From positions 156,736,001-156,800,000 of the forward strand of contig OZ024741.1 in assembly GCA_964016885.1 (NCBI GenBank): a stretch of 64,000 bases of DNA. Reading direction: 5' to 3'. Under the pieces are notes generated by a model. The model was not told where the DNA came from, did no database searches, and saw only the letters and a list, made by a program, of their open reading frames with translations. Position 1 is the stretch's first letter; the number at the start of each line of letters is the position of its first letter. Both the position numbers and the translations under genes were made by a program. This DNA comes from Eledone cirrhosa (Eukaryota). This document shows, in pieces, positions 1-64,000 of this stretch.

Positions 1-960
<960 letters not shown>

Positions 961-2334
961 TATATATGTGTGTGTTTGTGTATGTATGTATACATATATA
1001 TATATATACAGAGAGAGAAAGAGAGAGATTTAGATTGATTGATAGATAGATAGATAGATAGAAGGGGATTTTACCGTGCAAATTCCTAGAAGACACTCAA
1101 AGTGCCGCGGAATGTGATACAACACAGACCCACATGATAGCGAAACGAACTCCATGTCTGCTTTTTTTAGTTATTAGATTTAGTTTTTATATGTATTTAT
1201 TTATTTGTTTGTTCGTGTATTCCTCACGTTTTCTCAGATTTGTTGACGTAGACGGTAGATTGACAGTCGTTAGAATGTCGGATTAAATGCTTCTGTATTT
1301 GTTCCTGCTCTCTGCGTATCACTCTAAGTTCAAATCCCGCAATTTAAACTTTGAATATGTGTGGTGCATGTATGTGTACCTGTGTGTATATGTAAGACTG
1401 TTTGTCTGTCCGCATGTGTGTTTATACATATGCATACTATAATAAAGGCGTCCACGCAGTGTCATGTGTACGATTCTAACAGGCCATTGTACCATTAAGC
1501 GTGACACTTTATTTTATATTGTTACAGTCCACTCTACTGTGAAGAAATTAAGTTGTAACCGTAATTCATAGGATCAGCCTTGTGACACCCTGTGTCATGC
1601 AAAATGTCCCCGAGAACTAAGTTGAGAGTGTAGCTTTCTATGGAAGGTTCAGCTTTTGCACGTAAATTTTATGAGTATGCTGATCCGTTGTTTCAATCAA
1701 ATAGAACACTGATCTTCGAGCCCGACGGAGGTCGAACATACATATGCTTTGATACATATATTACAATATTCTCTGAGCCCAAATGTGTTTTTGACAACAA
1801 TATAAGAGTAAAACAAACTAATATTACTTCATCTTCAGCGGCAAGTAGAAATAATTTTGGAAAATCATTATGCGGTTATATGAATCTTGGTGGAAATCTC
1901 GCGAGATTGATGGCAAAGGCCCCAAAATTGAGAATTTTCATGGCTTCTCTTTTAGTATTTCTTGGACTTAAGAATGGATATCATCGGTATACATAAAAAT
2001 GAATAAATAAAGACATAAAGTGTTCCAAAATTATTAATAGAGATAATTGGCACGAGTGCATCTAGCCTGAGGAAGGAACACCGTGATGGGATTAGCTAAT
2101 GCAGCGAATGTTGCATGCTGCTCTCCATAGCAATGCTATCGCCATTTTATACGTGGAACGCAGCTGAGATATACCGCTTACACTGAAGTGAAGAGCCTGT
2201 GCTCTTTCGCATCCTTTCATTTATTTAAATGGTATAAATCTATTTTCATTTTTTTAATTAATGCAAATATTATATGATTTCCTTGATACTTGTTGAATAA
2301 GATTATATATATATATATATATATATGACGAAGT

Positions 2335-2446
2335 TTTAATGTAGAAAAGGCTGCTACAGGAGTAGAACTGTTTCATTCGAATGAAATCATCAGCAATATT
2401 TCATATGAATGAAACAGTCCTGTAGAACGATTTTCTACATTAAATC
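2335..2446. repeat. Small imperfect fold-back containing broken hammerhead halves
   Basis: tttaatgtagaaaa pairs with ttttctacattaaa, and actgtttcattc with gaatgaaacagt. The minus strand reads CTGATGA-tttcattcgaat-GAAA, but stem I does not form. Confidence 0.55.
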
Positions 2447-2681
2447 TACATTATCTTCACTCTCCTTGTGGATTGAGTAGCTTATTTACTGCTTCACTCG
2501 GGCTCTCTCTCTCCCTCCCCCTCTCTCTCTCTCTCCACACACACACACACATACATACATTCATATATATATATATATATATTGTAGAAATGTGAAAATT
2601 ATAAATACGAATACTATAGGTATTTTTTACAGTTATAAACTAAGAGATAATTTAATTTAAACTTACGAAAATGCGCATAAC

Positions 2682-2872
2682 AATAATTGTTTCTACTTTA
2701 GGCACAAGGCCAGCAATTACCCAGTGCATTACTGGTACTTTATTTTATCGACCCCGTAAGGATGAAATGCAAATTCAACCTCGGCGGGATTTGAACTCAG
2801 ATCGTAAAGGGACGTAACTATGCTAGAAAGCTTGGCGTCCGACCCTCTACCGATACTGCCAATCCACCGCCC
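2682..2872 (-). mobile_element. tRNA-derived SINE, family A
   Basis: Minus strand starts gggcggtggattggcagtatcggtagag (A-box-like) and has B-box gagttcaaatccc. Related copies at 32045, 44359, 44586, 49890, 51011 and 60331. Confidence 0.85.
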
Positions 2873-3392
2873 CTTTCTAATTTAAGTACAAGATCAGTAT
2901 TTTGTGGGTAAGGGTAAGTCGATTAAACCGACCTCAGTACATTATTTATATAAATGTGTGTGTGTATATGCTTATTTGTATTGTTTTCGATTCCTATGAC
3001 GGTAATAAGCAAAGTTGACTCCAGAACTGAGAAAGTAGAAACCCGGGCGAAATGCTGTAAGATATTTTGTCTGGCGCTCTAAAAATACTTCCAATCCACC
3101 ATCCTTTCAATAATGGCTTCTAAATTTGGTAAACTTGACTGGTACTTTATTTAATTGATTTTAGAGGAACGACAAATAAAACTGACCTCAGCGGGATTTG
3201 AATTAAGATTGTAAGTAAAAGACAGCATATAAATAGCGCAAGTCACTTTGTTCAATGCGCCGACAATTCTGCCATTATTAGCATGTATGTATATATATAT
3301 ATGTATATGTGTGTGTGTGTATATATATATATGCGTATATTTATTTATATATATATATTTATATATATATATATTCTACATATATATATTAA

Positions 3393-3437
<45 letters not shown>

Positions 3438-3441
<4 letters not shown>

Positions 3442-3774
3442 GTACAATAAGCAATACAATGTAATTACCTCATTACCATATGTTTCCCGAATAAGACGAG
3501 TACAAGAAACGTCCTCATTCGTTCGTCGGACAAGGCAATTTAAAACATAGTGAAATATTTGAAAAATCTCCTCAAGAAAGGCAAAGGTTTAATGGGCAAA
3601 AAAATATATAAATAAAGTAATGCAAGAGATATATAAAAATAAAATAAGGAAATATAGTTAGGGTATGTGTATAAATGTATGTATATTCACTCACAAATTA
3701 AATTTAGCTCTGGTACTTACATAGAGCACTCTCCACTCCTATAACTTTTTCAATTTTCAACGGAAACTTCAATA

Positions 3775-3776
<2 letters not shown>
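3438..3776 (-). mobile_element. Non-autonomous repeat with variant hammerhead (CCGACGA core, 3468-3535)
   Basis: Homologous to 19445-19760. Minus strand reads ccttgt CCGACGA a[hairpin]g GAAA catatgg TA atgagg. Flanked by (TA)n. Confidence 0.6.
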
Positions 3777-3852
<76 letters not shown>

Positions 3853-3880
3853 ATATATATATTCAATATATATATATATA

Positions 3881-5420
3881 TTAAAATAACAGATTATAGT
3901 TTAAGCAAAGAATCGCTGCTTACACTCTTAACGGGATCTTCTGAAACTAAAAAAGTCAATCTGCAACCCTTTAAGAAGGAATATGACGTCACTTTCAGCT
4001 TATATCTGGAGTCTAAAAGACAACCACACCCAATATAAGTTACACTGGGAGATCCTAGCTAGGGCTAGATCGTATAACGGAAATAAAAGACCATGTGACC
4101 TCTGCGCCGCTGAGGACCTGGAAATACTCTACGCCAAAGACAACATCTTAAACAAAAAATCTGAGGCAATTTCGGCTGGTAAACATAAATTGCACAAAAG
4201 ATTCCTGTATTACAGCTCCACATTATACCCTAACGGATAGTATGAACTATACGCGGATATTTTACGTCTTGATGTGGTAGCTAAGTATATGTTAGGTTTA
4301 CACCATTACTTATTTGTATAGGTAAGTATATATTACCTGTATGTTTTGTGAAGGTACGTATACTTTCTCGTACGTATATTTGCTTGTATATGTTATGGCG
4401 CATATATTATATATGCTGGTACATGTGCATTTGGTTATGTGTATACGCGAGTTTTGCGTCTGTGTGAGTATGCGGGTTCGTACGTATGTAGGGTGTGTGT
4501 ATATGTGTACTTTGTGTTTTGGTTGACGTTCGTCTGCGAACATATGTGTATTTACATGTAGGTATGTGTGTGCGCGCGTTATATACGTATTTATTTATTT
4601 ATATACGTTTATTTAATTATATTTATCCACGCGCACACGCACGCACATATATATATATTTTTTTAAATATATATTTGTATATATATTTTTTTGTGAATTT
4701 GGTGTATACGTTCCTATGTGCGCGGGTATAGGCGTTGCGTGGGGTCTGCATGTGCGTGCGGTTTTTTTTATGTACGTGCTTGTATTTATATACCTATGGC
4801 GAGTTTTTTAGCGTATGCTTGTGTATGTACGTATATGGATGCGTGTATGTATTTATTTAATTTCAATTACCTCTGTATTTTATTTACTTTATTTACTCTG
4901 AAGCCGAGAATCATTCGGTTTCCTAGTTAGAATTTTAATCTACGACTTCAGTTGCGTGCAATTGTTCTCAATGCTCCATATAATGACGTATTATCTTCGT
5001 TTTTTCCGTTCATTGCCAGAGAACGTCTCCATGAACCACCTAATAGAATATTAGTCTACGATTTCGTTTATACCATAAACGTGGTTTTGTCGTTGCGCGT
5101 AATTGCTTTCACCGCTCCAAATAATGACGTATTATCTTCGTTTTTTTCCCGTTCTTTGACAGGGAACGTTTCCACGAACCAAAGTATCGTCTTCCTGTCT
5201 TCCTCCGGTTGCAACATTTTTTGAAATATTTACTTCTGCGTTCACAGATTGATTTTTTAGTTTCAGAAGATCCCGTTAAGGGTGAAAGCAGCGATTCTTT
5301 GCTTAAACTTTAATCTGTTATTTTAATAAATATTTGCTCTACGGTTCTCTTATATATTTGATATATATTTATCCTTATCGAGCCCTCTTCGGATGTTAGT
5401 CTTCAAATTTATTATTATTA
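3881..5420 (+). mobile_element. 5'-truncated PLE: inverted terminal fragment, GIY-YIG C-terminus, 3' UTR/pLTR
   Basis: ORF 3983-4240 (TSLSAYIWSLKD...W...CDLC...LNKKSE...H) matches the C-terminus of the 16499-18247 protein. 3881-3964 is an inverted copy of about 5245-5326. Continuity across 4250-4870 is inferred. Confidence 0.65.
5259..5309 (+). ncRNA. Hammerhead-like motif with CAGAAGA core
   Basis: agttt CAGAAGA tccc-gttaa-gggt GAAA gca-gcgattctt-tgc TT aaact; all three stems pair. Copies at 35737-35787(+), 53647-53697(+), 24592-24642(-) and 3898-3948(-, decayed). Confidence 0.6.
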
Positions 5421-5482
<62 letters not shown>

Positions 5483-5572
5483 TATACTTGTTATTACTCT
5501 TTAAGTCTCAGTCATTGATGTTAGTTAACTGGAAAGTTTGTTGAAATGAATATCAAGCCACTACCTGCAGCC

Positions 5573-6184
5573 TCAGATATTCAGGACGTATCGGAGGGTT
5601 CTTGCTGTTCCCAGCAAGCATGCCTTTTGAAGCGTTCCAAAAAGCGTGAAGGGGCCAATTTTCTTTAACCATCCCTGGAAACTTTTGGAGATAGTCCCTA
5701 GTGCGCCAATGACAATCGGGATCACTTTGACTTCATGGCAGTTCCAAATCCTTTTTACCTCCCACTTTAAGTCCTGGTATCGGTTAATTTTCTCCCTCTC
5801 CTTCTCTTGCACTCTCGTGTCGAATGGACAGGCCACATCCAGAATCAGGCACGATCTTTTTTCTTTGTCCAAAACCACCAGGTCAGGTCTATTGTGTTCC
5901 AGTTTCTTGTCCGTCTGTATCCTAAAATCCGACAGCACCTTCACCTGATCATTTTCTATCACCGCCTCTGGCTTATGCTCATACCACTTCTCAGAATGTG
6001 GTAAATTGTTTACTTTGCATAGGTGCCAGTGGATCACCCTGCCCATCACATCATGTCTCCAGCCCTTATAGTGAGTCTGGGCTAGGTGTTCACACTCGGA
6101 TACAATGTGAGCCACAGTCTCCTCTCTCTCTCCACAGATCCTGCACAGTGGGCTAGCCTCCACCTCGTAAATGTGGTGTTTCAA
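5573..6184 (-). pseudogene. Zinc knuckle plus RLE endonuclease domain of the R4/Dong-like LINE
   Basis: CRICGEREETVAHIVSEC, WRHD, NRPDLVVLD..ILDVACP, EKINRY; separated from the RT frame by an in-frame stop. Confidence 0.88.
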
Positions 6185-6205
6185 CCACTTCGTTTTGAGG
6201 GCCTG

Positions 6206-7594
6206 CTACTGCGCAGCCATTAACATTCCTTCTGTAGCCTTTTTAAGGTCTCCTCTTTTCAACCAGTTCCATGTCTGTGGATCTCTAAATTCAGTTTTCT
6301 CAAAGAAGGTACTATAAAGGGATTTTTCCTGAAGGCTGCTCTTTCTCCTTGATGTTATTTCCTCCTTGGACATCCCCTGGCCTATTGTCCCCTCCTTCAG
6401 TACAGTTCTGAGCATTGGCTCCTTACTATCAGTCACGTATGTGTGTAGGTTGTTTTTCTCCATCTGAACACAGTCCACTATGCTGATAAGACCTCTTCCA
6501 CCCTCAGATCTCCTTAAGTAGAGTCTATCGACATCACTCCTCTTGTGGAACATATTGTAGATAGTCAATAGCTTCCTAGTCTTCCTATCCATTTCTTTTT
6601 GTTCAGCAACATTCCATCTCAGAATTCCCGCACTGTACCTAATAATAGACACAGCTCGGGAATTTACTGCACTTATGGCATTCCTACTGTTCAGATGTGA
6701 CTTTAATACGCTCCTTACTCTCCGAAGGTATTCAGTTCTTATCAATTCCTTCATTTTTTTGTTCTTGATGTCATCAGCCTCCAGAACGTCCAAATACTTG
6801 TATCCTTCCTCAGAGTCAATTTCTTTTATCATCTCACCTGTTGGTATCTGGATTCCGTTATTTCTGCTCAACTTACCCCTCCTCATCACAATGACTCCAC
6901 ACTTACTAATACCAAATTGCATACATATATCATTGCTGAAAATACGGACAGTGTCAACAAGCACATCCAACTCCCTCTCACTCTTCCCGAAGAGCTTAAG
7001 ATCGTCCATGAAGAGGAGGTGATTGATGGTAAGCCCTCCCTTTCCCAACCTGTATCCTGCTCTCACTTTTCGCAGTACACTGGTCAGGGGCATCAGGGCA
7101 AGGACAAACAACAGAGGGGACAGACTATCTCCCTGGAAGATACCTCTCTTGATCTTCACGCTTCCCAAGGATTCTCCAGTTGATGTTAACTCTGTTTCCC
7201 AGGACTTCATACTTTTGCCCAACAACTGTCTGATGTTATCTGCCACCTTGAAGATCTCCAGGCTTTTGGTGATCCAAGAATGAGGCACCATGTCAAATGC
7301 CTTTTTGTAGTCTATCCATCCCATGGCAAGACCAGTGTGTCTCCTCTTGCAATTCCTCATTACCATCTTATCAATAAGTAACTGGTCTTTTGTACCACGT
7401 GACTTCTTTCGGCATCCTTTCTGTTCGTCCGGTAACAAGTTGTTTGTGTGGAGGTGATAGTAGATTTCCTCAGACATAATGCTTGTCAACAGTTTCCACA
7501 TTACACACAGACATGTGATAGGTCTATAGTTGGTAACATCATACCCTTGATTCGGTCTTTCATTATCAGAACTGTGGTACCTTTTGTCAACCAC
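6206..7594 (-). pseudogene. Reverse transcriptase domain of the R4/Dong-like LINE
   Basis: YRPITCL, QKGCR, DYKKAFD, QGDSLSP, FMDD, YKYL motifs. Confidence 0.9.
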
Positions 7595-9007
7595 TCTGGT
7601 ACCTCACCTGACATCAAGCAGTCATTGAACATGGTTGTCAGTTTAGGGTGGAGGGATGTTATGTTTTTAATCCAATACTCCTGCACACCACCTCGGCCAG
7701 GTGATTTTCAGTTGGTTAGTTTTTTGGCCTGCCCCTTAAGAGTTTCAACTGTGATACTCAAAACAGTTTGTTGGCGTGCCTGTTCACTGATCTCCTTCTG
7801 TACTATCTCAATCCACACTGCCTGGTCATTATGTTTAACATCCTGCTCCCATATTCCTCTCCAGAATGTTTTAGTTTGTTCCGCCTCAGGGATCAAGTCG
7901 TTGCCTCTTTCTTTCCCTTAAAACTGTCCAAACAGCATCTTCTGGTTGTTGTCGAACATGCGGTTCTGTCTATACTGGCTGACTCTGTTCTCGTATCGCC
8001 TGATTTTTGCACTCTTTGCTACAATGCGTTGCTTCAGTTCCTCTATGATAATATTTAGCTTTTTCCTCCTAGTTTTGTACTTTATTTCCAGTCTATTTTT
8101 AGTGTCTATGTTTTTTATTGTCCCATTCAGTAGGGACTCAAGCTTTCCAATGTCATTTCTCATTTCCCTGATTTGACCACTCAGTCGTTTCTTCCACCAA
8201 GGCTCTGCTCTTTCTTGTCTGTTGTTTCCTCTCGCTTTTATACCAAGTAGTTTCCTCACCGTATTTGCTGTTGCTTTGAGGATATTGTTGCACTGGTGAA
8301 GGCTACTCGCCTCAAGGTATGGGATGACTTTGTTTACCTTAGCTGTTGTTTCTTTTAACTTTTTCCTGTCTACAAATCTTAGATTCATAGGTCTCCCACT
8401 ATCATTGTTCAATTCATCTACCACTAAGTTTAGGATATCTACCAAATCTTGTCCTAGCCCGTCAACATTCATCTCCTCAGTGGCCGTATCTCTGTTCCAG
8501 GTATTATTTATCTCAGCATTCAGATCATTGTCTGTTTCGGGTGGTTCCTCCGTTCTCTCGACCTCTTCACCTTCATTTACCACTGGCTCGTTTGCCTGGC
8601 ATACTCCACCCTCCATCTCCAAGCTAATCTCTCTGCCCAGTTCCTCCAGTTCCAGCTCGCTTATCCACCCATTTGTTCTTATTACCCGAGCCTGCCCGGC
8701 CAGTTTTTGTTCATCTAATTTAAATGGACCAATCTCGTTCCAGATGTTATGCATCCTTTTCCTATAGCCTTTCTCCTTGGGGTTACTCTTCAGGTAACAT
8801 TGCATAACAGTTATATTCAATTCTTTCGTCCAGTTGGTTCTGGTCCCTTTCCTTCTTCTTCTTCCTCCAACACCAGCAGTATTTGGTTGACAGCCAGGTC
8901 CCTGCTGCTGAGCCAGGGAACACCTGTTGGGTGAGAGTCTGTCACATGACATTCTAGTCTCCATTTCACCGTTATTCGAACTGTTTAGGTTCGACATTTA
9001 AACACTC

Positions 9008-9008
<1 letters not shown>

Positions 9009-9052
<44 letters not shown>
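9009..9052. repeat. (TTA)n microsatellite between two divergent LINE 5' ends
   Basis: Direct trinucleotide run. Confidence 0.95.
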
Positions 9053-9053
<1 letters not shown>

Positions 9054-9278
9054 GGCCGCACATGTGTGAAGACAGACAAGTTTGCGGGGGAAAAGGTTCG
9101 TAACTTTAAGCTGTTTTAAAGTATCATTTTTTTATATTTTCTTCTCGTTAACGAAACTTAAGGTACACATCTTGATTTAAAGAGAGGGATACCTCTCAAT
9201 ATTCGGGCTTTAAGCCCGAATATTCAGATTTATTTTTAAAAACTTCGAAAAAAATCGCTTCCCCACCAAAAGAAAATT

Positions 9279-11235
9279 ATGGAAATTTTCGACCTTGAAA
9301 CGGTAAACAACGTTCAGGTCAAAAGTTTAAAGGCAGCCACTGCAGATTTCACTACGACTACGACGGCTACAGTCATGCCTGTCATCCACTCTACTGAATG
9401 TGAAGGCAAAACTCAAAAGCTACCATCACAACCTTCTGCCATAGCAGCAGTATCATCTGAAAACGACATCACCACCACCGCCACCACCACCACAACAACA
9501 ACTCAGAGCAATAACAACAATAACACCGACAGCTTCAATGTAAACAAGGATGGCGGTGGCAACAGCAAGAATGACAACAACAACAATAAGAGCATCAGAA
9601 ACACCACATTTGCGGCAGCAGCAGCAAAAACAAAGCGCTTATTGAATATTGATATTGATATTAGCGATAAAGACGAACAGTTGGCCAAAGCGTGGAGGCT
9701 AATTAAACGGGAGAAGTCCTGGGCAAACCTGACCATCCGGACGAGGCAATAGCGGCCATGCAAAGGAGGACGGTGCTCTTTCGATGTATTTCGGTGCAGA
9801 CACGAAAAGTGGAACTTTGAGCCAAGCAGAGGTAGAGGCTGCTTTGGAGTACATCGGAAGTAACATAGAGTACAAAGCAAGAGGCAAACAGTTCGGTACC
9901 ATCCCGGTACTGTTCAAAACCGAGGCCCTCGCTATTAAGCACTCGGTGACCCCCTGCAGAACGGAACGCATTATCATGCATCCGTCCTATATGGGTAAAA
10001 GGACAGTGAAGGTACGCATTCCCAGCATCCCACCAGGAATTAACATATGGTGGCTGCTGGGATGCGTAATCGAGGAGGGGACAGACACTGCCCTCCTAGA
10101 CATTAAAAGGACAGAGAGAGAGGACTGGTCCGGAATGGATTTGGAGATTCTTCTCCAAATGAAACCGGAGGATATAAATAACATCCCGGATTTTGCCCGT
10201 CTGCAGGATGGAACAACAATCCAACTAATGATTGATGGAAGAAGGCCACGCTGCTTCGTCTGCAGGGAAGCAACGCATCTTCAAGCCTTCTGCCCTCAGC
10301 GCAAAAATGCAGGGGGTCGCAAACCTCCTTTGTTGCCAACGCCAGTGTCAGCACGGAAAGCTGCACCACCACCACCACCACCAAAAACAACATCAACAAA
10401 AACACGGACACCGACCTCAAAAGCAGCCGGATCACCACCAACACCAAAACCAAAACCAATCCAAGGAGAAAACGAGGAAAGCTCTCCCACTCCCCCCCCC
10501 CAATTATACACATAGACAAAACAATAAACGCACACACAGACACAGAGACACTCACAGACACAGCCCCTTTGTCTTCCAGCAGCGAAGATGAAGGAAAACC
10601 CAAAAGTGCAAAAAAACAGAAAACTCACAAAAAAAAAAGCCCCAAAAAAACATGAAAACACACACAACAAAAAATACAGACACCACTAACGCAAACACTT
10701 CCCCAATAACATCATCACCAACAGCTACATCGACACCACCTCCACAATCCCCGAAACGCAAACAACCTAAACAAACACAAGTACAAATAAACACACAAAT
10801 ACCTGAAATTGCAGACACCACACCTACAACAAACATAGACATACCCGAAACAACACCACCAAAACCATCGCCACCACCTTCACCAAAACGAAAACAAATA
10901 AAACCACACCAACAAAGTGTTAAAAACTTCGTGCTTGTCAGAAGGGCAAACTGATGGCCCTCTTAGCGCGAAGCGAGGACATTCAAACAGAGGGGGAGAT
11001 TTTTGAAATCAGCACATTTTGCGTGCCAGAAGATTTGCTTCTGGTCCGAATGTCACTCAATTCCTTTAAAGAAATTCGAGAGAACTTTCCTCAAGACGTG
11101 GGAACCCCGAATGTGAAACCCACATCAAGACTTTTAAAGGGGTTCCCAAAAGAAACCCCACCAACCATGGAGGTCGAACCAGCCGACCTTCACAAGACCC
11201 GGGAGGTAAGTAAACCTTCCTTCTCTCTCTCTTAG
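9279..11235 (+). pseudogene. LINE ORF1 (gag-like) fragments
   Basis: GRRPRCFVCREATHLQAFCP zinc knuckle in 9784-10515; Pro/Thr-rich tail; frameshifts; ends 9 nt before the ORF2 ATG. Confidence 0.75.
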
Positions 11236-11244
11236 CTTACCAAT

Positions 11245-14200
11245 ATGGCCATATTAAGAGTAGGAAGTTTAAATGTTCGCGACCTGGGGTCACCCTGGAA
11301 GCAGGGTCGCCTGCTCAAAGACCTCCGGTCGCTGGAAAAGGATGTGATTGCCGTAAGCGAGACCAGAATTTCCGGCACGCGCGCACTAGCCCCCATTTTC
11401 GACGACTATCAGATCTTCGCATCTGTTAGCAGGCCGGGAATGGTGCGTGGGGTGGCAGTGCTGTTTAGGAAAGGACTCGATCTCGAGGTAAGGTCGATCT
11501 TCCGGGACCCGGACGGTAAGTTGGTGGTCTTGGATGTGAGCAGTAGCGAAGGTGGTGCCTTTAGACTGCTGGCCGTCTACGCCGCTACAGGGGCCAGACG
11601 ACCTGACTTCTTTAGGCGGCTAGAGACCTTTATGGGTACGTCTCGCCCTTTACTGTTAGCGGGGGACTGGAATGGCATCTTAGACGCACGCTGGGATTGT
11701 GTGGGAGTAGCCGATAGGAGCGGGGGGTGCAAAAGCCTCAAGCACCTACTCAGCCAGTTCCAACTGTCTGACAGGTATCGACTAGATTTCCCCAATGTGC
11801 CAGTATGGACATGGACCTACCGAATGGGGTCATCTAGATTGTATATAGACAGGATCTTCATTAGGAAAATAGATAGAAATAGTGTGGGCTGTCCACTTTT
11901 TAAAACGGTCGTCTATTCAGATCACAAATTTGTGATCTGTACGGTCGACCTAAATAAAACGCGTAGGTTAGGACTGGGTTACTGGAAGCTGAACATGTCA
12001 TTTCCGGCACATATGGCTTACAGGGACCGAGTCAACAATTTAGTTAAGCAAAAGTTGACAGAGGGGATCATCAACAACAGATGGTGGGGGGCTCTCAAAA
12101 GAGAGATTAGAGTAACTTCGATAGAGTTCAGCAAAGAACTAGCGTTAGAGAAAAATAGAAAGGAGGGGGAGCTGGTAGATAAGTTAGACGAGGCTATTTG
12201 TAGTGGCATCGCAACTGACGTGCTAGTGGCGAGAATGGCATTAGACCATTTCTTCAATGCCAAACACGAAGGTTGCATTGTCAGAGCTAAGGCGCGTGCG
12301 CTGAGAAACGAGGGAACTAAAACTGTTCGATGGGCCCGCGTGGTGTAGGCGCAGCGTGGTAATAAAACCACAATTCGGTCTTTGGCGGATCGAGACGGAC
12401 ACGAGATAAGCGATTCCAAGCGGATGTGTGAGGCCTTTCGCCAGCACTTTGCTCGGTTGTTCAGGGAGAGTGGCGAGTCAGAGAGAGTAGCGGATTTCAG
12501 TCCCTACCTTGAGGGCTTGCCGCGCATCTTGACGGTCGACGCTGAGCGCTGCGAAAGGCCGATTACTTCAGCCGAAATTCAGGATGCCCTTGTCGGCTGC
12601 ATGAGGCGCAAGTCACCCGGTTTGGATGGCCTGCCCTACGAGCTTTACGTAAATATGCCAGACTTGTTCTCCGAACTCCTCGAAACACTCTACTGCAACT
12701 GGCAGCAGAATGGGAGTATTCCCAGTTATGTGAGCAGGGGAGTGGTGACGCTGATAAGGAAAGACGAGAACAAGAGGGATACATTAGACAACTTCAGGCC
12801 CATAACTCTGCTCAACACAGAGTTTAAGATTTTGGCCAAGGTTTTAGCAAAGAGATTGGCGCTTGTCGTCGAGGATTTAGTTGGGGATGCGAAAACTTGC
12901 GCAATCCCAGCCAGGTCCATACAAGACAATCCCCACCTCATGCGATACATCATAGAGAGGGTAAGGTGTAAACCTGGCTCCGGTGGAGCACTGATCAATT
13001 TAGATCAATCGAAAGCATTCGATAGGGTCGACCATCGGTATCTGGAGTTTGTCCTCAAAGCAGCTGGCTTCGGCCCTGTTTTTAGAAACTGGATCGTTGC
13101 AATGTACAGCGGCACACGCTCGGTGGTCAAGGTTAATGGCCACCTCTCGGAACCATTTCGGCTCTCCCGATCAGTCCGTCAAGGGTGCCCTCTCTTCCCT
13201 TCTGTACGTATTGACTCTCGAGCCATTACTGTGGAAGCTGGAGCTGTTGCAGGGCATCCCGCTCGAACCGGGACGTGGAAAGGCGGTGTCGGCTTATGCG
13301 GACGACATCACGGTGATGGTGTCGAACACCTCAATAATCGAGGTGGTCGGCACCTTATTGAAGGAATATGAAATGTTGAGAGGAGCCAACCTTAACCCGG
13401 AAAAGTCGGTGGGCTTGCAGCTCGGAACCTGGAGAGGCAGGCCCATGCCGTCCAACAGCGTCGTGGGGCGCTGGACGGAAGGACCGGTAAAGTTGCTTGG
13501 GGTTTGGTTCGGACCAGACCTCCAGGTGGAAAAGAATTGGGACGAGGTAACGAGCAGAGTAGCCAGTCTCACCCAAAAATGGGCTGGGAGGAAGCTATCA
13601 CTGAAATGTCGCGCGGAGGTGGCGAATGCGTACATCGCGTCAGTCATTTACTACTGCCTAACCGTCGTGCCTTGCCCCAGTCCGCGCCTCGTCAAGTTGG
13701 AACGGATCCTCTTCAAATTCTTGTGGAGGGGACAAGTTCCGTTGGTGAGGCGGTCCATCTACTGCCAGCACCCTCTACGCGGAGGGCTGGGCATGCCGTG
13801 GCTAATGATGCGCAGACAAGCGTTGAGGCTGCGACATCTCCAGATATTCCGCCTCAATAGTGAACAGGTGTGGTCGCCTTTTATCAGACGGGCCTTTCCG
13901 CAGCTCATTGCTTTGACTGAGCTGCAATCCTGGGTCAAGAAGAGACCGAGACTGGGTGACTGGCACCTGGAATGTTGCCAGGCACTCACTGCCCTCTACC
14001 AAGCGGGCAATGCGATCAGTAGAACTTCCACTCTCGAGTTCTATAGAGGATTAGTGGTGGGCAAGTGCGATGACGCACTCGGAGAAGCTTTGGGCCTCGA
14101 CGAAGTCGAACTGACCAGTCTGTACCGGAGGACTTTTGAGCCGGGGACCATGGACAATTTCCAGAAATCCCTCGCTTGGCAGTGCTACCGGGGGCACTGC

Positions 14201-14664
14201 CGGTTTGGGATAAACTCTACAGGCACGGAAGTGCTGTCAGACGGACCTGCCCAAGATGCGCACAGAACGACGAAACCGTTCTGCACGCACTTGTCGAATG
14301 TCCGTGCATTACTGACTTGTGGAGTTATGTCGAACAGCTACTGTCGCGTCTGGAACGAATCCGGCTATCGGCCGAGTCCATAGAGAAGATCGAGCCGCCA
14401 CCTTCCTTAGGTCAGGAAGAGCAGGAAATTTTCCTCTGTCTGGTGGCAGTTGCGAAAGAGATTATATGGTGGACCAGGTTGAAAGGACTAAAGACAGACA
14501 CTTTTCTTTTCGGCCAATCCCTCATCAACTTCTTCAAGTTTCACCTGGAACGGAGGGTGAGGGTGGAGAGAGAAGTGCTGCCCCCCAGTACATTTGCTAA
14601 AAGGTGGGTGAATGTGGCGAGAATGGCTCGTGTGAATGGGCCTACTCTGACCATGCGCCTATAG
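11245..14664 (+). pseudogene. LINE ORF2: APE endonuclease, RT, Zn finger
   Basis: SLNVR, SET, GDWN, YIDRIF, SDH (APE); KSPGLDGLP, FRPITLLN, DQSKAFD, RQGCPL, AYADD (RT); CPRC..ETVLHALVEC. In-frame stop at 12346-12348 and frameshifts near 13195 and 14190. Confidence 0.9.
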
Positions 14665-14964
14665 GCTGGCTAACTTGAGGAGAGGGGTGCTCTCCTGGGT
14701 GCCCTAGAAGCGCAGGGTGGTTCAGGATTGGTGGGGTACCTGAAGCACCCCAGGGTCGTAGACCCCCTATCGGGGAATTTATTTGTTATATTTATGCATA
14801 GTTTATTTTATATTTTTATATTTTCATTGTTAAATTAGTCTTGCCATTGTGCACTTTTACTCGACCTTATTGTAAATCCCCACTGTCCCTGTCTTTGTAT
14901 TGTCCCCTACATGTCGGCCCCTGCGGCTAATAAATGAAATCACTATTATTATTATTATTATTAA

Positions 14965-14997
<33 letters not shown>

Positions 14998-15131
14998 TAC
15001 TATATATATATATATATATATATAAATTAATAAAAACAATGAATAAAAACAAAGAAACAGTTCCTTATATTAAAAAATTCATCATTTTACGATCGTTTCT
15101 AGGATATATATGTGTGTGTTGGTATTTATCT

Positions 15132-15199
<68 letters not shown>

Positions 15200-15231
15200 A
15201 GATCAAAAGATGCTTAAAGGAGTTCAATATA

Positions 15232-15298
15232 TTTTATTATGCGCATTTCAAAAACAAACATCATCAAACAATAATATTTGTGTTTTCATCAGATAAAA
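15232..15298 (-). ncRNA. Type I hammerhead ribozyme in the PLE pLTR
   Basis: ttttat CTGATGA [long stem II] GAAA tgcgca TA ataaaa, with palindromic stem III. Confidence 0.8.
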
Positions 15299-16498
15299 CA
15301 GGAGAACATGATATGAAGGCTAAAAAAAACACTTGTTGATAGTGCAGTTTTAAATCAACATTTGAAAAGTGGTTTTAGATTGATGTGTGATATTGGGAAA
15401 AATATTTTATTTAGAGAGGGGGGGAGAGAAAAGGATGAAAAGGGAAGGAGATGAGAGGGAGAGATGGGTGATAGAGAGAAAGAGATAGTTTTTATAACTG
15501 AGAGGAGATATATTTTATAAAGAGGGGTTGAAAACCGTTGGAAGATACTGTATAAATTAAAATTTTTTTGAAAATTAACGAAGGGAGGATATGTGCGAGG
15601 AAAAAATATATTATATTTAGGGAGGGGGGGGGGGAAAGGATGAAAAAAAGGGGAGGAGATGAGAGTGAAGGTGGAAAGGGAGAGATGGGTGATAGAGAGA
15701 AAGAGATAGTTTTTATAACTGAGAAAAAGATATAATGTTTTAATATAGAGAGGTTGGGAACCGTTGGAAGATAATGTATAAATTAAAGGAATTTGAAAAT
15801 TAACGAAGGGAAATTATGTATGGAGATAGAGAGAAAAAAATAATAATTGTGGGTGAATATTCTAACGTCAAAAGAAGAAATGTAGGAATTTTAAAATTAG
15901 CAAAGAGAAAAAGTTTATGTGTAGAAGGATTTGAGAAAAATAATGTGAAGTTAAAGTTTGTATATTGAATTCATATGTATTAATAATGAGTTCGTTGATG
16001 GGGAGAAAAAAATAATAATAAATTAAGGATGAAATTGAGATTAAAAAGATTTATGATAGAGAGAAAAAATAATAATGATTGCGGATGAATACTCAAAATG
16101 TCAAAAACAAATGTTATTGTTTTACGAGGAGATAGAATGAGGGTGATGAGTAAACGAGTATTATAGAGTGTATAATGCCCTTTAAAGTAAGGTAGATGGG
16201 TATATTTTAAAGAATATATGAGTATATATTAAAAAAATATATAATAATAAATTAAGGATGAAATTGAGATTAAAAAGATTTATGATAGAGGGAAAAAATA
16301 ATAATGATTGCGGATGAATATTCAAAATGTCAAAAACAAATGTTATTGTTTTACGAGAAGATAGGATGAGGGTAATGAGTAAACGAGTATTATAGAGTGT
16401 ATAATGCCCTTTAAAGTAAGGTAGATGGGTATATATTAAAAGAGGTGTATGTATATGTGCCTTTGAGAAAAGATTCTAAATTGATAAAGAATTGAATA

Positions 16499-18350
16499 TT
16501 AACTGTATACTTTGTGAAAAGTTCTATGGAATTTATGCAGGCAGATGGAAAACAAATCCGAGCGTCTATTTATTATGGATTCTAGGTTAGAGATAATGGT
16601 AATTTTTTCATTTAGGCAGAGATTACAGATTTTAGATAGAGAGCTGTTCAAGTACGAGGATGCAGAAGAAATCTTTTTCCAAAAGATGTTATATTTAATG
16701 TTTTTGTCTTTTAAGGACCATATGAGTTCTGAGAGAGCAGTGTTAGTTCTTTTAAGTTTGTATTTGAAAGATGAATGATGATTATAGAGACGAGCTTTAA
16801 AAGAGGTGGAAGTGGAGCCAAAATAGGTGAAGGAATTGGTGCTAGTTATAATTTTACATTCATAAATTAAGTTTTTATCGAGGCAATGGTTGTTGAGAGG
16901 ACATTTATTTTTAATGCGGCAGTTGCAATTAGAGAGATTATTAATGAGTGATCTAGTGTTATCTATAGAAGGAATTGGATTGGAGAAGTTGTTTGCGATA
17001 GGAATAATAGGAATAATAGTTTCTTGATTTAGAGTTGGATTATGAACATTTAGCGAAGTTGTGTTTGACGTTGCATTTGGGTTTACAGAAGTTAGCCTAG
17101 GGTTTACAATGACGTCAGGAGTACTATTATTGTTATTATGAAATTCAATATTGGAAGGAAGAGATTTAGTATTTAATATTTTGTTGTTGTGTTTAGAGAT
17201 GATGTTGGAAATATTGGAGGATGTAGAATACGAAAATTTGATGGTGTGTTTGTTAAATATTTTACTATAGATATGTGAGGGAGGGAAGCATTTATTTAAG
17301 GCACTAAAAAATAATTTAGGAATATTGTTATTAATAGAGATGGAGAAAGGAGCATTATACCAGATTATGTTTTTGTATCTAGGTCTTTTATTAAAATTAT
17401 TGGAATGGTTATGATTAAATATTCTACTGTAAGTTTTCCTAGAATTTGTTTCTTTATTATATTTGATTTTATCTGGATAGCCGGCTTTAGAAAGTGCGTT
17501 ATTATAGTAATTGGCGTTAGCATCAAAGATGTTTTTATTAGAAGATATGTTAGATATTCTATTTCCAATATTATTAACTATAGCATTCTTGATATTGGTA
17601 GGATGGTTAGATTTAAAGTTAACATAATTAAGATTCTCATTGTTTTTATGGTAAGGGTAATATAGGCCAGTGTCAAGATTAAGAGATACATCCAAGAAAT
17701 TAGCTAGTTTGGTACTATTATCAAATTCAATTTTTAGGTTATGTTGGTTAAAGAGATTACGTATATTGTTCTTAATAATATTAAGTTTAACTATATTGCA
17801 ATTTAGGATAGTAAAGAGTCCATCGTCACGATAAATTCCACCGCGAAGTTGAGGAATTTTCCGACTCAAAGAGTTCAAAATGAAGATACCAATTAAATCA
17901 GTCAATTGGGATGAATCGGATGCTCCCATTGTGATGTCGAAGTTGTTAGAGGTATCGGCTCTGGTCCAATATTCGTTGTTGAACTCTAGGATGGTTTTAC
18001 GTGCGGTGAGGATGATGTGAAGTTCATCTGTGGTGATGTCAGAATATTTAAGTGCGAAAGATAGAGCATTATTGAGAAGTGAAGGCGAAATGGAGGAATA
18101 GTAGCTGGCAATATCGAATTGAATAAATTTTAGTTTGTTTTTATTATCCAATTTGTTGAACCAGCCAATCACTTCAGAAGTACCAAACCATAAATTTAGG
18201 TTTAAAGAAGAGCAATTAGAACTAACCTGTGGGATAATCCTATCCAAGATGGCTTTACTAACAACCCCCAGATCAGATTTAGAGGGGGCGATTAATCTAA
18301 CAGGTAGTTCAGTGAGAAAATTGTTTTTGTGATCCTTGAGATTTATTAAA
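16499..18350 (-). CDS. PLE polyprotein (RT plus GIY-YIG endonuclease), 5'-truncated but open
   Basis: QFDIASYYSSI, TMGASDS, IYRDDGL, NFLDV; CNC..CPL..C, IYEC..YFGST..FKARLYNH, CNLC..EK..C.H. The frame extends upstream of 18247 (LKDHK..PVRLIAPSKSDLG) to the inversion junction. Confidence 0.88.
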
Positions 18351-18788
18351 ACATTATATCTTTTTCTCAGTTATAAAAACTATCTCTTTCTCTCTATCAC
18401 CCATCTCTCCCTTTCCACCTTCACTCTCATCTCCTCCCCTTTTTTTCATCCTTTCCCCCCCCCTCCCTAAATATAATATATTTTTTCCTCGCACATATCC
18501 TCCCTTCGTTAATTTTCAAAAATTTTTTAATTTATACAGTATCTTCCAACGGTTTTCAACCCCTCTTTATAAAATATATCTCCTCTCAGTTATAAAAACT
18601 ATCTCTTTCTCTCTATCACCCATCTCTCCCTCTCATCTCCTTCCCTTTTCATCCTTTTCTCTCCCCCCCTCTCTAAATAAAATATTTTTCCCAATATCAC
18701 ACATCAATCTAAAACCACTTTTCATATGTTGATTTAAAACTGCACTATCAACAAGTGTTTTTTTTAGCCTTCATATCATGTTCTCCTG

Positions 18789-18855
18789 TTTTATCTGATG
18801 AAAATACAAATATTATTGTTTGATGATGTTTGTTTTTGAAATGCGCATAATAAAA
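18789..18855 (+). ncRNA. Type I hammerhead ribozyme in the inverted pLTR copy
   Basis: ttttat CTGATGA aaatacaaatattatt-gttt-gatgatgtttgttttt GAAA tgcgca TA ataaaa; predicted cleavage after 18849. Confidence 0.8.
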
Positions 18856-18978
18856 TATATTGAACTCCTTTAACCATCTTTTGATCTTATATTATGCATA
18901 CTCCAGTCCCACAAACTGTAGAGTGCTTCTTATCCGATATCTGCATTGCTTTATTGTACTACAATAAAACTCACCTCC

Positions 18979-19068
<90 letters not shown>

Positions 19069-19399
19069 TATACATATATATATACATATATATATATATG
19101 TGTGTGTGTGTGTATGAATGTGATTTTGTGTGAACGTGTCTCTCTCTCTATATATATATGTACAGACATACGTTGATATCATATGCTGACATTGCGTGTG
19201 TGCGTGCATGATATAAACCATATATCCAGACTTTTCAAACTTTATTGGGCTTCCATCATCTAAATAACCTCAAGGAAATAGATAATCGATTTGCTTATAT
19301 ACCCTATCATGAAATGGATGGACTGGTTTGCATAGTATTAGCGCTCATGGTGGCAGTTATTGAATATATATATATTAAACTGTGAGTTAAGCTGCCGAA

Positions 19400-19444
<45 letters not shown>

Positions 19445-19446
<2 letters not shown>

Positions 19447-19945
19447 TATTGAAGTTTCCGTTGAAAATTGAAAAAGTCATAGGAGTGAAGAGTGCTCTAT
19501 GTAAGTACCAGAGCAAAATTTAATGTATAATAAACAATACAATATAATTACCTCACTACCAGAGGTTTCCCGAATAAGACGAATACGAAAAACGTCCTCA
19601 TTCGTTCGTCGGACAAGGCAATTTAAAACATAGTGAAATATTTGGAAAGTCTCCCCAAGAAATGCAAAACATATAAATAAAAGTAATGAAAGAGATATAT
19701 AAAAAAAATATAAGGAAATATAGTTAGGGTATGTGTATATGTATGTATATACACTCACAAATGTACATATGTGTGTATGTACAAATGCATGTGTATGGTG
19801 AAAATGTGTGCGTTAGTACATATATGAGGGCAAGTATATTTGTGTATATGTGACCACAAATACGTATAATATATGAGTTGAAAAAGAAATTGTATGAAAA
19901 TATGGTTGACACGCATCCAGATACAGGTATTAAATACACATACGT
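19445..19945 (-). mobile_element. Second copy of the CCGACGA-hammerhead repeat (motif 19551-19618)
   Basis: Homology to 3438-3776. Minus strand reads ccttgt CCGACGA...GAAA cc-tct-gg TA gtgagg. Confidence 0.6.
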
Positions 19946-19946
19946 G

Positions 19947-22900
19947 TATGACAAGGGAGGCGCCGTAGTGGTGTGGTGCGCGGACCTCTACACGGCCGAA
20001 GCCCTCAGGCAGCTCTGTAACCCCCTCTTCTACCGCCTTCTACCCTCCGATCCCACCCCCCTCTACAACAACAAGTCTCCTCCACCATCAAAGATCTTAT
20101 CGCCTCCTCCCTCCTCCCCCCCCGCTTCCCACCTCATCGTCCGCACCCCCCGCACCCCCACCATCTACTTCCTCCCCAAACTCCACAAACCCGACAACCC
20201 CGGCCGCCCCATCGTCTCCGCTTGCAACTGCCCCACCGAACTCATCTCCGCCTTTCTCGACTCCATCCTCGCCCCCCTTGTCACCACCCTCCCCTCCCAC
20301 ATCTCCGACACCAACCACGCCCTGCGCCTTTTCGACTCCTTCACCTACCCACCCGGCCCACAGCCCTTCCTCTTCACCCTAGACATCAAGTCCCTCTATA
20401 CCGTCATCCCCCACGCCGACGGCCTACGCGCCCTCAAACACTACCTCGACCTTCGCCCCTCCCCCATTCCATCCACCCCCACCCTCCTTCGCCTCGCCGA
20501 GCTGGTCCTCACCCTCAATTGTTTCTCCTTCTCGGGTGAGTTTTACCAACAGGTCACGGGGGTAGCGTTGGTTACTAGAATGGGCCCGAACTATGCCAAC
20601 CTTTTTGTTGGCCATGTTGAGGCCCAAATCTTTGCCCAGTACATCGGCCCCACGTCCGAACTGTACGGTCGTTACATTGACGACTGTATCGGAGCCACGA
20701 CCCTCACCCGAGAACAGCTCGACTCCTTTCTCTCCTTCTTCTACTCCTCTATCTCCACCACCCACGTCCACTTCTTAGACATCTCCGTCGCCTTCGACTC
20801 CTCCCACCACTCCCTCGTCACCTCCGCCTTCTTCAAACCCACCGACTCCCACTCTTACCTCGACTTCACCTCTTCCCACCCCACCCACACTAAACACTCC
20901 ATTCCCTACTCCCAACTCCTCAGGATTCGCCGCCTCTGTAGCCGAGATGCTGACTTCGAGTCCCAGGCCCTTTCCCTAGTCAGCCATTTCATCCGTAGAG
21001 GTTACCCCCCCCCCCCTCTCTCGTCCACACCGCTCTCACCCGCGCCCGTGCTGTCCACCGCTCCACCACCCTCACCCCACGCCACTGCACACCCACCTAC
21101 CGTCTCCCCTTCCCCATCACCTACCACCCCTCCACCTTACCCCTCCACCGCACCATCCGCCGCCTCTTCCGACGCCTCCAGTCCGACCCCTCCACCTCCC
21201 ACATCTTCCCAACCCCACCACTCCCCTCCTTCAAACGCGCACGCAATCTCCGCACCCTCCTCGTCCACAGCTCCCTACCCCCCAACCCACGCTCTGCCCC
21301 CCCCCCCGGTTCCTTTCCCTGTTCTAGGCCCCGCTGCAACACCTGACCCCACATCACCAATACCACCACATTCCAGGGTCCCAACGGCCACTCTCTCTCT
21401 GTCCGGCATGCTTTCCGCTGCACCTCCTCCAACCTAGTCTACGGACTTATGTCGGACAGACGGGACGTCGCCTGGCGGACCGATTCACTGAGCACCTCCG
21501 GGATATTCGTCTCGGTGGTAGTTCCCCCATCGCCCGCCACTTTGGTGGCCCTGGACATTCCGCACGCCATCTCACAGTCTGTGGCTTACTCCAATGCCAC
21601 GGAACACCCGCCAATCGCCTTAGAGTCGAACAAAGAACTATCTTCATCTTACAGACCCACACTTCCCCCGGCCTGAACTCCCCACCCTTATTCCTTTAGC
21701 CTTCGACCGCCCCCCTCCCCCCACACTTATCCCCCACTAACACCACTAACACACCCCTCCTTTTCACCGCCAACCCCACAACTAACAATACTAACACCTC
21801 CACTCCACCCCTCATCCGACCACCCTTCCCCAACTGACATACTAACATCCCTCCCTTCTTCTCCTCCTCCCCCTCCTTATCACACGCACACACACACCGG
21901 CACATATATACACGCGCTCACACTAAACACACACCCTACTACCACCACTAACCCTCACCCCCACACCTCCATCCCACCACCCCGCAACTAACCTCACTAA
22001 CACCCCCTGACCCCAAGCACACGAACACACGCAGCCACTTACACCACCCACCCCACACGCAACTAACATCACTAACACCCCCCAACGCCACGCACACGTA
22101 CCCACACACCCTCGTACACCACCAACTCTACACACCCTACCACCACTAACCCCCACTCACACCTGCATTCAACCCTTCCCCACCTCCCGTATACTAACAC
22201 CCACTAACACCCCCTTCATCAAACTACACACACACCAGTACACCACACTCCCTCCATAGAACTACACACACCCTTCTCTCCCCGCTCCACCCACACCCTC
22301 GCTCCACACGCACTCATCCCAATAACACCTCTACTAATACACACACACACCCTCCTCACTCCAACTTTCACACCTACCCATCCTCGCCCCTTTACCATTC
22401 CACCGACTGCTGCTATGCCCTCTGACCACCTCCCAGCACAAACAGACACACAGCACTCCCAGTGCTTGACCACTTCCTGTTGCGCGCGCAACCCATATCT
22501 CTCCTCTTCCGACCATCTTCATGGAATACTCGTATGTGGAACTTGACCACCACGGAATCCACTAAACATCATAGGATTTTACCAACTTTTCAACCATCCT
22601 CTTACGGAATCACCTATATAACTCACCCACACACACATCCAAAAATTTTTTCTCCACACGCCACCTACACCAACAATACGCTTAAACCCCACACACACGT
22701 GCTTTCCACCACATATTTACACCCTCAGCCTCCTGATTCCTCTCCCCCCACCCCTCTATCCACACACGCACAGACACTCCGACCTACCCCCCCCCCCCCC
22801 CCACCACCACCACCACACACACACCTCTTCCTGAACATGCAACCCGTTCTTCCCCCAACCCTTACTTTCACATACACACACACACACACGTACACCTACA

Positions 22901-23292
22901 CACACACACACCACCTTCAGCCCTCCCCGCTCGGACACCCCGTCTCCCTCTCCCCACTCCACCCACCACCACCCCTACACACCCCACACCCTTCCACCAC
23001 CTGTTTTACCACCTTTTTAATTTCAGTTTATTTTGATCATGCTTTTATATTTAATTTTATTTCATTCCTTGTATTTTGATCATGCTTTATTTTTATTTTT
23101 ATTTTTAATTTCATTCGCACCGTTTCCTTTCGCTATATGTCTCTCCACCACTCTCCTACACACCCTTTGAACTCTGTTCCCACACATTTCTCACCTGAGG
23201 AAGGGCTTATGCCCGAAACGTCGTTCCCCACCAACACCCCACTCTCCAGAGCGTGAAATTAATAAACATTCGTTGTACTGCCTCTCTGTTTT
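19947..23292 (+). mobile_element. C-rich PLE (Neptune-like, tentative), 5'-truncated and frameshifted
   Basis: DKGGAVVVW, YFLPKLHKPDNPGRPIVS, LDIKSLYT, YGRYIDD, FLD. An alternative frame gives FPCSRPRCNT and YVGQTGRRLADRFTEHLRDI (GIY-YIG). Long C-rich 3' UTR, HHR-like core at 23195-23222, AATAAA at 23261. Confidence 0.88.
23191..23224 (+). ncRNA. Minimal hammerhead-like motif, weak stem I
   Basis: CTGAGGA a-gggc-ttat-gccc GAAA cg TC; only 2 bp of stem I. Confidence 0.5.
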
Positions 23293-23336
23293 GTTCCTGT
23301 TCAAATTTGTCCATTATATATATATATATATATATG

Positions 23337-23419
<83 letters not shown>

Positions 23420-23473
23420 CGTTTCTGAATTTGTTTAGCAAGATTCTTTATTTGAAAACGTGTGTTGAAACCG

Positions 23474-23568
23474 ATATTGTTATGCTTTGGGAGGGTCATG
23501 TTGCCTAATAAGAAACACACGCGTGTATTTCTTATTGGCAACATGACCCTCCCAAAGCATAACAATAT
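23474..23568. repeat. Near-perfect palindrome made from a PLE 3' terminus
   Basis: Arms are reverse complements around acacgcgtgt. The right arm matches 30491-30535. Confidence 0.85.
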
Positions 23569-23575
23569 ATATATA

Positions 23576-24577
<1,002 letters not shown>

Positions 24578-24687
24578 AAATAACAGATTAAAGTTTAAGC
24601 AAAGAATCGCTGCTTTCATCCTTAACGGGATCTTCTGAAACTAACAAAGTCAATCTGTGAACGCAGAAGTGAATATTTCAAAAAACG

Positions 24688-24755
<68 letters not shown>

Positions 24756-25081
24756 CGTATGTATTATTCTTAGTCAGTCTATATTGCCACCAGATAATCT
24801 ATATTTATCTTCCACAATTTTTATGACGGTTACAAATTGTTTAGGTATTTATTTAATAATTTTTGTTTGTTTTTCTTCTAAGTCTAGTCCATATAAGCGA
24901 TGAACAACTATTGTCAATCTGAAAATATATGTTTAATATCTTTTCTCGCATTCCAACAATATACATATACATATATATTATATACATATACATGGTGTAT
25001 ATGTTTGTGTATATATGTATACGTGTATACATAATTTTATATAGATATATGTACGTATATATGTATGTATGTATGTATGTG

Positions 25082-25145
<64 letters not shown>

Positions 25146-25150
<5 letters not shown>

Positions 25151-25420
25151 ATATTAAATAAATGGAAAACTATATTTATAAAACCATATTTATTCTATTA
25201 TATATATCCAAGGGAAACTTGAACCATTAAGGTATATTTTCCTTGGTTATGTCAAAATTTATAAAACACACTTCGTATTGTATCTGATGAGAGTGTACTA
25301 AAATGTTGGTACCCTTGAAATATATATAATAGAATAAATATGGTTTTATAAAATATAGTTTTCCATTTATTTAATATCATTGAATATTATACTCCAAAAA
25401 ACTTGTCGAGTGCTCTAAAT
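25146..25420 (+). mobile_element. Mini PLE-derived element with inverted end and hammerhead (25276-25336)
   Basis: tattgtat CTGATGA gagtgtacta..tggtaccctt GAAA tatata TA atagaata. 25146-25207 is an inverted copy of 25321-25383. A relative lies at 48169-48273. Confidence 0.75.
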
Positions 25421-25480
25421 CAGTTATAAACATTTATATTTGTTGAATTACCAACAAATTGAATATCCCTTTTGCTTATG

Positions 25481-25580
<100 letters not shown>

Positions 25581-25589
25581 GGGGGGGTT

Positions 25590-25915
25590 GTAAGATAGCA
25601 GGTGGTCCATAATGCACCAGAGTACTCGATACATGGGGTGGTAGTAGAGTGGGTAATATGAAAAGTTTCAGGACCCCGGCGGCTGAGCTCCCACCGTTCG
25701 GATCTAGCTGTCGAAACGGCCGGAGCTCAACCGTCAGGATCCTCGAATGTTTTCATATGAATGTATATATATATAGCAAAAGAGTCAGGACCCCAACGAC
25801 AGCTCTGGCCGTTTCGACAGCTACTTCGGATCTAGATGTCCTGAATCTTTTCCTAAGTATCGAGTACTCTGGTCTGTTTTTATCCACCTGGTATCTTACC
25901 ACGCTTTCTTTGTTA
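25590..25915. mobile_element. Fold-back repeat family member (also 41493-41690 and 45741-46301)
   Basis: Shared segment ccctaagtatYgagtactctgg..ccacctgg..cttaccac and gccgtttcgac motifs occur in inverted arrangement. Confidence 0.65.
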
Positions 25916-26051
25916 TATATATATACATGATTGCTAAACACAGCCCATATATTCACAGATGGTCGTTTTACCCAACACACCTATCAATGTAAGTGTACAT
26001 ATATACGTATTTGTTTGCGCATGTGGTTGTGTGTGTGTGTGTGTGTGTGTG

Positions 26052-26112
<61 letters not shown>

Positions 26113-26250
26113 TGTGTCTGCATATACGGATTTATGCAAACTCGAGAATATATCGGTAGATGTATAGAGTGATGTATAACTTGATATGTCTCGATGGCCA
26201 GGAGACTCGTCTTTTGAAATTGAAAACAAAGCACGAAACATCTCTATTAC

Positions 26251-26252
<2 letters not shown>

Positions 26253-26301
<49 letters not shown>

Positions 26302-26830
26302 AGTGATCATACAGTGTGATTATGATGATGGTAGTGATGATTACGACTGATTTGGTAATGATGGTGATGACAACGATGAAGATGGCTTTGTCGATGGTGG
26401 TGATGGGTGATGATAATGATGAAAATGAGAGCATTGATGATGGTTGTGGTGGTAGAGATGGTGGTGGTGGTGATGGTGGTGGTGGTGATGGTGGTGTTGT
26501 TGTTGGTGGTGGTGGTGGTGGTGCTGCTGGTGCTGGTGCTGGTGATATGGGCGACGATAGTGATGAAAAGGAGAACATTGTTGATGGTGGTGGTGGTGGT
26601 GGTGGTGGTGACGGTGACGGTGGTGTTGTTGTTAGTGGTGGTGCTGGTGCTGGTGCTGGTGCTGGTGCTGGTGCTGGTGATATAGGTGATGATAGTGATG
26701 AAAATGAGAGTATTGATGATGGCGGTGGTGGTGGTGGTGGTGACGGTGGTGGTGGTGATGGTGGTGGTGTTGTTGGTGCAACAGCTGGTGCAGCTGCTGG
26801 TGGTGCGATAGTGATGATGTTGATGATTAT
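26253..26830. repeat. (TAG)n plus GGT/GAT/GCT low-complexity compound repeat
   Basis: Trinucleotide runs with internal duplications of about 140 bp. Confidence 0.85.
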
Positions 26831-27079
26831 GACAAATATATGATAATGGCAATGATACTCTAATTTGCGCAGTATAAGAATTACATATTCATTTTGCCTA
26901 TTTTATTTATTTTCTTCTTTAAGATATTCATTCATATAATTATGATCCTTCATATGATAAAAGTGGAATAATGTCTTACACGGTTTAATATTTTCCTTCT
27001 TTTAATTTTTGGTATCTAAATTACAATGACAGACAACATTCTTTGCGCCATACTAATACGTCTTTAAAAATACAGAACT

Positions 27080-27159
<80 letters not shown>

Positions 27160-27209
27160 GTAGTAGTAGTGGTGGTGGTGGCAGCGGCGGCAGCAGCAGC
27201 AACAGCAGC

Positions 27210-27259
<50 letters not shown>

Positions 27260-27288
27260 GAGGAGTTGTAGTAGTAGTAGTAGTAGTA
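27080..27288. repeat. (TAG)n/(GCA)n compound microsatellite
   Basis: Direct runs. Confidence 0.9.
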
Positions 27289-28111
27289 ATTAAATACCAA
27301 TTCATAAATGTTTTTAATGAGAAGAACCCACTACAATTTTGACGTGGTAGAGAGTGTGTTTTGATATGAAAAATGGAAGAGAGTGGTTGTTTTGTTTCGT
27401 TTCTGTACTTTTTTTCCTCTGTAAAATTATCAGATTGCAGTTTTTTTCCTCTCTATATTGATAAAGTTTTTTAAATAATTTAATATTTCTTCAAACGTAT
27501 TTTTGTTTTTTGTTTGTATTTTTTTAATTTGACGTCAGATACCTACTTCTATTCCCGGCAAAAAATACTTGCGTGTCCAGAAAGTTCTGTTCCTGACTAT
27601 CTCAATGCTATAACAACGCCACCGGCCGCTGTCTCATATGTTTATTGTTGAACTCATAAGCCCAAAAAACATCTGGCCTACTCTTGGTTCCTGGACAACC
27701 TTCCTACTTTCTTCTGTTATAGGGATAAAGATGATCACGACAAGAAATAACATCGCAAAGTGGACTCACTTCTTATTGAACAAATAGTGATAAAAACATA
27801 CAACACCATGGGCAACGAACCCTGCTCCTCTATTTACGGTGATTGAGATTGAGATAGTTATTCGCAAACACTAACCGACAAATTAGATTGGCTCCTTCAG
27901 TACAACTCGCAATTTTCTTCTTTCTTTCTATATTTTATTTTATCTTCTTCTATGGTTGCCACCGTCACAATCTGGCTTTTTCGCTTCCTCACATTTAATG
28001 AAAATATCACATTATATCACCACTCCTTCATATTTTCGACTCCAGATATTTATCGTTGCATATATACACCTACACGCACTTACAGTATACACATACATAT
28101 ATATCTGTGTG

Positions 28112-28171
<60 letters not shown>

Positions 28172-28213
28172 ACATATACACAGACACACAGATATATACG
28201 TATGTATATACTG

Positions 28214-28270
<57 letters not shown>

Positions 28271-28300
28271 GGAGTTCCACAACAGTTAGTTCACCATTAC

Positions 28301-28339
28301 CGAGAACAATTGTTTCACCTTATTCGGATCATCAGCCCG
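28301..28339 (-). ncRNA. Type I hammerhead ribozyme in a PLE 3' remnant (28268-28590)
   Basis: cggg CTGATGA tcc-gaataa-ggt GAAA caattg TT ctcg; homologous to 33063-33100. Confidence 0.75.
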
Positions 28340-28585
28340 ATTTAAATGAGGTTGTACGGAAAAAGAAAAACAACTGTACGATTACGCATGTGCAGAAATA
28401 GTCACTTCCGAGGGGGTGTCAGCCCATGGTAGATCGTTAGAGGGAGACAACTGTGGATACCAAAATAAAAATAGATTATTCATGTTATTCAGTCCAAAAT
28501 GTTCTGGACTGAATAACATAAGTTGTTTTAATGTGGAGAGTCCAGGTATGTCATTGATGCTGCAACGCGTGTGCAAATGAAAAGG

Positions 28586-28666
<81 letters not shown>

Positions 28667-28828
28667 GCCGGTCCCATCAATCTATTTTATTTCTCATTCT
28701 TTCTTCTGATCAAGGACTAGCGACCGAAACGTTAAGACCCTCTTCCTGCTATATCAAGCGTTAACCTAATATATACCTTCCATATACTGTATCGATTGTG
28801 TTCTTATTTCTGTTTACCTTTTACATAC

Positions 28829-28870
<42 letters not shown>

Positions 28871-28874
28871 GTAT

Positions 28875-28959
<85 letters not shown>

Positions 28960-30535
28960 TTAAACTTAAAGAACAATTAGAAGACCCCTTAACCCTGATA
29001 ATGTACTCCCGCTACATTGATGATATAAACATCGTAGTTAAGACACCCCCAATAGAGAACAGTCAGGAACTAGAGAAAAACACAATGGAAAGCATCCAGC
29101 AAATAGCTAACTCAATCCACCAGCGTATTAGAGTTACTATAGACTACCCAAGTAAATACCCCAACCATAGATTACCTGTACTAGACACAGAGCTCAGGTT
29201 AGATACCATTAATAACAAAAAACAAATCCTCCATTCCTATTATGCCAAACCCATGACTTCCAAACATCTGATCCACCGAAACTCGGCCGTTTCGGACCAT
29301 ACCAAAATCAACATACTGATTGCGGATTTGGTACGGGTGATGAGAAACGTGTCCCGCATGTTCAACCCCGAAGAACTAGAGAGACACATACAACACTTCA
29401 TCCACCGTATGCAGTTCTCTGGCTACAATCAGAGAGATAAAATCAGAGTGTATAGAGGAGCCAGAACCAAATGGGAAAAAATGGTAAATAATGACATAAA
29501 TGGGACCTGCCCCTTGTATAGGAGCAAATTTTGGAATAGAATAGAAAGAACCAGGAACAAGGCTAATAGAATAAACTCATGGTATGATAGCAATAAATAC
29601 CAGAGTGTAATGTTCATCGATACAACCCCTAGAGGTGAATTAGCTTACAAATTTAGAAGGGCCCTAGATAAACATAAACTCAATATTAAGATAGTAGAAA
29701 GACCAGGTACCTACGTAAAAACACTTATTAGCAAGACATACCCTTTTCAAAGACCCTCATGTATAGATAAGAAATGTATAACCTGTAAAATAAGCCCCAA
29801 TATTAACTGTAAAACTAGAAATGTAGTGTATAGCATAAGATGTACTGAAGGACAATGTAGAGACAAAAATATAGTGTACATAGGTGAGACAGCTCGTAGT
29901 GTAGGGGAACGGATAAATGAAGACTGGCGAGACCTTCAAGATAGTAAAGAATCATCTGTACTCTACCAACATGCTAAAATAGAACATAAGGGTAAATTAG
30001 AGAACATAGAAATAAAAATAGAATCTACACACAGAAAAGACGCAATGTTTAGACAAATCACAGAGGCAATAAACATAAAAGAATTACAACCAAAATTAAA
30101 TAGAAAATATGAGTGGAACAGCAACATCACAACTTACAATTAAGGACAAAATGAATACACACACATAGAACAAACAACCAACCAGTAACATGTAAATAAA
30201 CAAATAAATAAATGAACATAAACACACACAGACACCTGGATGTGGCGCATGCGCAGACTGAGCACACAACACACACACAGAAACAAAATGGCGTAGGACA
30301 GAACAAAGGAGAGGCACAAAAACAAAGAAAGGAATCCCCAGTCACTGAAGAGGTCACAGAGTGTGTGACGAAAGAACTATGACAATATATAAACTATCTG
30401 GTTCTGGAACCAACCAACCAACCAGAAATTTATAAATTTATAAATTTATTATAAATTTATTATAATAAATTGAAGTGAAAGCAACTGGTGCGTGTGTTTC
30501 TTATTGGCAACATGACCCTCCCAAAGTACAACAAT
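28960..30535 (+). mobile_element. 5'-truncated PLE (C-terminal RT, GIY-YIG, 3' UTR)
   Basis: YSRYIDD, LPVLD, YAKPM, CIDKKCITC, VVYSIRC..YIGETARSVGERINE, stop at 30143. HHR in the UTR; (TA)n on both sides. Confidence 0.88.
30341..30383 (+). ncRNA. Type I hammerhead ribozyme in the PLE 3' UTR
   Basis: gtca CTGAAGA g-gtcaca-gagtg-tgtgac GAAA gaac TA tgac. Confidence 0.75.
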
Positions 30536-30577
30536 ATATATATATACATATATGTATATACATATATATATATATAT

Positions 30578-31195
30578 GGTTGTTTACAAACGCACCGAGC
30601 ATTATAATAAATGTTCGGTGAATCCATACGTACATATATATATATGTGTGCATGTATGTATATATATATATACATACTACTGTACGTCTGTATACATATA
30701 TGTATATACGTGTACATACTTACATTTAAGTAACAGCCGTACTAAGAGTGGGAATTGAAATTTCGTTTCATTTTTTCCGTTTATCGTTTTCGGTGCACCC
30801 GGCCGATTAATCCACTCGATATGCAAATTGGGCTACTCAGCCGTTAATATGCATAAGGTAAGTATATACCTTCAACAATCTGGCAGGAGGGTATATGTTG
30901 CTGACGATAGCTAATAAGCTTGAAACTAGTACAGCGTTCCTTTGTCAGTGTTGAAGAAACGAGCAACGATGGTTGCTAGACACTACGGCTTAATAAGAGA
31001 TGTTTGTTTACAAACACACCGAGCATTATAATAAATGTTCGGTGAATCCATACGTACATATATATATGTGTGCATGTATGTATATATATATACATACTAC
31101 TGTACGTCTGTATACATACTTATATTTACATACTTATATTTAAATAACAGCCGTGCTAAGAGTGGGAAATGAAATTTCGTTTCATTTTTTCCGTT
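30578..31195 (+). mobile_element. Retrozyme-like partial tandem repeat, family 2 (period about 424 bp)
   Basis: tgtttacaaac at 30581 and 31005; HHR at 30896-30936; inverted homolog at 51977-52635; no credible ORF; flanked by (TA)n. Confidence 0.75.
30896..30936 (+). ncRNA. Type I hammerhead ribozyme
   Basis: tgttg CTGACGA t-agct-aata-agct-t GAAA ctag TA cagcg. Confidence 0.8.
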
Positions 31196-31222
31196 TATAT
31201 ATATATATATATATGTATATAC

Positions 31223-31339
<117 letters not shown>

Positions 31340-32044
31340 AATCATGAATTAGTTTTATGTTTACTGTAATCATACGTGTCTGGCATAAATGTATTGTATA
31401 TCAAATATACGTTCGTAAGTTTCATTAAATTATTTTAGATTTTATTCTGTGGGAGAGAACTTGTAATCACGTGGTTCAAAAAGAACTTCTTAACTACACA
31501 GTCATATGTAACCCTATATACTTAACTATAATAAAGGGTGAAGCGCGGGACTGCGTCCAGAATATATTTTTTTATCCCGTTAGTAAAATAAGTTGGATTA
31601 CTTTGAATAAATAATGAATGAACATTACATAATTTATGTATTAAATTTCGTAACTCTTGATTAAATATAAATAATTTTATTGCTTATTTTAAGATTCACT
31701 TCTTTCAAATGTTCAAATGTCAGCACTTCCGATTAGCGTCCGTTATATTATATTATAACATTTATTACATCGCTTATATAAACATTCATATATTTCCGTC
31801 GCTAATTTTCTCCTAATGCAGTTTATATATAGTATAATATCGTCGTTACTAAAGTGTTTCATGGATTACTTTACTGCTTACAGAAGAGAGTGTAACACAG
31901 ACTTCTTTCAATGTCTGTGTTTATTGTCAATTACGATTTCATTTGGTGTATCATATATATATATATAATTGCGTATAATATCAATATACACACTACACAT
32001 GCCAGCAGAAAACCACCTGAAGGGTGGTTTTCTGCTATTATAAT

Positions 32045-32232
32045 ATAATTGTTTCTACTTTTGGCACAAGGCCAGCAATTACCCAGTCCATTACTGGTAC
32101 TTTATTTTATCGACCCCGTAAGGATGAAAGGCAAAGTCAACCTCGGCGGCATTTGAACTCAGACCGTAAAGGGACGTAACTATGCTGCAAAGCATGGCGT
32201 CCGACCCTCTACCGATACTGCCAATCCACCGC
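32045..32232 (-). mobile_element. tRNA-derived SINE, family A
   Basis: Closely similar to 2682-2872. Confidence 0.85.
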
Positions 32233-32964
32233 TATTATAATATAATACTGAGATTACTCTCTATTACGATTCTGAATAAACGAATTTAATTTTAACCTGT
32301 TGACTTACACATCTTGTTTTAAATTACTCAGGAGGAATCAGACTTACCTGCGCACTTCGTTGAATGCCTACATACCTACATACTGAAGTATCGGTAAGCA
32401 ACCAACACAAACTCAAATTTATAGCCATTGGCTTGTTTGTCTGTCCCGGTTGCACGTGCGTCGTAAACCCTTTTGGATTAACTCCCTTTCTCTTCTCATT
32501 CCCTTTTCTCTCTATCCCTCTTACTCACCCGCTCTGCCTTCAACCCCATCTCACTTCCGGTTTCTCCGTCTTTCTCTCTCTCTACACTAACTTTACTGAG
32601 AATAGTCACGGATTCACCTGCTCCTCTGTTATTATGGCCTCCGGGCTTAAACCCAGCGGCTTTGTTTAACTTCATCTATCTTCTCTTCGGTTATTCACTT
32701 ACATGTGCCATTGTCCTGTGTTCCTCCTTCTATCGGTATGTTTACTTCGTTTTTTTCCTTTTTTTCTTCTCCCCCTTTTTTCTTTCTTTCTCTCTCTTCC
32801 CTATCACTTCTTTCCCTCGTGGCTTTTTGATAGATAAAAGGCTCTGGGCGCGCTATGGATCGATGTTTTGTTTATAATGCGCCGAAACATCCATGATCCG
32901 TAGTAAACAGCTGATATCTTGTTTGTGTCGCCTTATCTTCTAACACTATATATATATATATATA

Positions 32965-33830
32965 GTGGTAGAACACTGGAAGGTTATATCCGTAGTGGTA
33001 TAGCGCTCAGTCCATGGGACGAGTTAGGTAGAAGTGGTTACACAACAATTAGTTCACCATACCGAGAACAATTGTTTCACCTTAGCGGATCCTCAGCTCG
33101 TAATGGACATGGTTATACGGAACAGGAAGGACAACCGTACGAACGCGCATGCGCAGAAACGATCACTTCACACAGGCAATACTAAAGTGCGTGCAAGACG
33201 TGTAAGGGAGATAACTGCGAAAGTCCGAAAGTTTCTAGTTGATAAGAAAATTAGGATGTTGTTGTAATTCAATCCGGAGCTTTGTAGTTATGTAAGAGGT
33301 GTTTCCAGACGTGTGGACAACGTGTGAAGAATTCATTTCTCGTGTTTAGGCAATCACTATTGCATAATCTCTTTAGAATATTTATTCGTTCATCAATACA
33401 TAGTGCACACGACGGATTGCCCCTTGCGTATGGCTTGATTTTAGTGATGGCTATCCATGGTATGGAGTAGTCTATACTTGAGTCCTTGAGGGACCATACG
33501 TGGCTCGCGAGTTTCGTGGATGAACGTCTGTCCGGGTACCTAAATGTCGACTGGTGGTTCAGGAAGCGTTCCTTAAATCGGCCTTCCACCATACCCACAT
33601 AGGATTTGACCTCCTGTGATTGATTTGGTCGGTTGGAAGTGACCACTACTTCATAAACTACAGCGGGTGTGTTGCATTGCTGTTGAAGGGGACAAGCTTC
33701 GGGCTTATGGCAAGAGCACCCTGGTGGGTATTGCTCTTAGGGCTGTTGGTGATGTGGGCCTTTATGTTCTTAGCGCAGGAGTATCCTAGTTTTACTTTGT
33801 GTCGGTTTAAGATGGAGCGGTATTTATGAC
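32965..33830 (-). mobile_element. 5'-truncated PLE: GIY-YIG domain plus 3' UTR
   Basis: ORF 33269-33646: SYVGM..FKERFLNH..TKLASHVWSLK..CALCIDE..LNTRNE..CPH. HHR downstream in sense orientation. Confidence 0.85.
33063..33100 (-). ncRNA. Type I hammerhead ribozyme
   Basis: cgag CTGAGGA tcc-gctaa-ggt GAAA caattg TT ctcg. Confidence 0.75.
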
Positions 33831-33853
33831 TATGGGAAAGTGTCTATCTAAGA

Positions 33854-33901
<48 letters not shown>

Positions 33902-34502
33902 ATTTCTTCTCTCACTCCCTTTCTCTCTTTCTCTCCCGCTCTCTCTCTATCTTTCTCTTTCTCTCACTCCCTCCCACGTGTACAATCACACATATGGCTT
34001 TCACATTTTCCGTCTACCAGATTTGTTTCTAAAGGCATTGTATAACCCGAGGTTATAGTAGAAGTGACTTGTCGGATGTGCCACACCGACGGATTGAACC
34101 AGAGAAAGATATTTTATCCTTAATCATCGAAGCCTACATTCACATTTCTGTGGTCACAGTTTCAGTCTTTATATTATTACACTTTGTGGAATGTAAAATA
34201 TCCGAAATGCTATATTTTTCCTCCATGCTGCAAATCAAGATACTGAAATTAGCTTTATTTTCTTTGCGAATATTTACACATTAGTTTTCCTGTGGCTTTG
34301 TTTTCTCGTTTACTACGGTTTAGTCAGGCTCTGTATATGCGTGACCACATCGAGACTCCCCAACAATCGAGCCGATCACCACTACTACTAATACACTGTG
34401 TCATTTCTGACCTGGAGTTGAAACAAAAAACAGCAAAATGACGATAAACACACAGGTGTATATACATAAATGTGTGTATGTGTCTGTCCTAGCGTGCTTG
34501 TG

Positions 34503-34575
<73 letters not shown>

Positions 34576-34764
34576 CAAAGGTATATATTGAGTTAGGAAC
34601 TCAAAATAGTCTCGTACAACAAAATAGCTCTAAGAATGAGATATTTCCGAGCCGTAAATTGAGACAAGCAACAAATCCAATTGTCTATAGTTAGTATTCT
34701 TTTCACCCTAGCGAATCTGAACACATATATGTATATATCTGTATTCGTTGTTCTTTTATATTCT

Positions 34765-34947
<183 letters not shown>

Positions 34948-34985
34948 AGTAAGTATGTTTTGAAACAGTGAGCGAGGAGTTTGAA

Positions 34986-35189
34986 ATTAGAAAATATATA
35001 GCTTTCACCGTATTTTTGACTAAAGGAATTTTAGCTTGATAACGGGGTTTAGAACCCTCAGATAAATGGAAAAAGATGAACATTGACGTCAATGCTCATC
35101 TTTTTCCATTTATCTGAGGGTTCTAAACCCCGTTATCAAGCTAAAATTCCTTTAGTCAAAAATACGGTGAAAGCTATATATTTTCTAAT
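34986..35189. repeat. 204-bp loopless palindrome
   Basis: 102-bp arms centred on gac|gtc (35087/35088), with one mismatch seen (35080/35095). Confidence 0.92.
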
Positions 35190-35447
35190 ATATATATATA
35201 TATATATCAAAGTAAACGAGTTACCGTTTAAGGTTATCTAAGGTCAGGTTCCGAGTCATCTGTACCAAGGAATATTTCAACGTGCAGTATTAGTTGAATC
35301 AACAAGATGTATACTCAGTTAGTTTTTTCAGAGGCTGGATTCCGGAAAGTTCCGACGTTAGTAGTTCTTAGAGTACTAACAACGGGTAAAGGATTATTAA
35401 CACAGATAAGCGATATAATAGTGTTTTATTCCAAGTATTAACATATG

Positions 35448-35684
35448 TTTCATCACTAAGTTTGCTATTGATTATCTCTTGAAATCGCTATCGTCAATAG
35501 TTGATTGTTTATTGCGATATTCGCTGTTAGATACACAGAATAATGCAGACACTTGACGAATTATCAAAACATTCGACTAGTGTCTGCATTATTCTGTGTA
35601 TTTAAAATCGAATATCGCAATAACCAATCAATTTTTGACGATAGCGATTTCAAGACATAATCAATTGGATACTAAGCGATGAAA
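35448..35684. repeat. Imperfect long inverted repeat
   Basis: cttgaaatcgctatcgtcaa pairs with ttgacgatagcgatttcaag, and atacacagaataatgcagacact with agtgtctgcattattctgtgtat. Confidence 0.85.
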
Positions 35685-35689
35685 TGAAA

Positions 35690-35899
35690 CGTTTTTTTTT
35701 AAATATTTACTTCTGCGTTCACAGATTGACTTTTTTAGTTTCAGAAGATCCCGTTAAGGGTGAAAGCAGCGATTCTTTGCTTAAACTTTAATCTGTTATT
35801 TTAATAAATATTTGCTCTACGGTTCTCTTATATATTTGATATATATTTATCCTTATCGAGCCCTCTTCGGATTTTAGTCTTCAAATGTATTATTATTAC

Positions 35900-35900
<1 letters not shown>
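35690..35900 (+). mobile_element. Solo pLTR-like copy of the CAGAAGA-hammerhead family
   Basis: Near-identical to about 5215-5420; ends in attattact followed by (TA)n. Confidence 0.8.
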
Positions 35901-35979
<79 letters not shown>

Positions 35980-36058
35980 GTTGAAAATGAACAAACAAAA
36001 TACAGGAGGTAATTGTACACAGTTATATTAGCTTCGCGCTTGGTGGAAGTGGAGCAGG

Positions 36059-36094
36059 TTTCAACGTTTCGGACAGAAATCCTTCATCAGGAAA
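36059..36094 (-). ncRNA. Minimal hammerhead ribozyme in a probable PLE 3' UTR remnant (about 35980-36900)
   Basis: tttc CTGATGA a-gga-tttctg-tcc GAAA cg TT gaaa. The upstream minus strand is C-rich, like 21700-23190. Confidence 0.7.
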
Positions 36095-38353
36095 GTTCCG
36101 ATAGGGGAAGAACAGGAATTCCGCGGAGGAGTAAAGAGGGTTTAAGGAGGGAAGTTAAAAGGTAAAAAATAGAAAATAAAAAAATAATGATAAAAATAAA
36201 AATAAAAGGGATAGGGGGTATGGGTCCAGTGTAGAGGGTAGGGATGGCATGGGTGTGGTAATGTGTGAGTAGGTGGGTTGAAGAGGAGAAGGGGGGAGGG
36301 TAGTGGGGGATGCAAAAGTACTCAGAGTCTAGGAAGAGACGGCAGAGGGTAAAGTGTGTGTGTATGCGTGTGGATGTAAGTATGTGTGTCTGACAAGAAG
36401 CCAGTGTGTGAGAACGTGTGTTAAATAGTAAGTAAAAACACGTGAGTTGGTATGTATATAAATGTTGTGGGTTAGTATATTGGTGTTGGTATGTGTGTAC
36501 GTGTGTCGTTTCGTGTATGTGTGGGAGTGGTATACATGTCTGAGCGTGTGTATGTTCCTGTATGGGTTTTGGCGTGTGTGGGTGGTCAGGAATGGGACTT
36601 GGATAGTCAGGATCGAAACGCGGAGTCGAAACAAAGGTTGATGGCGATGAACGTGGAAAGAGGAAGCGAAATAGATGTAGTGAAGCATGCAGACTGGAAT
36701 GAGTGGACAGTCAGAAGCAGAGAGGGTAAGAGGAGGAAGTAGTAGCAAAAAGAAAAAGTGTGGGTGAGGTGACAATGGCTTCTATATGTGTGTGTGGGAA
36801 GAGGAGTATGTATGGAGGAGTTAGCGGTTGTGATAACAGGCAGGTGTGTGTGAGTGAATGAAATGCGAGTTGCGTGTGTATGTGTATGTATGTATAGAGG
36901 TATGTGTTTGTGTGTGTATATAATACAGTGGTTTTATGTGTAGATATTTCCGGTGCGTGTAGGACATTCCGTCTCGCTCACTGTTTAGATATATACATAG
37001 TCGTATGTATGCCTACATACTGAATGCATGTATGTGTTTCAGTGTATAAGTGCGTGTATGTTTGTGTTTAGTGTACGAATGAATTGGACCTTGCTCCCAT
37101 TTCGGTTGAGTTGCTCTATTGGAATGAGTTGATGAGCTATTTCTAGCTCTCCCATCTGTCCACGACGCCAAAAAATGCTTTCATTACAGAGGGTGTCATT
37201 TGCCTGTATTAAAACAGTTAAGAATTAGTTATTCAACTGATTTCCTTATGGACAGTTTATATTTTGTTGTACTAGAAAAAAATACATTTTATACTGAGGA
37301 AAACCTGAAGTATTTAATTCAATAATTCAACCTTGTTTATTTTAACCATGGTAGCTGGTGGAATTTTAGTTGTGTAGATATACTTTTAGTATAACAAGTA
37401 ATATAAACAATATTTTTATATTCTAATTACTTTTGAACCTTGTCATAAATAGTACAATATATAATTAATTTTGTTTCTGTAATATTCTATCATAAGTGTG
37501 CTCTGGTATAGGGGGTTTTGTATCCTATTTCTATTGAGCTATATACAGAACAATGAAATCGAGATGTTTTAATTTTAATATATATATATATTCGATATAT
37601 CTCATATGAAATAATACAGTCAATTTTCCACACAATACAATTAGTTAGCACCCCGAACGTTTAATTAAGAATATACTCACTTATTTCCTAATGTTTGTTG
37701 AGTGAGTTGGGATTTGGCCTGAGCATCGCTATTAGCGTTCTCCGATAATGTATTTATATATATATATATATATACATGTGCGTGTGTGTATATGTATGTG
37801 AAGATCATCATCATCATCGTCTCACGGCATTGTGTGCGTGTGATATTCCAATGTCGTGTACTGAGTAGATGTTTAGATTAAACGTCTGTCCATATATGAA
37901 AAATAATAATTACTAAAATAATAATCATCTTTTCATATTAATTGCTAATTTGCATTTCACACAATTTTACACTCTCATCAAAATTTCGGTGTAATCGAAG
38001 ATTGACTTTTTATCGAAATTTGAATATCGAATGTATTGGTACGGGGGGGGGGGGGGGGGGGGGCTTTATATCTCTTTTACTGTTTTCCTTATTTTCTATA
38101 AACTATATCCGTGTATATGTTTATGACTGCACCGTGTAACAACCGGTGTCTGTTTATTATATAGGAGTTCAACGAATAGAGATCGATAAAATACGTATCA
38201 GGTTCTATTTCTGGTTCGGCAATTCCGTTTCGCAACCACATGGATGTTGGTATTTTCCAACTGCGTGAGTCTTGGACAAGTCTTATCTACTATGGCCTCT
38301 GGTTGACCAATGTCTTCAAAGAAATTTGCTGCACAAAAACTGCGGAGGCCTCG

Positions 38354-38393
<40 letters not shown>

Positions 38394-38513
38394 TATAGAC
38401 ATAGAATATTCGAAAATATTCTGTATGTTTATAATAAACATTTTGAAGACCTAATCGCTATAGAATAGAATACGTCACGTATTACAATTAGATTCTCGAT
38501 AAAAGCAAGGGAA

Positions 38514-39796
38514 GTAATCTACGCGTTTCATTCTCGTTAGAAATCATCAGGACTACATATCCAGTGCTTTTATCGAGAATGACACAGCTAGAGACTTATA
38601 GAATACTTAGCTGTGTACAGGAACTGGTTTGAAAGAGCGGTTGCCGGTCCGGCAGAAATTAGAAATTGGAATAAATGCTCTGAAATAGCGATATATATGT
38701 GAATATAGACATAGAATATTCGAAAATATTCTGTATGTTTATAATAAACATTTTGAAGACCTAATCGCTATAGAATAGAATACGTCACGTATTACAATTA
38801 GATTCTCGATAAAAGCAAGGGAAGTAATCTACGCGTTTCATTCTCGTTAGAAATCATCAGGACTACATATCCAGTGCTTTTATCGAGAATGACACAGCTA
38901 GAGACTTATAGAATACTTAGCTGTGTACAGGAACTGGTTTGAAAGAGCGGTTGCCGGTCCGGCAGAAATTAGAAATTGGAATAAATGCTCTGAAATAGCG
39001 ATATATATGTGAATATAGACATAGAATATTCGAAAATATTCTGTATGTTTATAATAAACATTTTGAAGACCTAATCGCTATAGAATAGAATACGTCACGT
39101 ATTACAATTAGATTCTCGATAAAAGCAAGGGAAGTAATCTACGCGTTTCATTCTCGTTAGAAATCATCAGGACTACATATCCAGTGCTTTTATCGAGAAT
39201 GACACAGCTAGAGACTTATAGAATACTTAGCTGTGTACAGGAACTGGTTTGAAAGAGCGGTTGCCGGTCCGGCAGAAATTAGAAATTGGAATAAATGCTC
39301 TGAAATAGCGATATATATGTGAATATAGACATAGAATATTCGAAAATATTCTGTATGTTTATAATAAACATTTTGAAGACCTAATCGCTATAGAATAGAA
39401 TACGTCACGTATTACAATTAGATTCTCGATAAAAGCAAGGGAAGTAATCTACGCGTTTCATTCTCGTTAGAAATCATCAGGACTACATATCCAGTGCTTT
39501 TATCGAGAATGACACAGCTAGAGACTTATAGAATACTTAGCTGTGTACAGGAACTGGTTTGAAAGAGCGGTTGCCGGTCCGGCAGAAATTAGAAATTGGA
39601 ATAAATGCTCTGAAATAGCGATATATATGTGAATATAGACATAGAATATTCGAAAATATTCTGTATGTTTATAATAAACATTTTGAAGACCTAATCGCTA
39701 TAGAATAGAATACGTCACGTATTACAATTAGATTCTCGATAAAAGCAAGGGAAGTAATCTACGCGTTTCATTCTCGTTAGAAATCATCAGGACTAC
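38514..39796 (-). ncRNA. Five hammerhead ribozymes (38514-38556, 38824-38866, 39134-39176, 39444-39486, 39754-39796)
   Basis: Reverse complement of gtagtc CTGATGA tttct-aacg-agaat GAAA cgcg TA gattac. Confidence 0.88.
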
Positions 39797-40342
39797 ATAT
39801 CCAGTGCTTTTATCGAGAATGACACAGCTAGAGACTTATAGAATACTTAGCTGTGTACAGGAACTGGTTTGAAAGAGCGGTTGCCGGTCCGGCAGAAATT
39901 AGAAATTGGAATAAATGCTCTGAAATAGCGATATATATGTGAATATAGACATAGAATATTCGAAAATATTCTGTATGTTTATAATAAACATTTTGAAGAC
40001 CTAATCGCTATAGAATAGAATACGTCACGTATTACAATTAGATTCTCGATAAAAGCAAGGGAAGTAATCTACGCGTTTCATTGCTTTTATCGAGAATCTA
40101 ATTGTAATACGTGACGTATTCTATTCTATAGCGATTAGGTCTTCAAAATGTTTATTATAAACATACAGAATATTTTCGAATATTCTATGTCTATATTCAC
40201 ATATATATCGCTATTTCAGAGCATTTATTCCAATTTCTAATTTCTGCCGGACCGGCAACCGCTCTTTCAAACCAGTTCCTGTACACAGCTAAGTATTCTA
40301 TAAGTCTCTAGCTGTGTCATTCTCGATAAAAGCACTGGATAT

Positions 40343-41315
40343 GTAGTCCTGATGATTTCTAACGAGAATGAAACGCGTAGATTACTTCCCTTGCTTTTAT
40401 CGAGAATCTAATTGTAATACGTGACGTATTCTATTCTATAGCGATTAGGTCTTCAAAATGTTTATTATAAACATACAGAATATTTTCGAATATTCTATGT
40501 CTATATTCACATATATATCGCTATTTCAGAGCATTTATTCCAATTTCTAATTTCTGCCGGACCGGCAACCGCTCTTTCAAACCAGTTCCTGTACACAGCT
40601 AAGTATTCTATAAGTCTCTAGCTGTGTCATTCTCGATAAAAGCACTGGATATGTAGTCCTGATGATTTCTAACGAGAATGAAACGCGTAGATTACTTCCC
40701 TTGCTTTTATCGAGAATCTAATTGTAATACGTGACGTATTCTATTCTATAGCGATTAGGTCTTCAAAATGTTTATTATAAACATACAGAATATTTTCGAA
40801 TATTCTATGTCTATATTCACATATATATCGCTATTTCAGAGCATTTATTCCAATTTCTAATTTCTGCCGGACCGGCAACCGCTCTTTCAAACCAGTTCCT
40901 GTACACAGCTAAGTATTCTATAAGTCTCTAGCTGTGTCATTCTCGATAAAAGCACTGGATATGTAGTCCTGATGATTTCTAACGAGAATGAAACGCGTAG
41001 ATTACTTCCCTTGCTTTTATCGAGAATCTAATTGTAATACGTGACGTATTCTATTCTATAGCGATTAGGTCTTCAAAATGTTTATTATAAACATACAGAA
41101 TATTTTCGAATATTCTATGTCTATATTCACATATATATCGCTATTTCAGAGCATTTATTCCAATTTCTAATTTCTGCCGGACCGGCAACCGCTCTTTCAA
41201 ACCAGTTCCTGTACACAGCTAAGTATTCTATAAGTCTCTAGCTGTGTCATTCTCGATAAAAGCACTGGATATGTAGTCCTGATGATTTCTAACGAGAATG
41301 AAACGCGTAGATTAC
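40343..41315 (+). ncRNA. Four hammerhead ribozymes (40343-40385, 40653-40695, 40963-41005, 41273-41315)
   Basis: gtagtc CTGATGA tttct-aacg-agaat GAAA cgcg TA gattac. Stem I is extended by 16 bp (attctcgataaaagca/tgcttttatcgagaat). Confidence 0.88.
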
Positions 41316-41492
41316 TTCCCTTGCTTTTATCGAGAATCTAATTGTAATACGTGACGTATTCTATTCTATAGCGATTAGGTCTTCAAAATGTTTATTATAA
41401 ACATACAGAATATTTTCGAATATTCTATGTCTATATTCACATATATATCGCTATTTCAGAGCATTTATTCCAATATATATATATATATATAT

Positions 41493-41690
41493 AGGAAAAA
41501 GTAAGACCCCGACGGCTAGCTGAAGCCGTTTCGACGGCTATTTCTGGACTACAGAAATAGCCGTCGAAACGGCTTGAGCTCTGCCGTCGGGGTCTTACTT
41601 TCTCCTATTACCCACTCTACTACCCTAAGTATTGAGTACTCTGGTGCGTTATGGTCCATCTGGTTCCTTACCACAACTCCTCCGTTATAT
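41493..41690. mobile_element. Fold-back repeat family member
   Basis: 41493-41605 is a hairpin (agtaagaccccgacggc..gccgtcggggtcttact); the tail is homologous to 46161-46301. Confidence 0.75.
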
Positions 41691-41960
41691 ATATATATAT
41701 ATATATACCAGTGGCCTATACATATATATATAAATGGAGTCACAAAGCAGGCTTTGTTTAGAAACGGCTAGCGTATTTGACTAAATAAAATTAGTTGGAA
41801 TTTTAAAAAACTTTCTGAATGGAAAAAATGATACGAACCCACATCTTTGGTTTGCCGGATCAATGCACTAATGTGTTACCATTACACCAACACACCACCC
41901 ATGCTTCATTCCATACAATTAGAAACTATGTAACCATAGCAGGTTATGTATATAAATACG

Positions 41961-42050
<90 letters not shown>

Positions 42051-43720
42051 CGCACATGTGTGAGTGAGCGTATGTTTCATTGGCGCTGTTGTGTTTATAC
42101 TTCGTAAATTAGCGGTTCGACAAAAGTAAATTGATATAAGTATTAGAGTCAATATTACCGACTAAATCTCTACAAGGTGGTGCCCCAGCATGATCGCACT
42201 CTAATGACTGATACCTGTCAAAACTAAAGCAACAATACTTTTAATTATTCCACGTTGATAGCCAAGCTGTTGTCAATTCTTCTTCACTGCTTACATAATT
42301 GTTACGCAAAAAGAAATGACTCATCGGATCAAACCTAGAAAACTATGTTTCAATTGGTCTTTTCATGGTTTTTACTCTCTGCCCGTCGCAAAGGTACAGA
42401 ACTGTATCAGATACTGCAAAGCATCCCACCTGACTCTTTAACAATTCTGCCAATCTATCCCCACGCCTGCTGGACAGGTATTTTATTCATCGCCATCGAA
42501 GAGATGAATGACAGTTTATTTTGGTGATATTTTAACTCAAATGATCTAAGCTAGACAGCATTTAATCAGAAGGTCTAATGACCCTGCCAACCCGCCTTTA
42601 ATAACAATCGGTTGGTTCCTCAAATTTAACATATTTTCTCTTTCTTTTTTCAAAATTTGAATGTTTTTGCTGTCGCTTGGATATTTTTTCTTCACTTCCA
42701 AACTACAAAAAGGAAGGCACTAGTTGTTTTAACATTTCATAGCAACAGTTTTAGTTGGAAGTCATACGTTCTAATATTGCTTTCTTGTTCCTTGCTCCTT
42801 CTCTCTTCTTCTTTTATCATCTTCATCTTTGGTTTCATTTTCGTCTTCTTCTTCATCTTCTTCGTATTCTTTCTTTTATTCATTTTCTTCTGGCTTCCGT
42901 ATTATTTTTCTTTCTTTTCTTTTCGTTTCATTTATATTCTAGTTGTCTTCTTTCTTCTTCTAGCTTCTTCTTTGTCGTCTCTTCTTCTTTTCTTGTACTC
43001 TCCTCCTCCGCTACTGCTTTTTTTCTACTTCTTCTTCTAGTACTTTTTTTTTATTTTCTTCTTTTTCTTCTTCTTTACATTTCACAGAGCCTGACCAGGA
43101 AAAGACACGAAAATAAAAAATTAAAATTAAATAAAGTAATTACATCTGTCCCTCACGATTAAAGAAAACAGGAAGAACATCAAAAATAAGAATGAAAAAT
43201 TAGAAAAATACCATATTGAAAAACGTCATTAAAAAGGAAAAATATCAAGTGAAGTGTAATAAGGGTTATAGTTGGGAAAATATCGTCTGCTTAACAAAGC
43301 GGCGTCGAAGACGTATTGAATTATGCTAATGAACAATCTGAATACAGATTTTCGAAGAAGAAAAAGCAAAAAAGAATTATTCAATTCGAAAAGAAACTTC
43401 GAGAGTTTTATAAAAAAAAATGTGACAAACAATGTGCATACATTGCTGGCTGGTTAAGGACTTCGCTTCGCAATTTTAATTATGGTCGGAGGTTCAGTCC
43501 CGCCGTATGGTGGCACCATGGGTTAGTGACATTCCAGGTTGACCAATACCTTTTAAATAGAATTTGATACGCGGAAACTACAGAATCCCATTACTGATAT
43601 TGGTATTGGTAGTTCATAATAGCCTCCAAGGAAGCAGTGGAGGTGGTCGTGGTGGTAGGAAGGTCAGCTCTATTATTAAAGCTATGTGTGTATATGTATG
43701 TGCGCGCGTGTGTATGTGCA

Positions 43721-43830
<110 letters not shown>

Positions 43831-44358
43831 TGAGTGTGTGTGTGTCTGTCTGTGTGTGTTAATGCCTGCATTTGAGTTTATTTCCCGTGATGAATGGTTC
43901 GACAAAAAAAAAAAAGGAATCGATAAAATATGTATTAGATTTAAAAATAATAAGTACTAATGTCGATATGATCGACTAGAATTCCTTCATAGCGGTGTTC
44001 TAGCATTGACGTAGTCTAATGACAGAAATCAGTAAAAGGGTAAAATAATAAAAGTCAATTTGAATAGAAACTTCGAGAGCAAAAAAAGTTCAATAAACAA
44101 AATGGCATTGACCAGTCGGAAGTGCGCTGTAGGCATCGGTGCTTTAGAAAATATAAAACGGTTAGCGTTTATATATTGGATTATAAAGCATTTTATATTT
44201 CATTACATTTTGAAGTACAGCCTGTCAGTTTTCCAAGAGCTATTCAATAAATAAATAACCATAATAACGATTCAGTAAATCATTTCTTTATTTATTTTTG
44301 TTATTATTGCTATTATAATAAAAAAAAATTGTTATTATTATTATTGTTGTTGTTGCTA

Positions 44359-44790
44359 GGGCGGTGGATTGGTAATATCGGAAGAGGGTCGGATGACATG
44401 CTTTGAGTTACGGCCCTTTATGATCTGAGTTCAAATCACGCCGATGTTAACTTTGCCTTTCATCCTTACGGGGTTGATAAAATAAAGTACCAGTCACACA
44501 TTGGGGTCGATTTAATCGACTTTCCCCTCCCTCAAAATTGCTGGCCTTGTGCCTATATAAGAAGCAATTATTATTGTTGTTGTTAGGGCGGTGGATTGGT
44601 AATATCGGTAGAGGGTCGGACGACATGCTTTTCAGCATCGAGTTAAGGCCCTTTATGATCTGCGTTCAAATCACGCCGAGGTTAACTTTGCCTTTCATCG
44701 ATAAAATAAATTACCAGTCACGCACTGGGGTCGGTTTCATCGACTTCCTCCTCCCCCAAATTGCTGGCCTTGTGCCTATATCAGAAACCA
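44359..44790 (+). mobile_element. Two tandem tRNA-SINE family A copies
   Basis: gggcggtggattggtaatatcgg at 44359 and 44586, B-box gttcaaatc, (TTA/TTG)n tails. Confidence 0.85.
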
Positions 44791-45740
44791 GTATTATTGT
44801 TGTTGTTGTTGTTGTTGTTACTATTATTATTTTGTTTGTCTCTCGACACGTGTTACAGATCGCTCTCGTAAGTTTGTTGTTTTTCCCATTGTTATCCAAC
44901 GTAGTTTGTTAAACATTTGATATTCTTTTGCAGTTAAACAAACCAGTTTATTCGTGTGCTGGTGAGGTTTTCTCTACCTAAAGCCTTTAGAAGCTAAACC
45001 TGTTTTAGTTTCCCAAACACGCTCTTCAATTTGTTTTTAAAATAAGATGGTGAACAACGATTTTACATCTGCAAGGGAGAACAGCTCACTGTCCACAGGA
45101 TGGGTAGGCCGAAATTGACAAAACAATGGCAGCAGCAGCACCAACAACAATGCTACACGGGAAAATTATAAAATAAATTTCTCGTATTTAAAAAAGTCAA
45201 CACCACCGTCACCATCACAATAACTAACAAATAAAATAATCACTACAAAAATCAACAATAACACTAACATGAACACTGCCCCCACCACAACCATCACTGC
45301 AAGAAAAAAAATATAACAGAAGGAAAAAGCAAAAATAACTGTAACGCAGACAATTACAACACAAATCACAAAACAACAACAACAATACATTTGCAGCAAC
45401 AGTTGCCAAAGGAACAGAACATTTTAATATGAACATTTTAGAAAAAGACGTGTTTGGTTAAACTGATCCATCTAGAAAAACGCCGAACTAGAATTCGATT
45501 TAACCTTATGTCACGTGTTATCTTTCTGCACACATATTACCCCCACCCGTTTTTCTTGTAAGAATTTTCTCTATTACATTGTAGAGCTTAATCATAAATT
45601 ATTTAATTAATTAAAATGCTTTATAGTTCTCTACCCTTAGCTGTAGAACTCTCATACACGATTCAGAATCTCCTCGGAAGCAACTCCATTAGAATATAGC
45701 AAACTGATATATACTATATGAAAAAAAAATATATATATAT

Positions 45741-46301
45741 AACGAAGGAAATGTGGTAAGTAACCAGGTGGACCATAACGCACCAAAGTACTCAATACTT
45801 AGGGTAGTAGAGTGGATAATAGGAATGAGTAGGACCCTGACGGCTAATTAGCCGTCCATATTTACCCCATATTGTTTTACTTATTGTTTCGACTCCCCCC
45901 CTCCCCCCTAGTATCTTCTTTGACCTCATTCCCAGCTGTAGTTGGCACTATCAACGCACCACGACTGGGTTTCCTCCACCCCCTCTCCCTCTTTCTTCTA
46001 CTGACAGGTTCAGCTACCCCTTCCCTCCACAAATTGCCATGATAGAATTATTATGTCTCACAACAAACTTTTGACCAATCCTTGTGACAATCACTTTTTC
46101 CATATATGGAATTACCCCTGAGAAGCTCGGCTATTCAAATACCAGGATAAAATGTTTTCTTTAGTCCAGAATTAGCCGTCGAAACGGCTTGAGCTCAGCC
46201 GTCGGGATCCTACTCGTTCCTATTACCCACTCTACTACCCTAAGTATTGAGTACTTTTGTGCGTTATGGTCCACCTGGTTCTTTACCACATTTCCTTCGT
46301 T
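45741..46301. mobile_element. Element with ~105-bp terminal inverted repeats in (TA)n
   Basis: aacgaaggaaatgtggtaag..gacggct (45741-45846) is the near reverse complement of 46197-46301. Confidence 0.8.
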
Positions 46302-48168
46302 ATATATATATATATATGTATATGTATATAATTCATATATATATATATACATACACGGGAACGAAAAGATTGGTTTTCTAGTCTCCTGCCACCACGTAAA
46401 ATTTGTAAATCGGTGGCTAGTCGAGAGATAGAGTCGTATCGGGTGCCAGTTGCTAATCGCTTTTCCGTGTCGGTTGTCACAAACATTCATGACCGGCATG
46501 GGCTGGTGTTTGGGTTCTGTCGATCGATTGGCTATTGATTAGACGTTACCCGCTGATGAAGCCGCATAAGCCGATTGTGCATTGTTGCATAATATATGCA
46601 GACGGATGGTGCAGTGCACCTTACAGCTGCGTTAGTGCGGCCAAAACTCGAGTCCAGGAACTATTATAGCCACCCATTTTACGTGTGTTGTATTGAAGCG
46701 AATAACTATGTGTATACTCTGGGAATGTATCTTACATTGCCCATGGAGTACGCTGAGATACAACCGGTCCTGGCATTGATAAATATGCTTGTTCCATCAA
46801 CTCCTTATTACATATATATATAAATATTTGCTCTACGGTTCTTATATATTTGATATATATTTATCCTTATCGAGCCCTCTTTGGATTTTAGTCTTCAAAT
46901 TTTATTATTATTATTACTATATATATATATATATATATAAATTTCTATACTAAATTTCTATACTAAATCTATTAAACATACTATTATTTTGAAATTATAA
47001 CTTAAAATATTCTATAATATTTTAAAATTGGTTGCTTTTAAAGTTATATTGCTTATAATTATATTTCCAAATTGTAATATAATCCTTTTGTATTTTATGT
47101 ACTCAATTATACTATGTACTGTATTGATGTATACTTCTCTCTATATGTGAATATATATGTATATGTGTGTATTGACATACATGTACATATGTTCTATGCG
47201 TTTTTATGAATATATGTCTGTATGTATATGTATGCGTGATGCGTATCTACCTATTGGCTGAGGGTACACACACATGTGTATATATATATATATGTATATG
47301 TGAGAATTATATATGTGCATGTGCGTGTATATCCATACAATTTGATTGCACTTATGTATAGTGATTATCCCAATGATTCCTGACAGATAGACATATAATT
47401 AACAGCCATAAATTCATAACAGGTAATCTTATAAAACTTATATAAAAAAAAATGTATTTAATAACATAAAGTGTGTATAACATTTAATTAAAGAATCCTT
47501 TATGCTTTGTGTGTATATATTATATACGTAGTTAGATATGGTATGTATTTTATAAGTGTGTATATATATTTATATGTATTTTTGCGTGTGTATACGTGTT
47601 ATATGATATGTAGTGCTCTAGCAATATATGGATTTCTTAATGTATAGATCCCAATTTTTAATATATTGATCTCAATTTTTAAATGATTAACTAAACATCT
47701 AATCATATTTAAACACTGATTAATTTCTCATATTATATATGTATATTCCATTCATGATTATTAACATTTCTAATTTTATTTATTCATTTCATCTCAATTG
47801 TTAAGTTAACTCAACAAGATATGACTTAGAGTTTTCGTTCTCTCCCCTTCTCTCTGTCTCCTCTCTCTATACATATATCTTTCTCTCTCTGATGTTTTGA
47901 TATCTCTCTCTCTGTTCTCTCTTTTTTCTCTCTTTTTTTTCTCTTTTTTTCTCTCTTTTTTTCTCTCTTTTTTCTTTCTTTCTCTCTTTTTCTCTCTCTC
48001 CTTCATTTTCTTTCTTTCTCTGTAACCCAACGGCTTATTTTAAAAATAAAAATATCCAATACTAATAATAATATAAGTAAACAACTCCACTATCCGGGAG
48101 CTTCCAACAGTAATGGTTGCATTTTTTAAGGGTATGTCAATATTTATTTATAAAACTGATCTATATTA

Positions 48169-48233
48169 TATTTTGTCTGATGAAAGCACACCATAATTTA
48201 ACTTGGTGTCTTTGAAATATGTATAATGAAATA
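48169..48233 (+). ncRNA. Type I hammerhead ribozyme, same family as 25276
   Basis: tattttgt CTGATGA aagcacacca..tggtgtcttt GAAA tatgta TA atgaaata. The downstream tail matches 25337-25375. Confidence 0.72.
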
Positions 48234-48273
48234 AATATGGTTTTATAAATATAGTTTCCATTTGTTAAAATCG

Positions 48274-48305
<32 letters not shown>

Positions 48306-50281
48306 CATCTAGCTTTTTAAGTCAGACTGAACGACTTCCAAAGTTAAAACCACGTGATTTTTATATTTTATAATATAAACATGTCATTTTGCTGTAAGAG
48401 TTTTACTGTATGGTAATTTCACTTGTGTAATTTACCAATGGGTAGATGTGGTCATTTGTAAACCATGATGTAATAAGTTAAGGCCCTAGACGTTATGCAA
48501 ATCATCCATCGTAGATGTGATATCTCATGGTTGGCGCAGGACTAGAGTTAAATATTTATTTAAAACCAACTGAAGGCCGGAATCGAAATAATTCTCTAAT
48601 ACTGCAAATATACAATACGTTTTTCCATGGCGTAAAACTTTGGTGACGTCATCAGGTGTAGATTGCAAATATTAGATAATCGTTAACAGGATTGCAGCAT
48701 ACACGAACAGAGAATAAACTCGATACAGAGACGTCCCTCTAATTTAAAGTTATTGTTGTAGCAAACTTTCACCGTGTGCCATTCGCTTTGGATGAAAAAG
48801 AGGAAAAAAAGAGAAAAATAAGTTAAAACTCTCCGACGTTATTTCTTTATCAGGCGAGTACAATAGTAGATAGAATAGAATTTGTTTTATTGAATATAGA
48901 AAAGGGTGAAAAGTGAGTGTGTGTGCGTTGTTTTAAATGTTTGGAGTGTATCTGCATATATATTAATGGAACGGCCTATACATTATTCGTATCTAAATGT
49001 GTCGGGCTTTATTATCATTGCATATGTGTCTTGTTTGTCTGTGTATGTATCAAATATAAAATAAATTATTAGTGACAAATATGTATATTTTCATTATGTA
49101 TCCATTCATTAAAAAAAAAACGAAACTCAACCTCAAGGTGAACTAGCTGAAATTGAAATAAACAAAACAGGCAGGTAAATTGCCATAGCAGCCACACGAT
49201 ACAACGCTAAGTGACAAATGCATGTGTATATGTGCAACAATGTTGTATCCGTGTCGGTTAGTGTGTAGATGCGTGAGGGTACTTGATGCGGAGGGACGAG
49301 CAGATTAGAGGAATAGGGGTAGATGTATCTAGAAAAATAGCCTCTGTACCCTCTGGTGGCGCGGGTTTGCGGGTCTAGTGTAAGAAGCAAGCCCGAACAC
49401 TGTACGCTGACATGTAGAATGATCGGCAGTGCGGAAATGTCGGGCCCCCGAGGACAGGTTGCCGACCCGGATGTCTCGCAGATGTTCTGCAAATCTGTCG
49501 GTCGGTCGACGGCCAGTCAGATCTATGTATATGGAATTGCATAACGTTCACCGGAGCCCAATGTCGAGATTTGTGGAAGTGCAGCTGAAAGGGTCTCTAA
49601 TCGTGCATAATCTGTATAGCTCCGGCTATTATCTACTCCCTAAGAACATATAATTCAGAGTAGACACTTCGCGTTAATTAGTAAATAAAACGGCTGCATA
49701 CACCAAGACAATACAGTTTCCATGTTACCTTCCATGTACAACATTTGCATGAGCAAGAAGTCATGCAATGCTTCAAAATATTACACAACCAGACTAAGGT
49801 AACTTTTGCTCAGCAGAACTGAAGTTCAAATCCAGGCGGAGGATTTATCCCAGCGACTGGTACTCTCGAACTGGTATATAATGATAATGATTTCTCATTT
49901 AGGTACAAAGGCTAATACTTTTGGAGGGGGGTCGATTAAATCAACCCCAGTCTGTTATTGGTACTTCATTTTATCGACTACGTAAGTATGAAAGGCGAAG
50001 CTAACATCGGCGCGATTTGAAATCAGAACGTAAAGGGACGTAACTATTTGACTCAAAGCACGTCCGACGTTCTACCAACACTGTTAATCATAATTATAAT
50101 GATAGTAGTTTCAGAGAATAGCAGAATTATGTGACCTTATATGGTCGAAATTGGGCCTTGAAACCGTAGGTAGCGCTTTTGTTACGGGTATGAACGTAAA
50201 TAAATTATATAAATATCTATATATATGTGTATGTGTGTGTATGTGTGTGTGTGTGTATGTGTGTGTATATATATATACATA

Positions 50282-50729
50282 TAAAATAAAGTAAAATAAA
50301 TAAGTCAAATGTTTAAAATTTAGCTTCTTTTATTACTGCTATATATATTTCGGTGACAGCCATCTTTGGCTGTGACCTCTTCAGACAGTCCGAATTAGTG
50401 TGGTATAGACAAGTACATATATTGTTGAGGTGTATAATTTTGTCAATACTCTGATATGCCCAGTTCCTGGTTGGGTTGTTATTTCACTGAGGAACTGGAA
50501 TCAATTATGATTCCAGTTCCTCAGTGAAATAACAACCCAACCAGGAACTGGGCATATCAGAGTATTGACAAAATTATACACCTCAACAATATATGTACTT
50601 GTCTATACCACACTAATTCGGACTGTCTGAAGAGGTCACAGCCAAAGATGGCTGTCACCGAAATATATATAGCAGTAATAAAAGAAGCTAAATTTTAAAC
50701 ATTTGACTTATTTATTTTACTTTATTTTA
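50282..50729. repeat. 448-bp perfect fold-back (222-bp arms, 4-nt loop) with a hammerhead in each arm
   Basis: Centre ggaatca-atta-tgattcc at 50504-50507. HHRs at 50622-50676(+) and 50335-50389(-). Confidence 0.92.
50622..50676 (+). ncRNA. Type I hammerhead ribozyme (mirror copy at 50335-50389, minus strand)
   Basis: actgt CTGAAGA ggtcacagcca-aaga-tggctgtcacc GAAA tatata TA gcagt. Confidence 0.82.
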
Positions 50730-50822
50730 CATTACTTCGAAGTAACCAAACCAACCTGCGCACTTCGTCGAGTGCTCCAGCCTGCATACTGAGGTGTTGG
50801 TATACAACCAAGATATACTAAA

Positions 50823-50881
<59 letters not shown>

Positions 50882-51010
50882 TATATACAGTAAAATTCCG
50901 TTATAACGAAATTCTCGGGATATAAAAAAATAATCGTTGTAACGAAAAATTCTTTATAACGAGATCGACCTAACATATTGAAAAATTTCGTTATAGAGAA
51001 AAATTCGTTA

Positions 51011-51133
51011 TAATTGTTTCTACTTTTGGCACAAGGCCAGCAATTATCCCAGTACATTACTGGTACTTTATTTAATCGACCCCGTAAGGATGAAAGGCAA
51101 AGTAAACCTCGGCGGGAATTGAACTCAGATCGT
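51011..51133 (-). mobile_element. Truncated SINE, family A
   Basis: Homology to 2682-2805. Confidence 0.8.
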
Positions 51134-51532
51134 ATTTACCTGTATATATATCGATGCTCCACAGCAGCTGTAACTTCGATTTAAACACACATATATATAT
51201 ATAAATAGTTTTATTAACATCGAGTTAGTGTTTCACCTGTGTATTTACAGCAGCAACAACTATATGACTGTCTGGTGAGCATAGCATGACTGTACTATAA
51301 CGGCATAAAAGGTTTTACAATGACATACGGTTGAATAAATTTGCATTGTTTCTTTCATCCCAACTAATTACATAAAAGTATATTACTCTGTAATAATGCA
51401 ACTTCAATGACAGTAAAGCTAGTTATTTCTCTTCCGCGTGTTTTAAAAAGTTATATACTGAGACAGAGAAATATGCCTTATATATATATATACACGCATA
51501 TACAAGCACACATACACGTACACACACACACG

Positions 51533-51620
<88 letters not shown>

Positions 51621-51774
51621 GATGCAGTGAGAGAGAGAGAAAGAGGGAAGGGAGGGTAATAAAAGACGTGACTTTACAAGCAGGATTCGAAATATCCATT
51701 AAAAATGTTATACCAATCTAGGTTTCATGTTGAGTAAAATTTTCTTGTATTCTTGTATGCACAAACATACGCTC

Positions 51775-51894
<120 letters not shown>

Positions 51895-51909
51895 GAGAGA
51901 GAGAGACAG

Positions 51910-51976
<67 letters not shown>

Positions 51977-51979
<3 letters not shown>

Positions 51980-52635
51980 AAAAGAATGAAACGAAATTTC
52001 ATTTCTCACTCTTAGTACGGCTCATACCTAAATATAAGTATGTATACGTACATACATATATGTGTACAGACGTACAGGAGTATGTATATATATACATACA
52101 TGCACACATATATCTATGTACGTATGTGTTTACCGAACATTTATGATAATGTTCGGTTTGTTTGTAAACAAACAGCCCGAATTACGCCGTACATTGCTCA
52201 GCAACCATCGTTGCCCTTTTATTCAACACTGTTACAGGAACGATGTACTAGTTTCAAGCTTATTAGCTATCGTCAGCATCGTATACCTTTCTGTCAGATG
52301 ATTGAACGTTTGAAAGTATATACTTTCCTTATGCATATTAACAGCTGAGTAGCCTAATTTGCATATCGAGTGATAAGTCGGCCGGGCGTGCCGAAAACGA
52401 TAAATGGAAAAGAATGAAACGAAATTTTATTTCTCACTCTTAGTACGGCTGATACCTAAATATAAGTATGTATACGTACATACATATATGTGTACAGACG
52501 TACAGTAGTATGTATATATATATATATATATATATACATACATGCACACATATATCTATGTACGTATGTGTTTACCGAACATTTATTATAATGTTCGGTT
52601 TGTTTGTAAACAAACAGCCCGAATTACGCCGTACA
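51977..52635 (-). mobile_element. Retrozyme-like family 2, second locus (period about 428 bp)
   Basis: Duplicated block at 52040 and 52468; reverse-complement homolog of 30578-31195. Confidence 0.75.
52241..52281 (-). ncRNA. Type I hammerhead ribozyme
   Basis: cgatg CTGACGA t-agct-aata-agct-t GAAA ctag TA catcg. Confidence 0.82.
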
Positions 52636-52820
52636 ATCGCCACCGGCTAATGCGAGAAGGTTCTCCAGGAAAGTTAACCAGGAATCTTTAAATACCCCCC
52701 CCCTCCACGAAGTTAACAAAGAACTTACTAGATCTACAAACCAAATTATGAAATCATAATATTATAAAATTAAAGTAAATTGTTTAAAACTACAAGTGAA
52801 GTCATTATTTTATTTGTTTA

Positions 52821-56520
<3,700 letters not shown>

Positions 56521-56869
56521 CAAATATACTATACGTACATTCATATATAAACTCTCACAACTCAGTGATCTAGCTACTACGAAACTAGTAAAGAGCGCCT
56601 CTAAAACGTCTAATCTTCGCGGATCTGAGACACGTGCCTAATTTGTGCCTGGAGCGAATGGGGCCACATAAACACTGCAATATGGATGGAAACAATAAAT
56701 ACATCTATACCGCATCGTCCTTCGCATGAGGTAACAAGGGACGCGTTCAGACATTAGGTAGAAAAATATATTGCAGTCTCTACCCAACTCTGCAAGAACG
56801 TGTGATGGACCTGCGATATGGGAGGCATGGAATGGAAACACATCTCCAAGCCCCAGAAAGGGTCCGGAA

Positions 56870-57770
56870 GGGAGAAAACCTTGACAATTCATAACTTACA
56901 AACCTTACAGGCAAGGAGCAGGAAATAGTGGAGAAGACTAAATGCTACCGGCTAGATATAGTCGGGGTTTCCTGGTACATTCAATTTGTTTGGAAGATGG
57001 AAACTACATTATTCAGCTGTGGCGCCACAAAATATTCCACAGGCAGGAATGATGATATTCAAAAGCCAGTCACTGTCAGTGTGTTATGAACTGGATCCCA
57101 TTGGGAGAGAAGATTTGCCTCCTGAAGCTTACGCTGAAATCTAGTTCACTGTGGATGGTGCAAGTTTATGCGTCAACCAGAGAGCCCGAATACAAATCCT
57201 TCCTCGGTGAAGTCACTTCAGAGTTCAATGTTGTTAAGACTGAGTCGGAAGACTTCAATGCACATGTTGGCACTGACTATCTGACATGGAAATGAGTGAT
57301 TGGAAGGAACAGTGATCCCGATCAAAATATGAATGGAGAGGCCTTAGTAGCCCTCTATTTCAGTAATAGGATCTCTATTATGAGCAATTTCCAGCACAAA
57401 GATCCATAAATACACATTGTATAATTGATTTTTTTATTGTCTCCGATCTTTTTGATTCTGTGCTGGATGTTCGTGATAAGCGAGGGACTGAGCTCTCAAC
57501 TAATCACCATGTAGTTTTCTGCAGCCTGAGACTACCTGGGGCCAACAGAGTCCACCAAACTTATAGGTCTAGCCAGATCTACGGGATAAAGTGGGAAGCC
57601 CTGGCAAATAAGGAAGTTATAAACAGGTTTACTGATACAATTGTATTCATATTCAAAGAATTCTCTGGGCAAACTGAAGATGTTCAAAGGGGGTGGGGAC
57701 TGTTCAGCCCGGAAGTTTCTGCTTCAGCTGTTAAATGCTGTGGGCGAATCCAGCTTGGTGTGGCACTCTC
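56870..57770 (+). pseudogene. Degenerate APE endonuclease of an RTE-clade LINE
   Basis: Fragments translate to LTGKEQEIVEKTKCYRLDIVGVS, VQVYA, EDFNAHVG and LDVRDKRGTELSTNHHVV, as in Rex3/Expander-type RTEs; multiple stops and frameshifts. Confidence 0.75.
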
Positions 57771-58046
57771 AAGAAGAAGAAGAAGAAGAAGAAGAAGAAG
57801 AAGAAGAAGAAGAAGAAGAAGAAGAAGAAGAAGAAGAAGAAGAAGAAGAAGAAGAAGAAGAAGAAGAAGAAGAAGAAGAAGAAGAAGAAGACGACGACGA
57901 CGACGAAGAAGAAGAAGAAGAAGACGACGACGACGACGACGAAGAAGAAGAAGAAGAAGAAGAAGAAGAAGAAGAAGAAGAAGAAGAAGAAGAAGAAGAA
58001 GAAGAAGAAGAAGAAGAAGAAGAAGAAGAAGAAGAAGAAGAAGAAG

Positions 58047-58076
<30 letters not shown>
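57771..58076. repeat. (GAA)n microsatellite with (GAC)n interruptions
   Basis: Direct run. Confidence 0.95.
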
Positions 58077-58077
<1 letters not shown>

Positions 58078-58570
58078 GGTGGGCGGTTTTCTGCTAGCAA
58101 ATCTAGTGTATATACTGATATTGTTGAGATTTGGATGAGAAAACTTTCGGCATGTATAAATATATATGTTATCTATACGGTAAAATCTTTGAAATAAATA
58201 TAGGTTAAAACGAAAAAGGAGAAAAAGAGATTAGTGACGGATATATAAACGTTATGATACATAAACGTTATGATATAACGATGGAAATATATCTTCAAAT
58301 GGTCCTTGGCATGGTGTCAAGTCAGAACCGCCTCGAACTGGTTACTTCTGGCTTGTGCAAGGTGTCTCTATAGCAACCAGCGATTCCCTCGGCCTCAGTG
58401 ACCAAAGTCAGTGGAGAGGGAAGGTAATGTTTCTATAGCGACAGTGTTTCTCTTGGTAGTACCAAAGTGGAGAAAGGAAGGGGAAGGTAATATTTCTGTA
58501 GCACCTACATTTGAGTTTTAGGGAAGGACAGACAGACAGACAGTCAAACAGAGAAATGACAATATATTTC

Positions 58571-58631
<61 letters not shown>

Positions 58632-58661
58632 CACACACAGAAATGTATATATATTTCTGTG

Positions 58662-58723
<62 letters not shown>

Positions 58724-60067
58724 TATATATTACACACACAGAAATGTATATATATTTCTGTGTGTATATATATTTCTGTGTGTGTATATATATATATATA
58801 TATTACACACACAGAAATGTATATATATTTCTTAGAACAAAATTATTATTAATGTTTTGCTGTTCATAACAATTGGAATTGAAAAATTACTTTTGAAATT
58901 ATTAGTTATACAGACTAAAAGAGAGGGATAGCTGGAGAGAGAGAGAGATAGCAACAGATACAGTACCGTAGCTAAGGGATGTATATACATTTCTGTGTGT
59001 ATATATATATACATTTCTGTGTGTGTAATATATATATACACACAGAAATATATATACATTTCTGTGTGTGTAATATATATATACATATATACACACACGG
59101 AAATATATATATATATTTCTGTGTGTGTATATATATATATATATTACACACACAGAAATGTATATATATATTTCTGTGTGTGTATATATATATTACACAC
59201 ATAGAAATGTATATATATTTCTGTGTGTATATATATATATATTACACACACAGAAATGTATATATATTTCTGTGTGTATATATATATATTTCTGTGTGTG
59301 TATATATATATATTACACACACACAGAAATGTATATATGTTTCTGTAGCACTCCTCAATTCCCCCCTCTATCCCTCCCGCTATCCCCCTCTTGTAGTCTG
59401 TCTCTTTCTTTCACTCTCACTCTCTCTCTCTACGCGTCGCGTGTGCAAAAAACATTCGCACGCGCGCACGTGTTTCTACTGTCGGACAGACAGACAGAGA
59501 AATTGCTGGTTATATATATAAGTAGACTAGCAGAAAACCACCCGGTGGGCGGTTTTCTGCTAGCAAATCTAGTTTATATACCGATATTGTTGAGATTTGG
59601 ATGAGAAATGTTTTCGGCACCATATGTTCACCGTCTCTCGGTGTGTCTTTTATGCATGTATAAATATATATGTTATCTACACGGTGAAATCTTTGAAATA
59701 AATATATGTTAAAACAAAAAAGGAGAAAAAGAGATTAGTGACGGATATATAAACGTTATGATACATAAACGTTATGATATAACGATGGAAATATATCTTC
59801 AAATGGTCCTTGGCATGGTGTCAAGTCAGAACCGCCTCGAACTGGTTATTTCTGGCTTGTGAAAGGTGTCTCTATAGCAGCCAGCGATTCCCTCGGCCTC
59901 AGTGACCAAAGTCAGTGGAGAAGGGAAGGTAATGTTTCTATAGCGACAGTGTTTCTCTTGGTAGTACCAGAGTGGAGAAAGGAAGGGGAAGGTAATATTT
60001 CTGTAGCACTTACATTTGAGTTTTAGGGAAGGACAGACAGACAAACAGAGAAATGCCCATATATTTC

Positions 60068-60120
<53 letters not shown>

Positions 60121-60146
60121 CACACACAGAAATGTATATATATTTC

Positions 60147-60185
<39 letters not shown>

Positions 60186-60812
60186 CACACACAGAAATGT
60201 ATATATATTTCTTAGAACAAAATTATTATTAATGTTTTGCTGTTCATAACAATTGGAATTGAAAAATTACTTTTGAAATTATTAGTTATTTTACTAATGC
60301 TTAGATATGTAAAAATGAAGCAATGTTTCTAATAATTGTTTCTACTTTTGGCACAAGGCCAGCAATTAACCAGTACATTACTGGTACTTTATTTTATCGA
60401 CCCCGTGAGGATGAAAGGCAAAGTTAATCTCGGCGGTATTTGAACTCAGACCGTAAAGGGACGTAACTCCATGTTATGAAGCATGGTGTCCGACTCTCTA
60501 CAGATTCTGCCAATCCACCGCCCTAATGTCTGTACGTAATGAGGGAGTGAGAGGGGAGAGAAAGAAAGGCAGAGGTGAAGTGACGAAGTGACTCTCTCCT
60601 CCTCCTCCTCCTCCATCTCCCCATTCGTCACAGCGATAGAGAAGAGGAATGTTAGTGTGTTACAAAGAGAAAGAGTGAGAGTGAGAGAAACAGACAGACT
60701 AAAAGAGAGGGATAGCTGGAGAGAGAGAGAGAGATAGCAACCACGCGCGCACGTGTTTCCATTGTCGGACAGACAGACAGAGAAATTGCTGGTTATATAT
60801 TATAAGGAGATT
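58076..60812 (+). mobile_element. Tandem pair of Helentron/DINE-1-like units with an internal minisatellite
   Basis: gtgggcggttttctgctagcaaatctag at about 58079 and 59545. Unit end acagacagagaaattgctggttatatat at about 59490 and 60775. Hairpin ctagcagaaaaccaccc/gggcggttttctgctag at the junction. Confidence 0.6.
60331..60523 (-). mobile_element. tRNA-SINE family A inserted in the second tandem unit
   Basis: Homology to 2682-2872. Confidence 0.85.
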
Positions 60813-60941
60813 GAAAATGATATGTTTGGTATTAGTAGGATGAAAAATACCGGAAAAATCAATGATAAAGTAATTTAGCATAAACTTGTCATAGAAACTG
60901 TGATATCCCTCCAGACAAATAATATAAAATGAGCTTTAAAC

Positions 60942-61013
<72 letters not shown>

Positions 61014-61716
61014 CTCTCTCTCTTTCTCTCTCTCTCTCTTTCTCACTATATCTCTCTATTTCTCTCTCTCTAGCCCCCTCTCTTACTCTCTTTCCCTCCT
61101 TCTCCCTCTCTCTCCCTATATCTCTTTCTCTCTCTCTCTCTCTTTCTCCCTCTCTCTTTCTCTCTTTCTCCCTCTCTCTCCCTCTCTTTCTTTCTCCCCC
61201 CTCTCTCTCTCTCATTCAATCACGATTAATATTTAGATCAATCAACAGCAATGAAGAAATTAGAACATTTTTCATTAAAATTTCTAAAGGATAATGTATT
61301 GTTGGCCATAAACTTTGCAGATATTAACACCGGAATTCCATAACTGATACAGAGATACGTACACAGAAATGCCGAGAAGCTGAAAGTTTTAGTTCAAATG
61401 TAATGGCGGTTTGTGTATATGTGTGTTTATATGTGTATATGTGTGTGTGTGTGCGTGTGTATATGTGTATGTGTGTGTGTGCGTGTGTGTGTGTGTGTGT
61501 TTGTGTGTTTGTATATATCTATCTATATATAGAGAGAAAAGTGTAGAGAGAGAGATGAGTAAGAGAGAGAAAAAAAAAGAGAGACGATTGAAAGAGAGAG
61601 GGAAAGGAATGAGAGAGAGAGGGGGTAGAGAGAGGGCGAGACTGGAGTAAAGCAGTAACGGAAATGTGCATTAAATATATATATATATATTAGGGAATTT
61701 TATTTACCCGCCCTAG

Positions 61717-61816
<100 letters not shown>

Positions 61817-62667
61817 ATATGTGCCTATACAATCGAAACATGTGCATTAAGTGCTTAAATTAAATGAATTGCCAAGATGAATTTCATTGGTATTTCTCAT
61901 AGTTTTATGGTAATTAATGTCAAATATTTAAAAGTAGATGAATCGATGTTTCAGTTAGAACACTCTGCTGTGTTGATGGTTTGTAGGCGTGATAATATGT
62001 AGCAACACGTGAGACAACTCACACAATTCAGTGTCAGAATTATTTCTTTGTCCGAAGAATGAAGAATGAAATTAAAGTTGCAATTCTACTATTGTATATT
62101 AATAATTTATATCGCGGTTCTTTGCTCGTTAGCCAAGAACACACTTTGAAATCTCTCTCTCTCTATATATATATATGTATGTATGTGTGTATGTATGTGT
62201 GTTGTGTATGTATGTGTGTGAGTGTGTGTGTGTATCTATATGCATGTGTGTATGTGTACGTGTGTGAGTGGGTATGTGTAAATGAGTGAGTATGTGTACG
62301 TATGTGTGTGTGTGTGTGTTTTCCTATTCCGTATCAGTATGTATATTTTTTGTTTTGTTTCCCTCTCCAAAATGTCGAGATTACTCGATTTGTATCGTTG
62401 TTGTCTTGTTCAGTATGCATTGTGTCTTTCGCAAATAGCTCTCTTCTCTCTAAAGATTATTGAGGGCCTAAGAAGAGTAGCACAATCTTTTAAAGCATCC
62501 CAAACAACAAAGACAATCAATAGACAGCTTACGGGTGGTAATTGTCTACGTGTTCGTCATTTCCAAGTTTACTGCGTCCCTCAATTCACTCATGTGTTAA
62601 TTATTTACTGATGAAAAGCTCCTGGCTTTGAGTAAAAGAAAATACAGGAGGATCAGTTAATTTGATT

Positions 62668-62766
62668 TTATTCAACAAATTCCCCTCTAAAATTCACACA
62701 CTTATTGCAGCGGTCCTTCAATTTTTTTAAGCCATGTAAAAAGAACTTGGATGGTTGGGCCTCCAA
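62668..62766 (-). pseudogene. Mariner transposase C-terminal fragment
   Basis: Manual translation LEAQPSKFFLHGLKKLKDRCNKCVNFRGEFVE* matches the typical mariner C-terminus. Confidence 0.7.
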
Positions 62767-62834
62767 GTTTCCTCTGTAAACTCTTAAAGCCAAGAACTTT
62801 TAAGCGCCCCTCTTGTATATACATATATATATAT

Positions 62835-63090
<256 letters not shown>

Positions 63091-63444
63091 TATATATATA
63101 TATTTCCGGATTTTTTTTCCGTTTGAGTTTGTTTTTGTCTCATAACATAGTTGTTTGACAAAAAGAGTTCAATAAAATAAGAACTAAGCATGACAAATTT
63201 TTTTCTGTTGTGATTGACTAAACGCCTTCAAAGCGGTGCCCTAGCTTTGGCACACTATAATGACCGAAACCAGTAAAAGAATGATAGAAACAATATAGGA
63301 ATGAATACACGCATGTGTATGTATGGATGGATGGATGGCCTCTCAATATTTGAGCGTGTATTTTTAAATATGGATGTGCAGATTAAACGGGATAGGAATT
63401 TTACCAACTAATTGAACTCTATTTTGTATCTCCATCCATTTTTC

Positions 63445-63500
<56 letters not shown>

Positions 63501-63625
63501 CTTTCCAGCTCATATAAACTTAACACACTTTCAGATACTTATCCTCCATAAGCTCTTATTCTTCACTCAAATTATTCTCTTTAAGACTACCTTTTCTGAT
63601 TTACTTTCATTTTTAACGTTATTAA

Positions 63626-63876
63626 TTTTATTTTTATTTTTATTTTTGTTTTTGTTTTTGTTTTTATTTTTATTTTTATTTTTATTTTTATTTTTATTTT
63701 TATTTTTATTTTTATTTTTATTTTTATTTTTATTTTTATTTTTATTTTTATTTTTATTTTTATTTTTATTTTTATTTTTATTTTTATTTTTATTTTTATT
63801 TTTATTTTTATTTTTATTTTTATTTTTATTTTTATTTTTATTTTTATTTTTATTTTTATTTTTATTTTTATTTTTA
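63626..63876. repeat. (TTTTTA)n hexanucleotide repeat
   Basis: Direct run. Confidence 0.95.
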
Positions 63877-64000
63877 CTTCACATCCACCACTAACCCCCC
63901 CCCCCCACACACACACACTTTACTCTCCGATTCACTACCTAATATCTTCACTTTCCACCTTTTACTTCCCTTTTTTCTTCACTACCTGATTACACATGTC

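Follow-up and report, generated by a model that had tools for sequence, protein, structure and literature searches.

A young two-armed hammerhead retrozyme array in Eledone cirrhosa with paired outer ends of the PLE type

Within the window, the 64,000-nucleotide stretch of Eledone cirrhosa DNA analyzed here, positions 38390-41474 were occupied by two divergent arms of a hammerhead-bearing repeat, standing back to back in (TA)n and joined by a 2-bp microhomology (Table 1). The repeat period was 310, there were zero mismatches between units within either arm, and positions in the unit (310 bp; GC, about 0.34) were counted with 40380, the first base past the predicted cut, as position 1. In the left arm, the outer end (3' in the RNA) lay at unit position 130, the "A end," where 9 further bases were common to the unit and the TA tract, and the inner end lay at position 298; the right arm had its inner end at position 12 and its outer end at position 165, the "B end." The junction adjoined the unit's own 16-bp inverted repeat, and a second parse via that repeat is possible. 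Nine complete hammerheads were present, five on the minus strand and four on the plus strand. The first plus-strand hammerhead, with a predicted cut after 40379, recurred at +310, +620, and +930, and the innermost minus-strand one, with a predicted cut after 39760, recurred at -310, -620, -930, and -1240.

Table 1. Positions of the parts of the array and of other element fragments in the window
Feature	Position	Strand	Detail
(TA)n target, left side	38356..38389	n/a	sequence
Left arm	38390..40082	minus	5.46 units, five hammerheads
Innermost complete minus-strand hammerhead	39732..39820	minus	core 39790-39760
Inversion junction	40081..40082		2-bp microhomology (arms overlap)
Right arm	40081..41474	plus	4.50 units, four hammerheads
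First plus-strand type I hammerhead, extended stem I	40319..40407	plus	core 40349-40379
Hairpin domain	40438..40524	plus	unit positions 59-145, holds A site
35-nt "tail" between A and B sites	41440..41474	plus	at B end only
(TA)n target, right side	41475..41493	n/a	sequence
LINE-like/PLE fragments (five)	5573-8997, 11236-14664, 19854-21699, 28959-30535, 33269-33736	-, +, +, +, - (in order)	

An earlier note on this DNA had described about ten identical units with a 310-bp period, no ORF, and (TA)n on both flanks. The period, the identity of the units, and the flanks were as described, and no ORF of at least 120 amino acids overlapped the array, which hence had no RT plus GIY-YIG ORF; for this reason an autonomous PLE was rejected as its identity. 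The array was, however, not a single head-to-tail run but the two divergent arms. The cut sites that had been listed (40379, 40689, 40999, and 41309) were right for the plus strand and left out the five minus-strand hammerheads, and the most informative part of the array, namely, its inverted layout and its fixed pair of outer ends, had been passed over.

The hammerhead in each unit was of type I, with every consensus core base present, and agreed with the structure that had been drawn for it (gtagtc CTGATGA tttct-aacg-agaat GAAA cgcg TA^gattac): stem III was the 2-bp palindrome ACGCGT, and stem I, of 6 bp, was extended beyond an internal loop by a perfect 16-bp helix. Stem II had 4 bp and was closed by a U-U mismatch at 10.1-11.1, where a G-C pair is usual; U10.1-U11.1 has been described as a natural variant and the best-tolerated mismatch (PMC3088659). 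The same U-U also occurred in several unrelated hammerhead families of the genome (window positions 2393, 28335, and 30916 and locus L145). The 101-nt hammerhead stretch folded at a z score of -5.4, and its lowest-energy fold was without stem II as drawn. The five hairpins listed in the earlier note were all found in the sequence, and four of the five appeared in the monomer fold, where the agaatatt/aatattct pairing occurred too. In Rfam, which the note had named for a check, no match reached the gathering threshold, and the best match was a weak one to Hammerhead_HH9 (15.8 bits versus a threshold of 52; E, 0.47). In addition, a 9-bp alternative pairing of 40317-40325 with 40363-40371 set the distal stem I strand against two core bases and the 3' strand of stem II; this pairing, which is weakened by the commonest variant (position 295), could keep the hammerhead inactive. 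Transcription across both arms of a copy would be expected to give an RNA that folds back on itself as a perfect duplex of about 1.4 kb, in which the hammerheads were masked, and source copies may therefore be one-armed or very unequal ones.

Pattern searches of the 3.0-Gb assembly found 4,225 copies of the exact hammerhead core (control, 0) and 17,238 copies of a degenerate core in which common variants were allowed. The first 96 Mb of contig C1 contained 59 insertions, which extrapolates to about 1,800 genome-wide. A total of 64 stretches were examined, namely, the window, 10 found by the exact core, 49 by end patterns, and 4 by the degenerate core, and all except the window came from these 96 Mb; they held 65 insertions, including one duplicate beside a gap (L055). 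Two arms were present in 53 of the 65 insertions and one arm in 12, of which 9 had an A end and 3 had a B end (one of these interrupted by a gap). Sporadic divergence within arrays amounted to 75 changes in 165,851 bases, and the family is therefore very young. The family was dispersed and multicopy and varied in unit number, as a genome-wide search for dispersed arrays had been expected to reveal. The 310-bp noncoding units, low GC, type I core, and dispersed copies agreed with the metazoan non-LTR retrozyme that had been claimed, and, as judged from sequence, the repeat is a retrozyme by each genomic test that could be run.

The non-LTR retrozymes of coral, mussel, and axolotl/newt (satellite 2) likewise consist of tandem 150- to 450-bp noncoding units with GC of <50%, one type I hammerhead per unit, a weak palindromic stem III, and no LTR (PMC7229834), and for them, too, circles and mobilization by PLEs have been described or proposed (PMC7229834; PMC7761336; bioRxiv 10.64898/2026.07.22.740005). 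Unlike those elements, most insertions of the present family had two divergent arms whose outer ends lay in (TA)n at the fixed A and B positions. A plant LTR retrozyme (type III hammerhead in LTRs, PBS, PPT, and 4-bp TSD) was rejected on the type I fold, the repetition of the whole unit, and the lack of a central region. The unit was also found nearly unchanged in sequencing runs X1, X2, X3, and X6, labeled as four organisms, and this presence may reflect related species, mixed samples, or transfer alike. A single closed 340-nt contig, seen in three runs, was discarded as evidence of a circle, since tandem DNA gives the same result.

The outer ends fell into two classes, A at unit positions 128-139 and B at 163-172, each passing into (TA)n; a rough script scored the transition from end to (TA)n in 42 of 50 cases. 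One A end and one B end were found in 52 of the 53 two-armed insertions, the remaining one combined position 149 with a B end, and the combinations AA and BB numbered 0. Because 29 of the 53 had been picked for outward-facing A and B ends, they are not a test of the A+B rule; among the 24 not picked for both ends, 23 conformed to it, as did all 36 outward-facing end pairs less than 10 kb apart in the coordinate lists. The A and B sites were separated by a tail of about 35 nt, which was present at the B end only. Direct repeats of at least 11 bp other than pure TA were found at both ends of 12 of 50 insertions versus 6% of shuffled pairs; compound microsatellites match themselves, and the target site duplication, which in non-LTR retrozymes is longer than 4 bp when present, was given up as a readout in (TA)n.

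The inner ends, by contrast with the outer ones, were uniform around the unit (Rayleigh P, 0.17), and 2 of 100 lay near the cut site versus 3.2 expected; they ignored the cut site, and the template was therefore continuous across it. Of 100 arms, 89 were longer than one unit, and lengths ranged from 0.2 to 27 units. Inserted bases, several times copied from nearby unit sequence, were found at 12 of 49 simple junctions, and at 24 of the 37 insert-free junctions the arms overlapped by at least 2 bp, compared with 18% by chance (P, 4e-10). In one insertion (L050, 1699-1970), 272 bp of unrelated, GC-richer DNA had been captured between the arms. The junction layout is, by analogy, the geometry of L1 twin priming (PMC2837659), in which two starts primed by the target likewise lead to head-to-head arms that meet at a microhomology. 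In L1, twin priming is reported as a variant route whose second start is unfixed and whose arms derive from different portions of the RNA; in the present family, in contrast, two-armed insertions were the majority outcome, both starts were fixed, and both arms copied the same unit repeatedly.

At the four common variable hammerhead sites, all passes of both arms were identical in each of the 44 typable insertions (5 insertions without a core in one arm were not typable), whereas a random pair of loci agreed at these sites 26% of the time. Variants were fixed in both arms of 33 insertions, and exceptions to arm uniformity at other sites were seen in L082, L084, L063, L064, and L049. Among these, L063 had the variant followed by the reference base at one site in both arms, which fits a template of two unit types or conversion between the arms. 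A 2-bp deletion and a double variant were rejected as locus-private markers on account of their presence at 9 loci and 2 loci, respectively; variants so shared among loci were therefore inherited as whole-unit types. The 2-bp deletion filled a 19-unit arm, and the longest arm in the eight other carrier loci had 9 units. This pattern is read most simply as passage through a monomer bottleneck with subsequent multiplication, and a circle supplies such a bottleneck; concordance of the arms would equally follow if one source locus were expressed per cell at a time. Most sporadic variants were confined to a single unit, but some in L047, L049, and L050 recurred in two or three units along a long arm, showing that local duplication occurs. 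In one insertion (L082, 576-4594), unit position 276 read A,A,A,A,G,G from the outside inward in the B arm and G in 7 of 7 passes of the A arm; this one case could reflect a template altered during copying (e.g., by A-to-I editing), a template switch, or central conversion. A-to-I editing was also considered as the source of recurrent A-to-G changes, which tolerance of G-U pairs explains equally well.

The inherited changes spared the ribozyme. The 24 distinct ones included 6 substitutions in hammerhead stems, all 6 of which kept or improved pairing, and one insertion in stem I; conserved core bases were hit in 0 cases. Among the 75 sporadic changes, 11 broke a stem pair, 1 lay in the core, 3 were stem indels, and 0 kept a pair. 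The difference between the two sets (pairing kept/broken or core, 6/0 for inherited versus 0/12 for sporadic changes; Fisher P, 5e-5) indicates that selection keeps the ribozyme intact. Furthermore, an older 316-bp sister family had the same two end classes and a conserved core with rewritten stems, and further sister repeats had in common the domain upstream of the A site. Older retrozyme-like sister families with periods of about 316 to 340 bp, in which the hammerheads differed and the hairpin domain and end classes recurred, were observed at the following loci: L033 (5330-5720), L090 to L119, L115, L200, L207, L212, L038, and L227. In a comparison of 11 natural copies of the hairpin domain, two hairpins had 7 pairs altered on both sides (compensatory changes), and the covariation score of 0.26 was matched in 0 of 500 shuffles and stood against at most 0.10 in slid controls; as the copies are related to one another and one of them served as the model for the structure, the covariation counts as support and not as proof. 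The third hairpin of the domain was unsupported in the same comparison (67% paired and no two-sided change). The domain is a candidate binding site for a PLE protein.

An inverted, truncated arm and a 30- to 40-bp tail at one end are reported PLE traits (PMC8557442; PMC3846280), and in vitro both strands are cut and extended by a PLE protein, a predicted dimer, from two start sites bounding the tail (PMC11167929). In the retrozyme family, an inverted 5'-truncated arm was present in 53 of 65 insertions and the one-sided tail (A+B) in 52 of 53; the paired ends about 35 nt apart and the inverted arm tie these insertions to PLE machinery. Endonuclease-bearing PLEs (PMC8557442; PMC3846280; PMC11167929) resemble the family further in their two adjacent RT start sites, their type I hammerhead upstream of the ends, and their AT-rich or (TA)n targets (Hydra clade). 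Unlike them, the present family had no ORF, both of its arms were 310-bp multimers, and its ends had short AT matches to the target. The participation of a PLE RT and rolling reverse transcription, as the earlier note had supposed, gained support from the end classes, the read-through of the cut site, the multiunit arms, and the concordance of the arms.

Three autonomous PLE families of the genome had two end classes in (TA)n, and two of them had inverted arms. The first, a Hydra-like PLE with intact 821-amino-acid frames at many loci, had ends about 46 and 134 nt after the hammerhead cut; the second had 7,956 exact hammerhead matches and ends about 70 nt apart; and in the third the ends were about 60 nt apart. 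The tails of the three mapped families thus measured about 60, 70, and 88 nt, with none of 35 nt and none carrying the retrozyme domain. Four PLE families, obtained by protein or hammerhead search and representing a minority of the PLE families of the genome, gave no sequence link to the unit (blastn) or to domain profiles (nhmmer), and the matches returned were noncoding sister repeats. The sole similarity found was in one Hydra-like family, whose stem II was identical to that of the retrozyme. In frog retrozymes, pLTR homology to PLEs has been reported for 24 of 57 families, whereas none was seen here with the four PLE families sampled. No PLE frame was named by Pfam above its cutoff (GIY-YIG E, 0.022 at best). 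The clade names given to these PLEs (e.g., Hydra-like) are presumptive and were assigned in part from motifs described in PMC8557442.

The array is probably a single young insertion of a dispersed repeat, produced when a PLE-type RT, primed from both strands at a break in (TA)n, copied a single predicted RNA circle. By analogy with known retrozymes (PMC7229834) and with dimeric cleavage via a palindromic stem III (PMC4209133), array transcripts would undergo cleavage at 310-nt intervals, probably by ribozymes in dimeric form, with ligation of the monomer into the predicted circle. A PLE protein would then likely bind the conserved hairpin domain and cut both (TA)n strands, in line with the cutting of both strands by such a protein in vitro (PMC11167929). 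The target ends would prime at unit positions of about 165 and about 130 to 139, consistent with the end pairing observed; each cDNA would roll through the cut site for the 0.2 to 27 units seen as arm lengths; and the two cDNAs would join at short microhomology, of the kind seen at the junctions, and be filled in to give head-to-head arms. The chances seem even that PLE integration is normally twin-primed, with one dimer using one RNA at two fixed sites and a circular template giving multiunit inverted pairs. Several observations stand against copying of a circle by a PLE: the four sampled families had no sequence link to the unit, the three with mapped ends had no 35-nt tail, the hammerhead had the U-U mismatch, a 2-bp stem III, an Rfam score far below threshold, and a lowest-energy fold without stem II as drawn, 8 of 9 frog retrozyme dimers were not cleaved in vitro (bioRxiv 10.64898/2026.07.22.740005), 12 of 65 insertions were one-armed, L063 had its two-type pattern in both arms, and one source locus expressed per cell would also give concordant arms.

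PLE-type twin priming on a long uncleaved linear array transcript, with a hammerhead that is weak or acts later, is unlikely. In vitro, unprocessed RNA was the main PLE substrate and hammerhead cleavage was not needed for insertion (PMC11167929), which favors a linear template and weighs against a circle; the two-unit pattern identical in both arms of L063 and the existence of long parent arrays (27 units) agree with it as well. However, new variants were fixed in all passes of both arms in 33 insertions, so that a monomer bottleneck would still be needed, and the 19-unit arm filled by the 2-bp deletion contrasts with the maximum of 9 units in the other carriers. Moreover, the inner ends were not clustered near the A site, unlike those of L1 twin priming on linear RNA, and selection preserves the ribozyme. 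Dual priming, in which the arms are copied from two separate RNA molecules, has been proposed for L1 (PMC2837659) and would account for the weak relation between the arm lengths of a pair (Spearman, 0.22; P, 0.13), but it is improbable, given that arm pairs shared their type in 44 of 44 cases versus 26% from a mixed pool and that two equivalent molecules give no obvious strict A+B rule.

The published suggestion that arrays grow locally (bioRxiv 10.64898/2026.07.22.740005, in which the link between retrozymes and PLEs rests on co-occurrence and pLTR similarity) would have a short PLE-end fragment insert and the array expand later by unequal crossing-over. The two- and three-unit variants in the long arms of L047, L049, and L050 are in line with it, but as the origin of the arrays it is very improbable: the youngest arrays were long and identical, older copies had 1 to 2 units at 94 to 95% identity, most sister-family loci (selected by a partial query) had about 1 unit, most sporadic variants were single, and variants fixed across inverted arms would be unexplained. 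Self-priming, in which the cDNA folds back and the second arm copies the first, has been suggested for inverted PLE junctions (PMC3846280) and would account for the concordance of the arms; in addition, 15 of 51 inner-end pairs lay within 30 nt of each other versus 10 expected (P, 0.06). It is more doubtful still, in that the inner-end distance was uniform overall (KS P, 0.57), 8 of 51 insertions were not nestable either way (two narrowly), just 4 of the other 43 needed a loop of 30 nt or less, the longer arm was either one (25 versus 26), and the halt of the copy at the opposite end class would be left unexplained. An assembly or fold-back read artifact of a simple satellite, although perfect unit identity and a palindromic layout are typical of artifacts and L055 was duplicated beside a gap, is scarcely credible, since arm starts, arm ends, and flanks differed, the A+B rule held at many loci, types were locus specific, and, in a public run that may be the assembly's own sample, 9 contigs had loose (TA)n ends at 40518 and 1 contig had such an end at 40549, positions that correspond to the A and B sites.

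The idea that no description of this family was known held in part: the two-arm footprint was not found in the retrozyme literature searched, but the kind of element has been published (PMC7229834; bioRxiv 10.64898/2026.07.22.740005). The word "inverted" was absent from the main text of PMC7229834 and, in the available text of bioRxiv 10.64898/2026.07.22.740005, stood in one reference title alone, with "tail" nowhere; the available parts of PMC8490949 and PMC11722881 described no inverted retrozyme arms. The literature search, which covered few subscription papers, found no paired PLE ends on retrozyme arrays. The reentry of retrozymes into the genome has been stated to be open (PMC7229834), as has the origin of the tandem and inverted structures of PLEs (PMC8557442). 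The family provides evidence at the level of insertions, with over a thousand near-identical copies, a PLE end signature, and multimeric arms of one type, and it pinpoints the start sites and brings together, in one genome, a conserved RNA domain and intact PLE frames. If true, twin-primed PLE integration would explain by one mechanism the tail and inverted arm of PLEs, their tandems, and the arrays of retrozymes, and the copies would preserve in an animal genome a direct trace of rolling-circle reverse transcription.

Other repeats of the window and the sampled loci were also of note. The Hydra-like PLE with intact frames lay in the window at 15195-18982 (ORF 16499-18370, minus strand) and at L180 to L195 and was very young, its RT region being identical at dozens of loci with full 821-amino-acid frames. 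Its tandem period of about 3.9 kb varied among loci and was close within a locus; its hammerhead had a long stem II, its two end classes were separated by about 88 nt, and inverted arms were present. It is a candidate active PLE, possibly circle-copied too. The five fragments in Table 1 are, by their motifs, presumably two broken LINE-like elements and three further PLE fragments. Another hammerhead repeat of about 430 bp, frequent in the sampled loci, was found at 30570-31200 and had a weak match to the shared domain. Finally, the right flank (41494-41690) was a two-armed insertion of a different repeat in the same (TA)n region that formed a long hairpin (z, -19.6), and relatives of this repeat were present in L038, L160, L227, and L244.
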